Assembly: GCA_030649135.1 (NCBI GenBank)
Contig: JAUSGI010000005.1
Span: 5,754-69,753, forward strand
Reading direction: 5' to 3'
DNA: 64,000 bases
Source of the DNA: a bacterium
GTDB taxonomy: Bacteria; Patescibacteriota; Minisyncoccia; Phycocordibacterales; Zambryskibacteraceae
Shown here: positions 1 to 64,000 of the stretch, piece by piece
How positions within the stretch are numbered: position 1 is the first letter of the stretch
Layout: every line of letters begins with the position of its first letter
The notes under the pieces: model-generated
Database searches by the model: none
Told to the model about the DNA's origin: nothing
The model's input: only the letters and a program-made list of their open reading frames with translations
Program-made: the position numbers and the translations under genes

Positions 1-270
1 ACCTCCTCCGGCATCCTCTCCGGCTTGACCACGAGGATCAGGCTGGGCACCATACCCCTTTCCGGGATAGGAGCCTGCGCCATCACCCACTCGACCTTGG
101 AATCCGACATGCGGTTTTCCACCGCAGCCAGACGCCCAAAGCAAGTGGTGCAGGCGCACCCCAACCACATCACCTCGAACGCGACGAGATTGCTCTCGAC
201 GCGACCGAAGCGAGGGTTGGACCAGCCGTCCACCCGCAGGCGAACGGTTCGGTTGGCCATGATTTCACCT
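1..270 (-). CDS. hypothetical protein, 5'-partial in window (continues past position 1)
   Basis: Open minus-strand frame from ATG at 268-270 to the window edge, preceded by a strong SD (GAAAGGAGGTG). Peptide MANRTVRLRVDGWSNPRFG...MWLGCACTTCFG. Not in the ORF track because it has no stop inside the window. Confidence 0.4.
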
Positions 271-382
271 CCTTTCATGGCGAGTTATTCACCCGGATAC
301 CAACTGATAGCGCCTTCTCGCTAATCAGTCAGAAATCCAAGGCTACATTAACGGCTAGGTCGCCCCAATCTTAAAAGAACAG

Positions 383-453
383 CTGTTTCGCCCTTTTGGG
401 CACATCAGTCGGGATACGCATCCCGAGACAGCAGGGACTAGTTGATAGTCCCT
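383..453 (+). repeat. copy A of a repeated about 70-nt hairpin-rich motif (CTGTTTC...CATCAG-YCGGGATACRCATCCCG-GAKACAG..CAGGG)
   Basis: Aligns at roughly 75-80% identity with 1549-1620. Contains two stem-loops (GGGATACGCATCCC and AGGGACTAgttgaTAGTCCCT). Confidence 0.5.
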
Positions 454-509
454 ATGGCGGTTTCATCCGCCCCTCCTTATCCCCAACCTCCCCTGTGCGG
501 GTGAGGATG

Positions 510-821
510 TTACGGGGTCGAATCACCTTTCCCGGCATACTTACTCCGGTACTCAGCGATGAGCGCGTCCGCCTCCTCAGTCGAGGAGACGACCTGCCGG
601 AGGCTAACCCTCCGGTTGAGCGTGCCGAACCGGCACGCCACGCGCGGATTGGCAGCTTCGCCAATCCGAAGGACGAGCAGGTACCCGTCCTTCGTCTTGC
701 GCAAGGAATGAGACATCTCCTCGTCGCAAAACTGGCGCACGACTACGCCGTCCGCGCTGGGAGCGGAATTGCACCCAGCGAAGAGCACGACCAGACAAAG
801 AACAGCGGCAAACTTGATCAT
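510..821 (-). CDS. small lipoprotein (signal peptide with lipobox LFAGC)
   Basis: N-terminus MIKFAAVLCLVVLFAGCNS is a typical lipoprotein signal. GC-rich. Confidence 0.5.
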   Translation of the reverse strand: MIKFAAVLCLVVLFAGCNSAPSADGVVVRQFCDEEMSHSLRKTKDGYLLVLRIGEAANPRVACRFGTLNRRVSLRQVVSSTEEADALIAEYRSKYAGKGDSTP

Positions 822-857
822 GTCTTATTCTCCTGCGGCCTCGCCGCTTTCGAACAT

Positions 858-890
858 TAAAGAACTTGAGCGAACCATTTCGCTCTTCTG
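858..890. repeat. 33-bp palindrome-containing motif AAAGAACTTGAGCGAAccATTTCGCTCTTCTGAA, copy 1
   Basis: Near-identical second copy at 1236-1268. Each lies 25-40 bp upstream of a minus-strand start codon (821 and 1210). Inner inverted repeat GAGCGAA/TTCGCTC. Confidence 0.55.
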
Positions 891-1042
891 AAAATCCAAT
901 TCCATTAGATTTTCGGAACAGCGGGCGAAGCATTGCACTTCGCCGGGTTTTTTAACGTGGTTCACTCCACGGAGCTGTGGTCTCGCCTCGGGATTATGAT
1001 TTGCCCGAGATCCCCACTCATGTTTGCTCAGGCACCTTCGAC

Positions 1043-1210
1043 TTACTTTCCAAAGCGATACAGCAGCTTTAGGAAGTAAGGAAAGGCCGCGAAGGACTGC
1101 GCACCTTTGAAGGCGAGGTTGCATCGCTTGCATACCATCACAAGCTGCCCGTCATCCGGGTCCTCGACCCCCTCAAGGAGTTTGTCCTTACACTCCGGAC
1201 AGTCCGTCAT
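1043..1210 (-). CDS. small zinc-ribbon protein (55 aa, CxxC...CxxC)
   Basis: ATG at 1208-1210 (minus) preceded by GGAGGTGG SD. Peptide MTDCPECKDKLLEGVEDPDDGQLVMVCKRCNLAFKG... Below the ORF-track size cut-off. Confidence 0.45.
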   Translation of the reverse strand: MTDCPECKDKLLEGVEDPDDGQLVMVCKRCNLAFKGAQSFAAFPYFLKLLYRFGK

Positions 1211-1235
1211 CTCTTACCACCTCCTTCTTCCAAAG

Positions 1236-1268
1236 AACTTGAGCGAATTATTTCGCTCTTCTGAAGAA
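1236..1268. repeat. 33-bp palindrome-containing motif, copy 2
   Basis: AAAGAACTTGAGCGAAttATTTCGCTCTTCTGAA. Same position relative to the downstream start as copy 1. Confidence 0.55.
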
Positions 1269-1548
1269 CCAAATTTCAATTTTTAGTTCCTCGGAAGAGG
1301 GGGCTAGAGAAGTTCTCTCGCCCCGGCGTAGTCTGGAGTCCCGGTTTCCCTATGCCGGGTTATCTCCAGTTAAGGACCCACGCAAGGTCCCGCGCCACAG
1401 TCGAGGCTTCCCTCGAACGTCTGTGACGACTCGCCGCAACAACCATTGCGGCAGCAGGGGCTGAGATCATCAGCCAACCGCCTGCACGGCCGGTGGACTC
1501 TGGCGCGTTTTGGGGTACGCACCGCTCCACCATGGGAAGAACAAAACC

Positions 1549-1620
1549 CTGTTTCATCCTTTCGGAATCATCAGCCCGGATACACATCCGGATACAGGAA
1601 CCAGGGTTTAGCATTCCTGG
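1549..1620 (+). repeat. copy B of the repeated hairpin-rich motif
   Basis: CTGTTTCATCCTTTCGGAATCATCAGCCCGGATACACATCCGGATACAGGAACCAGGG aligns with copy A. Hairpins CCGGATACACATCCGG and CCAGGgtttagcattCCTGG. Confidence 0.5.
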
Positions 1621-2153
1621 TAGCGGCTCTGCTTCCGCGCGGCTCACCACTCTAAGTAGGTGACACTTCTCTGTTTGTTATCGCGGGACAGAGAGCCGCG
1701 TATGCATTTTCTGTTCCCAGGACTGCGATAACACCCCGGCTAACCCTAAGTTAGCAGTACCCGGAGGGAGAAGATTACTTCCTTCTCCTCCAACGATCGG
1801 TCCGTCCTCCAGAAGGGAAAGAAATCGCTCGAAGCGACTCCCTCCTCTCGGATTTCGGACGACCGTCGGGGCTGTAGCCAGCCCGGGCGAGAATCATAGT
1901 GGCTTGCACCACCAGATTCTTCTTACCTTTTTCCACTCACTCACCTCCTTTCAGGGAACCTTGTCAGCGTCCGATTACAATCTTACTCCATGTGATATTT
2001 ATTGTCAACTCATTTTGACACTTTACTACAACTGGTCGTAAAAATATGGCTAAATAAGACCATAGTTTGAAATATGAGTTTAATTTGGTCTGACTAAACT
2101 AGTATTTAAAGGGTTGATATTTTTGACCAATAATGGTGTTTAGTCATTTACGT

Positions 2154-2182
2154 TTGACAAATAAAATTAGGGGGTATATACT
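2154..2182 (+). promoter_or_regulatory. sigma70-like promoter TTGACA-17-TATACT
   Basis: -35 TTGACA at 2154-2159, -10 TATACT at 2177-2182. It drives a short transcript that ends at the 2378-2412 hairpin. Confidence 0.45.
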
Positions 2183-2377
2183 GGTGACAGAAACTCCTCG
2201 AAAGGAGAGTGCATGAACGACTAGGGGATGGGGAAGTCCGGGGCGTAGCGCCCCGGACATGACCCAGAAATGCGGTTAACAGAAAAGGAGATTGGGATGG
2301 CCGACTGATGTCGTACCTAGGGTAGCTTCAAAAACCAGGAGGGGGTTATGCTGTTAGCAATGACCCCACCCACAAAT

Positions 2378-2412
2378 GCCGTGGCGGCTTCACCGCCACG
2401 GCATCTTCATTT
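2378..2412. terminator. intrinsic terminator-like hairpin GCCGTGGCGG-cttca-CCGCCACGGC followed by a T-rich run
   Basis: Perfect 10-bp stem. It sits where the plus-strand leader unit converges with the 3' end of the minus-strand TrmB-like gene. Confidence 0.55.
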
Positions 2413-3147
2413 ATGATCAAAGATGTATTTGATAAGGCTTTTAAGAGTTTCTGCAAACTCCTGACTTTTTACAGATATTCCTGAAAGTCTTTTCCCGAGT
2501 ATGGCTATTTTCACACGATCGCCATAAATCGTTATGTCACTTGTAATCGGATACTTTTCATGATCTATTTTAATTCTTTCTCCAGTGCTATCAGACGGTT
2601 TATCGATAATTTTCGAGGTGTAAATTGATTTCGACCTGATTCCTCTGGAAATCCTTTCCTCTCGCATATTCGTCGTTTCTTTTTCAGTAAATAGATCTTT
2701 TACTAAATCTAGTGGATATACCATATAGACTGGTTCGTCATCGAGTTTTTTTACAAAAGTATCATCGTTGGAACTCAAGACCCCTTCCTTACCATCGAAA
2801 AACTGGACTATAGGTTTTCCTACTCGCTCTCCTTGGAGACCTCTCAATTGGGGGATGATGATATCTAAGCTTTTTTTGTTTTCCTCTAGAAGGTGAATTT
2901 GTCTCTCAACAAAGAAACCGAGTTTCTCCGGTGGTTCGGCTAGGTAATAAGTCTTTTTACCTATATTGGTCTCACTTACAAGACCCTTTTTAGCCAAAGA
3001 GTCGAGAATGACATAAGTTGTTGGTCTTTTAACTTTCGCTTTTTGTGAGATCTCTGATATTTGAGCCTTGTCGAAAGAGAGGAGGGCGACATAGACTGCC
3101 GCTTCCTTATCGCTCAATCCTATATCCCTGAGATATTTCTCGAACAT
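2407..3147 (-). CDS. TrmB-family transcriptional regulator
   Basis: N-terminal winged-HTH pattern MFEKYLRDIGLSDKEAAVYVALLSF...EISQKAKVKRPTTYVILDSLAKKGLV, as in TrmB regulators. Confidence 0.6.
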   Translation of the reverse strand: MFEKYLRDIGLSDKEAAVYVALLSFDKAQISEISQKAKVKRPTTYVILDSLAKKGLVSETNIGKKTYYLAEPPEKLGFFVERQIHLLEENKKSLDIIIPQLRGLQGERVGKPIVQFFDGKEGVLSSNDDTFVKKLDDEPVYMVYPLDLVKDLFTEKETTNMREERISRGIRSKSIYTSKIIDKPSDSTGERIKIDHEKYPITSDITIYGDRVKIAILGKRLSGISVKSQEFAETLKSLIKYIFDHK

Positions 3148-3180
3148 ATATTAAATGATAGCATGACAGAAACTCTGCTG

Positions 3181-4119
3181 TTACTTCCTCCTTGAATGAA
3201 ACCTTTTGTGGGTATCGCGAAGCGCCTTGTCGGTGACGTGGGTATATATTTGAGTTGTCGAAATATTGGCGTGGCCGAGAAGCATTTGGACGCTACGAAG
3301 GTCGGCGCCATTGCTTAAAAGATCAGTAGCAAAGCTGTGACGAATAACGTGAGGTGTCACTTTTTTTGAAATGCCGGCTTTTATCGCATAATGCTTCACA
3401 ATTCTTTCTATCGAGCGGCGAGTGAGAGGAAGGGAGTCTTTGGTTTTAGTGTTTTTCCCTACCTGAACAAAGAGGGCATCATTCATATCCTTGCGAGCTT
3501 TGAGATATTTGGATACGGCGTTTCTCGCTTCATCAGAAACAAAGACTACCCGCACCTTACTGCCTTTACCCCTGATAGAAAACTCCCCGACAGAAAGATC
3601 AGTATCATTATTTAACGAGCAGAGTTCGGATACACGAAGCCCTGTGGAGAAAAGCATTTCAAGGATAGCTTTGTCGCGAAGTTCTTTAATTCCATCGCCT
3701 TTGGGCATCTCAAGTAGGCGAGTGAGTTCGGCAGGGGAGATGAGATCAAGAGAGCGTTCTCCAACTTTAGCCAGTTCAATGCGTTCTGCTGGCAGACTTG
3801 TAATTTCTTGCCGAGCCAGATACTTGAGAAAAGAGCGTAAGGCAATCAGATAATAATTCTGCGTCTTCTTCGACATGGTTTCACCGGTTTGTCGGTTATT
3901 GCCGGTCGACTGGCGGTTAAGCCACATCCTAAATTCTCTCACCACTTCGTCACTAATATCCTTCGGATTTTTTACTTCGGTATGCTTAAGAAAAACGGAA
4001 AGGTAGTGGTCATAGTTCTCAATAGTCTTGAGTGCCCGGCCCTTTTCGATCTCGGTATATTCCAGAAATCCTCTCTTTAATCGCTCTAGTTCACTAACAT
4101 TCCCCATATTGTGCGACAT
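3181..4119 (-). CDS. tyrosine site-specific recombinase (XerC/XerD / phage-integrase family)
   Basis: Catalytic-domain motifs LRVSELCSL, HVIRHSFATDLL and LLGHANISTTQIYTHV (R-H-R-Y signature). Confidence 0.85.
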   Translation of the reverse strand: MSHNMGNVSELERLKRGFLEYTEIEKGRALKTIENYDHYLSVFLKHTEVKNPKDISDEVVREFRMWLNRQSTGNNRQTGETMSKKTQNYYLIALRSFLKYLARQEITSLPAERIELAKVGERSLDLISPAELTRLLEMPKGDGIKELRDKAILEMLFSTGLRVSELCSLNNDTDLSVGEFSIRGKGSKVRVVFVSDEARNAVSKYLKARKDMNDALFVQVGKNTKTKDSLPLTRRSIERIVKHYAIKAGISKKVTPHVIRHSFATDLLSNGADLRSVQMLLGHANISTTQIYTHVTDKALRDTHKRFHSRRK

Positions 4120-4198
4120 TATAACACGGACGCATTTGACTTGATTTTCTGTTCAAATAGTTATAGGTTTCTTAGCAGAATTGAGCACAGACAGGAGA

Positions 4199-4462
4199 AT
4201 GGCCATGCGATCAGTCACGATAACATTCACGGAAGAGCTCCAGGATGTCGAGAGCGGCGTGACTCCGGGTGGAGCGATCTTTCTCCACAGCATGATTATG
4301 GCGATTAACCGCTTCACGAATACGCTTGAGGTTACCGCACCGCATGAGATCAAGGTAACCGCCGAACTCATTGGGCTCAAATACGAGGACGGCGCAGACG
4401 AGGATGCATTCTCGGTCATTGTGCACAGATCCAAGGTCAGCAAGATGACCATCGAGTTTTAG
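4199..4462 (+). CDS. hypothetical small protein
   Basis: AGGAGA SD. ATG at 4199, or more likely the second ATG at 4205. Followed by a strong terminator. Moderately GC-rich. Confidence 0.45.
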   Translation: MAMRSVTITFTEELQDVESGVTPGGAIFLHSMIMAINRFTNTLEVTAPHEIKVTAELIGLKYEDGADEDAFSVIVHRSKVSKMTIEF

Positions 4463-4490
4463 TAACTACCTTTCGAACAGTATCAGGGGT

Positions 4491-4525
4491 AGGGCCGCGA
4501 CGTCGTCGCGGCCCTCTTTTCATTT
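4491..4525 (+). terminator. rho-independent terminator
   Basis: AGGGCCGCGACgtcGTCGCGGCCCT followed by CTTTTCATTT. Confidence 0.7.
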
Positions 4526-4538
4526 ACCTTTTAGTGTG

Positions 4539-4567
4539 TTGCAAAATATGAGTGCATATGCTATACT
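4539..4567 (+). promoter_or_regulatory. candidate promoter TTGCAA-17-TATACT upstream of rpsO
   Basis: The motifs are present, but the -10 ends only about 7 nt before the GTG start. That would make the mRNA leaderless, hence the low confidence. Confidence 0.3.
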
Positions 4568-4573
4568 TGGAAA

Positions 4574-4840
4574 GTGATTTCAAAGACCAGAAAACTTAAG
4601 CTCATCAAGGAAGTAGCCATCCACGAAAAGGATACGGGCTCTCCTGAAGTGCAAATTTCCATACTGACAAAGCGTATCGAGGATTTAGCCAAACATCTCA
4701 AAACGCATGCCAAGGACAATCACTCGCGTCGCGGGCTTCTCGCCATGGTGGCGGGGCGCCAGGCGCATATGAAATATTTGGAAAAGAAAAGTCCGAAACG
4801 CGCCAGAGCTTTAGAAAAGAAACTTGGTCTGAAGAAATAA
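4574..4840 (+). CDS. rpsO: 30S ribosomal protein S15
   Basis: ...DTGSPEVQISILTKRIEDLAKHLKTHAKDNHSRRGLLAMV... matches the conserved S15 core. GTG start. Confidence 0.9.
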   Translation: MISKTRKLKLIKEVAIHEKDTGSPEVQISILTKRIEDLAKHLKTHAKDNHSRRGLLAMVAGRQAHMKYLEKKSPKRARALEKKLGLKK

Positions 4841-4864
4841 GTTTTAATAGATTAGAAAAATTTA

Positions 4865-5407
4865 ATGACAGTAATAAAACATAAAGCCCAGCGGGTCGGC
4901 ATTTTCATAGACACGCAAAACATTTATCACAGCGCCAAAAATATTCACCACGCCAAAGCAAATTTTGGCGCGATAGTGAAGGACGTACTCGATGGACGGG
5001 TGCTCATCCGCGCTTTAGCCTACGTGGTCACTACCGAATCCGGCGAAGAAAACGCCTTCTTCGGCGCGCTAGAAAAAGCGGGTATCGAAATACGTTCGAA
5101 ACCATTGCAAATATTTCTCGGTGGAGCCAAGAAAGCGGACTGGGATGTCGGATTGGCAATTGATGCCGTCACTATGGCACCCAAACTCGACAGCATCATC
5201 CTCTTGTCCGGCGATGGAGACTATGTGCCTTTGGTAGAATACATTCAAAACACCCATGGTTGCCAGGTAGAGGTAGTGGCCTTCGGCAAATCATCTTCGG
5301 CGCGTCTGATTGAAGCGGCCGATGACTTTATCGACCTCGACCAGAATCCTAAAAAATATCTTCTCAACACCAACAACATAAAACTTCGTGAAGGAGGCGT
5401 CAGATAG
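4865..5407 (+). CDS. NYN-domain (LabA-like, PIN-like) protein
   Basis: VGIFIDTQNIYH...DVGLAIDAV...LLSGDGDYVPLVEYIQ...VEVVAFG pattern of the NYN/LabA family. Confidence 0.8.
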   Translation: MTVIKHKAQRVGIFIDTQNIYHSAKNIHHAKANFGAIVKDVLDGRVLIRALAYVVTTESGEENAFFGALEKAGIEIRSKPLQIFLGGAKKADWDVGLAIDAVTMAPKLDSIILLSGDGDYVPLVEYIQNTHGCQVEVVAFGKSSSARLIEAADDFIDLDQNPKKYLLNTNNIKLREGGVR

Positions 5408-5441
5408 TTCGACCAACTCACTACAAGTGAGTTAGAATAGA

Positions 5442-6308
5442 GTGATGAATCCGGAAGAAACTCCTTTAAAACAAATTCGCACCTTTCAAGGAGATGTAGC
5501 GGAAGCACTCCAGAAACAGCAAGGCTCGCTCGTCTCGATTCAACAAGCGGAACATTTAAGAACAAGGAACCGTCTTTCGGCTACCGATACCGCCACAGAA
5601 CAACCTAACAAAAGAAAGGAATTCGTCGTGCTCCTTTTAGGAAGCTTTGTTCTCCTCGCCCTAAGTGTGGGCGGGGGCTGGTATGCTTACAACGAATATG
5701 TGAGAAGGTCCGCCACTCCGATTACAACCGCACCGGCAAACAGATTTATATCGGCCAATACCGAAGCCAATATAATGCTTGCGGCCACTTCACGCGATAC
5801 TCTTTTTCAGACTCTTTCCGATGCCATCAAGGGCATGGCCTCCGGGGAACTTAGACATGTCGTCTTGCGAAAGGGTTTGACGAAAGAAACGGCTTATCTG
5901 TTTCCCACAAGCGAATTTTTGGTAGCACTCGAGAGCCGGGCTCCCGGCGGGCTGGTACGAGCTTTCGACCCGCTTTTCATGTTTGGAGCTTCCGGAAAAA
6001 GTGCCTTCTTAATAATTAAACTGGCCTCTTTTGAAAATGCCTTTGCGGGCATGCTCGCTTGGGAGAAAAATATGAGTCAAGATATCGGACCTCTATTTGC
6101 CACCGCCACGCTCTTGAAAGATATGCCGCCCGAAGCCGTCTTCACGGACCTGATAGACAAAAACAAGGACGTTCGGGTCCTTGCGCTCGGCAAGGAGCCA
6201 GTTCTCCTTTACTCATTTGTCGACAACAATATGCTTATCATCACGGATAATATCGAGACTTTAAGAACTCTCGTAGACCGCCTGACGCGAGAAAAACTTT
6301 CCCGTTAG
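5442..6308 (+). CDS. hypothetical membrane-anchored protein
   Basis: Single predicted TM segment (FVVLLLGSFVLLALSVGGGWYAY). No recognisable domain. Confidence 0.5.
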   Translation: MMNPEETPLKQIRTFQGDVAEALQKQQGSLVSIQQAEHLRTRNRLSATDTATEQPNKRKEFVVLLLGSFVLLALSVGGGWYAYNEYVRRSATPITTAPANRFISANTEANIMLAATSRDTLFQTLSDAIKGMASGELRHVVLRKGLTKETAYLFPTSEFLVALESRAPGGLVRAFDPLFMFGASGKSAFLIIKLASFENAFAGMLAWEKNMSQDIGPLFATATLLKDMPPEAVFTDLIDKNKDVRVLALGKEPVLLYSFVDNNMLIITDNIETLRTLVDRLTREKLSR

Positions 6309-6332
6309 CCCGTTTTCTGATAAGATAAGTGT

Positions 6333-6692
6333 ATGGCTATAGACTACGAACACTTTAAAACAAAGCTAGAGGCGGAAAAAAAACTTTTAGAAGAAGAGTT
6401 GGAGAAAGTCGGCAGAAGAAACCCCGATAACCTTTCCGATTGGGAAGCCACCCCTGCTGACAAAGACACCTCCCAAGCGGACGAAAACACCGTCGCTGAT
6501 GGCGTGGAAGACTATGAAGACAATGTGGCAATCGTTGACACTTTGGAAACTCGTTACCGAGACCTCAAAATCGCTTTGGATAAAATCAAGCAGGGCACCT
6601 ACGGCATCTGCGAAACCGACAAAGAAGAAATAGACACGGAGCGGCTTGAAGCGAATCCATCAGCCCGCACTTGCCGCAAACATATGGAATGA
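6333..6692 (+). CDS. DksA/TraR-family C4-type zinc-finger protein (degenerate finger)
   Basis: C-terminal LDKIKQGTYGICETDKEEIDTERLEANPSARTCRKH resembles DksA/TraR. Stop overlaps the comM start (ATGA). Confidence 0.65.
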   Translation: MAIDYEHFKTKLEAEKKLLEEELEKVGRRNPDNLSDWEATPADKDTSQADENTVADGVEDYEDNVAIVDTLETRYRDLKIALDKIKQGTYGICETDKEEIDTERLEANPSARTCRKHME

Positions 6693-8218
6693 GTTTCTCC
6701 AAGGTTTATAGTGCACAAACAAATCTTCTTTCTGTTATCCCTATTTCCGTCGAGACGGATATTTCTCGCGGTCTAAATGCTTTCGCAATAGTCGGCCTGC
6801 CGGACAAAGCCGTAGAAGAAGCGCGGGACCGTGTCTCAGCCGCTATCAAAAACTCTGGGTTTGATTCCCCGAAAGCTAAAAATCATAAAATAGTTATCTC
6901 ACTTGCGCCTGCGGACCAGAAGAAAGAAGGCCCGTCCTACGATGTTGCCATCGCTCTGTCATACCTTACGGCCAATAAAGACATCGCCTTCGACCACGAG
7001 GGTAAATTATTTTTAGGGGAGCTATCGCTCGACGGAAAAGTGCGGGCGGTACACGGCATCCTGCCTATTGCCCAATTTGCCAAACAAAATGGTTTCAAAG
7101 AACTTTATGTACCCATGGAAAATGTTCGCGAAGCGGCTCTTATTGACGGTGTAAGTATCTTTGGCATCTTGTCCCTTGCGGGGCTCATAGAACATCTTTC
7201 CGGTACTGCCAAAATTCCAAAAGCGATATTGACCGTAGTCGATAAAAGAAAATCGGTTTCGAATATAGACTTCTCCGACATCAGGGGTCAAGAAAGGGCC
7301 AAGCGTGGACTCTTGATTGCGGCGGCAGGCGGACATAATGCCGCCATGTACGGACCGCCCGGTACCGGCAAAACCATGCTTGCTAAAGCTTTTGCCGGCA
7401 TCTTGCCGGAACTCACTTTCGAAGAGGCACTCGAAGCGACCGGCATCCACTCCGTAGCAGGCACGCTCTCCGAAACTTTTATTGCTCACCCTCCTTTCCG
7501 AGCACCACACCATACCGCTTCGTACGTTTCATTAGTCGGTGGCGGAGCCACGCCTAGGCCGGGAGAAATCACTTTGGCTCACCGCGGAGTCCTTTTCATG
7601 GATGAATTCCCGGAGTTTGACAGGAGAGTGATAGAAAGTTTACGCCAACCGCTTGAAGATAAAGTGATATCCGTTTCCCGCGCCAAAGGCACGGCGCACT
7701 TCCCGGCGAATGTGTTATTGATAGCCGCCATGAATCCATGCCCTTGCGGGAACTTCGGCTTCCGAGGCAAGCCCTGCATTTGCACACCTTCCACGCTTTC
7801 GAGGTATCGAAGGAAAATGTCGGGACCAATCATGGACCGCATAGACATCTGGCTTGAAGTGGATAGAGTCCTGCCAAGCGAACTCTCCGGCGACTCGGAA
7901 GGGGAAGTAAGTGAGAGTCTTCGAAGTAAAGTGGAGAAGGCACGAGTAGCCCAGAAAGAACGTTTCAATAAAAAAGGCAAGAAAATATCGCGCAACTCGG
8001 AAATGAACGCCAGAGACATGGTGACACTTGTCACTCTCGATAAAGAATCGCGCAGGACGCTTGACCTCGCCGCAGAGCGTTTAGGTTTTTCCCCACGCGT
8101 TTATCACCGAATGATAAAAGTGGCGCGCACCGTTGCCGACCTTGAGGGCAGCGAAGAAATTAACAACTCGCACATCCTAGAGGCAGTCGAATACCGCCCT
8201 AAAAAGTTTGATGTTTAG
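6689..8218 (+). CDS. comM: YifB/ComM-family Mg-chelatase-like AAA+ ATPase
   Basis: N-terminal Lon-like domain, Walker A GPPGTGKTMLAKA, C-terminal ChlI-like region. Confidence 0.9.
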   Translation: MSFSKVYSAQTNLLSVIPISVETDISRGLNAFAIVGLPDKAVEEARDRVSAAIKNSGFDSPKAKNHKIVISLAPADQKKEGPSYDVAIALSYLTANKDIAFDHEGKLFLGELSLDGKVRAVHGILPIAQFAKQNGFKELYVPMENVREAALIDGVSIFGILSLAGLIEHLSGTAKIPKAILTVVDKRKSVSNIDFSDIRGQERAKRGLLIAAAGGHNAAMYGPPGTGKTMLAKAFAGILPELTFEEALEATGIHSVAGTLSETFIAHPPFRAPHHTASYVSLVGGGATPRPGEITLAHRGVLFMDEFPEFDRRVIESLRQPLEDKVISVSRAKGTAHFPANVLLIAAMNPCPCGNFGFRGKPCICTPSTLSRYRRKMSGPIMDRIDIWLEVDRVLPSELSGDSEGEVSESLRSKVEKARVAQKERFNKKGKKISRNSEMNARDMVTLVTLDKESRRTLDLAAERLGFSPRVYHRMIKVARTVADLEGSEEINNSHILEAVEYRPKKFDV

Positions 8219-9162
8219 AACTGATTCTTGGCGCCGCGGATTTCGAAATGGAGATGCGGACCCGTTGACTTGCCGGTACTGCCGACAGCTCCGATAACTT
8301 GACCCTGCGCCACATTCTGTCCGGACAAAACAATATTTTTACTCATGTGGGCATAAAGCGTCTGGGTACCATTCGTATGGCTAATTACTACATAAAGTCC
8401 GTAACCGCCATTGTATCCGCCGGCACGTGACACAATAACCTTACCGCCAGCCGAGGCGAGGATTGGGGTGCCCGTGGGGGCCGCCAAGTCGACACCATTG
8501 TTGCCGTGAAGGCCTTGACTCTTTCTGCCACCCACTATCGGGCGAAGATAAAATCCTGCATAAGTAGGATAACCTTGAGAGGCCTGTGACCTGGAAGTTC
8601 GGGCTAGGGAAGTCTGGGAAACACTAATGACACCGTCAGGGATAATTACAACATCGCCCGCTTTGAGCTTGGCACCACTTGGAAGGTCGTTATATGAAAG
8701 GATATCGCCGAGATCCGCTTTATATTTGGTGGCTATAGACTTGAGAGTATCGCCGCTTTTTACAGTGTGGCGCACCCCGGAGATGGGCAGGATGACAAGT
8801 TCTTGCCCTTCTTTTATCGAACCCCTCTTGATGTCGTTGGCCCAGACAATAGTGTTGGTGGAAACGCCGAACATCTCGGCAATTTCACTTAGGGTATCGC
8901 CTCGGCGCACAACGTACACACTAATCTGACCGGTGCCGGACTTACCAAGGTCTACGAATACTTCACTATCTCCGCCGTTAGATTCCAGAGCGACACTATC
9001 CACGATGGCGACCCGCGCGCGCCCTGTGCCGGTAGGGTTAATATTTAAATATCCTTCCAAAAGATCCATGGTCTGGGAATTACCGGCATCCACCACTTCC
9101 GGCATACGCAAAACTTCCCCCGCCTGGCTACGCGCTAGGGCGAAGATAGGGAAGGTGACCAA
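8215..9162 (-). CDS. LysM-domain M23 peptidoglycan metalloendopeptidase
   Basis: Two LysM motifs (GDTLSEIA..., GDTLKSIA...) and the M23 signature HNGVDLAAPTGTPI...GSTGKSTGPHLHFEIR. Confidence 0.9.
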   Translation of the reverse strand: MVTFPIFALARSQAGEVLRMPEVVDAGNSQTMDLLEGYLNINPTGTGRARVAIVDSVALESNGGDSEVFVDLGKSGTGQISVYVVRRGDTLSEIAEMFGVSTNTIVWANDIKRGSIKEGQELVILPISGVRHTVKSGDTLKSIATKYKADLGDILSYNDLPSGAKLKAGDVVIIPDGVISVSQTSLARTSRSQASQGYPTYAGFYLRPIVGGRKSQGLHGNNGVDLAAPTGTPILASAGGKVIVSRAGGYNGGYGLYVVISHTNGTQTLYAHMSKNIVLSGQNVAQGQVIGAVGSTGKSTGPHLHFEIRGAKNQF

Positions 9163-9217
9163 TGCAAAAAGTATATATTTGGTCGTTATTTTACTAATAG
9201 AATATGGCTAAACTGCT

Positions 9218-11203
9218 ATGTTTTGTACCAATCTTTCACTAACCATTATAACCTCATATGATATAGTGTCCAGCATGTCGAAACTCTCGGGAAATCTCAA
9301 CTCTCGACAGCAAAAAGCGGTCGCCTCTATAGCGGGACCGGTCTTAATCTTGGCGGGTGCCGGCGCCGGTAAAACCCGCACTATTGCTGAGAGAATCCGC
9401 CACCTTGTTCATGCTGGCGTGGCCCCTTCGGCCATCCTGGCCATTACCTTTACCAACAAGGCGGCCAGGGAGATGCGCGAACGGATAGAGCGGGGATTGA
9501 GAGACAGCCCCGAACAACCTTTTGTCAGCACATTCCACTCTCTGGGGGTATATATCCTGCGAGAACAGTCGGCAAAAGTGGGCATCAAGAAACACTTCAC
9601 TATTTTTGACCGAGACGATAGCAAAAAAGCGGTGAGAGAGGTACTGATAACTCTCGGACTTGACCCGAAGACACATGACCCCGGCCGCATTATGAGCATC
9701 ATTTCGAGAGAAAAGGGTAGGGGTATAGGTACGGAGGCTTATGGCGACAACGAGACACGTGGCTATTTTCAAAACGTGATAGGGCAAGTCTGGCCGGCAT
9801 ACGAGAAACTGCTCGCAAGAGACAACGCGCTTGACTTCGATGACCTGCTTGTCAAAACCATGGGCCTCCTCCGCGACGACCGTGCGGTGCGCGAGCTTTA
9901 CCAAAATATTTGGAAATATATCCATATAGACGAGTACCAGGACACCAACCGAGTCCAATACGAGATTTCAAAAATGTTGGTGGGAGAAAATAAAAATATC
10001 TGCGTGGTAGGGGACATAGACCAGAACATTTATTCTTGGCGTGGCGCGGATATCAAAAATATTCTCGACTTCGAGAAAGATTACCCGAACGCGCAAGTAA
10101 TTACACTAGAAGAAAATTATCGTTCCACCAAAACAATTCTCGAAGCAGCCAAAGTGGTGATAGAAAAAAATAAAATCAGGTTTAAAAAGAATCTTTTCAC
10201 AGATAACCCCGCGGGCGAGAAAATTGGCTTGTTCGGAGGCTTCGATGAATCAAGTGAGGCGGAGTTTATCGCTAGCAGAGCCGAAGTGCTCATCAAACAA
10301 GGGGTGTCGCCGGGAGAAATTGCGGTACTTTTCCGAGCAAACTTCCAGTCGCGAGTACTCGAGGAAGCATTCATGAATCGCGGTATTCCTTACCAACTCC
10401 TCGGCACACGATTCTTCGAACGCAAGGAAATCAAGGACGTAATTTCATATCTGCGTGCCGCCCTTAATCCGGAGAGTCTTTCGGACTTTAAGCGCATCAT
10501 CAACGTGCCGGCGCGCGGTGTCGGCAAGACTACGGTGCTGAAAATATTTGCGGGCAACGAGTCAACCCTGCCACAAACAATGAAAGTCAAACTGACAAGC
10601 TTCAGAAAACTGCTTAACGAAATCGCACAAGTTTCACAAACGAAGAAACCGAGCGAGACTATATCTTTCATTATCAAAGTATCCGGACTGGAACAAGAGT
10701 GGAAAAATAGTGGAGATGAAGGCGTGGCCCGACTCGAGAATGTCTACGAATTGGCAAACTTTGCTTCCCGATACGATAGCTTACCTCCGGAAGAGGGTAT
10801 TTTGAACTTCCTCGCGGATGCGGCGCTTCAGAGCGACCAAGACGAAATGAAGGACGGGGTACCTGCGGTACGTCTAATGACTGTGCACGCTTCCAAAGGT
10901 TTAGAGTTCGATATTGTTTTCGTCACCGGACTTGAAGATGGGCTCTTCCCACACCGGAAGGCAAATGAGGAAGCCATCGGTCAGGAAGAAAGAGAGGAGG
11001 AACGCAGGCTTTTTTATGTCGCGCTCACCCGTGCGCGCAAGAAAGTGTTTCTTTCGTATGCCGAGACACGCACCCTCTTTGGCAGAAGGCAAGTCAATAT
11101 ACCTTCTGAATTTATTTTTGATATTCCCGAAACGTTGGTTGAGGAAGAGTCTTTCGATGAGCATAGTCTACCCAGAAGGCCTCTCCTCCAAATCGATTTC
11201 TAG
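9218..11203 (+). CDS. UvrD/PcrA/Rep-family DNA helicase
   Basis: Helicase motifs AGAGKTRTIAERI, DEYQDTN, VGDIDQNIYSWRGA. The start may be the ATG at 9275. Confidence 0.9.
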   Translation: MFCTNLSLTIITSYDIVSSMSKLSGNLNSRQQKAVASIAGPVLILAGAGAGKTRTIAERIRHLVHAGVAPSAILAITFTNKAAREMRERIERGLRDSPEQPFVSTFHSLGVYILREQSAKVGIKKHFTIFDRDDSKKAVREVLITLGLDPKTHDPGRIMSIISREKGRGIGTEAYGDNETRGYFQNVIGQVWPAYEKLLARDNALDFDDLLVKTMGLLRDDRAVRELYQNIWKYIHIDEYQDTNRVQYEISKMLVGENKNICVVGDIDQNIYSWRGADIKNILDFEKDYPNAQVITLEENYRSTKTILEAAKVVIEKNKIRFKKNLFTDNPAGEKIGLFGGFDESSEAEFIASRAEVLIKQGVSPGEIAVLFRANFQSRVLEEAFMNRGIPYQLLGTRFFERKEIKDVISYLRAALNPESLSDFKRIINVPARGVGKTTVLKIFAGNESTLPQTMKVKLTSFRKLLNEIAQVSQTKKPSETISFIIKVSGLEQEWKNSGDEGVARLENVYELANFASRYDSLPPEEGILNFLADAALQSDQDEMKDGVPAVRLMTVHASKGLEFDIVFVTGLEDGLFPHRKANEEAIGQEEREEERRLFYVALTRARKKVFLSYAETRTLFGRRQVNIPSEFIFDIPETLVEEESFDEHSLPRRPLLQIDF

Positions 11204-11216
11204 TCTCTTACCACAT

Positions 11217-11235
11217 GTCGACTCCGGGAGTCGAC
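11217..11235. repeat. REP-like perfect palindrome GTCGACTCCGGGAGTCGAC (copy 1, upstream of the RAYT gene)
   Basis: 19-bp perfect inverted repeat. Near-identical copies at 11421-11439 and 11890-11908. Confidence 0.7.
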
Positions 11236-11266
11236 AGCAAGCTGATAAAAGGGCTATAATTCAATT

Positions 11267-11920
11267 ATGAGAAACGTAAAACTAGTTGAAAACGAACTTT
11301 ATCACGTGATGAACCGAGGTGTAGATAAAAGGTCAATCTTCCGGGACAAAAACGACCTGGACAGATTTTTTGAGGGAATGCAGAAACTAAATGTGCTGAC
11401 TCCAACTGGGCACTTAGCTCGTCGACTCCCGGAGTCGACAGACAAGAAGCTTGTTAAGTTCATAGCGTATGATTTGAACCCAAACCACTTTCATTTTATC
11501 TTGGAACAGGCTGCAGAAAGAGGCATAGAACGGCTAATGAATCGGCTCTGCATATCGCATTCAAAATATTTTAATCTTAAGTATCATAGGATGGGCACTT
11601 TATTCCAAGGTAGATTCAAAGCAATTCATGTTGATACGAACGAATACCTGCTTCACTTAAGCGCTTATGTGAATCTAAACGATGTAGCACACACCCGCAA
11701 CAGTAAACCGGGACTGTCTAAATCAAGTTGGGTAGAATATATTGGCGAGTCAAGAGAAGAATTTTGCGATAAGTCAATAATACTTGATCAATTTAAAAAT
11801 GGAGGAGAATATAAGAGGTTCGCTGAAAGCACTTTGCGGGACATTATTGATCGAAAGATTTTGCTAGCAGAACTAGAAGACGAATTGATGTCGATTCCCG
11901 GAGTCGACAAGGCGATATGA
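11267..11920 (+). CDS. REP-associated tyrosine transposase (RAYT, IS200/IS605-like Y1 HuH transposase)
   Basis: YHVMNRGVDKRSIF, HuH motif NHFHFILE, LFQGRFKAIHVD, and the catalytic-Tyr region YLLHLSAYVNLN. Flanked by REP-like hairpins. Confidence 0.8.
   Translation: MRNVKLVENELYHVMNRGVDKRSIFRDKNDLDRFFEGMQKLNVLTPTGHLARRLPESTDKKLVKFIAYDLNPNHFHFILEQAAERGIERLMNRLCISHSKYFNLKYHRMGTLFQGRFKAIHVDTNEYLLHLSAYVNLNDVAHTRNSKPGLSKSSWVEYIGESREEFCDKSIILDQFKNGGEYKRFAESTLRDIIDRKILLAELEDELMSIPGVDKAI
11421..11439. repeat. REP-like palindrome copy 2 (GTCGACTCCCGGAGTCGAC) inside the RAYT coding sequence
   Basis: Encodes RRLPESTD within a segment that looks like an extra insertion relative to other Y1 transposases. 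Confidence 0.65.
11890..11908. repeat. REP-like palindrome copy 3 (GTCGATTCCCGGAGTCGAC) at the RAYT 3' end
   Basis: Overlaps the last RAYT codons, just before the ksgA start. Confidence 0.65.
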
Positions 11921-12702
11921 AAGCAAAAAAGTCATTGGGGCAGCATTTTTTGAGAAGCGAGAAAGCCTTGCGCGCAATTGTCGAGACCGGAGACATTAAC
12001 CATGGTGAAACAATCTTGGAAATAGGGCCTGGGCGGGGAGTTCTGACAAAAAAACTCTTGGAGGCCGGCGCGAAAGTAATCGCAGTAGAAAAAGATGACG
12101 AACTCTACGAACTTTTGCGGCAAGTATACGAAAAAGAAATTGAAAACGGGAAACTTGAATTAATTCATGGCGATATTATTGAATTTGATTTGTCTAAGCT
12201 AGCAGCTAAAACCTATAAGCTAGTGGCCAATATTCCATACAATATTACAGGCGCTATTTTAAAAAAATTCCTTGAGACAAATTGTCAGCCGGAGAGAATA
12301 GTGCTTTTGGTACAGAAAGAAGTAGCCAAAAGAATCGTGGCTCAAGACGGCAAAGAAAGCATTCTTTCTGTTTCAGTCAAAGTATATGGGGCACCAAGAT
12401 ATATAGAAACGGTAAAAGCAGGTTCATTTACTCCCATGCCCAAAGTAGATTCGGCTATTATTCTCATAGATAACATTTCCAAAAAATATTTTGCTCATTT
12501 TTCCGAAAAAGATTTTTTTACAACGGTTCGCACTGGATTCAAATCCAAACGCAAAAAACTTTCTTCCAATCTTTCGGCAATATTTGCTAAAGAAAAGGTC
12601 CTGGAAACATTTCGAAAACTGAATTTAGACGAGAATCTGCGAGCCGAGGACGTCGGGATTGAGACTTGGGGAAAACTTGTTACCCACCTGTGCTCTGATT
12701 AG
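11917..12702 (+). CDS. rsmA: 16S rRNA (adenine1518/1519-N6)-dimethyltransferase
   Basis: LGQHFL, ILEIGPGRGVLTKKL and NIPYNIT motifs of KsgA/RsmA. The start overlaps the RAYT stop. Confidence 0.9.
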   Translation: MKAKKSLGQHFLRSEKALRAIVETGDINHGETILEIGPGRGVLTKKLLEAGAKVIAVEKDDELYELLRQVYEKEIENGKLELIHGDIIEFDLSKLAAKTYKLVANIPYNITGAILKKFLETNCQPERIVLLVQKEVAKRIVAQDGKESILSVSVKVYGAPRYIETVKAGSFTPMPKVDSAIILIDNISKKYFAHFSEKDFFTTVRTGFKSKRKKLSSNLSAIFAKEKVLETFRKLNLDENLRAEDVGIETWGKLVTHLCSD

Positions 12703-13072
12703 TACCAACTTTGCCCATGAGACCGAAGGACGGCCAGACTATGCATTCTTCTTCAAGAATCATCCAGCAAGCCTGAACCCCCGGGGTGTAATCCCCCAGA
12801 TGCCAGGTACCAGAGACGCCGATCTCGTAATAACCATAGAGAATAGTGGAGTAAGGGGAATAGACCATGGGGCCGGTAATCACTACCGGCCCACCCAAGT
12901 AAAGCGGAGAAAACCATATCCACATAAAACCGACGGTACAGGTGCACTCCATTTCGAAAGAAACGACGCCACCGAAAGGCAGTAACCCTTGAGCCTTAGC
13001 TGGCGAGGTTGGCAAAAACAACCCTACGAGAGTGAGAGAAATGACGAGTGTAATTAGTTGCTTCCTTTTCAT
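12680..13072 (-). CDS. small secreted Cys/aromatic-rich protein
   Basis: Signal peptide MKRKQLITLVISLTLVGLFLPTSPAKA. The mature part is rich in W/Y/C. Confidence 0.45.
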   Translation of the reverse strand: MKRKQLITLVISLTLVGLFLPTSPAKAQGLLPFGGVVSFEMECTCTVGFMWIWFSPLYLGGPVVITGPMVYSPYSTILYGYYEIGVSGTWHLGDYTPGVQACWMILEEECIVWPSFGLMGKVGTNQSTGG

Positions 13073-14046
13073 ATTATTATTTCGAGCTTATACGGTTCCC
13101 TATTGATACCGTGTTCGTTCTTAACGTAAATCCAGAGCGGTGCTTGATAACCGCCACGGGTAAACTGCTTGATTTTATCGTACATGGAAAGCTCTGTGAT
13201 GCGGAAAGTTAGAGTAGCGCCATTGGAAGATACCGGACCGGATAAATTACCGAGAGTGGTAATGATTTTGTTCGCGGCGGTAAAACCACTACCAACGAGA
13301 GTGACCGTCCCATCCATAGCAGAAGCACTTTCTATTGTTGGCCCCGGCTGGGGTTGACTTGTAACCTTGATGGCAATTTTAATCGCGGGGTTATCAGAAG
13401 AGCCTAATGTGTTGGACACAGAGAGTCTGTATTCGCCCTCGGAAAGACCGGCGGGTACAAACATTTCGATATTAGTGCCATCCGTGGATACGGCGGTAGC
13501 GAGCTGGCTACCGTTAAAATAAATTTTATTGAGAGTTTTGCTGAAGCCGGAACCGTCAAGCACAAGGGTGTCGCCAGACCGCACCTCAAATGGCGAGGCG
13601 CGGAAAAGCATCACCTGGTCAACTCTCATACCGGGCGCGGCAAGAGTGTCGGCTTCAACGCTCGGCAAGAAACTGAACGAGGTGGGCACCACGGGCACGG
13701 GCGCTGGATTTACGGGAGTAGCGGCAACCGGCGCCGATGTGGTCAGCTTAGTATTAAAAGCTTGGCGCGAAATCGGACCGAAGTAACCAACTGCCGGAGC
13801 AATACCGTGAGCACTCTGCCATCCTGCTACCGCTCCTCTAGTCAAATAACCGAAATAACCATAAGAGACGCCCGCCGGCATCTGTAGGTAACCTTTTACT
13901 ACGAGAAACTGCTGGAGAAGAACGACATCAGCGCCCCTGCTTCCAATGGTTAGGTTGGTAGTAAACGTCTCGGCATCTACTGGAGTCGCCAGAACGCCGA
14001 GAGCCAATATTATGGCAAGTAGAACCGAGGGAAAAAAGAATCGCAT
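13069..14046 (-). CDS. secreted peptidoglycan-binding-domain protein
   Basis: Signal peptide, then a PG_binding_1-like motif (GSRGADVVLLQQFL...GYFGPISRQAF), then a beta-rich region. Confidence 0.6.
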   Translation of the reverse strand: MRFFFPSVLLAIILALGVLATPVDAETFTTNLTIGSRGADVVLLQQFLVVKGYLQMPAGVSYGYFGYLTRGAVAGWQSAHGIAPAVGYFGPISRQAFNTKLTTSAPVAATPVNPAPVPVVPTSFSFLPSVEADTLAAPGMRVDQVMLFRASPFEVRSGDTLVLDGSGFSKTLNKIYFNGSQLATAVSTDGTNIEMFVPAGLSEGEYRLSVSNTLGSSDNPAIKIAIKVTSQPQPGPTIESASAMDGTVTLVGSGFTAANKIITTLGNLSGPVSSNGATLTFRITELSMYDKIKQFTRGGYQAPLWIYVKNEHGINREPYKLEIII

Positions 14047-14097
14047 ATCCTCAATTATACACAAAAAGTTGCGGTATCTTCTGATATACTAAAAGCA

Positions 14098-14886
14098 ATG
14101 TCGCGAATCCCGTTTATCAGCGCGCTCTCCATTTCTGTCGCTCTTATTGGTGGAGCGCTGTGGGTTAGATTCTTCCCGACCAACCTACCGCCCGCTCAAA
14201 TAGCCTCCGTTCCGGCAAGCGGGCAACTTTCATCTGCAGATACTTTCGTGGAAGACTTTTATGATGCCGGGGCTTCTCTACCCAGGGCATCAACCAGTAC
14301 ACTATCCCAAGCAGACTTGCTTGGCCGGCGACTGTTTACAGATTTTATGTCGCTTAAATCGCAAGGCCAGACCTCTTCAGACAATATTACCGCTTTAGCC
14401 GATAAATATGCGGAGAGTATCAAGAATACCGAAATATCGACACCTAAAGTAAACCTAAGCCAAATTGTCGTCATTCCTAATTCTGTGGAAAATCTGACCA
14501 GTTATGGCAACTCCATGATAAATATCCGTAATAGGTATAAAAACCTTGTAGCTGCCCAAGATAACGGTGGAAATATTGCGGACATTACCGGCCCAGCCTT
14601 CTCGACCTTTATGGGCTCGGTTGGAAAGTTATACCAAGCATCAGCCAATGAGCTTCTGACCATCGAAGTACCCGAGTCACTTGTTTCAAACCACATGGCC
14701 ATCATCAATAGCTATCTGGAAAGCGCTAAGGTCATGAAATTACTAAGCGACACCGCTAAAGACCCGTTGCAAGCATATGCGGCGCTAAACATTTATGCCC
14801 AGAACACCGGACAGGAATCCGAGTTTCTGCTGAACATTCAAAAAACCCTAATGGCCAATGGTATAATTTCTGGTAGCAGCATATGA
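14098..14886 (+). CDS. hypothetical membrane-anchored protein (first gene of the T4SS-like cluster)
   Basis: N-terminal TM segment. No recognisable domain. Confidence 0.5.
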   Translation: MSRIPFISALSISVALIGGALWVRFFPTNLPPAQIASVPASGQLSSADTFVEDFYDAGASLPRASTSTLSQADLLGRRLFTDFMSLKSQGQTSSDNITALADKYAESIKNTEISTPKVNLSQIVVIPNSVENLTSYGNSMINIRNRYKNLVAAQDNGGNIADITGPAFSTFMGSVGKLYQASANELLTIEVPESLVSNHMAIINSYLESAKVMKLLSDTAKDPLQAYAALNIYAQNTGQESEFLLNIQKTLMANGIISGSSI

Positions 14887-16262
14887 ACTACCGCAATCAT
14901 ATCTTAGCTATTGGCTTCATTGTCCTTGCGCTCATCTCTGTCTTACCCAATAGAGTCATGGCGGTAGATTCTGTCTCCCCGATCCCGGTTGCAGATTCTA
15001 TCGTGCGGGACAAAGAAGCGGGGTTAACTATTTTCGGCTATACCATCCCGGGTCTAACTTGGGATAGTATAGCCATAGCTCTAGCGAAAGTAGTATTGGA
15101 AAAAATATTCCAAGCTACCACAGATTGGGTTAAAAGCGGCTTTGAAGGCAATCCGGCTTATGCGACCGACCCGGCACAATTTTTCACCAATATTGCAGAC
15201 GGTATTGCGGGAGACTTTATCGGGGGTTCGGATCTTGCGTTCTTATGTTCGCCGTTTCAGGTGAAAATCAGACTTGCTCTGCAGAGATACCATACTCAAA
15301 GGCGGCAATTCCAGTGTACTTTGACAGGCATAGTAAAGAATATGGACGCTTTCTATAACGACTTCAGCCAAGGGGGGTGGAACGGATGGTTCTCTATGAC
15401 TCAAAACGATAATAATAACCCTTATGGATCCTTTCTTAAGGCGCAAGTTGAACTCGACTATCGTATCGCAAAAGCCCTGAGTATTAAGGATAAACAACTT
15501 AGTTGGGATAGCGGGTTCTTAGGCTGGTCTGAATGTATCAGAAAAGATGACGAAAATGGGGAATGTTATGAACGCGGACCAACAAAAACGCCAGGGAAAG
15601 TCATTGAGAGTCAGTTCAACGGTAACCTAGGAAGCGCAGTGAGACAACTTGAGCTCGCAGACGAATTTGATGAATTGCTTACTGCTTTGGCCGCACAGCT
15701 CTTGAAACAGGCCGTAGATGCTGTATTTACTAAAAAAGGTCTCTTCAATGAAGGAGGTGGTCCTCCTCCGGTTCCTGTAGCTTTAGGCATTTCTAAATTA
15801 GGTACCGGCGCAGGTACCGTGACCTCAAACCCTGGGGGGATAAACTGCGGCTCGGCATGCTTTGACACCTACAGACTCGGCGCATCAGTCACTCTTACAG
15901 CAATACCATCTGCTGGCTCAATCTTTAGTGGTTGGCCGGGAGCATGCTTCGGCCTAGGCACTTGTGAGGTAACCATGAATACAGATAGGGACATAACGGC
16001 CATGTTTGATTTGAGTATGGCCCTAAGTATTGTCAGATCCGGCACCGGTTCAGGCACGGTAACTTCAGTCCCCGCAGGTATTAATTGTGGCCTTGCCTGT
16101 CGAGCCATTTATCCAGCCGATTCATCAGTCATTATCACTGCCGCGCCAGCTTCCGGCTCGACCTTTGTCAACTGGTCTGGGGGAGGATGCCGCGACGTAG
16201 GGCGCACTTGTGTGGTGCGCATGAGCGTGGACAGAGATATAACGGCCGAATTCGCTAGATGA
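14883..16262 (+). CDS. secreted protein with two C-terminal tandem InlB-B-repeat-like (Listeria-Bacteroides repeat) domains
   Basis: Signal peptide. Two roughly 75-aa tandem repeats, G(T/S)G.GTVTS.P.GINCG..C...Y...S.V..TA.P..GS.F..W.G.C....C.V.M..DRDITA.F. Confidence 0.55.
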   Translation: MNYRNHILAIGFIVLALISVLPNRVMAVDSVSPIPVADSIVRDKEAGLTIFGYTIPGLTWDSIAIALAKVVLEKIFQATTDWVKSGFEGNPAYATDPAQFFTNIADGIAGDFIGGSDLAFLCSPFQVKIRLALQRYHTQRRQFQCTLTGIVKNMDAFYNDFSQGGWNGWFSMTQNDNNNPYGSFLKAQVELDYRIAKALSIKDKQLSWDSGFLGWSECIRKDDENGECYERGPTKTPGKVIESQFNGNLGSAVRQLELADEFDELLTALAAQLLKQAVDAVFTKKGLFNEGGGPPPVPVALGISKLGTGAGTVTSNPGGINCGSACFDTYRLGASVTLTAIPSAGSIFSGWPGACFGLGTCEVTMNTDRDITAMFDLSMALSIVRSGTGSGTVTSVPAGINCGLACRAIYPADSSVIITAAPASGSTFVNWSGGGCRDVGRTCVVRMSVDRDITAEFAR

Positions 16263-18436
16263 AAAAATACTTTCCACATATTTCCGCTTTCATTCTCACC
16301 TTAGTACTTGTCTTCGCGATGAGTGGATTTCTTTTTCCTCAAATTGTGCACGCCGGCGTTTGGGATGTTTTGGAGTGTACAGTATCTCCTTTGGATTGTG
16401 CACTAAGAAATTTCGTTAGTTTTGTAGTGGGTATGATTTTAAAATTGGTTAGTTTGCTCACTGGTTTGGCTGGTATTATTTTGAACGGAGTTATCTTCTA
16501 TACAGTTGTTGACGTATCTAACAACTATGCCAAGATTCCGGCCATTAGCAAAGCTTGGGAAGTCATTCGAGACGTTGCCAATATGGGTTTCATTTTTGTC
16601 TTGCTTTACGCGGCCATAAAAACAATATTGGGTATCGGTAGTGATGTCAAAAAACTTATCGTCAACATTATTGTGGTCGCAATCCTCATAAACTTCAGCC
16701 TCTTCTTCACCAAAATAGTCATAGATATATCCAACATTTTAGCTCTATTCTTCTATGAGGCCATAGCACCGGGAGCCCTGGAGTCTACAAATATCTTAGA
16801 GCAGGCCGGCCTTTCAAATGCTTTTATGCAATACCTGAGTCTTCAGAGTCTTTACAAAGTTGCCGAGATTAAAGGCTTAATGCCTATAATCACTATAGGC
16901 ATAATGGGCTCCATCATGCTTCTTATTGCCTCTTTCATCTTTTTCGCCGTAGCAATTATGTTTATCATCCGCTATGTCGTTCTGATTTTAGTGCTCATCC
17001 TCTCTCCCATAGCATTTATGTCATTTGTCCTGCCTGAACTCAAAAAATATAGAGACCAGTGGTGGAATGCTCTGTCTGGTCAGGCATTCTTCGCACCCAT
17101 ATACTTCATGCTTACTTGGGTAACCCTTGTTGTATTGGGAGGTGTTATAAAGGCAAGCTCGTTTGGCGAAGTGGATAAAACAACAGATGCCCTAGGTAAT
17201 CTAGTCCTGACGGATAATGGGTTAACCTCCCTGTCGGGTGGAGCTTTCGCCATGTTCATAAACTTCGTCGTTATTATTGTCTTTCTCATTACTTCTCTCA
17301 TCATCGCCAAAGAATGGTCCAATAAAGCCGGTCCGGGGGTATCGGGTCTCACCAAGTGGGCCATGGGCGCCGCCGGCGGGGCGACACTTGGTATGGCGGG
17401 TAGGTTTGGGAGGGGAACAATTGGTAGGGCGGGAAGTGCCTTGGGAGAGAGTGAGGAACTGAAGGCGCGGGCAGCACAGGGAGGTATGGGAGGCATGGCA
17501 GCTCGATTAGCTTTGGCAACTGGACGAAGAACTGGTAAAGCAAGTTTTGATGTACGAGGTACTCCTATCGGAGGACAATTAGACGCCGGCAAAGCTCAGA
17601 AAGGTGGATTTGCCCAAGTCCTGAAAGACAGAAATAAAAAAGAGAAAGAATTTGCGGATTCTCTTGGCCCGTCAGATGCACTCATTGCTGAGAAAGAAAG
17701 AGCGATGGAACGAATTGCTGCTACTGAAAGAGCGGCAGGAAGAAGACCGGAAGGAAGTACTGAGTGGTTAGCGGCTCGTGGAGAGGTTGACAAAATGAAA
17801 GGTGTAGATGAAAAAGAGGCAATCAAAAGAATAAGAGACGAGGCAAGAAGAGTGGGAGAAGAAATGTCTGAAGAAGAAGCTAGGAGAGTAGTAAATGAAG
17901 ATAGGGACAGATTTGTTATAAAATCTATAAAAGACGAGCGCAAAGAAGAACGCGTAGAAAGTTTGGAAAGAAGCCCAACTTATATGGCCGCAGAAACCCT
18001 TGAGGCGGGTGGCAGAAGGATTGCTGAAACAAGGCCCGCACAAGCCATAACCAGAGCAGCGGGTAGAACAGCCCAACTGCTTACTGGAGCTGGGGAGAAG
18101 GCAAGTGGAGCAATCGCAAATGTTACCGATATGAGGGGCTTGAGAACGGTGGGAAGATGGGCTGGTGGGGCGGTCAGAGGTGTAATCAACGCCCCGGCTG
18201 AAGCAACGCGTACGGCAGTAGGAGCTGTACGCGAAATTCCTAATATGATTAAAGCCAAGAATCGTGCAGCTATTGCAGAAATCAGAAAAGGCAAAAAACC
18301 AGTCAAGGATCAACTACAGGAAATATTAGAAGCGGAAGGCGAACGCCCAACAGGCGGAGCAGGTGCAACGCCAACAGGAAATGTACCAACCGGAGATGCG
18401 ACCGCAACACCCGGAGGAACACCTCCTACGGCATAA
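16259..18436 (+). CDS. TrbL/VirB6-like polytopic membrane protein with a charged low-complexity C-terminus
   Basis: Signal peptide plus at least six predicted TM helices, followed by a long Ala/Gly/Arg/Glu-rich tail. Positioned in the T4SS cluster upstream of VirB4. Confidence 0.55.
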   Translation: MKKYFPHISAFILTLVLVFAMSGFLFPQIVHAGVWDVLECTVSPLDCALRNFVSFVVGMILKLVSLLTGLAGIILNGVIFYTVVDVSNNYAKIPAISKAWEVIRDVANMGFIFVLLYAAIKTILGIGSDVKKLIVNIIVVAILINFSLFFTKIVIDISNILALFFYEAIAPGALESTNILEQAGLSNAFMQYLSLQSLYKVAEIKGLMPIITIGIMGSIMLLIASFIFFAVAIMFIIRYVVLILVLILSPIAFMSFVLPELKKYRDQWWNALSGQAFFAPIYFMLTWVTLVVLGGVIKASSFGEVDKTTDALGNLVLTDNGLTSLSGGAFAMFINFVVIIVFLITSLIIAKEWSNKAGPGVSGLTKWAMGAAGGATLGMAGRFGRGTIGRAGSALGESEELKARAAQGGMGGMAARLALATGRRTGKASFDVRGTPIGGQLDAGKAQKGGFAQVLKDRNKKEKEFADSLGPSDALIAEKERAMERIAATERAAGRRPEGSTEWLAARGEVDKMKGVDEKEAIKRIRDEARRVGEEMSEEEARRVVNEDRDRFVIKSIKDERKEERVESLERSPTYMAAETLEAGGRRIAETRPAQAITRAAGRTAQLLTGAGEKASGAIANVTDMRGLRTVGRWAGGAVRGVINAPAEATRTAVGAVREIPNMIKAKNRAAIAEIRKGKKPVKDQLQEILEAEGERPTGGAGATPTGNVPTGDATATPGGTPPTA

Positions 18437-18449
18437 CAAATCAATTATT

Positions 18450-19343
18450 ATGGAGGAAGATAAAATCTTACAGGAACAAATAAAAAATGCCCCGACGGAA
18501 ATAAAAAACCTCCTGACAAAAGGGGACTGGTCTATTGTGGTTAGCCAGATATCCCGAAAGAATAATTTCTCTCATGAGCAGACAGTAGCCCTCGAAAATG
18601 AAGTGTTATTCGTGTTACTTAGCATGGAGCTCTCCAAAGATTTGGTGAGAAATATGCAGGATGTGTTAGAAGTTCAGGAGAGTGTCTCACAAGAAATCGC
18701 ACGAGAGGTTAATGAAAAAATATTCAAGGAAGTAGAACCGTTTCTCCCGACATCGTCGGAAGATTCGAACTTAATCGAAAGTCTGCATGATGAAAATAGC
18801 GCGGAGAATATTCGTCAGATTTTGAAAGCCAATACCGGAGAAGACAGAGACAAACTGATAGCAAACCAACTCAAGAAACTGCCGGAAGCACTCCAGCAAG
18901 CTATTCGAGTGGTACCTTGGAAATCTGTGGTCAAGGAGATTGCCCTTCTCAATAAACTGGACCTCGCTCAAATTGTGGCAGTCGAGAGGGAAACTATGTT
19001 CGTCATTTACGGCTTTGAGGACGAGAAAAACTATCTCTCCAACGTCATGAGAGAGGCGAAACTTGATGAAGCAATGGCCACCACCATCACTGCCGCCCTG
19101 AACGAAAGGGTATTTAAAGTCATAGTCAACAAAGTCAACGAATCTGGACCCGCATCGCAAAATGCCGCCACCAACGTGCCGGAAATTCCTCCGGCTAACC
19201 TGCCCATGATTGAAAAGGGAGAAGTAGTGCATGATGCGGCGCCAACGGTCACGAAAGAGATAAAAATTGAAAAGTCGAAAGTCTCTTTGCCAGACTATCG
19301 TTATCCTAATGGTAAAGACCCATATCGCGAACCGTTGGTATAA
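18450..19343 (+). CDS. hypothetical protein
   Basis: Start at ATG 18450 (MEEDKILQEQ...). No recognisable domain. Confidence 0.5.
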   Translation: MEEDKILQEQIKNAPTEIKNLLTKGDWSIVVSQISRKNNFSHEQTVALENEVLFVLLSMELSKDLVRNMQDVLEVQESVSQEIAREVNEKIFKEVEPFLPTSSEDSNLIESLHDENSAENIRQILKANTGEDRDKLIANQLKKLPEALQQAIRVVPWKSVVKEIALLNKLDLAQIVAVERETMFVIYGFEDEKNYLSNVMREAKLDEAMATTITAALNERVFKVIVNKVNESGPASQNAATNVPEIPPANLPMIEKGEVVHDAAPTVTKEIKIEKSKVSLPDYRYPNGKDPYREPLV

Positions 19344-19355
19344 AATAAAAACACA

Positions 19356-19796
19356 ATGCGTTTCCAAGTTCCTCAATTCATAGAAATAGAAGACAAGATT
19401 TTCGGCCCTTTGACTTTCAAACAGTTCATTTACATTGCGGGTGGAGTGGGTGTTGCTGTCATGCTTTTTGTCTTCCTGCCGAAATTTTTGGCCGCTCTCG
19501 TTGCTCTGCCGGTGGTGCTCTTCGGCGCAGCATTGGCTTTTTACAGACTCAACGGTAAACCCTTCGTGAACGTAGTCGAGGCTTTTGTGAAATACACCTT
19601 CACCAGCAAACTTTATATTTGGAAAAAGGAGGAAAAGCAAGTGATAAGCAATCAACCCCAAATGGACAGGAAACCGATTGAACAGGTGTATGTTCCAAAA
19701 CTTTCCGGCTCAAAGCTGAAAGAACTTACTTGGAGCCTAGATATCAAAGAGGCTACCAATCCGGTAACCTCAAACGAGGACAAGTCTAGTGTATAA
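19356..19796 (+). CDS. PrgI-like (VirB3-like) small membrane protein
   Basis: MRFQVPQFIEIEDKIFGPLTFKQFIYIAGGVGVAVMLFV... matches the PrgI-family pattern found next to VirB4 in Gram-positive-type T4SS. Confidence 0.5.
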   Translation: MRFQVPQFIEIEDKIFGPLTFKQFIYIAGGVGVAVMLFVFLPKFLAALVALPVVLFGAALAFYRLNGKPFVNVVEAFVKYTFTSKLYIWKKEEKQVISNQPQMDRKPIEQVYVPKLSGSKLKELTWSLDIKEATNPVTSNEDKSSV

Positions 19797-19803
19797 TTAG
19801 CAA

Positions 19804-20445
19804 ATGTCTCCGAGTACAAATGCTACTCAAGAATTTGTTCCCATCAAGGAAGTGCGCGACGGCGTCGTCCTACTGAAAGATGGCGGCATGCGTGCCATTC
19901 TCTTGTGTTCGTCTCTAAACTTCGCGCTTAAATCCGAGGATGAGAGGCAGGCTATTCTTCTGCAGTTCCAGGATTTTCTTAACTCCCTAGACTTCTCGAT
20001 TGAGATAGTAGTGCAGTCGCGCAAACTCGATATCCGGCCATACATAGCGCTACTCGAAGGGCAAGAAAAAATACAAACCAACAGTCTGATGAAAATACAG
20101 GTTCGAGAGTATATTGAGTTTATCAAGAGTTTCACCGAAAACACGAATATCATGACTAAAAACTTTTTCATTGTGGTGCCATACAGTCCGGCCATGTTGA
20201 ATGCCCATAAATCAGGGGGTATCGTCTCGCGCCTTGGATTCGGTACCAAGAGAGAGCGCGCGGCCGCCACAGAAGCGGGATTTGACGAAAATCGTAGCCA
20301 ACTGGAAGAGCGGCTATCGGTGGTTGAACAGGGACTTATCCGTACCGGTATCCGCGTGGTGCGCCTCGGCACGGAAGAAGTCATTGAACTTTTTTACAAG
20401 GCCTTTAATCCGGGGGAAACGGAAAAGCCACTAAAAGTGAGCTAG
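19804..20445 (+). CDS. hypothetical protein (resembles the N-terminal region of VirB4/TraC)
   Basis: EFVPIKEVRDGVVLLKDGGMRAILL... Ends in a strong palindromic hairpin. Confidence 0.45.
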   Translation: MSPSTNATQEFVPIKEVRDGVVLLKDGGMRAILLCSSLNFALKSEDERQAILLQFQDFLNSLDFSIEIVVQSRKLDIRPYIALLEGQEKIQTNSLMKIQVREYIEFIKSFTENTNIMTKNFFIVVPYSPAMLNAHKSGGIVSRLGFGTKRERAAATEAGFDENRSQLEERLSVVEQGLIRTGIRVVRLGTEEVIELFYKAFNPGETEKPLKVS

Positions 20446-20469
20446 CTCACTTTTAGTGGCTTTATTCAC
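20427..20469 (+). terminator. perfect 16/16 palindrome GCCACTAAAAGTGAGC-tagc-TCACTTTTAGTGGC followed by a T-run
   Basis: The stop codon of the upstream ORF sits in the loop. Likely an intrinsic terminator or an operator. Confidence 0.55.
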
Positions 20470-20492
20470 AATAGATAATTAACAATTTACAA

Positions 20493-20852
20493 GTGAAACA
20501 ATTCAATTTCTTGGATTGGCCGGTGTATAAAGATGCGCAAGAATTAGTCTCTTTTTCATTAGAAATAGTAAGGAAATTACCAAAAGAACACCGGTTTGAG
20601 TTAAGTTCACAATTGATTAGATCTAGTTCTTCAGTCGTTTTAAATATAGCAGAGGGAAGCGGTAAGTCATCTAGGAGAGACTTTTCTCATTTTATTGATA
20701 TAGCACTGGGTTCTCTCTATGAAACTGTTGCGAACATGGATATTCTAAAGACAAACCAGCTAATCAACAATACAGACTTTGAACTAGCCAAGGAAAAGGC
20801 TGCGAGTATCGCTAGACAACTAGGCGGCTTTAGGAAAAAGCTCAAAACATGA
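20493..20852 (+). CDS. four-helix-bundle protein (23S rRNA intervening-sequence-protein family)
   Basis: Pattern ...VVLNIAEGSGKSSRRDFSHFIDIALGSLYETVANMDIL... typical of this family. Located here between T4SS genes, not in an rRNA. Confidence 0.65.
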   Translation: MKQFNFLDWPVYKDAQELVSFSLEIVRKLPKEHRFELSSQLIRSSSSVVLNIAEGSGKSSRRDFSHFIDIALGSLYETVANMDILKTNQLINNTDFELAKEKAASIARQLGGFRKKLKT

Positions 20853-20880
20853 CTCAAATTCACCTATTGTTTATTGTTCA

Positions 20881-22776
20881 TTGTTCATTGATAATTACTA
20901 TATGAGTATTCTCGATAAATTATTTGGAAAGGGGGGAGCAAAAAAGCCGGATATTTCTTCTATCTTGCCTCAAGAAATTTTTGAAGCGGGGCTACTTGAA
21001 CTCAAAGATATTATCGCGCCTTCCGCACTCAAGATTACCCCGAAAGAAATCAATCTGGGCGAGAAAATTTTACGAAGCTTCTTCGTAATTTCCTATCCGC
21101 GCTTTCTTTCTGAAGGATGGTTCTCGCCCATTATCAATATGGATAAGGTTTTCGATATTTCTATTTTTATTCACCCCATCGAAACTTCGAGGGTGTTACG
21201 CCAATTCCAAAGAAAGGTAGCCGAGGTTCAAAGCCAAATCCATAGCCGGGAAGAAAAGGGTTTGGTGCGTGACCCGATGCTTGACGTCGCTTACCAGGAC
21301 CTTGAGAATTTGCGTGACCAACTCCAGCAAGCGCAAGAGAAACTCTTCGATGTCGGCCTCTATATAACCATCTATGGCGACAGCGACTCGGAACTTGATA
21401 AAGCGGAATCCGAAATCAAATCAATTCTTGAGGCCAAACTTATATACGTCAAGCCCGCACTCTTTCAACAGGAACAGGGATATAAAAGCACTCTTCCTCT
21501 CGGCAACGACCTTCTGGAAGTGCACTCAAAATTGAATTCTTCTCCGCTCTCATCTCTCTTCCCATTTACTTCGTTTGACCTCACTTCCGACAAAGGCATT
21601 CTCTACGGCATCAATAGGCACAACTCGTCTCTGGTGCTTTTCGACCGCTTCTCGCTTGAAAATTATAATTCCATCATGTTCGCCAAATCCGGAGCCGGTA
21701 AATCTTATGCCACCAAACTCGAGATTTTGCGTACCCTGATGTTTGATACGGAGGTGATAGTGATAGACCCGGAGCGAGAGTACGAATATATGGCAGAAGC
21801 TACCGGAGGGAGATACTTCAAAATTTCTCTTAATTCCGAGCACCACATTAACCCGTTTGATTTGCCCGTACCGGGGCCGGACGAAAGCGCCGCCAACGTG
21901 CTTCGCTCAAATATCATCAACTTAGTCGGCCTCTTTCGCCTGATGATGGGCGGTCTCTCCGCGGAAGAGGATGCCATCATCGACCGAGCTATTACCGAAA
22001 CTTATGCTCTAAAGGATATTACGGTGGAATCGGATTTTCGCACCATTGAGCCCCCACTCATGTCAGATTTTGAAATGGTACTCATCGGCATGGAAGGCGG
22101 CGAATCTCTAGCTCAACGTCTTTCCAAATATACCAAGGGCACTTGGTCAGGATTTATCAATAGACCTTCTAATGTCGATATCAACAGAAAATTCGTGGTC
22201 TTTTCACTGCGCGACATGGAAGATGAGCTTAAGCCCATCGCTATGTACATTGTCACTCATTACATTTGGAATGCCATCCGCAAAGAACTAAAGAAGCGTC
22301 TACTTGTTATCGATGAGGCATGGTGGATGATGAAGTCGGAAGATACAGCTTCATTCCTCATGGGTCTGGTCAAGCGCGGCCGTAAATATTTCCTTGGAGT
22401 AGCCACCATTACCCAAGATGTCGGGGACTTCTTGAAAAGCCCCTACGGCTTGCCAATTATCACCAACTCCTCCATCCAGATTCTTTTGAAACAATCGCCG
22501 ACAACTATAGGCGAACTCCAGAAAACTTTTAATCTTACAGATGAGGAGAAGTATCTCTTGCTCGAATCAGACAGGGGAGAGGGCATCTTCTTCGCCGGCC
22601 TCAAGCACGTGGCAATTAAAAATATTGCCTCATATACGGAAGACCAAATTATCACTTCCGACCCATCTCAAGTTTTGGCCATCAAGAAAGCCAAACAAGA
22701 CGCCATGGAAGATAAGGAGGTCGCCTTGAAAGCCGCGAGCGCTGAATTGAAAGAAGCTGAAACAACAAACACATAA
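20881..22776 (+). CDS. VirB4/TrbE-family type IV secretion ATPase
   Basis: Walker A FAKSGAGKSYATK, Walker B LLVIDEAWWMM, overall VirB4 architecture. Confidence 0.85.
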   Translation: MFIDNYYMSILDKLFGKGGAKKPDISSILPQEIFEAGLLELKDIIAPSALKITPKEINLGEKILRSFFVISYPRFLSEGWFSPIINMDKVFDISIFIHPIETSRVLRQFQRKVAEVQSQIHSREEKGLVRDPMLDVAYQDLENLRDQLQQAQEKLFDVGLYITIYGDSDSELDKAESEIKSILEAKLIYVKPALFQQEQGYKSTLPLGNDLLEVHSKLNSSPLSSLFPFTSFDLTSDKGILYGINRHNSSLVLFDRFSLENYNSIMFAKSGAGKSYATKLEILRTLMFDTEVIVIDPEREYEYMAEATGGRYFKISLNSEHHINPFDLPVPGPDESAANVLRSNIINLVGLFRLMMGGLSAEEDAIIDRAITETYALKDITVESDFRTIEPPLMSDFEMVLIGMEGGESLAQRLSKYTKGTWSGFINRPSNVDINRKFVVFSLRDMEDELKPIAMYIVTHYIWNAIRKELKKRLLVIDEAWWMMKSEDTASFLMGLVKRGRKYFLGVATITQDVGDFLKSPYGLPIITNSSIQILLKQSPTTIGELQKTFNLTDEEKYLLLESDRGEGIFFAGLKHVAIKNIASYTEDQIITSDPSQVLAIKKAKQDAMEDKEVALKAASAELKEAETTNT

Positions 22777-23297
22777 TGCCAGAAGCAAATCAAATACTAG
22801 ATTTCAATACTTTTCGACAAAGAAGACTGGCTAAAATCCAGAAAGAAACTGCTGATATTACCCAAAAAATGGAGAAGAGAAATAGGGTTAAGACCTCAGA
22901 TATCATTCTTATGGTGGGTACTGCTCTCTTTTTCGACAGTATTCAGGCTTTATTTCTCTTGATTCCATTTTTGGGATGGGCACTGTCTTCCTTAATCTCA
23001 ATATATGCTTGGCTAACTTTTTACGTCTGGACGTCTGTTAAGGGATGGGGGGTAGTATCAGATACAGTCAAGAAAGCAATCGTCCCTAAAGGTAAAATCG
23101 TAAAATTTATTATTAAGTGGCTTACACCGTTAATAGAACTTATTCCGGTAGTAAACGTAATCCCAACTTGGACAGTTTCGATTATTCTGCAACTGTTACT
23201 TATTAAAGCCGAGGATGTCCTTTATAACACTACCGAAGGAAAGGTCGACCTCGAAAAACTGGGAGAACTTTATAAACAATATAGAAAAGTTGCCTAG
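22776..23297 (+). CDS. hypothetical integral membrane protein
   Basis: 3-4 predicted TM helices. Part of the T4SS-like operon. Confidence 0.45.
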   Translation: MPEANQILDFNTFRQRRLAKIQKETADITQKMEKRNRVKTSDIILMVGTALFFDSIQALFLLIPFLGWALSSLISIYAWLTFYVWTSVKGWGVVSDTVKKAIVPKGKIVKFIIKWLTPLIELIPVVNVIPTWTVSIILQLLLIKAEDVLYNTTEGKVDLEKLGELYKQYRKVA

Positions 23298-23313
23298 GGT
23301 ATATAATAAGGAA

Positions 23314-24012
23314 ATGAAAAAGTACCACCTTCTCTTAGTTACTCTTGTACTCATCACGCCCGTTTTCTATTCACAGGCGCAAACGGTGGATATCCTCTGG
23401 CAGGGACAAACTTACACCTCGCCTTTCTACAAAGGTAAATCACTATGGTCTAGCCAGTCCAGAATTACCTTCTTGGCCATACCGCACGGTACCGGTACTG
23501 GTAACCCAGCAAGCCTTATCTATAAGTGGTCTAAGAATGGCACGGTGCTCGGTAATATCAATGGTGTGGGCAAAAACACCATGGTTTACACTGACTTAAT
23601 CCTTTCCAAACCCCAAACTGTCAAGATAGACGTCCTCTCTCCTGACGAGGGCCTCCTGGCCAGTGCGTCAGTTGCTGTCACCCCGATATCTCCAATTCTC
23701 GCTATTTATGAAAACAACCCGCTGTATGGATTTATGTTCCACAAAGAAACCAGCGGGACACATGAACTTCAAAATAAGGAAGCTACTTTCACGGCATTTC
23801 CTCTTTTCTTCAGCGTTTCCAATCGTATGGATAGCGGCCTGAAATATGAGTGGCGTACCAATGACGGGGGAGTAGAAACCAGTAACTCAGTGACATACCG
23901 AGTGCCGGATGATACCCCGGGCACATCCGCGGTCGCGGTGGAGGTCTCTAACATAAACAAGATTATGCAGAGCTCCAATAAGAGTTTCTTGATACAATTT
24001 GGAAAGCAATAA
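23314..24012 (+). CDS. hypothetical secreted protein
   Basis: Signal peptide MKKYHLLLVTLVLITPVFYSQAQ. Beta-rich. Confidence 0.5.
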   Translation: MKKYHLLLVTLVLITPVFYSQAQTVDILWQGQTYTSPFYKGKSLWSSQSRITFLAIPHGTGTGNPASLIYKWSKNGTVLGNINGVGKNTMVYTDLILSKPQTVKIDVLSPDEGLLASASVAVTPISPILAIYENNPLYGFMFHKETSGTHELQNKEATFTAFPLFFSVSNRMDSGLKYEWRTNDGGVETSNSVTYRVPDDTPGTSAVAVEVSNINKIMQSSNKSFLIQFGKQ

Positions 24013-24013
24013 G

Positions 24014-24430
24014 ATGAAGAGCTTTGCTACTTACTGTCTGATACTTGTCGCCCTTGTCTTGATTCCTGTTTCTGTTCCTGTGCTTACCAAAGCGGAAACC
24101 GAATACACGCTTCTTCAACCTCTCCCCCTTTACGGTCTGGATACAGTAGATCAGGAGAAAACGACCGCTGAACAATACATTGAAGGCATTGTTACCTTAA
24201 CTATTGCCATAGCCGGGGGGCTTGCGGTGATTATGATTATTTACGGTGGCATCAAATATATGTCGAGTGATGCAATCGGAGGGAAAGGTGAGGCCAAGGA
24301 TATTATCCAAAACGCCATATGGGGGCTCCTTCTAACCATCAGCGCATGGCTCATTCTTTATACTATTAATCCAGATTTGATAGAATTTAATTTAGACCTC
24401 CCCACTCCGGATAAAATCAATAACCCTTAA
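24014..24430 (+). CDS. VirB2/TrbC-like pilin candidate
   Basis: Signal peptide, then two hydrophobic helices (TLTIAIAGGLAVIMIIYGGIKYM... and AIWGLLLTISAWLILYTI). About 135 aa, as for conjugative pilins. Confidence 0.5.
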   Translation: MKSFATYCLILVALVLIPVSVPVLTKAETEYTLLQPLPLYGLDTVDQEKTTAEQYIEGIVTLTIAIAGGLAVIMIIYGGIKYMSSDAIGGKGEAKDIIQNAIWGLLLTISAWLILYTINPDLIEFNLDLPTPDKINNP

Positions 24431-25653
24431 TGAAAAAAATTTTAATCATCTTAGTAGCAATTATCGCAATCACTCTAGCCGTTTTCTTTGGGTGGTATTT
24501 GTTCTTCCAAAATTCCGATATGCCCGTAGGAGAGGTGGTTAGAAATGTTTTGCCATTCGGTTCCGGTGGAGATACTTCCTTACCAGTGAACCTGCCGGGT
24601 GGAAACGAGCAATTGCCTAATGGACAACAACTGCCGGCAGACGAGTTTGCCAGACCAAATGCCAAACTCTTCCGCATTGCCGATACCCCCATAGCCGGTG
24701 CGGTAGTATTTAAAAGAGGAAACCAAACGGTCGTACGCTACGTTGACCGCGCCACAGGACATATCTATGATGCCGATTTGGCAACGCTCGAGAAGGTAAA
24801 GGTGTCCAACAACACCCTGCCCAAAATTTACGAGGCCTATTTCAGAACAGACGGCAACGCAGTACTTCTCCGGTCTCTCAAGGACAACTCCGATGTGGTA
24901 GAAAATTTATCTCTCACCCTTACTCCTCCCCAATCATCGAGCACCCTATACGCCATCTCATCTACAGCCCTACGCGGTAACATTGGAGCTGTCGCTGTGG
25001 GTTCCGGCAACACCCTCGTATACACTCTGCGAGACACCGCTACCGTGGTTGCTTCGGCCTTCAATGGCACCGGGGCCAGAATCCTACTTACCTCACCCTT
25101 CACAGACTGGCGACTGGCATCGGCCGGAAACAGTTTAGTGCTATACACGAAAGCAAGTGTTAATGCGCCAGGTTATGCCTACGCCCTAAACACGTCCGGC
25201 GGGGCATTAAAAAAAGTTATTGGACCGCTCAACGGATTGGTAGCTCTGCCCGATAGTTCCGGCAATCGAGTACTGTATTCATATGTCGAGAATAACAAGA
25301 CAAAATTGGTGACTAAGAATCTTACCAATAATATCGTTTCCGAAATATCCCCCGTCACATTGGCTGAAAAATGTCTTTGGAGTATAAGAAACGCAGGCAT
25401 CCTTTTCTGTGCCGCGCCCACTGACAACTTGGGACCTGACGAACCTGATAGTTGGTACAGGGGAGTAACGCACTTCTCCGACCGTATTTGGCTCTTTGAC
25501 ACCAAAAGCGGAGTGTCCCAAGTCTTGGTAGAACCAAAGCAGAGCCTCGATACGGAGCTTGACGCGGTAGACCTAAAACTTTCCCCCAGCGAAGACTATC
25601 TCGTTTTCACAAATAGAACCGACCTCTCACTTTGGGCACTTAGACTTGAGTAG
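24430..25653 (+). CDS. hypothetical membrane-anchored protein
   Basis: N-terminal TM. No recognisable domain. Confidence 0.5.
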   Translation: MKKILIILVAIIAITLAVFFGWYLFFQNSDMPVGEVVRNVLPFGSGGDTSLPVNLPGGNEQLPNGQQLPADEFARPNAKLFRIADTPIAGAVVFKRGNQTVVRYVDRATGHIYDADLATLEKVKVSNNTLPKIYEAYFRTDGNAVLLRSLKDNSDVVENLSLTLTPPQSSSTLYAISSTALRGNIGAVAVGSGNTLVYTLRDTATVVASAFNGTGARILLTSPFTDWRLASAGNSLVLYTKASVNAPGYAYALNTSGGALKKVIGPLNGLVALPDSSGNRVLYSYVENNKTKLVTKNLTNNIVSEISPVTLAEKCLWSIRNAGILFCAAPTDNLGPDEPDSWYRGVTHFSDRIWLFDTKSGVSQVLVEPKQSLDTELDAVDLKLSPSEDYLVFTNRTDLSLWALRLE

Positions 25654-26356
25654 CCCTGATGTTTTTCTTGATAAAAAGTTCCTGCCCAATACTGAACAGG
25701 TTGGTGGTAAGCCAGTAGAGAGCAATAACTCCGGAAATTTTGTAGGAAATAAAAAAAACTATCACCGGAAAGAAATATTTCATTTGAGTCTGCATGCTAC
25801 GGGTAAGATTGTTGCCAAATGAATCTCCTTTTGGCTGAACCTGTCCCTGCATAGAAAGTTTGAACTGGAAAAAGGTAGAGACGGCGGCCAAAAAAGCGAT
25901 CACGGCACTTTTGGCCGTGATGTCCAAAAAGCCAAGAAAGGTGGTGCTAATATGGCTCGGCTCGGTCACGAATGAATATAAAAGGGCGGAGTTAACTTCC
26001 GGAAAGTGCAGGAAAATTTGATACAAAGCGAAGATAACGGGAATTTGGATAATAATGACCAATATGCCCGAGAATGGGTTAACCCCTTTTTCTCTGTATA
26101 GAGCGAGGGTGAGTTTCGCTTGCTCCTCGGCCTTATCTTTATATTGCTCTTTAATCTTGGCTAAAGCGGGAGCTATTTCTGTCATCTTTGCTTGCGCAAG
26201 TACTGCCTTTCTGGAAAGAGGGAAGGTTGCCAAGCGAACTAGAATAGTGAGGATAATAACCATCACCCCGGCATCGGCCCAGGGCAACACCTTAAACAAA
26301 AACATTAAAATATTGTAGAGCGGGTCGAAAAAAAACGTGTGATAGAGAAAAGACAT
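25640..26356 (-). CDS. yidC: membrane protein insertase YidC (short Oxa1-type)
   Basis: Multi-TM protein with the YidC core. Synteny with rnpA and rpmH. Confidence 0.85.
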   Translation of the reverse strand: MSFLYHTFFFDPLYNILMFLFKVLPWADAGVMVIILTILVRLATFPLSRKAVLAQAKMTEIAPALAKIKEQYKDKAEEQAKLTLALYREKGVNPFSGILVIIIQIPVIFALYQIFLHFPEVNSALLYSFVTEPSHISTTFLGFLDITAKSAVIAFLAAVSTFFQFKLSMQGQVQPKGDSFGNNLTRSMQTQMKYFFPVIVFFISYKISGVIALYWLTTNLFSIGQELFIKKNIRATQV

Positions 26357-26365
26357 CGGTTAATT

Positions 26366-26611
26366 TTATCCTTTTTTAAAGAGCTCGGCTAGTTCAGCTT
26401 CAAGAGCACGGCCTTTTATTTTTTCAGCCCCAGGTTTGGCAACAATAAAATATGTAGCGGGTTTTAGATTAGAAATAAATGTGCGTGCAATCGGGCGGAC
26501 GCGCCGGCGAATTCTATTTCTTATAACGGCCTTTTTGGAAACCTTTTTAGAAACAGAGATTACTACTTTCACCGCATGGAAAGATTTAATCATTAAATAA
26601 AAGTGGTTCAT
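26366..26611 (-). CDS. rnpA: ribonuclease P protein component (short)
   Basis: KKAVIRNRIRRRVRPIARTF...YFIVAKPGAE matches the RnpA core. The start overlaps the rpmH stop. Confidence 0.8.
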   Translation of the reverse strand: MNHFYLMIKSFHAVKVVISVSKKVSKKAVIRNRIRRRVRPIARTFISNLKPATYFIVAKPGAEKIKGRALEAELAELFKKG

Positions 26612-26745
26612 TAGACGGCTAAACGCTTGCGACCCTTGCGGCGTCTATTCCTGATAGTTCTCCTGCCGGTAGACGTTTTTTGCCTCGAGAGAAACCCGTG
26701 AGTTCTGGCTCGCTTGCGCCTTTTTGGTTTGTATGTTGTGGACAT
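26611..26745 (-). CDS. rpmH: 50S ribosomal protein L34
   Basis: 44-aa peptide MSTTYKPKRRKRARTHGFLSRQKTSTGRRTIRNRRRKGRKRLAV. Not in the ORF track (too short). Confidence 0.8.
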   Translation of the reverse strand: MSTTYKPKRRKRARTHGFLSRQKTSTGRRTIRNRRRKGRKRLAV

Positions 26746-26848
26746 CTTTTTCTTAACAGGTTATAAACACATTATAAACATTTTTCGAGTCTTTAACAAG
26801 TTTTTATCATACTCCAAAAAGATATACTATGTGAACCTTACAAACTCT
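26746..26848. promoter_or_regulatory. oriC-associated region upstream of dnaA with DnaA-box-like 9-mers
   Basis: TTATAAACA at 26760-26768 and 26771-26779, plus TTATCATAC near 26795. Confidence 0.45.
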
Positions 26849-28195
26849 ATGGACTATAAACAACTTTGGCAAAGCGTTTTGGTGGAAATCGAGTTAACTG
26901 TCTCCAGCGCCAACTTTGCCACTTGGTTTAAGGATACTCGTATTGTTAAAGAAGATAGCGGGGTAGTGGTGCTCTCCGTGCCAAACGCCTTTGTGAAAGA
27001 GTGGCTCCTGACCAAATACCACAGTACCATCCTTAGAAGTCTAAGGAATCTTGAAACTTCTGTCCACGCTGTCGAGTATGTGGTAAACAAAGAGGAAACC
27101 CGCAAAAGAGAGGAGAGACCGAGCGAGGCAACTCTTTATACCAAAGAGCTTCCCCTACCGGAAACCCAGGTGAATAGGGACGACAACTTAAACCCGCGCT
27201 ACACATTCGAGACCTTTGTCGTAGGCCCGTTCAACGAGCTGGCCCACGCTGCCGCCCAGGCTGTTATAAAAAAGCCCGGCATTATGTATAACCCACTTTT
27301 CATACACGGGGCCACCGGCCACGGCAAAACCCACCTGATTCAAGCAATCGGCAACCATATTAAAACAACCAGTCCGGGCAAGAAAGTTTATTACATGACT
27401 TCTGAGCAATTCGGACAAGACTGTATGAACGCTCTCCAACACCAAAAAATGACCATTTTTAAGGAAAAATACCGCAAATATGACGTCCTCATTGTTGACG
27501 ATATTCAATTTTTCTCGGATAAACAGAAGTTTCAAGAAGAATTGTTCCATCTGTTTAACACTCTTTACGACAACAACAGACAAATCATCTTTTCTTCCGA
27601 CAAACACCCCTATTTTATTACCGGACTGGAAGAGCGATTGAAGTCACGGCTTTCTGCCGGTATGACCGTTGACATTCCGGCGCCCGATAAAGAATCGAGG
27701 ATAGCTATTATCTCCGCCAAAGCACTCCAGCAGAACATCCCTCTGACACCGGAAATCATAGACTACCTCGCCCACACTATAAACGGCAATATCAGGGACC
27801 TAGAGGGGGCCGTTAATACTCTGCTATGCCATGCCCAACTCAAAAGTAGAGAAATATCAATGATTGACGTCAGAAATTACATCAAGAACAATGTTAAGCC
27901 CAAGAAAACCATCGCCGTCAAGGACGTGGTCAGGATTGTTTCCGACTTTTACAATATTAAAGAAGACAGTATTTACGAGAAAACCAGACATAAGGAGGTT
28001 ATTAGGCCTCGGCAAATTGTTATGTATATCTTGCGTGAGGATTTCAACATTTCTTATCCGTCAATAGGCCAAAAACTGGGAGGCAGGGACCACACCACGG
28101 TTATCTATTCATGTGAAAAAATAAAGACCGACATCAAAGTGGACCAATCCTTACTGGAAGAGGTCGGCCAGATTAGAAATTTATTAACCGTGTAA
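26849..28195 (+). CDS. dnaA: chromosomal replication initiator protein DnaA
   Basis: AAA+ Walker A GATGHGKTHL, Walker B VLIVDDIQF, and the C-terminal DNA-binding domain. Confidence 0.95.
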   Translation: MDYKQLWQSVLVEIELTVSSANFATWFKDTRIVKEDSGVVVLSVPNAFVKEWLLTKYHSTILRSLRNLETSVHAVEYVVNKEETRKREERPSEATLYTKELPLPETQVNRDDNLNPRYTFETFVVGPFNELAHAAAQAVIKKPGIMYNPLFIHGATGHGKTHLIQAIGNHIKTTSPGKKVYYMTSEQFGQDCMNALQHQKMTIFKEKYRKYDVLIVDDIQFFSDKQKFQEELFHLFNTLYDNNRQIIFSSDKHPYFITGLEERLKSRLSAGMTVDIPAPDKESRIAIISAKALQQNIPLTPEIIDYLAHTINGNIRDLEGAVNTLLCHAQLKSREISMIDVRNYIKNNVKPKKTIAVKDVVRIVSDFYNIKEDSIYEKTRHKEVIRPRQIVMYILREDFNISYPSIGQKLGGRDHTTVIYSCEKIKTDIKVDQSLLEEVGQIRNLLTV

Positions 28196-37510: not shown

Positions 37511-38551
37511 TTATAAAAGTTTCTTTTGAAAATGGGCTGGGGGAGTTTTGCCGAGATGGGCATAAGCATGAGCGGTGAGAGCGCGGCCGCGCGCGGTGCG
37601 CTCGATGAGCCCGAGTTGCAAGAGATATGGCTCGTTAAACTCTTCGATAGTCGCTTCTTCTTCCGAGAGCGCGGCCGCTAAGGTCGAAAGGCCGACGGGG
37701 CCACCGGCAAATTTTTCGGCAATAACTTCAAGCAGGCTTCGGTCGGAAGGGGAAAGTCCTTTTGCGTCTACTCCCAAGAGTTTCAATGAAAGCTCAACCG
37801 CCTCTTGGTCCAACGCTCTATTCTCCACTTGGGCAAAGTCGCGGGCGCGTTTGAGAAGATAATTCGCCGTACGCGGAGTAAAGCGTGAACGCTTGGCAAT
37901 TTCTTTCCGGGCCACATCGTCTATCTTGACGCCAATAATTTTCGCCGACCGGCGCAAGATTTCCGCGATTTCGCCCTCGCTATAGAATTCCAGACGAAAC
38001 ACTCCGCCCGAGAAGCGCGAGCGCAGAGGCGAGGAAATCATCGCCACGCGGGTGGTGGCCGCAAGCAAAGTAAAAGGAGGCAGTTCTAGTTGAATAGTGC
38101 GGGCCGATGGCCCCTTACCGATGATGATGTCGAGTACGCCGGACTCCATGGCCGGGTAGAGGACTTCCTCAATGGTTTTATTCAGACGATGAATCTCATC
38201 TATGAAGAGAATATCGCCGGAGGTGAGATTGGTGAGAATAGAAGCAAGGTCCCCGACTCTCTCTATCGCAGGCCCTGAAGTAATCTTAATTGCTCGGCCT
38301 GTTTCCTTAGCCACCAAGTGCGCAAGAGTGGTCTTGCCTAGTCCCGGGGGACCATAAAACAAAACGTGTTCTGGGGGAACGCCACGTTCGGTGGCGGCCT
38401 GAATGAGAATTTTGAGGTTATCTTTGACTGCTTTCTGTCCAATATAGTCCTGCCAGCTTGAAGGTCTGAGCTCATTATCCAGAAACGAGGCGTATCCGCT
38501 CTCTTCCTTATCAACTTTTTCTTTCGGTGCTTTATTCTTTTGGCTTGACAT
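37511..38551 (-). CDS. ruvB: Holliday junction branch-migration ATPase RuvB
   Basis: Walker [12 protein letters not shown], Walker [11 protein letters not shown], sensor and C-terminal winged helix. Confidence 0.95.
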
Positions 38552-38807
38552 AAAAAATATTATGTGCTAGACTACAATCTGTTCTTACCCGCCTGCCGGC
38601 AGGCAGTTCCAGACCATAAATCTCTAAGCAACGTGCTCTTCGGGGTATTTGGACTTTTCTCTAAGGACGCTCTTGGTATCCTTGCCCCGCCTTGGCGGGG
38701 TGAAGGTTTCTGAGGCCATCCTTGAAAGATTCGTTTAGTCCCGCTTTGGCGGGATGTTGCTTGGAGATTTCTGTGCTGGATCTATGCCCTCTGTCTCTCT
38801 CTATTAT

Positions 38808-40490
38808 TCACGAAATAGACGAGAGGTCTACCACACGGTCGAGTTCTTCGAGCGTGGTGACACCCATGAGCGCTTTAATTATGCCGTCTTCAACAAGGGT
38901 CAGAAGTTTCTGATTTTTGGCTGCCTCGCGAATATCGCGTTCGGAAGGATTGGTAATCACTGCCTTTTCTATTTCAGAATCCACGAGTATCGCCTCATAG
39001 ACGCCGATTCTGCCCTTGTATCCCAGTCCACTGCACTCCGGACAGCCGACGGCAGTCCAGATGTGTTCTCTCTGAACACCGTCGAGATAAGTTAGGTCCG
39101 GAATATTCGCCAGCGCTTTATCGACAGTTTCCTTGTTTGCGTTTTCCAGCGGAATTTCTTTCTTGCATGCTTGGCAGAGTTTACGCACCAACCGCTGAGC
39201 TATCGAGACATTGATAGCAGAACTTATCACTTTGGAATTAACACCGAGGTCAAGTAGCCGCGGGAAAGCGCCGGCGGCGTTGTTGGTGTGGAGCGTGGAG
39301 AGCACTAGGTGGCCGGTTAGGGCGGCGTTAACGGCCACCGTGGCGGTCTCGTTGTCGCGGATTTCTCCCACCATAATTACGTCCGGGTCTTGGCGCAGGG
39401 CGCTTCTCAAACCTTCGGCAAAAGTATAACCCTTTTCCGCTTCAGCTTGTGTTTGTACGATGCCTTGAATGTGATATTCAATCGGATTTTCGATAGTCAC
39501 CACTTTAATATCAGGCGTGTAAATCTTTTTTAGGAACGCATAGAGCGTGGTGGTTTTACCCGAGCCAGTTGGTCCGGTAGTGAGAATCATGCCGTTCGGT
39601 TTCCTAATTTCTTTTTTCAAAATTTCCAGGAGACGCGGATGAATGCCAAGCGCTTCGAGCTCAACGGCGATAGCATTTGGGTTAAGCACGCGCAAGACTA
39701 CCGACTCGCCGTAAGGGCCGGGCAACAGTGAAGTGCGCACCTCAATCTCCGAGTCGGCCAGTTTAATGGAAAAGCGTCCGTCCTGCGCCTTCTCTTTGAC
39801 GTTGAGTCTAAGTTCGCTTATCAGTTTGATGCGGGATAATAAAAGTTCAAAAGTCTCGGAGTCAAAATGTAAAATATCGGTCAAAACGCCGTCAAGTCGG
39901 TAACGTAGACGCAGGTCCTTCTCTTCCGGTTCGAGATGAATGTCGGAAGCTTTTAAGCTAATGGCGCCGGCCAGAATGATTTCTAAAATTTTTGAGATAC
40001 GATAGGCCCGCTTCATCGAAATCACTCCTTCGATTAATTTCTTAACGTCAGCGAGCGAGGTAACCTTTCTGGTCATTTCAAGCAGTTCTTCATTCGAGAT
40101 GTCGAGAGCGCCTGATTTGGTTTCAAACGAGTATGAAAGGTCTTTGTATCTCTCCCACACTTTCTCAAGACTTTGGTGCGAGACCATAAAAATTTCCGGG
40201 ATGTAGCCACGGCGCTTCAAGTCCTCGACTGCTTCCGCAGTTTTTTCTTTGTCGGGCGAGAGCACTGCCACGTCAATTTTTTTGTCCGTGACATTGAAAA
40301 CCGCAATATCGGCGGCGCGAGCGTCCACTTCTTTGATAATACGCAGGGCGTCGATATTTATGGGATGCGTTGAAAGGTCGAGGTAGGGAACGCCGTGGCG
40401 GGCAGAGAGAGTAGAGGCAAGCTCCTCCTCCTCTTTCTTATGCAGAGTGCGTACGCGCTCCTCCTGTTTATCTTCATCAAACTTAACCAT
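38808..40490 (-). CDS. GspE/PilB-family type II secretion / type IV pilus assembly ATPase
   Basis: Walker A TGPTGSGKTTTL, Asp box, His box, tetracysteine CQACKKE...CPEC. Confidence 0.9.
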   Translation of the reverse strand: MVKFDEDKQEERVRTLHKKEEEELASTLSARHGVPYLDLSTHPINIDALRIIKEVDARAADIAVFNVTDKKIDVAVLSPDKEKTAEAVEDLKRRGYIPEIFMVSHQSLEKVWERYKDLSYSFETKSGALDISNEELLEMTRKVTSLADVKKLIEGVISMKRAYRISKILEIILAGAISLKASDIHLEPEEKDLRLRYRLDGVLTDILHFDSETFELLLSRIKLISELRLNVKEKAQDGRFSIKLADSEIEVRTSLLPGPYGESVVLRVLNPNAIAVELEALGIHPRLLEILKKEIRKPNGMILTTGPTGSGKTTTLYAFLKKIYTPDIKVVTIENPIEYHIQGIVQTQAEAEKGYTFAEGLRSALRQDPDVIMVGEIRDNETATVAVNAALTGHLVLSTLHTNNAAGAFPRLLDLGVNSKVISSAINVSIAQRLVRKLCQACKKEIPLENANKETVDKALANIPDLTYLDGVQREHIWTAVGCPECSGLGYKGRIGVYEAILVDSEIEKAVITNPSERDIREAAKNQKLLTLVEDGIIKALMGVTTLEELDRVVDLSSIS

Positions 40491-40531
40491 GGCTATATTG
40501 TATCAGTTTCTGGCTTCTAGGGACTAGCTAC

Positions 40532-40561
40532 TTGACTTTTTGATATTAAATATGGTATAAT
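40532..40561 (+). promoter_or_regulatory. sigma70-like promoter TTGACT-18-TATAAT
   Basis: Followed by the SD AAGAGGAGGA and the ATG at 40600. Confidence 0.5.
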
Positions 40562-40599
40562 TGCGGTAGGAAGATAGCGCACAAGAGGAGGACATCAAG

Positions 40600-41007
40600 A
40601 TGGCGAGAGTATTTTTACTGGCACTAGTTGTGGTGCTGATGGTTGGGTGTGTGGCCATACCCGTTGGTAGGTCTAACGGGGGAATGCAACTCTTCATCAT
40701 GTACCAAGTCGGGATGGTGGTGCGCGTGGTCAATAACTGCGCGCCCTTCCTGGATCTCGAGACCGTAAACGGGGTCTTGGTTCAAGGACTACCATACGGT
40801 AGCTCGGTCACCGTCCCCATGGTCTCGGAGCCATTTAGCGGTAGCTACCGCCAAATGTCTCTAACCGCCAAGGGCTACACGGCGAACCGAGAGTATCTCG
40901 GCTCGCTAACCGCCACGTTCCAGCTGAGCACATACGATGGATCGCGAAGCGCGGTCTGGGAGGTGGACCACCTTCGTCTCCCGAATGGTCGTGGCGGTTG
41001 CCGGTAG
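40600..41007 (+). CDS. small lipoprotein, GC-rich cassette gene
   Basis: MARVFLLALVVVLMVGC lipobox. Own promoter and terminator. Confidence 0.55.
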   Translation: MARVFLLALVVVLMVGCVAIPVGRSNGGMQLFIMYQVGMVVRVVNNCAPFLDLETVNGVLVQGLPYGSSVTVPMVSEPFSGSYRQMSLTAKGYTANREYLGSLTATFQLSTYDGSRSAVWEVDHLRLPNGRGGCR

Positions 41008-41014
41008 TTGTTGT

Positions 41015-41046
41015 GGGGCAGGACCCGAGTCCTGCCCCTTTTCGTT
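41015..41046 (+). terminator. rho-independent terminator
   Basis: GGGGCAGGACccgaGTCCTGCCCC followed by TTTTCGTT. Confidence 0.75.
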
Positions 41047-41068
41047 GCTAAAATGCTAAAATGCCAGC

Positions 41069-41500
41069 ATGAAATATCTATCCAGGAGCCCAGAAGAAAC
41101 GGGTAGAATAGCAAAAGATTTTCTGGAAACCCTCCAACCCAGAGGTTTAACCTCTGTGGTGGTGGCTTTGCAAGGGGATCTAGGGGCAGGTAAAACGGCT
41201 TTCGCCCAAGAGATTGGAAAAATTTTGGGTGTGGTGGACCAAATGCAGAGTCCCACTTTCGTAATAGAGAAAATTTACGCCATAAACTTTAAGGGTTTTA
41301 AAAGACTGATTCATATTGATGCCTACAGATTGGAAAAAGATTCCGAACTGCTTCATCTTGGTTGGGAAGAAATTACGAAAGAGCCGGAGAATCTGATTTT
41401 CTTGGAATGGCCGGAAAATGTTTCCGGCGTTATCCCTGCTGATGCCAAGAGAGTTTTGTTTAAATTTGTTGACGAGACGACTAGAGCAATCGAAATATGA
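41069..41500 (+). CDS. tsaE: tRNA threonylcarbamoyladenosine biosynthesis ATPase TsaE
   Basis: GDLGAGKTAFAQEIGK...SPTF pattern. Confidence 0.85.
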   Translation: MKYLSRSPEETGRIAKDFLETLQPRGLTSVVVALQGDLGAGKTAFAQEIGKILGVVDQMQSPTFVIEKIYAINFKGFKRLIHIDAYRLEKDSELLHLGWEEITKEPENLIFLEWPENVSGVIPADAKRVLFKFVDETTRAIEI

Positions 41501-43848
41501 AAAAAGAACAAAAACGCATTGTACTTTTTGATGCCCACGCCATTATTCATCGCGCTTATCATGCCTTGCCGGAGTTTGCGACATCAAAGGGTGAACCAAC
41601 CGGCGCTCTCTACGGTCTCTCCGCAATGCTTTTAAAAATTATCGGCGAACTCAAACCAAACTTTTTAGTGGCGTGTTTCGATTTGCCTGGGCCCACTTAC
41701 CGCCACGAGGCCTACGAAGCTTACAAATCCGGCCGCGCCAAGACAGACGACAACTTGGTATTACAGCTTGAGCGCGCCAAAGATGTTTTTACCGCTTTCG
41801 GTATTCCCATTTATTCTCAGCCCGGTTTCGAGGCAGACGATATCATCGGCACCATTGTCGGCAGTTTAAAAAAAGATAAAAATATCGAAATCATCATTGC
41901 CACCGGTGATATGGATGCGCTTCAGCTCGTAGATGATAAAAAAGTTCAGGTATATACCCTTAAAAAGGGCATTAACGACACTATTTTATACGACGAGAAA
42001 AAAGTGATGGCACGCTTCGGTTTTCCACCGAAACTTCTGGTGGATTACAAAGGTTTACGCGGAGACCCTTCGGATAATATCATCGGAGTCAAAGGTATTG
42101 GAGAAAAAACTGCGACCTCTCTCATCACCACATTTGGTACTGTAGAAGATATTTATAAAGTGCTCAAGCAGAAAGATGATACGTATAAAAAGGCCGGCAT
42201 CAGCGAGCGCGTTAGAGATTTACTTCTTCTAAATGAGGAAGAAGCGCTCTTTTCAAAAACATTGGCGACTATCCGCACCGATGCGCCCATTCATTTTATT
42301 TTACCCCCGGAGTGGAGACAAAATCTGGAACTCGATAAATTACTCGACCTCTTTGGCGTACTTGAATTCAGAACCATGGGGGAGAGGGCAAAAAAATTGG
42401 TGGGGGGAGCTTCCGTAACGGAGACTGGAGTTGCCCCCACTCTGTTTTCGCCCGAGACCAAAGAACTTTGTTTGGCGCTCTGGGTCATAGATTCCAATCT
42501 CGCCAATCCGACGCTCGAGGAAGTTTTCCGGTTCACTAAGACGGATAGCATTAAAGAAGCCAAAAAAGTGATCGAAGTCGAGCTCGATAAGCGAAAGGTT
42601 AGAAAGGTTTTTGAGGAGATTGAGAAACCCATCATGAGAGTGGTGGAAGAGATGAACGAGAGGGGCGTTAAGATTGATAAAAAAATTTTGAAAGACCTTT
42701 CCTCGAAATATCATCAAGAACTTTCGCGTCTCGAGAAAGTTATCTGGAAAGAAGCCGGAAAAGAATTTAATATCAACTCACCTAAAGTGCTCTCCGATAT
42801 TCTTTTTAATAAACTTCAGTTGGCTGATAAGCGCCAGAAGAAGACCCCGACGGGAGCTCTTTCAACCAAGGAGTCAGAATTGGAAAAACTGCGAGACAAA
42901 CATCCCATTATCGCTCTGATTCTGGAATACCGTGAACTTGCCAAACTGCTCTCGACTTACATCGACGCCATACCACCTCTTTTGGATAAAAACTCCCGTC
43001 TGCACTCCACTTTTCTCCAAGCCGGCACCACTACCGGTCGCATGGCATCCAACAACCCCAATCTGCAAAATATTCCCAACAAAACTCTTCTGGGCCGAGC
43101 TATCCGCCACGCCTTCGTGGCGGAAGGTGGGTTCAAACTGGTCTCCCTCGACTATTCGCAAATCGAATTGCGCATCGCCGCCATTCTTTCGGGGGACAAG
43201 AAACTAATTGAGATATTTAAAAATGGAGAGGATGCGCATGCCGGCGTGGCGATGCGTGTGTTTAAAGTGCCGAAAGAGGCGGTGGACAAAAGCATGCGCA
43301 CCAGAGCCAAGACCATTAACTTCGGCATCCTTTACGGCATGGGAGTCAATGCTCTTAAAGCCAACCTGGGTGTGGAACGTAAAGAGGCCGAAGAGTTTTA
43401 CAATAAATATTTTGAAACATTTTCCGGACTCGCCGCGTATTTGGATAAAATAAAAGCCGAAGCCAAGCGGAAGGGATACACGGAAACTCTTTTTGGCAGA
43501 AGGCGATATTTCGCGGGGCTAAGTTCGCCCTTGCCCTATGTGCGGGCGGGAGCCGAAAGGATGGCCATCAATGCGCCCATCCAAGGCACCCAGGCGGACC
43601 TGATTAAAATTGCCATGAAAAGAATTGATGAACATATCCGGTCCGAGGAGCATGAGGATGATATACGCTTAATTCTCCAAGTACACGACGAATTGGTTTA
43701 CGAGGTAAAAAGTTCTTTGGTCAACGAAGTTGTTAAACACTTTAAACAACTAATGGAGACAGTTTTACCTAAAGAGAAAACTTCCGGCGTTCCCATTACT
43801 GTCGAAGCCGAGATGGGTGAGAATTGGGGGGAAATGCAACGGATATGA
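41497..43848 (+). CDS. polA: DNA polymerase I (5'-3' exonuclease plus polymerase; 3'-5' exonuclease domain reduced)
   Basis: FEN domain, then the polymerase motifs A (LVSLDYSQIELR), B (RRRAKTINFGILYG) and C (QVHDEL). Confidence 0.95.
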   Translation: MKKEQKRIVLFDAHAIIHRAYHALPEFATSKGEPTGALYGLSAMLLKIIGELKPNFLVACFDLPGPTYRHEAYEAYKSGRAKTDDNLVLQLERAKDVFTAFGIPIYSQPGFEADDIIGTIVGSLKKDKNIEIIIATGDMDALQLVDDKKVQVYTLKKGINDTILYDEKKVMARFGFPPKLLVDYKGLRGDPSDNIIGVKGIGEKTATSLITTFGTVEDIYKVLKQKDDTYKKAGISERVRDLLLLNEEEALFSKTLATIRTDAPIHFILPPEWRQNLELDKLLDLFGVLEFRTMGERAKKLVGGASVTETGVAPTLFSPETKELCLALWVIDSNLANPTLEEVFRFTKTDSIKEAKKVIEVELDKRKVRKVFEEIEKPIMRVVEEMNERGVKIDKKILKDLSSKYHQELSRLEKVIWKEAGKEFNINSPKVLSDILFNKLQLADKRQKKTPTGALSTKESELEKLRDKHPIIALILEYRELAKLLSTYIDAIPPLLDKNSRLHSTFLQAGTTTGRMASNNPNLQNIPNKTLLGRAIRHAFVAEGGFKLVSLDYSQIELRIAAILSGDKKLIEIFKNGEDAHAGVAMRVFKVPKEAVDKSMRTRAKTINFGILYGMGVNALKANLGVERKEAEEFYNKYFETFSGLAAYLDKIKAEAKRKGYTETLFGRRRYFAGLSSPLPYVRAGAERMAINAPIQGTQADLIKIAMKRIDEHIRSEEHEDDIRLILQVHDELVYEVKSSLVNEVVKHFKQLMETVLPKEKTSGVPITVEAEMGENWGEMQRI

Positions 43849-44294
43849 CAGACGAGTTTTACCATAAAGATATCTTTGGTGCGGTAGTAGACATTAATCT
43901 TGGTGCGGTCGAGGAAACGGGCGACAAACAGCTTTTCGACAAGAAGGGTCGGGAGTTCAATATTTTCGCTCTAACTGATGCTTTGGGCGCGAGAAATAAA
44001 AAAGATGCTTGGATTCTGTATCAAAAGGCGTTGTCAGCCGGTTTGTCGGCCGAGGAGGTTTTCTTCAAAATAGTCTGGCAAGTGAAATCCCTGCTCATCG
44101 CATCAAAGACAAAAAATGTCGGAGAAACAGACATGAAAGTGTTTCCATATAATAAAGCCAAAAGTTTCCTCGAGAATTTTAAACCCGGCGAACTCGAAAA
44201 ACTCTCTGAAGATTTGGTTATTGGCTATACGCTTTCTCGTCGGGGCGAGGGGGAAGTGGAAACACTGGTCGAAAAGATACTTCTGAAACTTTAA
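43845..44294 (+). CDS. hypothetical protein, possibly a DNA polymerase III delta-subunit-like C-terminal domain
   Basis: ...FALTDALGARNKKDAWILYQKALSAGLSAEEVFFKIVWQVKSLL... resembles HolA domain III. Start overlaps the polA stop. Confidence 0.35.
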   Translation: MTDEFYHKDIFGAVVDINLGAVEETGDKQLFDKKGREFNIFALTDALGARNKKDAWILYQKALSAGLSAEEVFFKIVWQVKSLLIASKTKNVGETDMKVFPYNKAKSFLENFKPGELEKLSEDLVIGYTLSRRGEGEVETLVEKILLKL

Positions 44295-44376
44295 TTGCGT
44301 TGATACTGGACTGCATTAATTTTGTATGTAATATGGTACATGGAATTGTAGTCAACATCTTCCCAGGGGGTGTCTA

Positions 44377-44757
44377 GTGATTCGTGCGAAGAAGAAGTTT
44401 GTTGTCGGTGCAGGGGAGCTTGACCAGTATGGCCACCTCAACTGCGAGGCCTTGAAACGGGTATTGCGGCCATCTCAGGACGCGCTGCTTGCTTCTCGCG
44501 GCATGACATTTAGTGCCGCCTGTGGCCCCGGGAAGTTCATCAAGAGGCTCAGTATTATTTGGTTGGCCCAGCTCAAGAAAGGGGATAAGTGTCTTGTTGT
44601 GACTAGTCTCACGCTGGGCAAAACAGACATAGTGTTCGAACAGAGACTCACCAGGAAAGGTAGTCTCGCCGTTTCCTACATCACGGTGTTGACCATGGTA
44701 GGGAATGGCAGAAAAGTTCCCATTCCCATGGAAGTCAAGAGGCGGTTATCGACCTAG
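44377..44757 (+). CDS. hotdog-fold (4HBT-like) thioesterase, GC-rich cassette gene
   Basis: ...DQYGHLNCEALKRVLRPSQDALLASRGMTF... Strong SD, GTG start, own terminator. Confidence 0.55.
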   Translation: MIRAKKKFVVGAGELDQYGHLNCEALKRVLRPSQDALLASRGMTFSAACGPGKFIKRLSIIWLAQLKKGDKCLVVTSLTLGKTDIVFEQRLTRKGSLAVSYITVLTMVGNGRKVPIPMEVKRRLST

Positions 44758-44772
44758 AGAAGTGCCACCTCT

Positions 44773-44808
44773 CGTGACGTCACCGCCGCCCGCATGTTAC
44801 CGGGCGGC
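44773..44808. terminator. bidirectional terminator hairpin CCGCCGCCCG-catgttac-CGGGCGGCGG followed by CTTTAATT
   Basis: Sits between the convergent thioesterase (+) and folD (-) genes. Confidence 0.65.
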
Positions 44809-45627
44809 GGCTTTAATTAGGTTTTGAAAAAGGGAGGCGACGGTCATCGGGCCAACACCACCGGGTACCGGCGTAATGGCTTTCACTACCTTGCTGACTT
44901 TCTCATAATCCACGTCCCCCACAATTTTTTTGTTTTTTGTGATATTGATACCGATATCAACCACAATCTGATTTCGGGAAACGTGTTTCGTTGTAATTAA
45001 TTTGGGGTGACCGACGGCCGTTATCAAAATATCGGCACGCTTGGTTTCTTTTTCTAAGTTTCTCGTATTTTTATGGCACATGGTTACTGTAGCACCCTTA
45101 TTCAGCAAGGCGAGCATGGCCGGCCTGCCAACCAAAGATGATTGTCCCACGATTACTATCCTCTTACCGGCCAGTTTGATTTTATATTCCTCGAGCAGGT
45201 CCACGATGCCTTTGGCTGTAGCGGGGATGAATGCCTCGTTATTATCAAACAAATGCTTAGTATTAACTGCCGTTAGCCCGTCCACATCCTTTTGCGGGTC
45301 TATAGACTCAAGCACTTTTTCAATGAGAAAATTTTTAGGCGCGGGTAACTGTACCATGATGCCATGAACGGAAGAGTCCCGGTTACTTTTCAGAATATAA
45401 GAAATTATTTGTGACTCCTTGACGCTGTTCGGATACCTTTTGTGTATAGTCTCTACGCCAATTCTCTCGGCAAAATTTTTTTTGTTTCTGATATAGGTAT
45501 TCGACTCTTTCAAGTCGCCAATCTGAATAATTACCAGTTTTGGTTTGCGAGGCAACTTCTTGATTTTCTTTAGAAGTTTAAGGGCCAGTGACTGACTTAA
45601 TTTCTTGCCGTCCAGGATTTTTGTCAT
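44797..45627 (-). CDS. folD: bifunctional methylenetetrahydrofolate dehydrogenase / cyclohydrolase
   Basis: Characteristic FolD architecture (GxSxxxGxP, NAD(P)-binding fold). Confidence 0.9.
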   Translation of the reverse strand: MTKILDGKKLSQSLALKLLKKIKKLPRKPKLVIIQIGDLKESNTYIRNKKNFAERIGVETIHKRYPNSVKESQIISYILKSNRDSSVHGIMVQLPAPKNFLIEKVLESIDPQKDVDGLTAVNTKHLFDNNEAFIPATAKGIVDLLEEYKIKLAGKRIVIVGQSSLVGRPAMLALLNKGATVTMCHKNTRNLEKETKRADILITAVGHPKLITTKHVSRNQIVVDIGINITKNKKIVGDVDYEKVSKVVKAITPVPGGVGPMTVASLFQNLIKAAAR

Positions 45628-45637
45628 GATAATACGG

Positions 45638-45710
45638 TGCGCCCAGCAGGGATCGAACCTGCGACCTTGTCCTTAAAAGGGACCTGCTCTACCAACTGAG
45701 CTATGGGCGC
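45638..45710 (-). tRNA. tRNA-Lys (anticodon TTT)
   Basis: Cloverleaf folds: acceptor GCGCCCA/TGGGCGC, anticodon loop CTTTTAA, T-loop TTCGATC. Confidence 0.85.
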
Positions 45711-45755
45711 AATTTACCCCGCCATGGCGGGGCGTAGCCTAAAAACATATAACAA

Positions 45756-46160
45756 TTAGAGGGGGATGTCTATTGCGTAAGCGCCGGCGCCGGTCAACAG
45801 TAACGACAGAGAGATGGCGAAAATGAGAATATAGAAAACCATGTCGCGTTTGAGGATTTCGCGCGCCTGCCATTCCACATAGAGCTCAATGCCGGAGAAA
45901 ATCACAAAGGCTAGAGCCGCCACTTGCGTCCAAAGACCAGCCAAGAGCATCAACCCGCCGATAATCTGGAGCAGGGCGTAGAGAGGCACGAATAAGTCTG
46001 CCGGACGCAGACCGAGTGTTTCAAAGGAAGCAAGCCATCCCTCTTTTTCGCTTCGGAATTTTAAAAATCCAAGGTCGATAAAAATGAGAGCTAGGAGTAT
46101 CCGCAAGATAAAAGGGCCGAGCATTGAGTACGCCAAGAGTTCGGGAAAAGGGTTAAGCAT
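45756..46160 (-). CDS. DoxX-family membrane protein
   Basis: Four-TM small protein with the DoxX pattern. Confidence 0.65.
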   Translation of the reverse strand: MLNPFPELLAYSMLGPFILRILLALIFIDLGFLKFRSEKEGWLASFETLGLRPADLFVPLYALLQIIGGLMLLAGLWTQVAALAFVIFSGIELYVEWQAREILKRDMVFYILIFAISLSLLLTGAGAYAIDIPL

Positions 46161-46186
46161 GACTTTATGATAGCATAACTAGAACT

Positions 46187-46654
46187 GTGAAAAAATGCGT
46201 ACTTATTTTGGACAATATTCGTAGCGTGGCCAATGTGGGCTCCATTTTTCGCACTGCGGACTGTTTGGGTGTTGTCAAAATTATACTGGTAGGCACCACC
46301 CCCGCGCCAACCGACCGCTTTGGCCGTAAGAGGAAAGACTTTGCCAAGGTTTCTTTGGGGGCAGAAGATATTGTGAGATGGGAACATCAAAAAGAGATTG
46401 AACCGGTTCTCAGTAAACTACAAGAGCAAGGGTATGAGATTGTTGCTTTGGAACAAATAGTAAATGCAGAGAACATTATAAATTTCAAACCGAAAAACAA
46501 GTTCGCTCTTATTGTCGGCAACGAAGTCACCGGGGTTTCAAAAGGCGCACTCGACATGGCCGACCGAGTGGTGGAAATTCCCATGATAGGCACGAAAGAA
46601 TCTTTAAATGTATCCGTCGCAACGGGTGTAGCGTTGTTTAAATTATTTAAATAA
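46187..46654 (+). CDS. SpoU/TrmH-family RNA 2'-O-methyltransferase
   Basis: SPOUT motifs VANVGSIFRTAD, ALIVGNEVTGVS and ESLNVSVA. Confidence 0.8.
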   Translation: MKKCVLILDNIRSVANVGSIFRTADCLGVVKIILVGTTPAPTDRFGRKRKDFAKVSLGAEDIVRWEHQKEIEPVLSKLQEQGYEIVALEQIVNAENIINFKPKNKFALIVGNEVTGVSKGALDMADRVVEIPMIGTKESLNVSVATGVALFKLFK

Positions 46655-47500
46655 TTTTTGGTGAACGGGACAGAAATGCGCGCTGCGGGCGCCAACAATG
46701 ATGCGCTTAATAACACCTCGGCAACCTCTTTTCCCACAGGATAGCCCTGTGCGCCGGTAAGCATGGTGATGGTTTTGGAAATGACCTTTCTCGCCCTTAA
46801 TGTTTCGATAGTCGGACATAGAGTCTCCACCCAAATCAATGCCTTTTCTCAAAGTTTCTTTCGTTGCCCTAAACATGGCTCGAAGATTTTTCTCCGGAAT
46901 CTGGTTTGGATGCGAGAGGGGATGAACTCCGGCGTGCCAGAGAATTTCATCGGAGTAAATATTGCCAATACCGGATATCAAACTTTGGTCCATTAAAACT
47001 TGCTTAATCCTGCCCTTTGGCCTTTTCTGTATTTGTAAATTGAAAATTTTAAATTGAAAATTTTTATCAAGGGGTTCTGGTCCAAGATGTTCGAGATGTA
47101 GAGATTTCTCAAGTTCTGCCGTCCTCACCAGCGTTACTTTCGCAAACTTGCGCATATCGGAAAGGACCAAATGTTTGCCGTTATCGAGTTTGAAATCAAG
47201 TCGGATAAAAGTAGTGGCAGGGCGGTCATAGACAAAATGTCCCGTCATTTTCATATGGACAATGATAGTGTGTCCGCCGGATAGGTGAATAAGCACATTT
47301 TTTGCCCGTCTTTCTGCTCGTAGTATTTTCTTACCCCCGACCTTCTTTCTGAAAATTGCAAAAAACTTTGGATTCTTGATGTTATCTTTGCCTGCATGGT
47401 AGGAGCTGTTATAACTGGTTTCTACACCAATGATTTTCTTGTGTTTGACGGTTCTATTCAAACCATTGACCGTAGTTTGGACTTCTGGCAGTTCAGGCAT
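46643..47500 (-). CDS. formamidopyrimidine-DNA glycosylase / endonuclease VIII (Fpg/Nei family)
   Basis: N-terminal MPELPEV catalytic start, H2TH domain, C-terminal zinc finger. Confidence 0.9.
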   Translation of the reverse strand: MPELPEVQTTVNGLNRTVKHKKIIGVETSYNSSYHAGKDNIKNPKFFAIFRKKVGGKKILRAERRAKNVLIHLSGGHTIIVHMKMTGHFVYDRPATTFIRLDFKLDNGKHLVLSDMRKFAKVTLVRTAELEKSLHLEHLGPEPLDKNFQFKIFNLQIQKRPKGRIKQVLMDQSLISGIGNIYSDEILWHAGVHPLSHPNQIPEKNLRAMFRATKETLRKGIDLGGDSMSDYRNIKGEKGHFQNHHHAYRRTGLSCGKRGCRGVIKRIIVGARSAHFCPVHQKLFK

Positions 47501-47508
47501 ACAAAATT

Positions 47509-48654
47509 TTAGCGCTCAGGTTGCTTAATAAGATTTTCTAAATTGTTAAACCAGAAATACAAGGAAATAAATGCCACAACCAAGAATGAGAGTTCAAACT
47601 TACCTATAGACAAAAGGAATAATGTGGTGGTAAAAACTATGACCCTTCCTAAAATGGTAGGAACTTCTCGTAGTACGAGGAATTGAGCATCGGCACTGCG
47701 GGCGCGATTTAGCATAATCGCACCGTATGCACTGGCGAAGATTCCTAGTGCAAATCCCCGAAGAATGGTCACCATATAGAGCAGAGCCGGTGTCGGTGAA
47801 TAAATAGCAACCACATAAGAAAGAGTCCACGTGACTGTTGTTGCAATTGCACCAAAGCGCACAATTGCTTTTTTATCCCATTTATCGATGAGCGTGCCGG
47901 TGATATGGGTTACGACAATTCCTACAAGTCCAGCAAGAACTCCTAGTGCCCCAATATCAAGCACCGTGAGTCCCGTTATGATTAAGAAAAGGACCCAGAT
48001 GATTTGTGCATCCTGCCCAAGGTTATCTAGGATTTCTGGCAAAATGAAATGTTTGTTTTTGCGAGTAATTGCACTAATTTCTGATAGGTCAAATTTAAAA
48101 CTCGTTTTCTCGTGTCTCATCGGTAGCACGGGAATAATAGAAATAAGAATAAATACTAATGCGGCTGCAAATAAAAGGTTGTACCCATAAAAAACAATTA
48201 ATAGGGCGGCAATTCCTGGCACAATAAGCCCAACCGCAGACCCAACGTTAGACATAAAAGCAAGTGATGAGCCTATTGTGGAATCTTCGGTCTTACGAAC
48301 AGTAAGGATGTTGTATGGAATCCAGAAAAATGCCGATTCCATTCCACTTATAATAGCCAGAATAAATAAGATAGATGGGTGGCTTGGTAACAAAAATAAC
48401 CCAGAGAAGAGAATTGTTACTAACACTATGCGTACATACCAACAACGCACAAGCCCGATGATGTTGGAAACATAAATTGCCAAAAAAGCACCCAAAAGAA
48501 GTGATAAATGGTGTGCCAGTAACCAAGTAATTACGATGGAAACAGAGTTTCCCAGCCCCAATAAATATATAGGAACAAATAATCCTACAAGGCCCGTACC
48601 AATACCAGCGATGGTATTCATGGCAACAATACGCTGAAAATCAGTTAAGCGCAT
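47509..48654 (-). CDS. MFS transporter
   Basis: About 12 predicted TM helices with MFS-type loops. Confidence 0.7.
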   Translation of the reverse strand: MRLTDFQRIVAMNTIAGIGTGLVGLFVPIYLLGLGNSVSIVITWLLAHHLSLLLGAFLAIYVSNIIGLVRCWYVRIVLVTILFSGLFLLPSHPSILFILAIISGMESAFFWIPYNILTVRKTEDSTIGSSLAFMSNVGSAVGLIVPGIAALLIVFYGYNLLFAAALVFILISIIPVLPMRHEKTSFKFDLSEISAITRKNKHFILPEILDNLGQDAQIIWVLFLIITGLTVLDIGALGVLAGLVGIVVTHITGTLIDKWDKKAIVRFGAIATTVTWTLSYVVAIYSPTPALLYMVTILRGFALGIFASAYGAIMLNRARSADAQFLVLREVPTILGRVIVFTTTLFLLSIGKFELSFLVVAFISLYFWFNNLENLIKQPER

Positions 48655-48658
48655 ACGA

Positions 48659-49234
48659 CTAACTTCTAGTAGATAGTAATTTCAATGCGGCTTTGACACG
48701 CTCGCTTGCTCCCGCTGTCTCTTTGGGAACTTTTTTGAGGGCTTCGCGAGCGTCCCGTTCGCTATAGCCGAGAGAGACGAGGGCCTCCAGGGCGTCTCCT
48801 TCGGAGCGCATATCTGTGCCCCCGTCTTCTTTCGTAGTTTTGAGTTTGTCTTTAAGTTCCAGCACGATTTTTTCCGCCTTTTTCTTGCCGATACCGGATA
48901 CTCGTGTCAGATAAGTTGTGTCTTCGCTTGCCACGGCTTGTCGAAGCATTGCGGGACTCGCGACATTCAGAATACCCAAAGCACTTTTGGGGCCAATGCC
49001 GGAGATGGTGATGAGCAGTTCAAATATATCCAAAGTTCCTTTATCCAGGAAACCAAAAAGTTCCAAAGAAGTTTCTCTGACCGCCAAATGAGTCCAGAGG
49101 AAAATGGGGGAACTCGGAGTTATTTCTAGCGCTGTTTCGGTAGTGACGAAAACTTTGTAGCCTACGCCGGAAACATCTACCACAAGAGCGTTTAGGTTTT
49201 TATGTCGGACCGTGCCGTTTAAAGTACCAATCAT
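48659..49234 (-). CDS. ruvA: Holliday junction DNA helicase RuvA
   Basis: MIGTLNGTV...GVGYKVFV..., HhH motifs, C-terminal domain III. Confidence 0.9.
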   Translation of the reverse strand: MIGTLNGTVRHKNLNALVVDVSGVGYKVFVTTETALEITPSSPIFLWTHLAVRETSLELFGFLDKGTLDIFELLITISGIGPKSALGILNVASPAMLRQAVASEDTTYLTRVSGIGKKKAEKIVLELKDKLKTTKEDGGTDMRSEGDALEALVSLGYSERDAREALKKVPKETAGASERVKAALKLLSTRS

Positions 49235-49271
49235 GTTGCCATTATAATGCAAAGTCTGCTAAGATGCTCCC

Positions 49272-49535
49272 ATGCCGATTACCCGAGGAGCCAAAAAGTC
49301 ACATAGGAGCTCGCTACGCAAGCGAGAGTTCAATTTGCGCCGCAAGGACAAGGTTTCCCGGGCTATCAAATCTCTCAAGAAACTCGTTACTTCCGGCAAG
49401 AAAAAAGAAGCCGAGGCCATGATGCGCGAAGTCCAGAGCGCTCTCGATAAAGCGGTCAAAGGTAAGACGCTTAAGAAAAATACTGCCAGCCGTAAGAAGT
49501 CTCGCCTTTCGAAGTTAATAAAGAAGTTATCGTAA
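49272..49535 (+). CDS. rpsT: 30S ribosomal protein S20
   Basis: Lys/Arg-rich 87-aa protein with the S20 pattern (KSHRSSLRKREFNLRRK...). Confidence 0.85.
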   Translation: MPITRGAKKSHRSSLRKREFNLRRKDKVSRAIKSLKKLVTSGKKKEAEAMMREVQSALDKAVKGKTLKKNTASRKKSRLSKLIKKLS

Positions 49536-49553
49536 GTCGTTTTGTTTCCTACT

Positions 49554-49628
49554 GCTCCCATCGTTCAATGGATAGGACATAACTTTGCGGAAGTTAAAAT
49601 GTAGGTTCGATTCCTACTGGGAGCACCA
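49554..49628 (+). tRNA. tRNA-Arg (anticodon GCG as read; CCA encoded)
   Basis: Acceptor GCTCCCA/TGGGAGC, D-arm GTTC/GGAC, anticodon stem TAACT/AGTTA with loop TTGCGGA, T-loop TTCGATT. Confidence 0.7.
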
Positions 49629-49656
49629 AAACTAAAAACAGGAAAAAAGAATCTCC

Positions 49657-50646
49657 ATGAAAAAAATTTTGATTGTTGCGATTATCCTTTTGACCGGATT
49701 AATATTGGTGTGGGTCACTCGTTCTCTGACTCCAAAAGAAAGTCATCAAATAACCGATTTTACCGTGGCTTGCCGTCCTACAACCGGAAAGATCGATCAG
49801 AAAGTTTTTGGAATTGGATCGGTCGGCGCCGACGTAGAAATATTTAATATTGTTCAGGATTTGGGAGTTAAGTGGCTTCGTCTGGATATCCCTTGGACTG
49901 ACATTGAACCGGCAGAAGGAACGTTCAAATGGGCGGGGGTCGATCTCGGTATGCGCGAATTGGAAAAGCGAAATATTGGACTTCTTGCAATCATTAACCA
50001 TCCACCCGACTGGGTATGGGGACGTGATACGACACTTGCACAAAATGCCGCAAAAAGTTTTGGCAAAGCAATTGCCGCTCGCTATAAGGGAAGAATCAAA
50101 TACTATGAAGCTTTCAACGAGCCCAATTTGCCGGGTTTCGGTTTTTTCCGCGAAGGGGAGAGGGTGAATGTAAAAACATATGTCGCATATTTATCAGGGC
50201 TCAATGCCGGTATTCGCGAAGCTGATCCCGCCGCGCTTATTGTGCTTGGTGGACTTTCTTCTGACGAGAACAACATTTCAAGAAAGCAATTCATTGCTGA
50301 ATTAAGTCAAAATGGAGCTGGTGACTGTTTTGATATTTTTGCTTTCCATCCCTACGGCTACGAAGATGGGTATTTAGACAGCCTTCATTCAGAGTTGAAA
50401 GAAACTATTAAGTCACTTGGCCTTGAGAAACCAATATGGTTTAACGAATTGGGAACGAGTGACGATTCAAAAAGAGCAGAGATTTTAAAAGGTCTTTCAA
50501 ATCAAATTTCTAACATCCCTGGGTTTTTTTGGTTCAGTGTTCGCGATCTTTCTCCGCGTGAGCGCTATGGTCTCGTAACGCTCGATAATCAAAAAAAGGA
50601 GCCCGATTACTCCCTTTTTAAAGCAATCGTTCAGTTCGTCGATTAA
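49657..50646 (+). CDS. secreted TIM-barrel glycoside hydrolase-like protein (GH5-like)
   Basis: Signal anchor, then ...VKWLRLDIPWTDIEP..., NEPN and the overall (beta/alpha)8 pattern. Confidence 0.5.
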   Translation: MKKILIVAIILLTGLILVWVTRSLTPKESHQITDFTVACRPTTGKIDQKVFGIGSVGADVEIFNIVQDLGVKWLRLDIPWTDIEPAEGTFKWAGVDLGMRELEKRNIGLLAIINHPPDWVWGRDTTLAQNAAKSFGKAIAARYKGRIKYYEAFNEPNLPGFGFFREGERVNVKTYVAYLSGLNAGIREADPAALIVLGGLSSDENNISRKQFIAELSQNGAGDCFDIFAFHPYGYEDGYLDSLHSELKETIKSLGLEKPIWFNELGTSDDSKRAEILKGLSNQISNIPGFFWFSVRDLSPRERYGLVTLDNQKKEPDYSLFKAIVQFVD

Positions 50647-50663
50647 TCTGCAACAATTTTTTA

Positions 50664-51134
50664 TTAAAATCCCAAGTATTCCAGAATTTTCTCGACAAAG
50701 GGAAGGCTGTGGAATTCTTCGGGCAGGAAGATAGAAAGATTTTCATGCAGTTGTTCCACGTCGGTCTCGTTGCCGAGCGGCACAATGACAAGAGGCATGA
50801 GCAGTTTTTCGGACCGCATAATAATTTTTTTGTGCGGATGTTCCGTGTCTATCCAGAATGACTGGAGAGTAGAAAAAGGATAACGAATTTTACCCCGGGT
50901 GACACCTTTCTCGTCCACAACTACGTGCAACATGCTTGGTGGACGATTGATAAAGAGTGAGAGCGCGAAAGCACTGATGAGCACCAAGATACCAAAAATA
51001 ATGTTGCCGAAGATGACAGAGGCAATAGCCACGGAGATCGAGATGATACCTACTGCCCAGAACCAGTCCGGGCTCCTTTGTTTGTGCTCATACTCATGTG
51101 CATCCCACTCTATTTTGAAGGATGGTCGTGGCAT
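50664..51134 (-). CDS. hypothetical membrane protein
   Basis: Two TM helices near the N-terminus. Confidence 0.45.
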   Translation of the reverse strand: MPRPSFKIEWDAHEYEHKQRSPDWFWAVGIISISVAIASVIFGNIIFGILVLISAFALSLFINRPPSMLHVVVDEKGVTRGKIRYPFSTLQSFWIDTEHPHKKIIMRSEKLLMPLVIVPLGNETDVEQLHENLSIFLPEEFHSLPFVEKILEYLGF

Positions 51135-51177
51135 AGATGCAAAAATTATATCATAATCTATATGTCACTATCCCCTA

Positions 51178-51933
51178 ATGACTGAATTGCTTTTATATTC
51201 GGCGCTTATCATGCTCGCCTCACTAGTTGGGGTCTTCTTTGTATGGCATAGGGCAGGGCAAGTCATTGAGCGCCATTCGAGTCTCTTGGTCAGTTTTTCC
51301 GCGGGAGTGTTTATCGTTATTGCTTGCCAATTGGGTGTGGAGGCGCTAGAGCATTCGGACACTCTTGGCTCCGGGTTCGTCTGGATAATCATCGGCGCGC
51401 TCGCAGTCTGGCTTCTGTTTAAATTTCTACCATCATCGCACCATCATCATGATGTGGCGCTCGAGACACACCCCCACTCGAGACTTGATGCTCGGCGGAT
51501 TATGACGAGCGACGCTCTGCATAATGTGGGAGACGGTATTCTCTTGGCCGCATCCTTCGCGGTGAGCTCGTCGTTTGGGGCACTGACCGCTTTAAGTATT
51601 TTTATACATGAATTGGTGCAGGAGGTGTCGGAGTTTTTTGTTATGAGGCAAGCGGGTTATTCGACCAAGCAGACTCTCGCCTTAAACTTCGCGATTTCCG
51701 GCACAATTTTTCTGGGTGCGCTTGGGGGTTTCTTTCTCTTGGAAAGTTTTGAAGCGCTTGAAGTGCCTCTCCTCGGTCTCGCTGCAGGTGCCTTCTTGGT
51801 AGTCGTGGTGCATGACCTTATCCCGCATTCAGTCAGAGCTTCAAGACATGAAAATCTTTATTTTAGACACCTCTCATGGTTTTTCGCGGGAGCTATTCTA
51901 ATGTTTGTCATAAATACATTCACCGCGCATTGA
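51178..51933 (+). CDS. ZIP-family metal (zinc) transporter
   Basis: His-rich loop HHHHD, HNVGDG and HELVQE motifs. Confidence 0.8.
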   Translation: MTELLLYSALIMLASLVGVFFVWHRAGQVIERHSSLLVSFSAGVFIVIACQLGVEALEHSDTLGSGFVWIIIGALAVWLLFKFLPSSHHHHDVALETHPHSRLDARRIMTSDALHNVGDGILLAASFAVSSSFGALTALSIFIHELVQEVSEFFVMRQAGYSTKQTLALNFAISGTIFLGALGGFFLLESFEALEVPLLGLAAGAFLVVVVHDLIPHSVRASRHENLYFRHLSWFFAGAILMFVINTFTAH

Positions 51934-51974
51934 TTTTTCTTTCCAAAAATGTTTTAATCTTTTGATTATTGGAG

Positions 51975-52070
51975 GGGTGGCTGACCATCGCCTACGGCGA
52001 GGCCCCGCCTCACCGCATTATGCGGGATCCCGCCAATGGCGGTGAAGCGGCGGTGGGAGGTTTAAGGCAT
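51975..52070 (+). other. GC-rich hairpin-rich element that begins with a 13-nt copy of the tRNA-Ser 5' end (GGAGGGGTGGC)
   Basis: Shares its first 11-13 nt with the tRNA-Ser at 52326 but lacks an anticodon arm or a complementary acceptor 3' end. Several short GC stems. Confidence 0.3.
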
Positions 52071-52072
52071 AT

Positions 52073-52318
52073 TTGTTTATGTTTGCAACCTACATTCTTA
52101 AAAGCAAAACCACCAACAGATATTACATTGGGTATACAAGTAACGTAGGAAAAAGAATCATTTATCACAATACCGGCAGGAATATTTCTACGAGAAGCGG
52201 TATACCTTGGAGCCTTGTGTATTCAGAATCATTTGAAACTCGAGCTGAAGCATGGAAAAGAGAACACCAGATAAAGTCATATAAAAGTGGAGAAGCTTTT
52301 AAAAAATTGATACAGTAA
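52073..52318 (+). CDS. GIY-YIG nuclease family protein (short)
   Basis: YILKSKTTNRYYIGYTSNVGKRIIYHN matches the GIY-YIG motif. Confidence 0.85.
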   Translation: MFMFATYILKSKTTNRYYIGYTSNVGKRIIYHNTGRNISTRSGIPWSLVYSESFETRAEAWKREHQIKSYKSGEAFKKLIQ

Positions 52319-52325
52319 GGTATCT

Positions 52326-52412
52326 GGAGGGGTGGCAGAGAGGTCTATCGCACCGCACTTGAAATGCGGCGTGGGGTAAATCCCACCGTGAGTTCGAATC
52401 TCACCCCCTCCG
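52326..52412 (+). tRNA. tRNA-Ser (anticodon TGA), type II with a long variable arm
   Basis: Acceptor GGAGGGG/CCCCTCC, anticodon stem CCGCA/TGCGG with loop CTTGAAA, variable arm GTGGG..CCCAC, T-loop TTCGAAT. Confidence 0.85.
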
Positions 52413-52549
52413 CCTTCGCCTCGCCGAAGCCCGCAAGGGCGTAGGCGGGCTTCGCTCGGCTTCGGCGTGACAAAGTCCGCCAGGTTGCATCGGAGCGACC
52501 CGAGTGCCTTAACGTGTCCTTTGGTCGAATCTGATATACTTTTTTTATT

Positions 52550-53101
52550 ATGAATATCAAATTAGGGACATTAGATTTCGCGATAGCAATGGAACGTCCA
52601 GAGTTACTTGCAAAAGCGGTGGTTGAGGTCCTTTCTGTCTTACCTAATGCTGACAAAGTCGGGGTTGCCGAAATTGACCCTAATCTCTCCGACACAGCTG
52701 GTTTTTGTGAACACTATAAGGTTGGAATGAACCATGCAGCCAACTGCGTAGTATTAGAAGCGAAGCGGGCAGATAAAAGCTGGTTTGCCGCTTGTGTAAT
52801 TTTTGGCAATACCAGAGCCGATGTAAATGGTCTGGTTCGGAGAACCTTGGATGCCCGCAAGGTGTCATTTGCGCCAATGGAGCAGGCGGTAACTCAGACC
52901 GGTATGGAATATGGAGCTATTACACCAGTTGGCTTGCCTAATGATTGGTCTATTTTGATTGATAAAGCGGTAGCTGATTCTGATTATGTAATTATTGGAA
53001 GTGGAATTAGAAAATCGAAACTCGCTGTTCCTGGAAGCTTTTTAGCATCTCTGCCTAATGTCCAAGTTTTAGAAGGACTTGGCCAAATGAAAACAATATG
53101 A
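52550..53101 (+). CDS. YbaK/ProX-type aminoacyl-tRNA deacylase domain protein
   Basis: ...GMEYGAITPVGLP...IGSGIRKSKLAVPGSFL matches the YbaK-domain core. Confidence 0.65.
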   Translation: MNIKLGTLDFAIAMERPELLAKAVVEVLSVLPNADKVGVAEIDPNLSDTAGFCEHYKVGMNHAANCVVLEAKRADKSWFAACVIFGNTRADVNGLVRRTLDARKVSFAPMEQAVTQTGMEYGAITPVGLPNDWSILIDKAVADSDYVIIGSGIRKSKLAVPGSFLASLPNVQVLEGLGQMKTI

Positions 53102-53442
53102 GCCAGATTACTTACGAAGAATTTGAAAAAGTGGATATTCGGGTTGGGAAAATTGTCGAAATTTCTGACTTTCCGGAAGCTCGGAAGCCTGCATACAAAC
53201 TCAAGATTGATTTCGGCTCCGAGATCGGGATAAAGCAATCAAGTGTTCAAGCAGTAGGAGCTCATGCAAAAGAAGAGCTTCTCAACTCGCTTGTTTGCTG
53301 TGTGGTTAATTTTCCACCAAAGCAAGTGGGGCCATTTAAGTCGGAAGTCCTAACTCTTGGCTTTAAGAATAGTGCAGGTGACGGGTGGGTTCTTATTGAA
53401 CCGAAGAGTGATCCGGTAACACTTGGAAGCAAACTAACTTAA
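53098..53442 (+). CDS. tRNA-binding protein (CsaA / EMAP-II-like OB fold)
   Basis: FEKVDIRVGKIVEI...KLKIDFGSEIGIKQSS pattern. Confidence 0.85.
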   Translation: MSQITYEEFEKVDIRVGKIVEISDFPEARKPAYKLKIDFGSEIGIKQSSVQAVGAHAKEELLNSLVCCVVNFPPKQVGPFKSEVLTLGFKNSAGDGWVLIEPKSDPVTLGSKLT

Positions 53443-53503
53443 TCTTATGGCAATCCAAATTACCTAAGCGTGCCCATGACCCCGCAAGGGAATTTGAACC
53501 ACT

Positions 53504-53530
53504 TGACATTGGATAGTTTATATGTATAAT
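53504..53530 (+). promoter_or_regulatory. near-consensus sigma70 promoter TTGACA-15-TATAAT
   Basis: Both hexamers match the consensus perfectly. The spacer is short at 15 nt. Followed by an about 75-nt leader and an AAGGAG SD. Confidence 0.5.
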
Positions 53531-53611
53531 GGTGCCCAGACGTTCGATTGCAGTTAACCGATCTACAGGCGGGGTACGCAAAGTAAGCGTATTCTAGCCA
53601 AGGAGTTTGCC

Positions 53612-54292
53612 ATGAAGCTGAAGTTTCCCGACCTGACCAACGTGCTTGCGTGTGTGAACGGGAACTGCCCCGCCTCGAAGGAGGGTATCCTCCCAGAGGA
53701 AGCTCACGCTCGCCTCCGCCAGGACGGCGAGGATGTCGTGGCCGAGCCGATCTGCCTGGCCTGCGCCGGGGATGCGGCAAAGCGCGGTATCTCCGCGCCT
53801 CTCATCTCCTCGCTCATCAAGCGCGAGGAGGAGGCTCGGGCGATCATCGTCGCCAACGCGAAGGAGGTCGAGAGCCACGATGCCCGGCAGAGGGAGCTCG
53901 ATGCTCTCTTTGCCGGTGCCGTGTTCTTCTGCCGGGTTCCCGGCTGTTCGGCGGCTCCCGAGCCGGTGAACAAGATGTTTTCGGCGGTCTACATCGAGGG
54001 CGGGAAGGAGCAGGTCGTTCCGATCTGTCCGATCTGTGTCGATGGCGCCCACCAGACGGGCGTGAAGGTCACCGACCTTCACGCCACCATCGCGCGGCTC
54101 ACGCGCGAGGGTAGGGAGCACCTGCTCTACGAGCAGGCGGAGAGAAACAAGGTCCCGGCGAATAACTTTCTCGCCGCCTGCCAGAGGGGCGACGCCCGCA
54201 ATCAGCGGGCGATGCCAGCCGTGGTCGCTCACCACGGCAATGGCAACGGTAACGGCCTTGGCAATCGACCGAGGCTGGCGACCAACAGGTAG
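53612..54292 (+). CDS. GC-rich protein with two tandem 4-Cys zinc-ribbon-like modules and a Gly/Asn-rich C-terminus
   Basis: Repeat 1 has CVNGNC...PICLAC and repeat 2 has CRVPGC...PICPIC. Strong SD. Composition very different from the flanking genes. Confidence 0.55.
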   Translation: MKLKFPDLTNVLACVNGNCPASKEGILPEEAHARLRQDGEDVVAEPICLACAGDAAKRGISAPLISSLIKREEEARAIIVANAKEVESHDARQRELDALFAGAVFFCRVPGCSAAPEPVNKMFSAVYIEGGKEQVVPICPICVDGAHQTGVKVTDLHATIARLTREGREHLLYEQAERNKVPANNFLAACQRGDARNQRAMPAVVAHHGNGNGNGLGNRPRLATNR

Positions 54293-54306
54293 TCCGAGCG
54301 CAGCAA

Positions 54307-54343
54307 GGCGTGGGGAGGAATCTCCCCACGCCTTTTAACTTTT
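54307..54343 (+). terminator. rho-independent terminator
   Basis: GGCGTGGGGAG-gaat-CTCCCCACGCC followed by TTTTAACTTTT. Confidence 0.8.
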
Positions 54344-54364
54344 CTAAAATAAATTTCTGGGAAA

Positions 54365-54598
54365 TTATTCCTCCTCCACTATTTCCACCTTATACTTCTT
54401 GGCGACAAAGAATAGGTAAATTATTTCAAGAACACCGAGCGTATTTATTAAGAGAATTACGATAAACCAGTACTTCTGTCTAAGTTCGGCTGATTTCCAA
54501 AGGGCGAACCCTTTCCATGTCAGCGTCCATATTATTGCGAGGGCGATGAGGAGAGGGTTTGTCTCTACCCATCCAGCCAGTATATTTATTGATTCCAT
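54365..54598 (-). CDS. small two-TM membrane protein
   Basis: 77 aa with two hydrophobic helices. Confidence 0.45.
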   Translation of the reverse strand: MESINILAGWVETNPLLIALAIIWTLTWKGFALWKSAELRQKYWFIVILLINTLGVLEIIYLFFVAKKYKVEIVEEE

Positions 54599-54627
54599 GA
54601 CAGGCTAATTATACTATAATTCTTCCT

Positions 54628-55017
54628 ATGAGACTGATGGCTATCGATTACGGAGAAAAGCGTGTGGGCATTGCTTCCACGGACGAGACCGGCGGTTTCG
54701 CTTTGCCGCGTGCCGTCTGGCCGAACGATAAGACTTTGTTGGACAAGATTTTTAAACTCAAGGAAGATGAGGGGATAGAGAAAATTATTGTCGGTGAATC
54801 AAGAAACTTGGATGGTAGCGCCAATCCGATTCAGAAAGAGATAGAAAAATTTAAAAGCGAACTGGAAAAACGTGGCGCCGAAGTCGTTTCCCATCCGGAA
54901 GTGTTTACTACTGTCGAGGCCAGGCGGCTTCAGGGGCAAACGGAAATGACCGACGCTTCCGCCGCCGCCCTAATTCTCAAGAGTTTTCTTGATACCGTGT
55001 ATAATAAAGGCACATGA
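54628..55017 (+). CDS. ruvX: RuvX/YqgF Holliday-junction-resolvase-like protein (putative pre-16S rRNA nuclease)
   Basis: MRLMAIDYGEKRVGIA...IIVGES matches YqgF. Confidence 0.9.
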   Translation: MRLMAIDYGEKRVGIASTDETGGFALPRAVWPNDKTLLDKIFKLKEDEGIEKIIVGESRNLDGSANPIQKEIEKFKSELEKRGAEVVSHPEVFTTVEARRLQGQTEMTDASAAALILKSFLDTVYNKGT

Positions 55018-56573
55018 CCGCGCTTCTAGGGCAAAAAACTTTTCTGGACTTTTTCCCTGCACCCGAATTTCTCCTGCTCTCGACTGTCGGCATTGTCATT
55101 ACCGATACCGACACGAGACTCGTACAGTTAAGGAGAGAAATTTTGGGAGACGGGTTCAAACTAGCCAATTCAAGCCAAGCGGCAAATCCTGCCGGTGCGG
55201 TTGAGGCAGGTCTAATCAATAATCCCGACGCGCTCGGCGCTGTTTTAAAGAAACTTGCTTTGCCCTACGGTATTCGTTATGCCCACGCCTCCTTGCCGGA
55301 AGAGAAGACATATCTCTTTACCACTCGCATTAACTGGGTACCTCCGGAAGGTCTAAAGGATGCGGTGGCATTCATTGTGGAAGAGAACGCGCCGGTGTCT
55401 CTGTCCGAATCGGTATTCAACTTTGAGATTATCAAAGAAGATGAGCATGCGGACGAGATTAACCTGGCTGTTTCTGTGGTGCCTAAAAATGTCATCAATG
55501 CTTATGTAGAACTTTTTGAATCTGTCGGCATCACTCCGATTTCCTTCGACCTTGAGTCGCAAGCTATCGCGCGGGCAGTCATTCACCGCGGGGACAAACG
55601 TACGCAACTTATCGTCAATCTGTCTTTGCGTAAAACCGGTTTCTATATAGTCGCGGACGAAGTGGTGCAGTTTAGCACTACGCCGGCTTATGGGATTGGT
55701 GAAGACGAATCTTATCCCAGTCTTAATGATTTAAAGGCGGAGATGCGCAAAGTGCTGGCTTTTTGGAATGCTCGTACTGATAAATCCGGTAAACCAGAAA
55801 AGAAAATTGAAAAGGTAATCCTAGTCGGACTCGGAGGCAGTAAGACGGAATTTGTTGAAAAATTGATGAGCGAAAGCGATATTCCATATGCGCCGGCGGA
55901 TGTGGGGCTCAACATGTCTCCTTCGCGGAGCCATGTTTCGGGGATACCTTTCGATGAATCTCTAAGTTACGCTTCCGCCATAGGCCTGGTTCTTCCCAGG
56001 GGCAGAAAAGACATGTTTAAACTACTGACAGAAGAAGGAGGTCATAAGGTGGCGCACAAATATGCTATGCATCGAGCTGTGGTCATGCTTTCTGCATTCA
56101 TCTTCGTGCTTGTTGCGGGAATAATAGGACTCTTGCCGTCATACGTACTCTCGAATGCCCGCCAGAACGAGGCGTTGGAGCGTACGAGAATCATGAATAG
56201 TGCCGGACAAATCGATAATGAGTCAGTTCTACAGGCATGGCTTAAAGAGATGAATCGCAAACTTCGGATACTTTCCCCCGCACTTGATATGGACCGGCCA
56301 TCGGCTTTTATCGAGAGAGTTCTCGACCAGAAAGCTACCGGTGTGCGTGTTACCGGTTTTTCGTGGATAAGGGCGAAAGATAAGGTCACTCTCTCGGTCA
56401 ATGGCATCACTTTAGATCGCCAGGCACTTATCACATTTGAAGACCGCATTAACTCTTCGGGATATTTCTCTGAAGTTACTTTGCCAATATCCAACTTAGC
56501 CAAAGATAAAGACATTGATTTCCAAATTAAATTCTCGCCGGCTCTACCTACGCCGTCCGCTCAAACGCCATGA
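55014..56573 (+). CDS. fused PilM-like (actin-fold) and PilN-like (TM plus coiled-coil) type IV pilus assembly protein
   Basis: N-terminal PilM-like pattern (...VSVVPKNVINAYVELFESVGITPISFDLESQAIARAV...LIVNLSLRKTGFYIV). Then a TM helix at about residue 350. Then a periplasmic domain. Confidence 0.55.
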   Translation: MTALLGQKTFLDFFPAPEFLLLSTVGIVITDTDTRLVQLRREILGDGFKLANSSQAANPAGAVEAGLINNPDALGAVLKKLALPYGIRYAHASLPEEKTYLFTTRINWVPPEGLKDAVAFIVEENAPVSLSESVFNFEIIKEDEHADEINLAVSVVPKNVINAYVELFESVGITPISFDLESQAIARAVIHRGDKRTQLIVNLSLRKTGFYIVADEVVQFSTTPAYGIGEDESYPSLNDLKAEMRKVLAFWNARTDKSGKPEKKIEKVILVGLGGSKTEFVEKLMSESDIPYAPADVGLNMSPSRSHVSGIPFDESLSYASAIGLVLPRGRKDMFKLLTEEGGHKVAHKYAMHRAVVMLSAFIFVLVAGIIGLLPSYVLSNARQNEALERTRIMNSAGQIDNESVLQAWLKEMNRKLRILSPALDMDRPSAFIERVLDQKATGVRVTGFSWIRAKDKVTLSVNGITLDRQALITFEDRINSSGYFSEVTLPISNLAKDKDIDFQIKFSPALPTPSAQTP

Positions 56574-57088
56574 TTTTAAAAAACTCCAAGCCACTTCTTA
56601 TCATACTTTCACTCATCTCTATTTCACTTCTTGCCGTGCTGGTATTGGGAGCATACAGAATACAACTCAAGAATAAGGAGGCTTCCGAACTTCTTAATTT
56701 GGCGGATCGCGCTGCCGAGGCAAGAACTTTGGCCCAGTCCATCCGCACGGTACAAAGTAGTGCCGCCGAAGAATTGGCGGCTTTTGATAGTTTTACGCTT
56801 TCCGACAGTAAGCTTGTACCTCTCATTGAAAGTGTGGAGGGGGTTGGCAAGGCCCTTGGTCTTAATACCGATATCGTATCTGTGGGGAAAATAGAGGACA
56901 AAAAAGCTGTCGAGCCGGCCATGATTCGTATAGTGATGGAGACTCAAGGTTCATGGGCGCAAAACCTTTCCTTTCTGCGGGCTATCGAGAGTTTGCCTAA
57001 CCGAGTGGTAATAGATGAGCTCGGTCTCTCGAAAGCGGAGGTCGGTTGGCGTTTAAGAATGGTCCTATCACTTTATTCATTTAACTAA
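56570..57088 (+). CDS. PilO-like type IV pilus assembly protein
   Basis: N-terminal TM, coiled-coil and C-terminal domain. Gene order after PilM/PilN. Confidence 0.45.
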   Translation: MILKNSKPLLIILSLISISLLAVLVLGAYRIQLKNKEASELLNLADRAAEARTLAQSIRTVQSSAAEELAAFDSFTLSDSKLVPLIESVEGVGKALGLNTDIVSVGKIEDKKAVEPAMIRIVMETQGSWAQNLSFLRAIESLPNRVVIDELGLSKAEVGWRLRMVLSLYSFN

Positions 57089-57092
57089 TACT

Positions 57093-57419
57093 ATGGAGAA
57101 CTCCCCAGCATCTCTAAAGAAGTCGAGTAGGAAGGCTAAAGGCGGCTTGTTTACTTTCGGTACCAGTCCGGAGGCCGATTGGAAGATTATTTTAATCTCG
57201 GCGATGATTCTTGCCGCCTCGGTTATCGCCCTTAGTGTTTTTATTTTTATAAAAGTTGGCAAGGGAGAAATCTTTGTGGCAGATATGCCTGAAGTGCAGA
57301 AAGAAAAAGCTCTAGATACCGCGCTTCTCAAAGAAACCGTTTTGTATTATCAAAATAAGGCGCTCGAGCTTGAGAAAATTAAGAGCACGAGAATCCCAAC
57401 TGCCGATCCTTCGTTATAG
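57093..57419 (+). CDS. hypothetical single-TM protein
   Basis: TM helix ILISAMILAASVIALSVFIFI. Confidence 0.4.
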   Translation: MENSPASLKKSSRKAKGGLFTFGTSPEADWKIILISAMILAASVIALSVFIFIKVGKGEIFVADMPEVQKEKALDTALLKETVLYYQNKALELEKIKSTRIPTADPSL

Positions 57420-57538
57420 GTGCGGTTTCAAGTTTTCTTCTCGACCTGAGTTTTATCGAAGGTTGGCGGCATTAAATCCAGGAATTCACGGAGTGAATAT
57501 CTAAATAATACAAGATTATGACAAAAATTTCAATTTTA

Positions 57539-57583
57539 GAAAAAAGCAGAGCCCCAAGCAGAATTGAATTCCGCAAGGGGCTC
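57539..57583 (-). terminator. rho-independent terminator (minus strand)
   Basis: On the minus strand, GAGCCCCttgcggaattcaattctgcttGGGGCTC followed by TGCTTTTTTCT. Confidence 0.6.
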
Positions 57584-57610
57584 GAGTACGAGCTGTTTTC
57601 GAAGAAGCCA

Positions 57611-57907
57611 TTACGACCTCTGCGAAGGCGCGACCTCTCTTCCACTGAACAGAATCACGACGCCGAGTACGAAACCGAAGTTGTACCAACCGCCGCTGTT
57701 ATGAACCTCATAGAAGCCCACATTGTTCGAGAAGAGCGAGATGACCAAAGTGATCGGCGCGATCATCCCATGCCATAGACCGAGCCAGAAGCCAGCGAGG
57801 CTCCCGTCCGAGGCAACGATATGCGCGGCGGTGTTGGGACCGGCGGCACAGCCCGTCAGGAACAGCGCGCTATAGAACAACATCCCGAGCAGGTGCGTTT
57901 TCTTCAT
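57611..57907 (-). CDS. small lipoprotein/membrane protein, GC-rich cassette gene
   Basis: MKKTHLLGMLFYSALFLTGC lipobox. AAGGAGG SD. Own promoter and terminator. Confidence 0.5.
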   Translation of the reverse strand: MKKTHLLGMLFYSALFLTGCAAGPNTAAHIVASDGSLAGFWLGLWHGMIAPITLVISLFSNNVGFYEVHNSGGWYNFGFVLGVVILFSGREVAPSQRS

Positions 57908-57982
57908 CGCCTTTTCCTCCTTAAGGTGCTATTCCGCGAAGCCCTCGCGGTGGGGATTTCGGATAACTCCGATTCTTAAACC

Positions 57983-58011
57983 AATATAGCATATATGGTC
58001 TTGGAAGTCAA
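57983..58011 (-). promoter_or_regulatory. sigma70-like promoter TTGACT-17-TATATT (minus strand)
   Basis: Followed by an about 70-nt leader containing the hairpin CCGCGAGGGCTTCGCGG. Confidence 0.45.
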
Positions 58012-58116
58012 GCCCAACAGAAAAAGCCTATATTTTAGGGCTTTTTCAAGGTTTCTGAATTATTTGATTTGGATTAAAAAATTTTCTTCCCCATTATAAC
58101 CCGATTTCCTACATGG

Positions 58117-58188
58117 TGCCCCCGGCAGGAATCGAACCTGCATCAAAGCCTTAGAAGAGCTCTACTTTATCCATTAAGCTACGGGGAC
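58117..58188 (-). tRNA. tRNA-Arg (anticodon TCT)
   Basis: Acceptor GTCCCCG/CGGGGGC, anticodon loop CTTCTAA, T-loop TTCGATT. CCA encoded. Confidence 0.85.
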
Positions 58189-58226
58189 AGGGGACAAGAT
58201 ACCATCTAAAATTATCAGTATGGGGG

Positions 58227-59378
58227 CTATCTAGCAAGTTTTTTGACGGCGTTGGAAACAGCCAGCACCACTTTTTTATCAAAGATATCCGGAATGATTT
58301 TCTCCGTGGTTGGTCTCTTGACCACAGCGGCCAGGGCAAGTGCCGCCGCAGTTTTCATTTTATCGGTGATCTGGGAAGTACGAGCCTCTATTGCCCCTTT
58401 AAAAATTCCCGGATAAACAAGAACGTTATTAATTTGGTTAGGGAAATCGGAGCGGCCTGAAGCGATGATAACTGCTCCACCCAGTTTGGCTTCTTCTGGC
58501 ATGATTTCTGGTATGGGGTTAGCCATGGCGAAAATAATTGCTCCCTTGGCCATAGTTTTTACGTCAGAAGCTTTAAGCAAATTACCCTTTGAAACTCCAA
58601 TAAAGACATCGGAGCCCTTAAGAGCGTCATAAAGCGAGCCCGAAGCGTTGTTTCTATTTGTAATTTTGAGAATCTCTTTCTTGATAGGGGTTAAGCCGCG
58701 CCTTTTCCCGCTGATAACTCCGTGGGTGTCGCAGACTAATATTTTACGCACCCCATAGTAATAAAGTAGTTTGGTGGTAGCTACCCCCGCCGCTCCCGCG
58801 CCGTTTATAACCACCCGTATGGATTCTTTTTTCTTTCCCACCACTTTTAGTGCATTAATTAAACCGGCGAGCACCACAATCGCCGTGCCATGCTGGTCAT
58901 CATGCATCACCGGTATCGAGAGTTCTTTTTTCAAACGTGTTTCAATCTCAAAACAACGTGGCGCAGAAATATCTTCCAAATTAATGCCACCAAAGGTCGG
59001 GGCAATTGCTTTGACTGCGGCCACTATCTCATTGGTGTTTTGCGTAGAAAGCACAATAGGGAAGCCATCGATATTGGCAAAGCGCTTAAAAAGGACGGCC
59101 TTGCCCTCCATGATGGGAAGCGCCGCTTCAGGGCCGATATTACCTAATCCCAGTACCGCTGAGCCGTCCGAGACGATAGCTACGCCGTTTTTGGTAGCGG
59201 TCAGGTCGTAGGCGAGTGCTTTATTTTTGGCTATAGCCAGTGCCGGCCCGGCGACGCCCGGCGTATAGGCGATAGATAAATCCTCCCGGGTTTTGACGGG
59301 CAATTTCCCAATCACCGAGATTTTTCCGCGAGCTTTTCGATGGGCCGCAATACTTAATTTTTGATAATCTTTTTTCAA
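58227..59378 (-). CDS. NAD(P)-dependent malic enzyme
   Basis: Malic-enzyme N-terminal and NAD-binding domains (...GINLEDISAPRCFEIE..., GAGAAGVA). Confidence 0.9.
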   Translation of the reverse strand: MKKDYQKLSIAAHRKARGKISVIGKLPVKTREDLSIAYTPGVAGPALAIAKNKALAYDLTATKNGVAIVSDGSAVLGLGNIGPEAALPIMEGKAVLFKRFANIDGFPIVLSTQNTNEIVAAVKAIAPTFGGINLEDISAPRCFEIETRLKKELSIPVMHDDQHGTAIVVLAGLINALKVVGKKKESIRVVINGAGAAGVATTKLLYYYGVRKILVCDTHGVISGKRRGLTPIKKEILKITNRNNASGSLYDALKGSDVFIGVSKGNLLKASDVKTMAKGAIIFAMANPIPEIMPEEAKLGGAVIIASGRSDFPNQINNVLVYPGIFKGAIEARTSQITDKMKTAAALALAAVVKRPTTEKIIPDIFDKKVVLAVSNAVKKLAR

Positions 59379-59379
59379 G

Positions 59380-59452
59380 TGGGCGGTAGAGGACTTGAAC
59401 CCCTGGCATCCTCAGTGTAAATGAGGCGCTCTACCAACTGAGCTAACCGCCC
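59380..59452 (-). tRNA. tRNA-Val (anticodon TAC)
   Basis: Acceptor GGGCGGT/ACCGCCC, D-arm GCTC..GAGC, anticodon loop TTTACAC, T-loop TTCAAGT. Confidence 0.85.
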
Positions 59453-59492
59453 TAATGGCACGATGTTATCATATATTGTATGGTCTGTGCAG

Positions 59493-59574
59493 GGGCACGT
59501 GGCGAAATTGGTAAACACGCACGCTTCAGAAGCGTGTGCCGCAAGGCTTGGGAGTTCGAGTCTCCCCGTGCCCA
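59493..59574 (+). tRNA. tRNA-Leu (anticodon CAG), type II
   Basis: Acceptor GGGCACG/CGTGCCC, anticodon stem CACGC/GCGTG with loop TTCAGAA, long variable arm, T-loop TTCGAGT. Confidence 0.85.
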
Positions 59575-59600
59575 CTCGACAAGCTCGTAGTAAACCGTCT

Positions 59601-60314
59601 ATGACTGACTTATCCGAAAATATTCTATACGAAGACGAAGATATCATCGTGCTTAACAAGCCGGCAGGACTCGTGGTGCATCCAGACGGTCGCACCAAGG
59701 AGCCGAGCGTATCGGAGTGGTTTGGTCAGATGTATCCGGAGTCTAGAGAGGTGGGCGAAAAGTTTGGCGATATTGAGCGACCCGGTGTGGTGCATAGAAT
59801 AGACCGGGAAACTTCAGGAATACTGCTCCTCGCTAAGACTAAAATCGGGCACAAAGTGCTTAAAGAACAGTTTCAAAAAAGAGAAATTGAAAAAATCTAC
59901 CATCTTTTCATATACGGTAATCTTAAAGACGACCAGGGTACCATTAATTTACCGATAGGCAGAAGTGCCAGTAACTTCCGCAAGCGCTCCGCCGAGCGGG
60001 GGGCCAAAGGGGAGAAGCGAGAGGCAGTAACCTACTTTAGGGTCATTAAACGAGCAGAGGATGAGAGTGTCACCTTTGTCGAAGCTAAACCAAAGACGGG
60101 CAGGACTCACCAGATTCGGGTGCATTTCAAAGCGCTTCATCATCCGGTTGTCTGCGACAAACTCTACGCGGTCAACAAACCTTGCCTCTTAGGTTTCAAT
60201 CGCCTCGCTCTCCACTCTCGCGCTATTACTTTCAACACCGTCGGTGGCAAAAAAATAACCATCGAAGCCCCATATCCTAAGGATTTTGTGAACGCCATGG
60301 ACATTGTCGGTTAA
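59601..60314 (+). CDS. RluA-family pseudouridine synthase
   Basis: VLNKPAGLVVHP and the catalytic motif HRIDRETSGILLLAKT. Confidence 0.9.
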   Translation: MTDLSENILYEDEDIIVLNKPAGLVVHPDGRTKEPSVSEWFGQMYPESREVGEKFGDIERPGVVHRIDRETSGILLLAKTKIGHKVLKEQFQKREIEKIYHLFIYGNLKDDQGTINLPIGRSASNFRKRSAERGAKGEKREAVTYFRVIKRAEDESVTFVEAKPKTGRTHQIRVHFKALHHPVVCDKLYAVNKPCLLGFNRLALHSRAITFNTVGGKKITIEAPYPKDFVNAMDIVG

Positions 60315-60336
60315 GATGTGTTAGATTAATGTCCTT

Positions 60337-60729
60337 ATGAATAGGGTAATTAGCCCGGTAAATATCGAAGAGAGACAAAAAATCGACCTAAGGTCGGGCG
60401 ATACCGTGCGGGTCTGGCAGAAAATTGTCGAGAAGGGTAAGACTCGTTTGCAGGCCTTTGAAGGTCTGGTGCTCGCGCGTAAACACGGCAGGGAGGCGGG
60501 TGCCACTTTCACCGTCCGTCGTATGTCTTCCGGCGTAGGTGTGGAAAAGATTTTTCCGCTCTATTCTCCCGTGATAGACAAGATTGAAGTGGTGAAGCGC
60601 TCATCGGTCCGCCGTGCCAAGCTCTACCATATCCGAGAAAAAGCCACCAAAGAAATCAGCCGCCAAATGAGAAATCTCAGAATGGCGAAAGAGGTTGAAG
60701 GGGTAGTTTCTGAAGCGGAAGCGAAGTAA
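60337..60729 (+). CDS. rplS: 50S ribosomal protein L19
   Basis: ...[35 protein letters not shown]... matches L19. Confidence 0.9.
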
Positions 60730-60742
60730 TATTAACGGTAAT

Positions 60743-60826
60743 GCGCGGGTGTTGAAATTGGTAGACAAGCTACCTTGAGGTGGTAGTGCTCGCAAGGGCG
60801 TGGAGGTTCAAATCCTCTCCCGCGCA
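60743..60826 (+). tRNA. tRNA-Leu (anticodon GAG), type II
   Basis: Acceptor GCGCGGG/CCCGCGC, anticodon stem CTACC/GGTAG with loop TTGAGGT, long variable arm. Confidence 0.85.
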
Positions 60827-60867
60827 CATTCGACTTAGACGCCCTTCGCGTTACAATTAACTTTGAT

Positions 60868-60940
60868 GGTGCCTATGGTGTAACGGTTAACACTCGAGCT
60901 TGTGGAGCTCGCAATCAGGGTTCGATTCCCTGTAGGCACC
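60868..60940 (+). tRNA. tRNA-His (anticodon GTG) with encoded G-1; attachment site of the downstream integrated element
   Basis: G-1 plus acceptor GTGCCTA/TAGGCAC, anticodon loop TTGTGGA, T-loop TTCGATT, discriminator C, CCA encoded. Confidence 0.85.
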
Positions 60941-62611
60941 CCAAACGGTATCTAATATAACTGCAGAAGGTTTATTGGATGCCACCTCGAAAGTCTCGAC
61001 TTTGTGTCGGGATTTTTGAGTTTTAGGGGCAACTTTCGACTTTGATTTGCCGGCCACCACCGGGCTGAATTCTACCGCCATGTCGGTCACGATCCGTGGC
61101 ATCTGGCCTTCTTTGTATTTATTGGTGAATACCAATCCTTCGGCTTGCATCAATGCTCGTATGATCGGGCTTGGTATGACCGTTACGGCTTTCTTGTCGG
61201 TAACCTCGAAGCGTTCCCAGTAGAGGCCGAGGAATAGTCGCTTCATCTCATCCGGAGCTTTCATATATGCCTCGTATGCGTTTCTCACAAAAAGCAGGAT
61301 GTCTTGGAGTTCGTCGATCCGCATGTTGAGTTTTTTGTCCTGGGTGTAGATTTCGTCCTGTATGCCCTCGACCTGTTCCTTGATCTTCACTTTGACTCGG
61401 GTGAAATCGTCATCTGAAATCAGTCCGGCAAATAGTTTTTCTTCGGCCGTGTCGCGCTTCTTTTCCAGCACCATCTTTTGAGTGTTGAGGGCTTTCTTGT
61501 CTTTATTTATGACTTCCTTTCGACCGCTATATATTTTCTCGATCTTGGCGACCATTCGATTCACGAATGTCGGAGTAAATCCGATCAGTTTGAAAAGATC
61601 GGCGATCTGCTGTTCCAAATCCCAAACCTCCACGTATTTGTCAGTGCATTTGATCTGATCGCCGGACCGGTTGCAGTGATAGTAGGATTTATTTTTCTTT
61701 GGGTGATGTTCGGCGGTGTATCGCTGGCCGCAGATCGCGCAGAATGTAAGGCCTCGCAGTATGAAATTAAACTTTTGGCGACGGCAGGCATAGCGATTGT
61801 GTTCGGCCATCACCAGCTGGGCGCGTTCCCATGTTTCTTTGGTGATGAGCGGTTTATGTTTTCCGGTGTTCACCAATCCTCGCCAGCGCATCTCGCCATA
61901 ATAGAAAGGATTTTTAAGTATCTCGATCATCTTGCTATGCGCGAGCCGCTTGCCGGCGTGAGTTCTAAATCCTTTTTTATATAAAGTGTCGCGGACTTCG
62001 TAAACGGAATAGTCACTGGTCACATACATCTTGAATGCCTCTTGAATAAGCGGTGCGCGTTCTTCGTCGGTAATAATGATCCTCTTTTTCTCATCACTCG
62101 GATCGCCGGCATTAAGATATCCGTTCGCAACACCAGTCGGCCACCAGCCATCCCAAAACTTCTGCTCGAGGCTCTTTATGGTTTTTCTTGAGGTGATCTG
62201 CGACTGGAGCTGGTTTACACCGGCGATCACCAAGTCCATGAAGTTTCCCTCCGGAGAGTCGGTTATGCCCGGCTGGGAAACTGAAAACAATTCGACGTTA
62301 TGCTTTTTGAGGATCGCTTTGATCTGCATGTGATCGAGCGCGTTTCTCGCAAGCCGGTCGGTGTCTTGGATAAACACGGCGCGAATAGCCTTGTCGTCTT
62401 GGACCCGAAGTAGCATATCCTGAAGTCCCGGACGGTTCATATTCGTGGCTGATCGTCCCGGGTCTTCAAAGACTCCTTCGTTCGCAAGCTTGAATTTATT
62501 ACTTTCCTCGATTGCTCGCTTGCAGAGTTTGAGCTGGGTAGCGAGGGAATGGTGGCCGTCCTCGGCTTGTTCTTCAGTCGAGACACGGCAGTAAATTAAT
62601 GCATGTTCCAT
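60887..62611 (-). CDS. large serine recombinase (integrase)
   Basis: N-terminal resolvase catalytic domain (IYCRVSTEEQ), recombinase domain, Cys-rich zinc ribbon, coiled-coil. The last about 18 codons are the reverse complement of the tRNA-His 3' half. Confidence 0.85.
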   Translation of the reverse strand: MEHALIYCRVSTEEQAEDGHHSLATQLKLCKRAIEESNKFKLANEGVFEDPGRSATNMNRPGLQDMLLRVQDDKAIRAVFIQDTDRLARNALDHMQIKAILKKHNVELFSVSQPGITDSPEGNFMDLVIAGVNQLQSQITSRKTIKSLEQKFWDGWWPTGVANGYLNAGDPSDEKKRIIITDEERAPLIQEAFKMYVTSDYSVYEVRDTLYKKGFRTHAGKRLAHSKMIEILKNPFYYGEMRWRGLVNTGKHKPLITKETWERAQLVMAEHNRYACRRQKFNFILRGLTFCAICGQRYTAEHHPKKNKSYYHCNRSGDQIKCTDKYVEVWDLEQQIADLFKLIGFTPTFVNRMVAKIEKIYSGRKEVINKDKKALNTQKMVLEKKRDTAEEKLFAGLISDDDFTRVKVKIKEQVEGIQDEIYTQDKKLNMRIDELQDILLFVRNAYEAYMKAPDEMKRLFLGLYWERFEVTDKKAVTVIPSPIIRALMQAEGLVFTNKYKEGQMPRIVTDMAVEFSPVVAGKSKSKVAPKTQKSRHKVETFEVASNKPSAVILDTVWGAYRESNPDCELHKLEC

Positions 62612-62766
62612 AGTATTTTCATTCTAATTTTTGGTTAATTTTTATTAAGAGACCTTTCACAGACACCCTATACTAATTTTGTTGATCCGCTAAGCTTGGT
62701 TGCCCACAATCCTAACTAACACTGCACCAGTCATAAATTTCTTTGAATATGGTTCTTTTTTGCTCA

Positions 62767-62910
62767 TTTTGTTGGGTTTTACCGGGTTTTGTTGGGTTTA
62801 TCTTTTTCTTTTTTAGTGTTAATTAGTGTTAGTTGGTGTGAGTCATATTTCCGACTTTTTGCTCAAAACGTTGCCGTTTGTTGCGGTTTACTGCCGTTTA
62901 ACCGCTTTCA
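62767..62910. repeat. iteron-like direct repeats (TTTTGTTGGGTTT x2, TAGTGTT x3, four 10-bp TTGCCGTTTG-like units)
   Basis: Short tandem direct repeats between the recombinase start and the Rep-like gene end. Confidence 0.45.
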
Positions 62911-63689
62911 CCGGCTATTGAAAGCAGGGCATTAAAATATGCACCTTTGTTTTCAATCGTTCCGGAGGGTGTTCGCTTCAACTTTTCATAGGCATTTTCT
63001 ATTCGGGGAAGTCCGTATCTCTTAAGAGCCGAAAGCATAAAGCTCATATCTACTTCCTCGAGATATCGGGCGATCTCAAGACACTTTTCCTCCTCAAAGC
63101 TTCTCGGACTGAAACTTCTTACGGGACGACGAGTCGATCGATTGTTTTTATTTTCTTTTTCGTTATCGTTCTTCTGACTTCTGCCGAACGAACTTTTTGA
63201 AGTGAAAGAAAACCGCTCTACCAAAGCACTTTTATCACTTTCCAACTTCTGCAAAACATCACTGACTTCTGTCGGCACTCCTGCCAGTGATTGGTCATCA
63301 GAACCACTCTCACTTCTGCCAGACTTCTGTTTGCTACGGATTTCAAGGTCTACAAAACCGCCATTAGATAAGGGATAACTGGCGATATCCACATGGAACG
63401 AACTTCTGCGACCTTGCTGTCCGACAAACCATACACACTTCTTACGCTTAAGGTTTAGCATCAGACGGTTGATATGATTTTTGGAGTACTTTTCTTTGAA
63501 ATCTTTAGATAATCCGGCGTAGCTCACGTGGGCTTTGCCACTTCTTGGATTTGCATTGATCCAAAGCCAGACCAATACCGAGTATTCCTCAAATCGTAAA
63601 TACCCGTCCACGAGAGCGGTCTTTATGCTTCGGGGAAGCTTTACGTAATCGTTATTGTCTATTTCGAATGGTAGATTTTCCATATTCAT
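62898..63689 (-). CDS. hypothetical DNA-binding / replication-initiator-like protein of the element
   Basis: Predicted winged-helix-like N-terminal region, a Ser/Lys-rich linker and a conserved C-terminal region. Adjacent to the iteron-like repeats. Confidence 0.4.
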   Translation of the reverse strand: MNMENLPFEIDNNDYVKLPRSIKTALVDGYLRFEEYSVLVWLWINANPRSGKAHVSYAGLSKDFKEKYSKNHINRLMLNLKRKKCVWFVGQQGRRSSFHVDIASYPLSNGGFVDLEIRSKQKSGRSESGSDDQSLAGVPTEVSDVLQKLESDKSALVERFSFTSKSSFGRSQKNDNEKENKNNRSTRRPVRSFSPRSFEEEKCLEIARYLEEVDMSFMLSALKRYGLPRIENAYEKLKRTPSGTIENKGAYFNALLSIAGESG

Positions 63690-63707
63690 ATTCCATGTTG
63701 GACCGGT

Positions 63708-63974
63708 TTAACTCATAGCATCGTTATACATGAGCGACTTCAGTTCTTTGATCGCTGTAACGAACCCTTTAGCGTTGACCTCGACTAAACCGGCAAAGAA
63801 AGCGCTCACCAACTGGGGGCGATAAGGCTCATTGGTAAAAATAAAATGAAACCGGCGCGAGTCGGCTTTGTCTATGCCTAGTAACGTGTATCCTTTGGCC
63901 ACAAGAAAGGCGGCCGCGTAGAAGTAGCTGGTAGTAAAGTTATTGCTGTTGTCTGGTTGGTTTTTCATTCTCAT
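63708..63974 (-). CDS. DUF5659-like small protein
   Basis: ...YFYAAAFLVAKGYTLLGIDKADSRRFHFIFTNE... resembles the DUF5659 pattern seen in mobile elements. Confidence 0.4.
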   Translation of the reverse strand: MRMKNQPDNSNNFTTSYFYAAAFLVAKGYTLLGIDKADSRRFHFIFTNEPYRPQLVSAFFAGLVEVNAKGFVTAIKELKSLMYNDAMS

Positions 63975-64000
63975 TTTTATTATCTTTATCCTCTTTTTCT

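Follow-up and report, generated by a model that had tools for sequence, protein, structure and literature searches.

We conclude that the 456-bp segment lying between the genes for ORF213 and a VirB4-type ATPase in this 64-kb window (the whole stretch of 64,000 nucleotides that was analysed) is probably a small cassette of the type represented by the ORF-containing intervening sequences (IVSs) in 23S rRNA, lodged here in a protein-coding secretion-system operon of a Parcubacteria chromosome. Starting from the ORF213 stop, about four ACAATNN heptamers are followed by an ORF for a four-helix-bundle (4HB) protein and by about four inverted NNATTGT heptamers, which end in the GATAAT-N6-ATG of VirB4. 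The 3′ end of ORF213 and the first nucleotides of the insert together form a perfect palindrome (Table 1).

Table 1. Features of the cassette and its host operon; positions refer to the 64-kb window.
Feature	Position	Strand	Evidence or detail
PrgI-family (VirB3-like) gene, operon context	19356..19796	+	PF12666, E 3.8e-13
ORF213, stand-alone VirB4 N-terminal-domain gene ('TraC-like')	19804..20445	+	NCBIfam matches; homologues with PF26593
Perfect 20+20-nt palindrome/hairpin	20424..20463	+	arms 20424-20443 and 20444-20463
Whole inserted cassette, 456 nt, between ORF213 stop and VirB4 ATG	20446..20901	+	empty-site alignment, gap table, GC
5′ heptamer array ACAATAG ATAATTA ACAATTT ACAA	20468..20492	+	predicted pairing with 3′ array
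Gene for 119-aa 4HB protein, Avd fold	20493..20852	+	PF05635/TIGR02436; GTG start, TGA stop
3′ heptamer array TATTGTT TATTGTT CATTGTT CATTGAT, inverted relative to 5′ array	20865..20892	+	TRF, lag-7 scan
Promoter-like element TTGTTT, 17 nt, GATAAT, with a 6-nt spacer (TACTAT) before ATG 20902	20867..20895	+	leaderless-mRNA geometry
VirB4-type ATPase, 624 aa, remaining VirB4 architecture	20902..22776	+	NF045971 CD1110, PF19044 and others

The junction between ORF213 and VirB4 was tabulated in 84 related loci, and in about 58 of these the two genes adjoin, with spacings of −4 to +30 nt and nothing between them. In related loci the ORF213 stop is followed by 1–5 nt and then by the VirB4 ATG; the empty-site alignment comprised L001, L002, L003, L005 and L006. 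The GC content of the insert is 35%, compared with 45–48% in the flanks. The segment is an insertion, as the initial annotation had suggested, and is sited exactly in the 1–2-nt junction of two naturally separate VirB4 halves. Its only ORF is the 4HB gene. The hallmarks of an insertion sequence or transposon are absent from the cassette: it encodes no transposase, it lacks conserved terminal repeats, the arm motif differing from cassette to cassette, and comparison with the empty sites reveals no direct target duplication at its borders.

Orthologous cassettes in relatives of 72–88% identity are all found at the same site, and synonymous sites are saturated to a similar extent (pS 0.6–0.95) in ORF213, the 4HB gene and VirB4. 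Most relatives lack the cassette, among them the nearest (L001, with 96% VirB4 identity); cassette carriers are monophyletic in 0 of 200 bootstraps, and a clade that joins L007, which is empty, to L081 and L171 has 100% support. By these patterns the insertion is old, has co-diverged with its flanks and is patchily distributed among close relatives. We infer the mobility of the cassette from its distribution alone, and since it has co-diverged with its flanks, the present copy may have stopped moving. In other genomes, unrelated PF05635 cassettes occupy at least three different junctions of the same operon, and the junction that holds the cassette here is filled by ORF-less stem-loops of 68–117 nt with inverted heptamers. 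Within the window, tblastn found no further cassette copies, its one weak match (27920–28084) lying inside dnaA. A sequence near 35.9 kb that resembles a cassette arm proved to be merely a promoter-like TATAAG box and was set aside.

The anatomy of the cassette recurs in quite different settings. Across 92 PF05635 genes sampled from metagenomes, period-7 arrays were observed on both flanks, usually inverted and in about four copies, with lag-7 means for the two flanks of 14.4 and 15.1 (of 24), where other lags and the controls give about 9. In 55% of the cassettes at least one flank exceeds the 99th percentile of controls, and 45% of the 92 have no strong array. Strong array pairs are inverted in 17 of 19 cases, and the flank-to-flank duplex has a z below −2 in 48% of cassettes. 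A heptamer motif is held in common by 81% of pairs whose proteins are at least 70% identical, against 1–5% of pairs below 50% identity; the motif evidently tracks the protein clade. Cassettes with the same anatomy lie inside a 23S rRNA gene (L150) and a 16S rRNA gene (L096), where arm pairing reaches −55 and −65 kcal/mol and is stronger than at the present locus, and others lie between tRNA genes. In the nrd operon of the Nostoc plasmid pNe_5, a 4HB gene stands between (GTAGGGA)n and (TCCCTAC)n.

The likeness to true rRNA IVSs extends to size and layout. The ORF-containing 23S rRNA IVSs of Leptospira and Coxiella burnetii ('S23p') encode a PF05635 protein and belong to the same size class as the cassette. 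Inverted repeats at their ends, about 28 bp long, make a stem whose loop contains the ORF (PMC4990558), and the cassette likewise carries its ORF between arms. The Coxiella IVS measures 428–444 nt, against 456 nt here, and its 28-bp stem is cut by RNase III (PMC4990558). The initial annotation had suggested that the insert might be either IVS-like or a degenerate intron, and only the former description stands. A search for intron-like RNA with Rfam returned nothing at gathering score, the best group I match reaching 14.9 bits (cut-off 50), and in E-value mode over 20200–21100 it gave chance-level matches only. The cassette differs from the rRNA IVSs in that it sits between protein-coding genes and not in an rRNA helix (no rRNA was found within the window), and in possessing an extra target-derived hairpin, a 3′ arm that doubles as a promoter-like element and arms that pair weakly.

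A rather improbable alternative would make the 4HB gene an ordinary accessory gene of this secretion or uptake operon, inherited vertically and coding for a regulator or chaperone, for example, with the hairpin as its upstream terminator, the heptamers as a slippage-prone spacer and nothing mobile or IVS-like about it. This would account for the retention of one site through saturating divergence, for purifying selection comparable to that on the neighbouring genes, for the orientation of the 4HB gene, which is always that of the operon, and for a near-invariant 3′ block that resembles ordinary regulatory DNA. It does not readily account for the absence of the gene from most relatives, its nearest one among them, for carriers that are not monophyletic or for the low GC of the insert. 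Nor does it readily account for the unrelated members found at other operon junctions, in rRNA genes, in tRNA spacers and in the nrd operon of Nostoc, all of which have this repeat anatomy in common.

The cassette reading also has to accommodate the palindrome over the upstream stop codon. The initial annotation was correct in placing a perfect palindrome across that codon, and its size of 16/16 has to be revised to 20+20 nt. The sequence, AAAGCCACTAAAAGTGAGCT|AGCTCACTTTTAGTGGCTTT, is perfect and loop-free, and the TAG stop of ORF213 (20443–20445) straddles its axis. The left arm is supplied by the coding 3′ end of ORF213; the right arm, its inverted copy, starts with the AG of the stop and runs on into the insert. 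No other palindrome in the window is of such size, the next best having arms of 12–13 nt, and by our own arithmetic the chance expectation for 20-nt arms is about 64000 × 4^−20, or roughly 6e-8. Other hairpins in the window are GC-rich and make no use of coding sequence. Perfectly kept target-derived palindromes of this sort are an unusual evolutionary signal in themselves.

Among eight orthologous variants the arms of the hairpin covary perfectly, with Watson–Crick arms of 13–20 nt. Register and loop size differ from one to another, so that no single consensus can be given on the alignment of these hairpins (A2), and they were tabulated per sequence. In L081 the register has shifted and the arms are paired anew. 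Over the wider family, a perfect hairpin of 10 bp or more spans the stop codon at 11 of the 71 ORF ends that precede a 4HB gene, compared with 0.9% of 1839 other ORF ends. Such stop-overlapping hairpins account for 15% of 4HB cases, mostly Parcubacteria operon cases, and were rejected as a family-wide property on that count; of the cassettes in the operon, about half are without one.

It might be supposed that the palindrome is a passive and functionless scar of insertion, in which the target was duplicated in inverted form by fold-back priming or by hairpin-end repair. Independent cassettes at other sites do carry a target-derived inverted copy (24+24 in L053 and 18+18 in L005, with further cases in L019, L004, L055 and L017), two among them being zero-loop perfect palindromes centred on T|AG; wobble pairs are almost absent from the orthologous hairpins, and the empty sites are free of any hairpin. 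A scar would be expected to decay, however, and instead all eight orthologous variants are perfectly paired at saturated synonymous sites, one of them having regained its pairing in a new register. A scar and nothing more is improbable on this evidence. Because every variant is paired in spite of that saturation, the hairpin needs ongoing correction or selection, and the near absence of wobble pairs suggests that it is either refreshed by fold-back copying at the DNA level or under very strong selection. The two views are compatible, in that the palindrome could have been made at insertion and kept afterwards. The hairpin is not a textbook terminator, since it is AT-rich, its U-tract lies partly in the stem and two orthologues (L088 and L081) have no U-rich tail. 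A terminator scan made no call at this stem of 17–20 bp, and the U-rich tail (TTTATT), which most orthologues have, follows it only when the basal A–T pairs are opened.

A mechanism can be proposed for the cassette in this operon, all the functional steps of which we infer. First, with chances that we would put at about even, the target-derived hairpin and the U-rich tail would end, or protect, the 3′ end of the upstream transcript. Secondly, by analogy with the rRNA IVSs, the heptamer arrays may pair in RNA as a stem of about 25–29 bp, from which a double-strand RNase would excise the cassette; for this locus we lean slightly against such a step. The two arms (20464–20492 and 20867–20895) are 29 nt long, 72% complementary and paired in the MFE structure, and their duplex is weak here (−16 kcal/mol, z −2.2); the window fold has a z of −3.8. 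The 3′ array, reported by TRF at 20866–20890, is the only strong period-7 array that the lag-7 scan detects in the window, and the 3′ block ATTGT..GATAATTA is invariant at 29 of 33 positions in nine lineages. Because the 5′ array varies among orthologues with no compensating changes in the invariant 3′ array, pairing of the arms in RNA is, judged by these patterns, not what conserves the 3′ array at this locus.

The third step concerns the promoter-like element. The GATAAT box is found 6–9 nt ahead of the VirB4 ATG in all orthologues. In this genome TATAAT-like boxes peak 6–7 nt before the ATG, SD-like motifs occur in only 4 of 48 genes, and ORF213 has a promoter-like box of its own (TATAAT-N6-ATG). 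The element was not passed by a sigma-70 scan because its −35 is weak. It could equally well be true or false that the −10 box in the 3′ array, 6 nt before the ATG, acts as an outward promoter for a leaderless VirB4 mRNA; such a promoter would replace the translational coupling lost on insertion. The −10-N6-ATG feature was rejected as a general trait of all cassettes, being limited to the ACAAT/CAACAAC subfamily. The locus would then provide an example of a selfish insert that is carried in an essential operon, with polar damage avoided by means of an upstream hairpin and a putative downstream promoter.

A different history was suggested by the initial annotation, in which an ancestral, longer virB4 was broken by the insertion into what are now ORF213 and the ATPase. 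Its premise that ORF213 resembles the N-terminal part of VirB4 holds good: ORF213 matches the NCBIfam models VirB4_plasma (positions 101–233 of 894, E 1e-11) and CD1110 family (positions 2–118 of 752), and also the stand-alone TrsD/TraD family (NF041427). A local Pfam scan gave no match for the 213-aa protein, and 'TraC-like' (PF26593) is a precomputed annotation on its homologues. The 624-aa protein makes up the remainder of the full-length VirB4 models (NF045971, CD1110 family, at 380 bits against a cut-off of 325, positions 185–736 of 752), and the insert falls exactly between the two. Against a split, however, the order of ORF213 followed by VirB4 is conserved in relatives, a point that the initial annotation had itself named as counting against its model, and in the 58 or so insert-free loci the two are separate, adjoining genes. 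Stand-alone homologues of ORF213 number in the thousands, the best 120 of them being 202–230 aa long, TrsD/TraD exists as a family of its own, and Rfam found no intron RNA. Because the two genes adjoin where the insert is lacking, the insertion did not divide virB4, and the split-gene model is rejected as very improbable. The two-gene VirB4 of Gram-positive conjugation systems (TrsD/TraD with a TrsE-type ATPase) has a piece of about 200 aa from the N-terminus directly upstream of the ATPase, as in the host operon, and the 'split' is therefore older than the insertion. On these comparisons the arrangement of ORF213 plus ATPase is ancestral. The alignment with relatives begins at ATG 20902 (MSILDK...), which is therefore most likely the start of the ATPase itself, rather than TTG 20881.

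The membership of the 119-aa protein in the rRNA IVS-protein family, recognised in the initial annotation, is confirmed by strong matches to PF05635 (E 1.1e-27, 96.7 bits against a cut-off of 33.8) and TIGR02436 (96.6 bits against a cut-off of 24). Its AlphaFold model (pLDDT 95.4) has four helices and superposes with a TM of 0.90 on 2GSC, about 0.8 on 2RLD and 0.81 on Avd (4DWL); the family crystal structures 2GSC and 2RLD each contain five chains. Among orthologues the gene has a dN of 0.127 and a dN/dS of about 0.04, values that point to strong purifying selection. Avd, which has the four-helix-bundle fold in common with the 4HB protein, forms a pentamer and binds a stem-loop of RNA encoded beside its own gene (bioRxiv 10.1101/2023.10.23.563531). 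The last step of the model, which we put forward tentatively and consider somewhat less likely than not, is that by homology with Avd the 4HB protein would bind its own flanking repeat or stem RNA. The tracking of the protein clade by the motif turns the binding of own repeats, as by Avd with its adjacent stem-loop, into a testable idea. That the 4HB gene encodes the Avd accessory protein of a diversity-generating retroelement (DGR), or is the remnant of one, could be proposed from the Avd-like fold and from weak matches to the bAvd and DivGenRetAVD models, and is extremely unlikely given an identity to Avd of 12–14%, a score of 27 bits for the Avd equivalog NF033474 against a cut-off of 80, a neighbourhood that is a conserved T4SS-like operon, and the failure to find a reverse transcriptase (RVT domain) among the window ORFs scanned or, by tblastn with three proteins only, a second copy fit for a template or variable repeat.

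Returning to the cassette reading, its relation to other small repeated elements deserves comment. Intergenic arrays of about four to five tandem heptamers, sometimes paired on opposite strands, have been reported as the cyanobacterial STRR, the 'four heptanucleotide repeats' of Geobacter and the TAACTGA repeats of Beggiatoaceae. Those reports do not tie the arrays to PF05635 genes, whereas here the arrays are the arms of a cassette, and some of the intergenic heptamer arrays known from cyanobacteria, Geobacter and elsewhere might be explained by cassettes of this kind. The PF05635 family goes unmentioned in the supplement on the Geobacter heptanucleotide repeats. In the literature within our reach, which left out most subscription journals, we found nothing that links PF05635 genes to heptamer arrays, and an earlier description may exist. 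MITE- or REP-like stem-loops provide another parallel, in that ORF-less heptamer versions take up the same junction as the cassette; the cassettes differ from these in that their terminal sequences are not conserved across copies, their motif varies and no cognate transposase was found.

Thousands of genomes carry annotations for the '23S rRNA IVS protein' or 'four helix bundle protein' family, to which no function has been assigned. The origin and movement of rRNA IVSs have been a question since the 1990s, for which hypotheses only are listed (PMC4990558). The present locus and its relatives supply a clean comparison of filled and empty sites for a type of element that occurs, with a fixed anatomy, in protein operons as well as in rRNA genes and between tRNA genes. 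It is conceivable, and in our view unlikely, that PF05635 genes in general are the cargo of widespread and undescribed minimal mobile cassettes, which would be defined by about four inverted heptamers, by co-evolution of motif and protein, by an Avd-like pentamer recognising its own heptamer or stem in RNA or DNA, and by insertion at transcribed non-coding places, namely helices of rRNA, spacers between tRNA genes and junctions within operons. If this were true, then rRNA IVSs, many orphan STRR-type arrays and operon inserts would be one phenomenon, and perfect target-derived hairpins would be the signature of insertion or maintenance by fold-back, with no transposase involved.

Some minor observations on the window may be added. 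GC skew, tried as a means of orienting the locus relative to the replication origin, was uninformative. A PADLOC defence-system search gave no match for the 4HB protein, ORF213 or a Y1 transposase. The gene for this Y1 transposase lies elsewhere in the 64-kb window.

Alignment with related genomes identifies the 456-nt spacer between ORF213, a 213-residue VirB4 N-terminal-like gene, and the gene for the 624-aa VirB4 ATPase as an insertion. Relatives were represented by 80 genome loci fetched by VirB4 homology and six more found via the four-helix-bundle (4HB) protein encoded in the spacer. In about 58 of the 84 loci scored, the gap between the ORF213 homologue and the VirB4 ATG is -4 to +30 nt, and mostly the homologue stops 1-5 nt short of that ATG or overlaps it. 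These empty junctions include the closest relative (L001, VirB4 identity 96%), and against them the surplus in the window is exactly 20446-20901, with the right arm of the palindrome at the end of ORF213 supplying the first bases of the insert. The initial annotation had proposed both an insertion, which this confirms, and VirB4 N-terminal homology for ORF213, which is borne out by profile matches to positions 101-233 of 894 in VirB4_plasma (E 1e-11) and 2-118 of 752 in CD1110, whose positions 185-736 are covered by the 624-aa protein; ORF213 matches the stand-alone TrsD/TraD family too. The further proposal that an ancestral virB4 had been split is ruled out by the empty sites, which still have two genes: to judge from these loci, separate ORF213 and VirB4 genes are ancestral and universal in the clade. 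A degenerate intron, also suggested, is not supported, as an Rfam search found no intron-like RNA at the locus; no reverse transcriptase was found among the window ORFs scanned.

The insert (hereafter the cassette; see table) has a GC content of 35%, against 45-48% for the flanking genes. Its 119-aa protein belongs, as first annotated, to the four-helix-bundle family of rRNA intervening sequence (IVS) proteins: the predicted fold is a four-helix bundle (pLDDT 95.4) that superposes on 2GSC (TM 0.90), on Avd, an accessory protein of diversity-generating retroelements (TM 0.81), and on 2RLD. The palindrome is perfect and contains the ORF213 stop, a TAG crossing its axis, as originally described, but is longer than the 32 bp (16/16) then reported; in a hairpin scan it was the sole one of its size in the window, the arms of the runners-up being GC-rich and 12-13 nt long. 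Folding predicts a panhandle in which the two heptamer arrays pair and enclose the 4HB ORF; in this copy it is weak. Strong period-7 repetition in the window is confined to the 3' array; a weak period-7/14 array (ATTTTAAATTGAAA x2.4) lies at 47031-47064, in or beside an fpg-like gene region, with no 4HB gene associated.

Features of the cassette locus (window coordinates) and of comparable inserts in fetched loci from other genomes (L handles, coordinates within each locus)
Feature	Coordinates	Description
ORF213	19804-20445	upstream of 456-nt spacer, then VirB4 ATPase
Perfect palindrome	20424-20463	20+20 nt, no loop
5' array	20468-20492	about 3.5 heptamers, ACAATAG ATAATTA ACAATTT ACAA; after palindrome, before 4HB ORF
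4HB ORF	20493-20852	119 aa, GTG to TGA; confident PF05635 and TIGR02436 matches
3' array	20865-20892	four inverted heptamers, TATTGTT TATTGTT CATTGTT CATTGAT; 12 nt past 4HB ORF
Promoter-like element		in 3' array: TTGTTT, 17-nt spacer, GATAAT, 6 nt, VirB4 ATG
VirB4 ATPase start	20902	ATG, from alignment to empty sites
Cassettes between or next to tRNA genes	L099/L100 2968-3357; L104 271-636; L122 2989-3351; L155 783-1139; L116; L098	
ORF-less heptamer inserts	L009 4919-5009; L046 4933-5000; L073 4861-4955; L034 4884-5000; L051 1614-1728	

Unrelated PF05635 genes (29-62% identity) occupy at least three other junctions of T4SS-operon loci, all co-oriented with the operon. Many of these cassettes open with a perfect hairpin derived from the upstream gene's 3' end, whichever gene that is (24+24 nt without a loop in L053, 18+18 in L005; also L019, L009, L004 and L055), and a perfect stop-region hairpin was present at 15% of ORF ends preceding a 4HB gene compared with 0.9% of other ORF ends. 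Across 92 distinct cassettes, including 80 metagenome loci picked by protein similarity alone, both flanks carry a lag-7-specific signal; arrays are about 4 copies long (interquartile range 3.5-4.4) and are inverted in 17 of the 19 pairs in which both are strong. The heptamer motif is common to 81% of pairs at >=70% protein identity and to 1-5% of pairs below 50%, so that arms and gene are inherited as one unit. A minority (L108, L110, L117, L097) have direct arrays, for example GGTCTTC on both sides, and an RNA stem therefore cannot fully account for the arrays. At the ORF213-VirB4 junction of other genomes, inverted heptamers also form ORF-less inserts of 68-117 nt that fold as stem-loops (-31 kcal/mol, z -5.7 for L046) and may be miniature derivatives of cassettes. 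In L005 (3885-3957) the upstream PrgI frame stays open across the inverted copy and the entire 5' array (...NQNPVTQDSGSLPTTNNSQPTT, stop), so the host protein is extended by the cassette; the last bases of the frame, ATGA, overlap the start of the 4HB gene, which may be translationally coupled to PrgI. Relatives have other small genes, too, at junctions of this operon, namely a YafQ-like toxin and its DUF6364 partner, an NYN-domain gene and a DUF4258/DUF2283 pair (L083 1235-1764, L084 1273-1767, L167 920-1365); on this pattern, the intergenic junctions of the operon are generally permissive for small inserts.

The same arms surround PF05635 genes in rRNA genes and tRNA spacers. In L150 the ORF (1226-1585) lies within the 23S rRNA gene, at the classical helix-45 position, with about 459 nt extra; in L096 it lies within the 5' domain of the 16S rRNA gene (2992-3348, about 394 nt extra). 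Their heptamer-array stems are strong (-55 and -65 kcal/mol, respectively). To our knowledge, ORF-carrying IVSs of this type are known in rRNA only, and one in 16S rRNA may be previously unreported. The 4HB gene of L101 is followed immediately downstream by a group I intron (84.9 bits). On the Nostoc edaphicum plasmid pNe_5 (L173 1342-1832), a gene annotated 'four helix bundle protein' separates nrdB from an nrdA-like gene and is encoded on the strand opposite to both; its flanks are (GTAGGGA)n and (TCCCTAC)n, with eight GTAGGGA-type and five inverted TCCCTAC heptamers, which links the family to the heptamer repeats of cyanobacteria. The PF05635 family and intergenic heptamer arrays are each already known; our search of the literature, whose coverage is incomplete, found no paper joining these two with rRNA IVS ORFs.

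Proteins 72-88% identical to the 119-aa protein are, without exception, at the same ORF213-VirB4 junction. Saturation at synonymous sites (pS 0.6-0.95) is shared by ORF213, the 4HB gene and VirB4, and dN/dS of the 4HB gene is about 0.04 among orthologues. The cassette has therefore long resided here, diverging together with its flanks, and its protein is under selection. Cassette carriers and empty-site genomes are nevertheless interleaved (carrier monophyly in 0 of 200 bootstraps; 100% support for a clade of two carriers and one empty genome), which could reflect either repeated clean loss or allele exchange by recombination. A near-identical 24-nt spacer (TTCGACAAGCTCAyCATAAATAAy) present at this junction in two non-sister taxa (L007 4992-5015, L010 4977-5000) hints at such exchange. 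Among orthologues the hairpin occurs as eight sequence variants, whose Watson-Crick arms measure 13-20 nt and include at most one G.T pair; wherever the coding arm has changed synonymously, the other arm has changed to match, and in one lineage the arms have come to pair in a different register. Within the 3' array, the block ATTGT...GATAATTA is invariant at 29 of 33 positions, between freely varying neighbours (12 nt before, 4-9 nt after), while the 5' array varies without compensation. The conservation of the 3' array is thus more likely due to a role as DNA or in protein binding, for example as a promoter, than to arm pairing.

The element is most likely an IVS-type cassette able to reside in any transcribed non-coding spot. 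Within the operon the target-derived stem-loop, which departs from a textbook terminator, would close the upstream cistron, and the outward promoter-like box would restart VirB4, so that the cassette would be doubly insulated. Shine-Dalgarno-like motifs are scarce (4 of 48 long ORFs in the window) and TATAAT-like boxes are most frequent 6-7 nt ahead of start codons, that of ORF213 included (e.g. 11251-11266, 19790-19803, 49235-49250). This spacing is the geometry of leaderless mRNAs, which the pattern suggests are widespread in this Parcubacteria genome; the VirB4 box did not pass a strict sigma-70 scan. The arms could form a stem of about 28 bp, of the kind cleaved by RNase III in rRNA IVSs (PMC4990558). 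The homology with Avd, a pentamer that grips an 11-bp stem-loop encoded beside the avd gene (bioRxiv 10.1101/2023.10.23.563531), makes RNA flanking its own gene a probable ligand of the 4HB protein. That the hairpins are perfect and wobble-free suggests maintenance by fold-back copying at the DNA level, and we infer mobility only from the distribution of the cassettes.

The gene context in the window is chromosomal (UvrD, KsgA, YidC, DnaA, DnaN, PolA, RuvB). With yidC (-), dnaA (+) and dnaN (+) at 25640-29503, 3-9 kb downstream of the cassette, the T4SS-like operon lies beside a probable replication origin; GC skew gave no clue to the orientation of the locus relative to it. A Y1 (IS200-like, PF01797) transposase gene is located between uvrD and ksgA (11267-11920, +), and relatives have Y1_Tnp genes near this operon too (L085 3761-4273, L167 5484-5948). 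Since hairpins of single-stranded DNA are the substrate of Y1 enzymes, this transposase is a candidate trans-acting factor for the hairpin and stem elements. The window also contains further genes for mobility or site-specific recombination: a large serine recombinase (60887-62611, -), immediately next to genes for tRNA-His and tRNA-Leu; an IS1595-type transposase (33992-34861, -); and a tyrosine recombinase (3181-4119, -).

Follow-up and report, generated by a model that had tools for sequence, protein, structure and literature searches.

A GIY-YIG nuclease gene with a nested hairpin module in a bacterial tRNA-Ser(UGA) gene, a probable homing-type cassette

All the features described here lie on the + strand of the window, the whole 64-kb stretch of DNA that was analysed. 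After a ZIP gene and a conserved ZIP-tRNA spacer, nt 1-14 of a former resident tRNA-Ser(UGA) gene (Relic A, GGAGGGGTGGCTGA, 51971..51984) were recognised from a repeat and from alignment with the closest relative, L082; Relic A starts exactly where the intact tRNA of L082 starts and its position 12 is a T, as in L082. Inserted at the relic's D-loop position is a hairpin (HP) module (51985..52056), delimited by nhmmer, blastn-short, covariation and DNA folding. Its outer module consists of hairpin 1 (CCATCGCC-TAC-GGCGAGG, 51985-52002) and hairpin 2 (arms 52003-52009 and 52049-52056), and a second complete HP module (TCACCGCATTATGCGGGATCCCGCCAATGGCGGTGA, 52010-52045) sits within the loop of hairpin 2. 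The former tRNA resumes with nt 15-27 (Relic B, GAGGTTTAAGGCA, 52057..52069), identical to the L082 tRNA at 13/13 positions vs 10/13 for the window's intact tRNA. A GIY-YIG nuclease gene of the UPF0213/SLX1-like branch, assigned by Pfam, profile and fold, follows at 52079..52318 and encodes 79 aa. It is followed by an intact chimeric tRNA-Ser(UGA) at 52326..52414 (ARAGORN, Rfam RF00005 and alignments), of which nt 1-27 (52326..52352) are a replacement 5' part by allele alignment.

This tRNA has a long variable arm and a UGA anticodon in the ARAGORN prediction, scores 51.9 bits against RF00005 (gathering score 29), and shows two non-canonical D-stem pairs in the Rfam alignment. Rfam searches of the whole window at gathering score, and of 51800-52700 at E <=10, returned only the tRNA family; sub-threshold matches (sX4, 39.9 vs 70 bits; a plastid UTR) merely overlap the tRNA. 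A group I or group II intron with its endonuclease was rejected, as 51800-52700 held no ribozyme family in Rfam at E <=10 and the downstream tRNA is uninterrupted. A putative promoter of the tRNA-Ser unit was read by eye at 51930..51958 (TTGATT and TTTAAT spaced by 17 nt, plus an upstream TG). Its sequence overlaps the stop codon of ZIP, in a context where the spacer is conserved with the empty site of L082, and it would now drive relic, HP, ORF and tRNA. A promoter/terminator consensus scan of 51850-52600 found nothing on the + strand and did not call this putative promoter. The GC-rich palindrome cluster noted 3' of the tRNA is present (52413..52480; inverted repeats I2 and I6; RNA fold z -2.1), and its membership in the unit is not established; such palindromes do not generally accompany these units: the motif TTCG..CTCGC followed only 2/145 tRNAs in related loci, and blastn placed similar sequence after one related tRNA only, in L027.

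The 11-mer GGAGGGGTGGC has two exact copies in the window, at 51971-51981 and 52326-52336, and the second is the 5' end of the tRNA-Ser(UGA). Including flanks the repeat reads TGGAGGGGTGGC[T/A]GA, 15 nt with one mismatch, at a copy spacing of 355 nt. The initial annotation had reported a duplicated 13-mer at 51979; the duplication was confirmed, while the exact repeat proved to be 11 nt long and to begin 8 nt away, at 51971. The first copy begins a GC-rich stretch (51971-52069, 58% GC vs ~38% for the ORF) that adjoins the GIY-YIG ORF on its upstream side. A GC-rich, hairpin-rich element is thus present there as described, and the supposed 96-nt element is in fact the old tRNA 5' part (nt 1-14 and 15-27), split in its D-loop by the 72-nt nested hairpin module.

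Taken within the window, the statistics for the repeat are weak, with 3 matches at <=1 mismatch vs 0.84 expected and 5/100 shuffles equal. A gapped alignment of the upstream element with the window's own tRNA was not significant past the first 15 nt (324/500 shuffles equal), so a decayed full copy of that tRNA was rejected, and only the L082 allele resolved the origin of the element. Such marginal counts and alignment would suit a chance match, or an att-type duplication of an integrase-mediated island with the GIY-YIG gene as an unrelated neighbour. However, the tRNA 5' end was repeated upstream in 47/64 homologous loci, 60-130 nt before the ATG, with a mean best match of 16.1 nt vs 6.2 nt in shuffles, and because the same type of repeat recurs in this way, we take the repeat to be real. 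The relic is also collinear with the orthologous intact tRNA: comparison with the empty site of L082 showed that the 13 nt past the hairpins (52057-52069) are tRNA-derived, so the match extends past its first stretch and resumes after the hairpin block. In addition, the 355-bp unit contains no integrase gene, the GIY-YIG gene being its only ORF, and the duplicated tRNA end is the 5' and not the 3' one. Chance or an att-type repeat is therefore contradicted by the recurrence and the collinearity, and we consider it highly improbable.

In L082, the closest relative, the ZIP-spacer-tRNA-Ser(UGA) locus is the same, but its tRNA is intact and the cassette is missing. Its ZIP protein is 86% identical, the order RuvA-S20-tRNA-Arg-hyp156-ZIP is kept, and the 37-nt spacer is near-identical, with the uninterrupted tRNA-Ser(UGA) starting 37 nt after ZIP. 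Synteny between the window and L082 stops at the tRNA 3' end, where the downstream flanks differ, and orthology of the L082 site is suggested by the upstream synteny only. L002, which holds the closest GIY homologue, was rejected as an orthologous site since rearrangement has put ZIP on the opposite strand at a distance of 2 kb. Three metagenome contigs (L093-L095) also carry cassette-free alleles, so that the tRNA-Ser(UGA) site is filled in the window and empty in L082 and L093-L095, and the GIY-YIG gene is not syntenic in all relatives. A second polymorphic site was found at a tRNA-Arg, filled in L088 and L089 and empty in the window and L082.

The alleles differ in a way that separates the two 5' parts. 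In the allele alignment the relic (51971-51984 and 52057-52069) was L082-type at all diagnostic positions, whereas the replacement 5' part (52326-52352, GGCAGAGAGGTCTATCGCA) matched the cassette-free L093-L095 alleles, unlike the relic and L082. The window's intact tRNA is thus chimeric, its D-arm being L094-type and its variable arm and 3' part L082-type, with the last 62 nt 100% identical to L082. An L082-type relic together with an L094-type D-arm is as expected if a donor 5' part recombined into the resident gene.

The HP module was searched for in the window with an nhmmer profile in place of the pattern CCGCCNNNNGGCGG, which found no match there because the window loops are 3 nt long. 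The profile gave a sole match region in the whole window, 51986-52046; solo single hairpins of HP type also occur elsewhere in the window. Using blastn-short, HP-homologous pieces were found beside GIY genes in dozens of loci. The two-hairpin fold was supported by covariation, with 97.6% of positions paired and double changes at 7/14 pairs, a result reached by 0/500 shuffles, and DNA folding of the window sequence placed the hairpins within an enclosing relic D-stem (z -2.1). HP lay <=130 nt upstream of the ATG in 51/80 loci, mostly at -50 to -15. Its breakpoints clustered at tRNA nt 14-16 and 35-37, HP was found within T-loops as well, and every mapped HP insertion sits at a loop position of a tRNA or tRNA-derived relic. 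The protein clades sorted by tRNA type and HP position, and another GIY subfamily pairs with another hairpin sequence in an unchanged layout (L088, L090). Nesting of HP in an HP loop was seen in the window (52010-52045), L006 and L022, and units of HP and relic without an ORF exist in related loci.

The ORF matched the GIY-YIG domain PF01541 in Pfam (E 1.2e-13, 51.6 bits vs a cut-off of 22.6). A GIY-YIG gene had been called at 81 aa, the length that a TTG start at 52073 would yield; the gene stands, and its conserved start is the ATG at 52079, giving the 79-aa form that is on record and aligns with homologues. Y16, G18, R26, H30, N31, E50, R61, E62 and K66 were invariant in 23 homologues and Y5 was nearly so, E62 being aligned to the conserved Glu of 1zg2 and 1ywl. 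The AF2 model (pLDDT 90.2; strands 2-9, 15-20 and 44-52; helices 23-32 and 55-66) fits the GIY-YIG fold, a three-stranded sheet flanked by helices. Profile E-values against the PDB were 2e-13 for 1zg2, 2.4e-10 for 1ywl, 3e-5 to 5e-4 for SLX1, 0.03 for I-TevI and 0.75 for UvrC; Foldseek kept the same order, with 1zg2 and Slx1 best (TM ~0.7) and I-TevI and UvrC also found. By profile and model, the window protein is closer to the UPF0213/SLX1 than to the UvrC/I-TevI branch, and it is a predicted nuclease. All 79 aa are taken up by the catalytic domain, and the extended DNA-binding region of I-TevI and the Seg proteins is absent. Pairwise dN was 0.15-0.36, and for most pairs dS had reached saturation or was undefined; these comparisons show a protein apparently under purifying selection. 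A C-terminal KSYKSGEAFKKLI motif is distinctive of its subfamily, which matched no NCBIfam model. PADLOC and PHROGs models likewise gave no match and viral contigs held no relatives, so a phage or defence origin found no support. A tblastn search with 64 homologues detected no second GIY copy within the window, and no near-identical copy was found elsewhere; the window holds one copy.

The layout recurred at other loci, surveyed in a set of 80 that encode homologues (Patescibacteria, Ignavibacteria, Bacteroidota and others), 64 of which were used for the 5'-repeat count. In 61/80 loci a tRNA on the same strand had its start between -100 and +30 nt relative to the GIY stop codon. Irrespective of tRNA identity (four Ser isoacceptors, Tyr, Cys, Pro, Thr and Arg), the relic matched the tRNA of its own locus, which indicated that each insertion made a new relic. 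Several cassette copies were found per genome and per tRNA cluster, with tandem arrays in L040, L072 and L070 and truncated ORFs in related loci, and protein identity across phyla was 55-63%. In a mirror form of the cassette the duplicated tRNA part is the 3' one, vs the 5' one in the window. Whole tRNA copies with HP in a loop were seen in L066, in Bacteroidota tRNA-Pro copies and in L079 (no intact copy seen on the fragment), and ARAGORN called HP-bearing copies tRNA-Pro or tRNA-Ser. Most tRNA genes lack the family, among them the other 7 of the window. A profile search collected 6,586 clusters at 50% identity (E <=1e-10). A full-text literature search, with subscription-only papers outside its scope, retrieved no description of tRNA-linked small GIY-YIG cassettes.

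We consider it fairly probable that 51985-52352 is a selfish cassette of homing type, able to invade tRNA genes and keep them functional, made up of HP, the 79-aa SLX1-like GIY-YIG gene and the replacement tRNA nt 1-27 in the tRNA-Ser(UGA) gene. The data show the insertion and its presence/absence polymorphism, a chimeric tRNA, a conserved architecture, the structure of HP and the fold of the protein; the nuclease activity, its target, the repair pathway and the role of HP are what we infer in this account. The initial annotation's idea of a mobile or homing unit with partial tRNA duplication is supported, with the correction that the unit was inserted into the tRNA gene and not next to it. 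Because the old 5' part is kept upstream as a relic and a replacement copy is carried along, the tRNA is still intact, and the nuclease gene, standing between tRNA promoter and tRNA, is presumably co-transcribed with it. The intact chimeric tRNA and the resident-allele relic represent co-conversion of flanking target sequence, as in free-standing homing genes. Multiple copies, arrays, truncated and ORF-less units, cross-phylum identity and the second site at tRNA-Arg are signs of a selfish element.

On this homing-type account, the nuclease would break tRNA genes that lack the cassette, at a position coding for a loop (nt 14-16 in the clade of the window, nt 35-37 in other clades). The break would be repaired by copying the cassette-bearing allele, with homology supplied by the tRNA 5' part at one end and by the tRNA body at the opposite end, and the outcome would be a disrupted relic with HP at the cut position, then the ORF, then a chimeric intact tRNA. 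The tandem arrays and ORF-less derivatives of other loci would result from unequal exchange between the direct repeats or from repeated cutting. HP may be an insertion that renders the relic uncleavable, or a structure recognised by the nuclease itself.

Several observations speak against homing. The protein is a bare catalytic domain without the DNA-binding module of sequence-specific GIY-YIG homing enzymes, and the restored tRNA keeps its loop sequences and thus the presumed target, so that self-cleavage must somehow be avoided. Recent mobility of the window copy is not shown, given its single copy in the window and the lack of a near-identical one elsewhere. Units of relic and HP without an ORF show that no local ORF is needed for duplication and HP to persist, or perhaps to arise. 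The window HP has resident-type sequence on either side, which fits a single-cut event only if the donor relic was of the same allele type. This last arrangement would suit HP being mobile itself, as a tiny palindromic element inserting into the loops of hairpins that single-stranded or cruciform DNA forms, which we regard as possible yet rather unlikely. It would target loops of other HP copies as well as the D-, anticodon- and T-loops in tRNA genes, the SLX1-like nuclease would act as a structure-specific, transposase-like mobiliser, and the partial tRNA duplications would be repair by-products instead of homology arms. The loop positions of all mapped insertions, the nested copies, the ORF-less units and the solo hairpins of the window are in keeping with it, as are the covariation, which points to a hairpin fold under selection, and the nearest characterised relatives, the SLX1 enzymes, which are structure-specific nucleases. 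Yet no intermediate, fixed-length target-site duplication or terminal signature was found, the HP-ATG distance is fixed in most loci and fits one co-inherited cassette equally well, and the loop positions could equally mark the cut sites of a sequence-specific enzyme. A GIY-YIG enzyme that integrates DNA is, to our knowledge, without precedent. Tentatively, and with no more confidence, HP could be seen as a new kind of prokaryotic mobile DNA, a ~35-nt palindrome copied into the stem-loops of structured-RNA genes (tRNA D-, anticodon- and T-loops, other HP copies, possibly rRNA stem-loops) and mobilised by the SLX1-like nuclease of the adjacent gene; if true, its target would be chosen by nucleic-acid shape and not sequence, without transposase, integrase, reverse transcriptase or ribozyme.

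It is also conceivable, but improbable in our judgement, that the GIY-YIG protein is a host tRNA factor for RNA processing, repair, quality control or intron-like removal of HP from precursors, its gene kept beside the tRNA as an operon and the relic being an ordinary tandem duplication followed by decay. The tight same-strand linkage with probable co-transcription, the purifying selection and the whole tRNA copies with HP in a loop (L066, Bacteroidota tRNA-Pro, L079) would agree with such a role. Some prokaryotic SLX1-like proteins are linked to tRNA methyltransferases, by fusion to TrmH or by fusion or adjacency to COG4123 (PMC1564403), and these links, which count against homing as well, leave room for an RNA-level function. 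However, the gene is present or absent at the same tRNA among close relatives, many unrelated tRNA identities are involved, and copies are multiple, arrayed and decayed. Both protein and HP are similar across phyla, and the family is missing from most tRNA genes, including the 7 others of the window. Moreover, the HP-bearing copy of the window ends at nt 27 and could not give rise to a tRNA.

Standalone bacterial SLX1-like (UPF0213-type) GIY-YIG proteins form a very large orphan family, and one big subfamily is here tied to a recurrent genomic event; the link to tRNA genes gives it a concrete, testable function. At ~330 bp plus a borrowed tRNA piece, the homing-type cassette would rank among the smallest protein-coding mobile elements, and it exemplifies a ribozyme-free invasion of an essential RNA gene by bringing a spare part. 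Allele shuffling and inversion at the tRNA loci of Patescibacteria, Bacteroidota and Ignavibacteria may be among its effects. The practical consequences are contigs broken at tRNA genes, tRNA calls that are false or missed, and GIY-YIG gene models over-extended N-terminally by reading through the hairpins. The nuclease could also prove a useful enzyme, provided that it recognises DNA structure.

Integrative elements that target tRNA genes are kilobases long, depend on integrases of the tyrosine or serine type and leave a duplicate of the tRNA 3' part. The cassette resembles them in its tRNA target, in a carried copy that preserves function and in the direct tRNA repeat that brackets the element, but it is ~355 bp long, has no integrase and duplicates the 5' part (3' in the mirror form). 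RAYT proteins are HUH/Y1 transposases. Like REP/REPIN sequences with RAYT (PMC3337134), the cassette combines short GC-rich palindromic hairpins, in solo and clustered copies, with a dedicated single-domain nuclease gene; unlike the cassette, REPs are extragenic, are not specific for tRNA loops and involve no duplication of a target gene, and RAYT belongs to another nuclease family.

Among UPF0213/SLX1-like proteins, 1zg2 (BH0048) and 1ywl (EF2693) are the closest in profile (E 2e-13) and fold, and they share with the window protein a minimal single domain and the conserved Y..Y.G..R...H...E set. UPF0213 proteins have no assigned function, and they differ from the window subfamily with its C-terminal motif and its lack of an NCBIfam model. 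The survey of Dunin-Horkawicz et al. (2006) reported no tRNA-gene link for standalone UPF0213/SLX1-like proteins (PMC1564403). The rRNA genes of CPR bacteria contain insertion sequences that encode GIY-YIG proteins, are unlike both group I and group II introns, occur at stem-loop tops or bases and were judged to be outside homing; tRNA is mentioned nowhere in that paper (0 occurrences; PMC11270868). The cassette shares with these insertions (PMC11270868) the host group and the placement of GIY-YIG genes in structured-RNA genes. It differs from them in lying in a tRNA gene and in having the hairpin module and the compensating duplication, both undescribed there.

T4 SegB is a protein of ~220 aa with a DNA-binding part. 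It is a GIY-YIG homing endonuclease encoded within a tRNA cluster (PMC2330249), and it drives segmental amplification of tRNA loci (PMC13096335). Compared with this larger phage enzyme, the cassette protein is a 79-aa bare domain of the SLX1/UPF0213 branch encoded on bacterial chromosomes, and its conserved hairpin module and split relic of the target tRNA are not described for Seg enzymes. As with SegB and the free-standing GIY-YIG homing endonucleases of T4-like phages, the nuclease gene of the cassette lies between or beside tRNA genes and outside introns, the nuclease is associated with tandemly amplified tRNA segments, and the spread that we propose would begin with a cut in the allele that lacks the nuclease and co-convert the tRNA sequence beside it.

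In the window, tRNA-Ser(UGA) was located at 52326-52414 on the plus strand (ARAGORN; Rfam RF00005, 51.9 bits), and a plus-strand ORF at 52079-52318 with a GIY-YIG catalytic domain (PF01541, E 1.2e-13) stops 7 nt before it. The ATG-start, 79-aa form of this ORF is the product recorded in public assemblies and also the form alignable with homologues. The 108-nt gap between the upstream ZIP transporter gene (51178-51933) and the ORF contains a GC-rich block, which starts at 51971 with GGAGGGGTGGC, the same 11 nt that start the tRNA at 52326. With flanks, this repeat of the tRNA 5' end covers 15 nt with 1 mismatch, and the copies lie 355 nt apart. The initial annotation had described a 13-mer at 51979; the repeat was confirmed, as an 11-mer at 51971, and the remaining description (a copy of the tRNA 5' end, a GC-rich element, a GIY-YIG gene) was accurate. 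Judged by the window alone, the 11-mer repeat is only marginally unexpected, and the block showed no significant alignment with the window's own tRNA past the first 15 nt. The block comprises relic A (tRNA nt 1-14; 51971-51984), a GC-rich double-hairpin (HP) block (51985-52056) and relic B (GAGGTTTAAGGCA, tRNA nt 15-27; 52057-52069), followed by a spacer before the ORF (52070-52078). The HP is nested here: the outer module reads CCATCGCC-TAC-GGCGAGG, then CCCCGCC...GGCGGTGG, and the loop of its second hairpin holds a second complete module (52010-52045) near-identical to modules of loci L022, L023 and L063 from other genomes. The same HP-in-HP nesting was seen in locus L006. In a DNA fold, the D-stem of the window relic encloses the hairpins (z -2.1).

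Close relatives were reached via homologues of the neighbouring ZIP protein. In L082, the closest relative, the ZIP protein is 86% identical, the order RuvA-S20-tRNA-Arg-hyp156-ZIP (hyp156 being a hypothetical gene) is common with the window, and the 37-nt spacer is near-identical and followed by an uninterrupted tRNA-Ser(UGA) without hairpins or ORF. The comparison of this locus in relatives that had been proposed earlier found the GIY-YIG unit present in the window and absent in L082. With the HP removed, the window relic equals the L082 tRNA at all diagnostic D-arm positions (relic B, 13/13), whereas the intact window tRNA differs from L082 in the D-arm (GGCAGAGAGGTCTATCGCA) and is identical to it over the 62 nt that run from nt 28 to the 3' end. 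A metagenome scan recovered three tRNA-Ser(UGA) genes without the cassette (L093-L095), whose D-arm is exactly that of the window's intact tRNA and whose variable arm is different. With a D-arm of this type joined to a rest of the L082 type, the working tRNA of the window combines two natural alleles and is chimeric; the resident allele's displaced 5' part persists as the window relic. A chimeric tRNA with a surviving relic is the pattern expected from insertion into the gene with an imported replacement 5' part. The cassette of HP, ORF and replacement tRNA 5' part (~355 bp) is an insertion in a tRNA gene, polymorphic among relatives, and its replacement segment keeps the tRNA intact. A unit inserted beside the tRNA with partial duplication had been suggested; the duplication stands, and comparison with L082 places the insertion inside the tRNA gene rather than next to it.

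Homologues of the protein, with 45-74% identity and mostly 79-90 aa, occur in Patescibacteria and unclassified MAGs. Scanning one genome per species yielded 80 loci from Patescibacteria, Ignavibacteria/Melioribacter, Bacteroidales/Bacteroidota, Omnitrophica and Endomicrobiales, a sample skewed to this GIY-YIG subfamily because its C-terminal motif was the seed; two other subfamilies with the same layout were found independently (L088 and L090). A same-strand tRNA starts at -100 to +30 nt from the GIY stop codon in 61/80 loci, and the overlap of the ORF into the tRNA is often 15 or 22 nt. The partner tRNAs are mainly Ser (all four anticodon families) and Tyr, with Pro predominant in Bacteroidota and Cys and Thr occasional. 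The tRNA 5' end is duplicated 60-130 nt 5' of the ATG in 47 of the 64 testable loci; the upstream repeat is 10 to >30 nt long, begins at nt 1 or a few leader nt before, and matches the local tRNA in every case (mean best 5'-end match 16.1 nt vs 6.2 nt in shuffles). A mirror form, in which an intact tRNA is followed by the ORF and a 3' relic with the HP in a loop, was observed in L008, L033, L059, L066 and Bacteroidota tRNA-Pro arrays. Many contigs end within or just past the tRNA after the GIY-YIG gene (L009, L013, L015, L018, L043, L055, L062, L081 and L001), which suggests that short-read assemblies are interrupted by the repeats.

Immediately 3' of the repeated tRNA piece stands the HP, with a consensus of ~36 nt (CCACCGCC-nnn-GGCGGGG-yy-CCGCC-nnn-GGCGG). 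Its profile matches 71/80 loci, and in 51/80 it lies <=130 nt 5' of the ATG, mostly at -50 to -15. The two-hairpin fold was strongly supported across 30 distinct HP copies, with 97.6% of cells paired and both sides changed in 7 of 14 pairs (38 cells; one position, for example, has C:G, U:A and G:C), and its score was approached by 0/500 shuffles and by no slid register, so the hairpins are selected as structure, be it single-stranded or cruciform DNA, or RNA. The HP always interrupts tRNA-derived sequence at loop positions, never arbitrary sequence: nt 14-16 (D-loop) or nt 35-37 (anticodon loop) in upstream relics, and T-loops or the variable/T junction in other copies. The tRNA sequence then continues for ~8-13 nt to the stem end, after which the ORF starts. 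In a neighbour-joining ordering the proteins cluster by tRNA type and HP position, and the window protein's cluster has the HP at D-loop positions 14-16. Where the gene belongs to another GIY subfamily, the hairpins at the equivalent position differ in sequence: L088 has such hairpins at tRNA-Arg, and L090 has six that form a second family. The cassette is one member of a widespread family that has a structured cis element and whose layout is fixed.

A profile of 23 homologues matched BH0048 (1zg2, 2e-13) and EF2693 (1ywl, 2.4e-10), both solved UPF0213 proteins, with SLX1 next (about 1e-5 to 1e-4) and I-TevI and UvrC a long way behind; Foldseek with the AlphaFold model (pLDDT 90) gave the same ranking. 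Y16, G18, R26, H30, N31, E50, R61, E62 and K66 are invariant among the 23 homologues, and Y5 nearly so. Values of dN were 0.15-0.36 against homologues with dS saturated or undefined in most pairs, indicating purifying selection, and the nuclease gene of the family is apparently active. Searches of NCBIfam, PADLOC and PHROGs gave no match for the protein, and it had no relatives on viral contigs. The family is large, with 6,586 clusters (50% identity) reaching E <=1e-10. Many of these have two fused domains or a spuriously extended N-terminus, which hairpin read-through and tandem arrays would be expected to give; gene callers often run the ORF upstream through the hairpins, adding 20-50 aa.

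Several variants were also observed. In Bacteroidota (L040, L072, L027), tandem arrays with a period of ~360 nt consist of a normal tRNA-Pro and then repeated GIY-YIG ORF plus tRNA-Pro copy, the copies having the D-arm replaced by a single CCCCGCC-nnnn-GGCGGGG hairpin and still being called tRNA-Pro by ARAGORN. ORF-less units lie upstream of tRNA-Thr in L064, L021 and L056 (tRNA-Thr 5' part with the HP in the anticodon or D-loop, ~20-nt spacer, intact tRNA-Thr), and the acceptor strand of the relic is unlike that of the adjacent intact tRNA in L021 and L056. Downstream of tRNA-Thr, L080 has tandem 3' parts bearing the HP, with no ORF. AT-rich stretches of ~20-25 nt occur within HP loops (L041, L070, L075, L077), so hairpin loops are themselves targets of further insertions. 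Sequence derived from tRNA-Tyr in L079 (2740-2990) is interrupted by insertions at its D-loop, anticodon loop and T-loop; the fragment, which ends nearby, showed no intact tRNA-Tyr. The window also has solo GC-rich hairpins of HP-arm type at 38685-38700 (CCCCGCCTTGGCGGGG) and 38740-38753 (CCCGCTTTGGCGGG), both within the 256 nt that separate two minus-strand genes, where Rfam gave no match, and at 45716-45731 (CCCCGCCATGGCGGGG), 5 nt upstream of a minus-strand tRNA-Lys(UUU) and identical to a hairpin in place of the T-arm in L075.

Relatives differ around the locus as well. The tRNA-Ser(UGA) locus of L090 (2257-2860, minus strand) is inverted with respect to ZIP. It combines a GIY-YIG gene of a different subfamily, a 36-nt 5' relic of the window D-arm type with six hairpins behind it (three repeats CCCGCCACTAGACTGGCGGG / TCCGCCAATCCGGGTGGCGGA), and a 3' relic whose T-loop contains hairpins. 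The tRNA-Arg(GCG) between S20 and hyp156 (window 49554-49628) flips in orientation among close relatives (compared in the window, L082, L084, L086, L088 and L090-L092). One or two GIY-YIG genes flank it in L088 and L089, where a tRNA-Arg 5' relic (nt 1-15) is split by hairpins of another sequence family (AGCCGAC.../CCCCGAC...); neither the window nor L082 has a GIY gene, relic or hairpins there. In the same two loci, from relatives with ZIP 80% identical, a 114-aa PD-(D/E)XK gene (PF11645, PDDEXK_5; L088 5123-5467, L089 3137-3481) stops 9 nt before the same-strand tRNA-Ser(UGA), the site of the GIY-YIG gene elsewhere, with no relic or HP evident upstream.

GC-rich palindromes following tRNA-Ser (52413-52480; CTTCGCCTCGCCGAAGCCCGC...GCGGGCTTCGCTCGGCTTCGGCG), reported initially, are present and fold well. 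They resemble L027 478-512, after a Bacteroidales tRNA-Pro copy, and lie where window-L082 synteny stops, exactly at the tRNA 3' end. Such palindromes are rare after tRNAs (2/145) and do not recur as part of the unit. About 1.2 kb downstream of tRNA-Ser, past YbaK-like and tRNA-binding-domain genes, a GC island (53600-54300; 62-72% GC vs ~45% for the genome) holds a 226-aa ORF (53612-54292) without a match in Pfam, PADLOC or PHROGs.

The cassette family bears the marks of a selfish element, namely many tRNA identities, several copies per genome, cross-phylum similarity, tandem arrays (L040, L072, L070), and truncated and ORF-less derivatives (L064, L021, L056). If it spreads by homing, the nuclease would cut cassette-free tRNA genes at the loop position later occupied by the HP, and repair would copy the cassette from a filled allele, with tRNA sequence supplying the homology at either side. 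Arrays and deletions could come from recutting or from unequal exchange between direct repeats, and the tRNA promoter might drive ORF expression; a candidate promoter, TTGATT-17-TTTAAT (51930-51958), is conserved in L082 and was not called in a promoter scan.

Homing has its difficulties: the enzyme has no DNA-binding domain, its presumed target remains in the restored tRNA, the window HP has resident-type sequence on either side, and ORF-less units exist. Together with the strictness of loop targeting and the nesting of one HP in another, these points keep alive the reading that the HP itself is the mobile unit, with a structure-specific SLX1-like nuclease placing it in hairpin loops. A role of the protein in host tRNA processing is much less likely in view of the presence/absence pattern and the truncated window relic; such a role may apply at the full-length HP-bearing tRNA copies elsewhere.

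Among known systems, the nearest functional analogue of the cassette nuclease is T4 SegB, a GIY-YIG homing endonuclease within a tRNA cluster (PMC2330249); that it drives tRNA-segment amplification was demonstrated recently (PMC13096335). In sequence and fold the nearest relatives are the UPF0213/SLX1-like proteins, for which a 2006 survey recorded no tRNA-gene linkage (PMC1564403). CPR rRNA genes contain non-intron insertions encoding GIY-YIG at the tops or bases of stem-loops, in a paper that does not mention tRNA (PMC11270868); these insertions may represent the same phenomenon in a structured-RNA gene of another kind. A full-text search of literature available without subscription found no description of the cassette. 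We rate it as a variant of free-standing GIY-YIG selfish elements, not previously described as far as searched, with a real chance that it is something more unusual.

Follow-up and report, generated by a model that had tools for sequence, protein, structure and literature searches.

A GC-rich single-gene cassette in a Parcubacterium genome encodes a candidate tandem zinc-finger protein of a small family with conserved expression signals

Introduction

The closest described counterparts of the locus reported here are the phage morons, which are defined by a promoter and a terminator of their own, a GC content unlike that of the neighbouring genes and their presence as extra DNA relative to syntenic relatives (PMC3594210). 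Like such units, for example the HK97 gene 15 unit (PMC3594210), the cassette is a single accessory gene with its own promoter and terminator, a deviant GC content and the status of extra DNA. Morons, however, are located in phages or prophages, whereas the cassette lies outside any recognisable prophage, searches for phage homologues found none, and its GC offset recurs in every host and thus marks no single donor. A second comparison is offered by gene transfer within the Patescibacteria themselves; the portion considered here of one report documents such transfer, mostly among Patescibacteria, together with accessory DNA in streamlined genomes (PMC12455944). The cassette is likewise accessory DNA in a streamlined genome, but it differs from the islands described in that portion of the report in that it comprises one gene within about 0.85 kb, brings its own signals and deviates in composition throughout its family.

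For the encoded protein, the nearest likeness is to the PyrI_C zinc domain of aspartate carbamoyltransferase (ATCase; PF02748) and to treble-clef or C4 fingers in general, with which it shares the C-x4-C ... C-x2-C spacing; in the predicted model the second Cys pair also sits, as in treble-clef and C4 fingers, at the N-terminus of a helix that follows a beta-hairpin. It differs from PyrI_C in its tandem duplication, two helices of about 35 residues and a basic tail, and there is no ATCase context at the locus. DksA/TraR-type proteins and other small zinc-finger-plus-coiled-coil regulators are often carried on mobile elements. They would share with the cassette protein a Cys4 zinc site, long helices, small size, a cytoplasmic location and a stand-alone accessory gene, a likeness that may serve only as a lead: no sequence or fold match was found, and the two long helices of the cassette protein are split by a whole zinc module, so that the topology differs.

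Results and Discussion

Organization of the cassette

The window, that is, the whole stretch of DNA that was analysed, comprises 64 kb, and the features discussed below are collected in Table 1. The first-pass annotation had described an autonomous expression unit composed of a perfect TTGACA / TATAAT pair, a 75-nt leader, a strong Shine-Dalgarno sequence, a 226-aa ORF and a strong terminator, and all of these were recovered. The promoter matches the consensus at 12 of 12 positions around a 16-nt spacer; no other perfect match occurs in the window, for which base composition predicts about 0.04. The leader measures about 74 nt and carries AAGGAG 6 nt ahead of the ATG; its hairpin is seen in both the MFE and the centroid folds, and the distance from the -10 box to the ATG is 81 nt (63-100 nt in the homologues described below). 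The terminator hairpin is indeed strong (-26.8 kcal/mol), the stem being 13 bp rather than the 11 bp first reported, and it faces a convergent DUF5652 gene. That gene lies between the cassette and ruvX, which had originally been named as the gene on that side; the neighbours are ybaK-like, csaA-like, DUF5652, RuvX and PilM genes. A search of the leader against Rfam gave no family at E≤10, and none of the Rfam covariance models run on leader and body reached its gathering score; the sole hit, Atu_C9 (25.8 bits vs 40 required), is on the minus strand and overlaps the terminator.

Table 1. Features of the cassette and of related units in the 64-kb window.
Feature	Position	Strand	Description
Sigma-70-type promoter	53503..53530	+	-35 TTGACA 53503-53508; 16-nt spacer; -10 TATAAT 53525-53530
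5' leader	53538..53611	+	about 74 nt; transcription start inferred
Leader hairpin	53568..53599	+	12 pairs, one bulge, 7-nt loop; 3' end abuts the Shine-Dalgarno sequence
Shine-Dalgarno sequence AAGGAG	53600-53605	+	6 nt 5' of the ATG at 53612
CDS	53612..54292	+	226 aa and stop codon; founds an uncharacterised family
Module 1	53612..53914	+	residues 1-101; C14-x4-C19 knuckle; beta-hairpin 32-47; C48-x2-C51 starting helix 49-57; long helix 65-100
In-CDS hairpin	53884..53916	+	13 bp, -26.4 kcal/mol; adds to the excess mRNA structure
Module 2	53915..54199	+	residues 102-196; C107-x4-C112; beta-hairpin 123-138; C139-x2-C142 at helix 140-148; long helix 156-189
In-CDS inverted repeat	54059..54085	+	perfect 12 bp, 3-nt gap, -21.3 kcal/mol; position not conserved in homologues
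Disordered basic tail	54200..54289	+	residues 197-226; GNGNGNG; pLDDT <50
Intrinsic terminator	54305..54345	+	stem 54305-54317 / 54322-54334, 13 bp perfect; 4-nt loop; T-rich tail
DUF5652 gene	54365-54598	-	between cassette and ruvX
GC-rich Pfam-less ORFs	35984-36688; 40600-41007; 53612-54292 (cassette ORF)		behind strong promoters
GC-rich lipoprotein-like ORF	57611-57907	-	own promoter, leader and terminator
Serine recombinase	60887-62611		within the window

The cassette had also been described as far richer in GC than its surroundings, and the composition and codon usage bear this out: the ORF has a GC content of 0.651 (GC1/2/3 = 0.67/0.46/0.82), against a mean of 0.46 (sd 0.045) and a mean GC3 of 0.49 (sd 0.083) for the 63 other ORFs of the window. 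The maximum-likelihood GC-rich segment extends from 53627 to 54332 (66.0% GC inside vs 42.5% outside), and the anomaly therefore spans the CDS and the terminator and excludes the promoter and the leader. Judged from the order GC3>GC1>GC2 and from seven full-length homologues, the 226-aa ORF is protein-coding. An antisense ORF (53594-54235, 213 aa) was rejected as a gene, its mirrored codon GC (0.83/0.44/0.68) being a shadow of the GC3-rich codons.

The encoded protein

No significant match to the 226-aa protein was obtained with the Pfam, NCBIfam and PHROG models, and the PADLOC anti-phage defence HMMs gave no family at E≤1. Among the solved structures of the PDB there was no significant match and none that aligns over the whole protein; apart from de novo helical repeat proteins, sequence searches there gave just a weak match to YfgJ (E 0.23). 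The proposal of a novel protein is thus sustained, since no curated family and no solved structure was matched, and homology to a common housekeeping protein, which would have spoken against it, did not appear. PyrI_C scores 12.4 bits on the window protein vs a gathering score of 23.4, its hits in one to two of the eight family members are sub-threshold (E 4.6e-4 to 0.15), and no ATCase regulatory chain is among the PDB profile-search results; these hits are a lead and not family membership. The protein is, on the evidence of its predicted model, a candidate new zinc-finger architecture without a solved relative.

Two sets of four cysteines are present, C14-x4-C19-x28-C48-x2-C51 (site 1) and C107-x4-C112-x26-C139-x2-C142 (site 2). 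Pairwise BLASTP of one half of the window protein against the other was not significant; a profile-profile comparison by hhalign of the halves of eight family members aligned them in register with a probability of 96.9% and an E value of 1.5e-10, pairing C14 with C107, C19 with C112, C48 with C139 and C51 with C142. The tandem duplication of about 95 aa with four Cys per copy, as noted on first inspection, is therefore real. The AF2 model, built on an alignment of only eight sequences, reached a pLDDT of 82.6 and a pTM of 0.59, the single-sequence model being unusable (pLDDT 37). Each half is modelled as a knuckle, a beta-hairpin, a short helix starting from CxxC and then a helix of about 35 residues, with residues 197-226 disordered. 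In both predicted modules the two ligand pairs are contributed by a knuckle and by the first turn of the helix after the beta-hairpin, which is the treble-clef-like arrangement. The order of secondary structure elements thus suggests that the modules are probably treble-clef-like rather than classical zinc ribbons; the four-Cys modules of the first-pass annotation remain, and its zinc-ribbon label fits less well.

Metal binding is suggested by the conserved Cys ligands and by the alternation at residue 142, the fourth ligand of site 2, which is C, H or D among family members. All three residues are zinc ligands. The site-1 cysteines are lost in one homologue (P0009) and partly replaced in two others (P0006 and P0007). 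The residues invariant in the family alignment (A1) are A33, G59, C107, P110, C112, P116, M122, C139, A146, F186 and C190, and the long helix of module 2 terminates in two of them, F186 and C190. The tail has a pI of 9-12 across all family members and carries a motif, G-[FLY]-x-[NSG]-x-x-R-[LVIT], that is conserved in the same alignment.

A small family with a conserved cassette design

When 1.84 billion cluster representatives were scanned exhaustively with HMMER, the family proved to have only 8 clusters, with seven full-length homologues (P0002-P0007 and P0009; 194-226 aa, 27-44% identity, E 3e-42 to 6e-06). A further candidate, P0008 (2131 aa, with Agenet/Tudor repeats), was rejected as a homologue; it matched the helix-B/tail region and is probably a compositional artefact. 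A word-indexed protein search matched the query only, and a profile search of the same resource gave 3 members. Alignment A1 proved too divergent for locus scans and a second alignment, A2, was used instead; with it a genome scan recovered the known Kaiserbacteria locus and nothing else, and scans of metagenome and viral sets gave no match.

Family DNA was retrieved for seven distinct loci, and the homologous cassettes that the first reading had proposed to look for are there: the architecture from promoter to terminator recurs at all seven, which supports the reading as an autonomous unit. The promoters score 12, 11, 12, 9, 11, 11 and 12 of 12, each within an AT-rich patch and at a matching relative position, and a post-stop hairpin of -23 to -32 kcal/mol is found at every locus. 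In all seven leaders a hairpin ends 0-5 nt 5' of the Shine-Dalgarno sequence; the stem sequences differ, with the 3' arm AAGCGTATTCTAGCC common to the window and two other loci (L002 and L004). Compared with shuffled sequences, no leader fold taken singly reaches significance (z -0.1 to -2.8, with one value of +1.0). The conserved leader 15-mer TAAGCGTATTCTRGC matched metagenome sequences at least 120 times, and since none of these carries the family gene they were set aside as chance matches. The gene neighbours differ at every family locus, so there is no conserved partner gene.

Taken with the chromosomal context described below, this leads us to propose that the cassette is probably an accessory, moron-like monocistronic unit on the chromosome of a Zambryskibacteria/Minisyncoccia-like Parcubacterium, and that it belongs to a very small Parcubacteria family that moves with its own control signals. 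The alternative that survives best is a native, vertically inherited and very highly expressed Parcubacteria gene that has repeatedly been lost, its GC content and consensus signals reflecting selection for expression or mRNA stability. Several observations speak for it. All named hosts are Parcubacteria (Candidatus Kaiserbacteria for L005/L010, Candidatus Parcubacteria for L009), the promoter, leader and terminator design has been kept despite a protein identity of only 27-44%, and no mobility genes are attached.

The composition of the family bears on the same question. The gene is richer in GC than its flanks in seven of seven loci (0.60-0.71 vs 0.41-0.59, with a GC3 of 0.80-0.96), and it ranks first among the GC and GC3 outliers on each of the three longer contigs. 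In Parcubacteria of 41-59% GC the offset of the gene ranges from +7 to +20 points and is always positive; the GC contents of gene and host are correlated (r 0.74), with a mean offset of +0.15. Because gene GC tracks host GC with a steady offset, as native inheritance would have it, the excess belongs to the family as a whole and does not fingerprint a single recent donor, and the correlation together with the top GC3 rank argues, at the level of sequence, for long residence and a gene-intrinsic constraint over recent import. The earlier proposal that the cassette was acquired is supported by its rarity and its accessory position, with the caveat that the GC excess does not amount to straightforward evidence for a foreign high-GC donor. 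Ordinary expression-linked codon bias, considered as the full cause of the GC3 of 0.82, was rejected as insufficient, since the GC3 of the gene for ribosomal protein L19 is only 0.565, and this also weighs against a native gene shaped by expression. So does the rarity of the family: 8 clusters among 1.84 billion representatives, with the window protein (P0001) a singleton that has no relative above 44% identity in spite of good sampling of the organism's relatives, whereas neighbouring genes have dozens of close relatives, the adjacent PilM having many at 60-85%. Since the genomic context also differs at every locus, and the content of its slot varies, with a serine recombinase there in one relative (L133), we give vertical inheritance a modest chance and keep the accessory unit as the preferred reading.

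The chromosomal slot

The window PilM (a PilM-PilN fusion) is closest to proteins of Parcubacteria, Zambryskibacteria and Minisyncoccia, its three closest relatives showing 85%, 78% and 72% amino acid identity. Comparison with contigs of these relatives (L131/L132, L133 and L134/L135) delineates a conserved backbone, DoxX ... RuvA ... Zip, then the slot, then DUF5652-RuvX-PilM ... malic enzyme ... L19. Nucleotide homology to all of them begins at window positions 54366-54383, that is, at the DUF5652 stop codon and the right edge of the cassette, with 87% nucleotide identity to L131/L132 at this junction. In the window the slot holds a GIY-YIG gene, tRNA-Ser (52326-52414), the ybaK-like gene, the csaA-like gene and the cassette; it holds a small membrane protein in L131/L132, the C-terminus of a serine recombinase in L133, and DUF2975 with an inverted tRNA-Ser in L134/L135. 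As the relatives lose homology at the cassette edge and carry other genes there, we regard the cassette as a moron-like accessory unit, with the proviso that its absence from the relatives is equally compatible with loss.

A reading as a genuine phage moron or as what remains of an integrated element, cargo that a CPR phage or integrative element left at an integration hot spot next to tRNA-Ser, was weighed on the same ground. Every sequence-level trait of the moron definition is matched (PMC3594210), the slot lies downstream of tRNA-Ser and the GIY-YIG gene, and serine recombinases are found both in the equivalent slot of L133 and, within the window, at 60887-62611. Yet the ybaK-like and csaA-like genes, both of native GC, separate the tRNA from the cassette, and the adjacent genes include none for phage structure or replication. 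Neither a phage, integrase or transposase gene nor a convincing target-site duplication or terminal (inverted) repeat flanks the cassette, flank comparison yielding only short matches of about 10-11 nt; IMG/VR, INPHARED, PLSDB, PHROGs and BFVD gave no hit to the family, and tblastn against phage and plasmid collections returned nothing significant. A phage or integrative-element origin is on this balance quite improbable, and given the lack of mobility genes and repeats at the flanks the term moron stays an analogy.

The moron-like accessory unit may have counterparts in the same genome. Six promoters in the 64-kb window match the consensus at 11 or more of 12 positions, and three of the six precede GC-rich, Pfam-less ORFs. 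The unit of the GC-rich lipoprotein-like ORF (57385-58115) is a 730-nt insertion relative to L134, in which the corresponding gap is 40 nt.

mRNA structure

The CDS of the window copy is predicted to fold at -365.6 kcal/mol, vs -315 (sd 6) kcal/mol for synonymous shuffles (z -8.6 and -8.9). The z values of 27 control genes average -0.79 (sd 1.18), and the one that comes closest, -4.0, belongs to the GC-rich cassette at 40600. The whole transcript reaches a z of -9.1 against dinucleotide shuffles, in a fold that pairs its 5' end with the end of the CDS; the first 120 or so coding nucleotides show no excess structure. In the homologues the CDS z lies between -0.8 and -2.2, the excess being strong only in the window copy. 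Conserved in-CDS RNA hairpins were considered and rejected, as their positions differ between homologues; this, together with the absence of excess structure in the homologues, means that there is no conserved RNA element. The structure of the window copy may tentatively be ascribed to selection for a stable message.

In a genome richer in AT, a GC-rich island enclosed by a strong promoter and terminator usually marks an RNA gene. The cassette has this outline, and the z values of -9.1 for the transcript and -8.9 for the CDS add to it, so that the island could be conceived of as a structured or dual-function RNA gene whose ORF is secondary or fortuitous. We consider this very improbable in view of the clear codon periodicity (GC3 0.82, GC2 0.46), full-length protein conservation down to 27% identity with in-frame indels, the strong Shine-Dalgarno sequence, the failure of any Rfam model to reach its gathering score, and homologues that lack excess structure and share no hairpin positions. 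A viroid-like or Obelisk-like reading, prompted by the high structure and by hammerheads elsewhere in the 64-kb window, was also rejected: no ribozyme motif was found in the cassette, its fold is branched and not rod-like, and it has promoter and terminator signals at the DNA level.

Integrity of the assembly

Although the GC steps at both borders are sharp, it is scarcely credible that the cassette is chimeric or stems from high-GC contamination, since an independently assembled 1968-nt Logan contig from SRR13727527 (whose reads may be those of the MAG) is identical to window positions 52978-54945, spans both cassette junctions and shows none of the breakpoints that the first-pass annotation had named as a reason for doubt, the GC step falls at the start codon and the terminator and at no arbitrary points, and other Parcubacteria contigs of 15-57 kb carry the same cassette design.

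Proposed function and implications

With the accessory, moron-like unit as the preferred reading, a working model can be put forward. Transcription would be strong and constitutive, starting at about 53537/8, and the GC-rich, heavily paired message would be long-lived and open only over the first 120 or so coding nucleotides. The product is expected to be cytoplasmic because it has no hydrophobic N-terminus. It would consist of a treble-clef-like Cys4 zinc module in two copies, each leading into a helix of about 35 residues, and a basic disordered tail with a short conserved motif. The functional core may be module 2 (CxVPxC...PEP..KM...C-x2-[CHD]) with F186 and C190; module 1 appears to be degenerating and is probably structural. 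Since only Cys, Pro, Gly, Ala, Met and Phe occur among the invariant positions, without acid/base catalytic residues, a binding or regulatory protein is favoured over an enzyme. Such a zinc-stabilised protein may dock on a protein or nucleic-acid partner via module 2 and the tail, and feedback of the product on its own leader hairpin is conceivable.

A broader conjecture, to which we assign only a small chance of being right, is that Parcubacteria (CPR) exchange phage-independent, promoter-to-terminator single-gene units whose coding sequences are kept GC-rich, and in some lineages hyper-structured, for very stable and highly translated mRNAs, the cassette representing a new family of tandem zinc-finger regulators that may bind their own leader hairpin. 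Should the pattern prove general, it would supply a simple criterion by which to recognise, from sequence, the mobile and highly expressed accessory genes of the CPR, whose genomes are tiny and whose accessory genes are mostly unannotated. Here an accessory gene occupies a variable slot between conserved blocks, and a compositionally odd CPR ORFan turns out to be a real gene of a conserved family, in which the expression signals are conserved more stringently than the protein sequence. If general, the pattern would also allow the question to be tested why the GC content of some genes stays high despite the mutational bias of their hosts.

Other GC-rich units and genes adjacent to tRNAs

Two further GC-rich units in the window carry their own expression signals (Table). 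The ORF of the unit at 40532-41038 encodes a lipoprotein-like protein of 135 aa (GC3 0.68) without a Pfam match; it is preceded by a TTGACT-18-TATAAT promoter with TG ahead of the TATAAT, the unit has a terminator of 10 bp, and the over-structure of its CDS ranks second in the window (z -4.0 versus synonymous shuffles). The other, on the minus strand, has its own TTGACT-17-TATATT promoter, a leader of about 65 nt and a terminator, and encodes a lipoprotein-like protein of 98 aa (GC3 0.76). Compared with L134, a relative sharing the backbone, in which only 40 nt occupy the site, all 730 nt of this unit are an insertion beside tRNA-Arg; a second such relative, L133, carries other genes there. 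Within 35938-36688, a 234-aa ORF (GC 0.577, GC3 0.69; no Pfam match) lies behind a TTGACA-17-CATAAT promoter (11/12) and may belong to an accessory unit of the same class as these. In the Candidatus Kaiserbacteria locus L005, the 63-aa gene next to the homologue of the cassette's predicted zinc protein is also GC-rich (GC3 0.80), and its terminator hairpin, CGCGCAACCTTCGGGTCGGGCGCC, is similar to that of the family gene, GGCGCCGACCTACGGGTCGGCGCC.

The 381-aa gene at 47501-48671, whose flanking blocks are 6 nt apart in L134, is a low-GC insertion, unlike the GC-rich units of the window. The serine recombinase adjoins tRNA-Leu and tRNA-His (60743-60943), and the region 60743-62611 may lie at the border of an integrated element. 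In the variable slot holding the cassette, the GIY-YIG/tRNA-Ser(TGA) pair lies leftmost; the tRNA-Ser is inverted in L134.

Features of the window and of locus L005
Feature	Position	Strand	Remarks
Type III hammerhead ribozyme motif, first of pair	380-434	-	42.7 bits (see text)
103-aa lipoprotein-like protein	510-821	-	LFAGC
Repeated hairpin-containing leaders	861-892, 1232-1266		one before each small ORF
55-aa zinc-ribbon-like protein	1043-1210	-	CPEC...CKRC
Type III hammerhead ribozyme motif, second of pair	1546-1600	-	same polarity as first
Promoter, then GC-rich hairpin	2154-2420	+	TTGACA-17-TATACT, 11/12
Candidate accessory unit	35938-36688	+	promoter, 234-aa ORF
Self-contained GC-rich unit	40532-41038	+	promoter, ORF, terminator
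381-aa gene	47501-48671	-	GC 0.41; missing from syntenic L134
Stand-alone GIY-YIG protein (81 aa), tRNA-Ser(TGA)	52073-52414		GIY-YIG immediately upstream of tRNA
GC-rich lipoprotein-like unit	57385-58115	-	ORF 57611-57907
Large serine recombinase	60887-62611	-	Resolvase, Recombinase, Zn_ribbon_recom
63-aa gene	L005 9626-9870		weak DUF397 match; directly upstream of family homologue

Candidate RNAs at the left end

Within 2154-2420 the promoter is followed by the hairpin GTCCGGGGCGTAGCGCCCCGGAC and may drive a small RNA: between it and the next gene, on the minus strand, there is no ORF, however short, and there was no Rfam match.

The GC-rich island (~57%) at 1-2000 contains two hammerhead motifs spaced 1166 nt apart, which match the model over its full length. 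Their scores, 42.7 bits (E 1.4e-7) for the motif at 380-434 and 30.7 bits (E 3e-4) for that at 1546-1600, do not reach the gathering score of 48.5. In copy A the final A of CUGAUGA is replaced by U, and the cleavage triplet of copy B is GUA; the ~180 nt flanking the two copies align with 72% mean column identity. Each of the two small ORFs between the motifs follows the repeated leader AGAACTTGAGCGAA..ATTTCGCTCTTCTGAA. The pair could delimit a DNA-encoded RNA of ~1.17 kb bounded by ribozymes.
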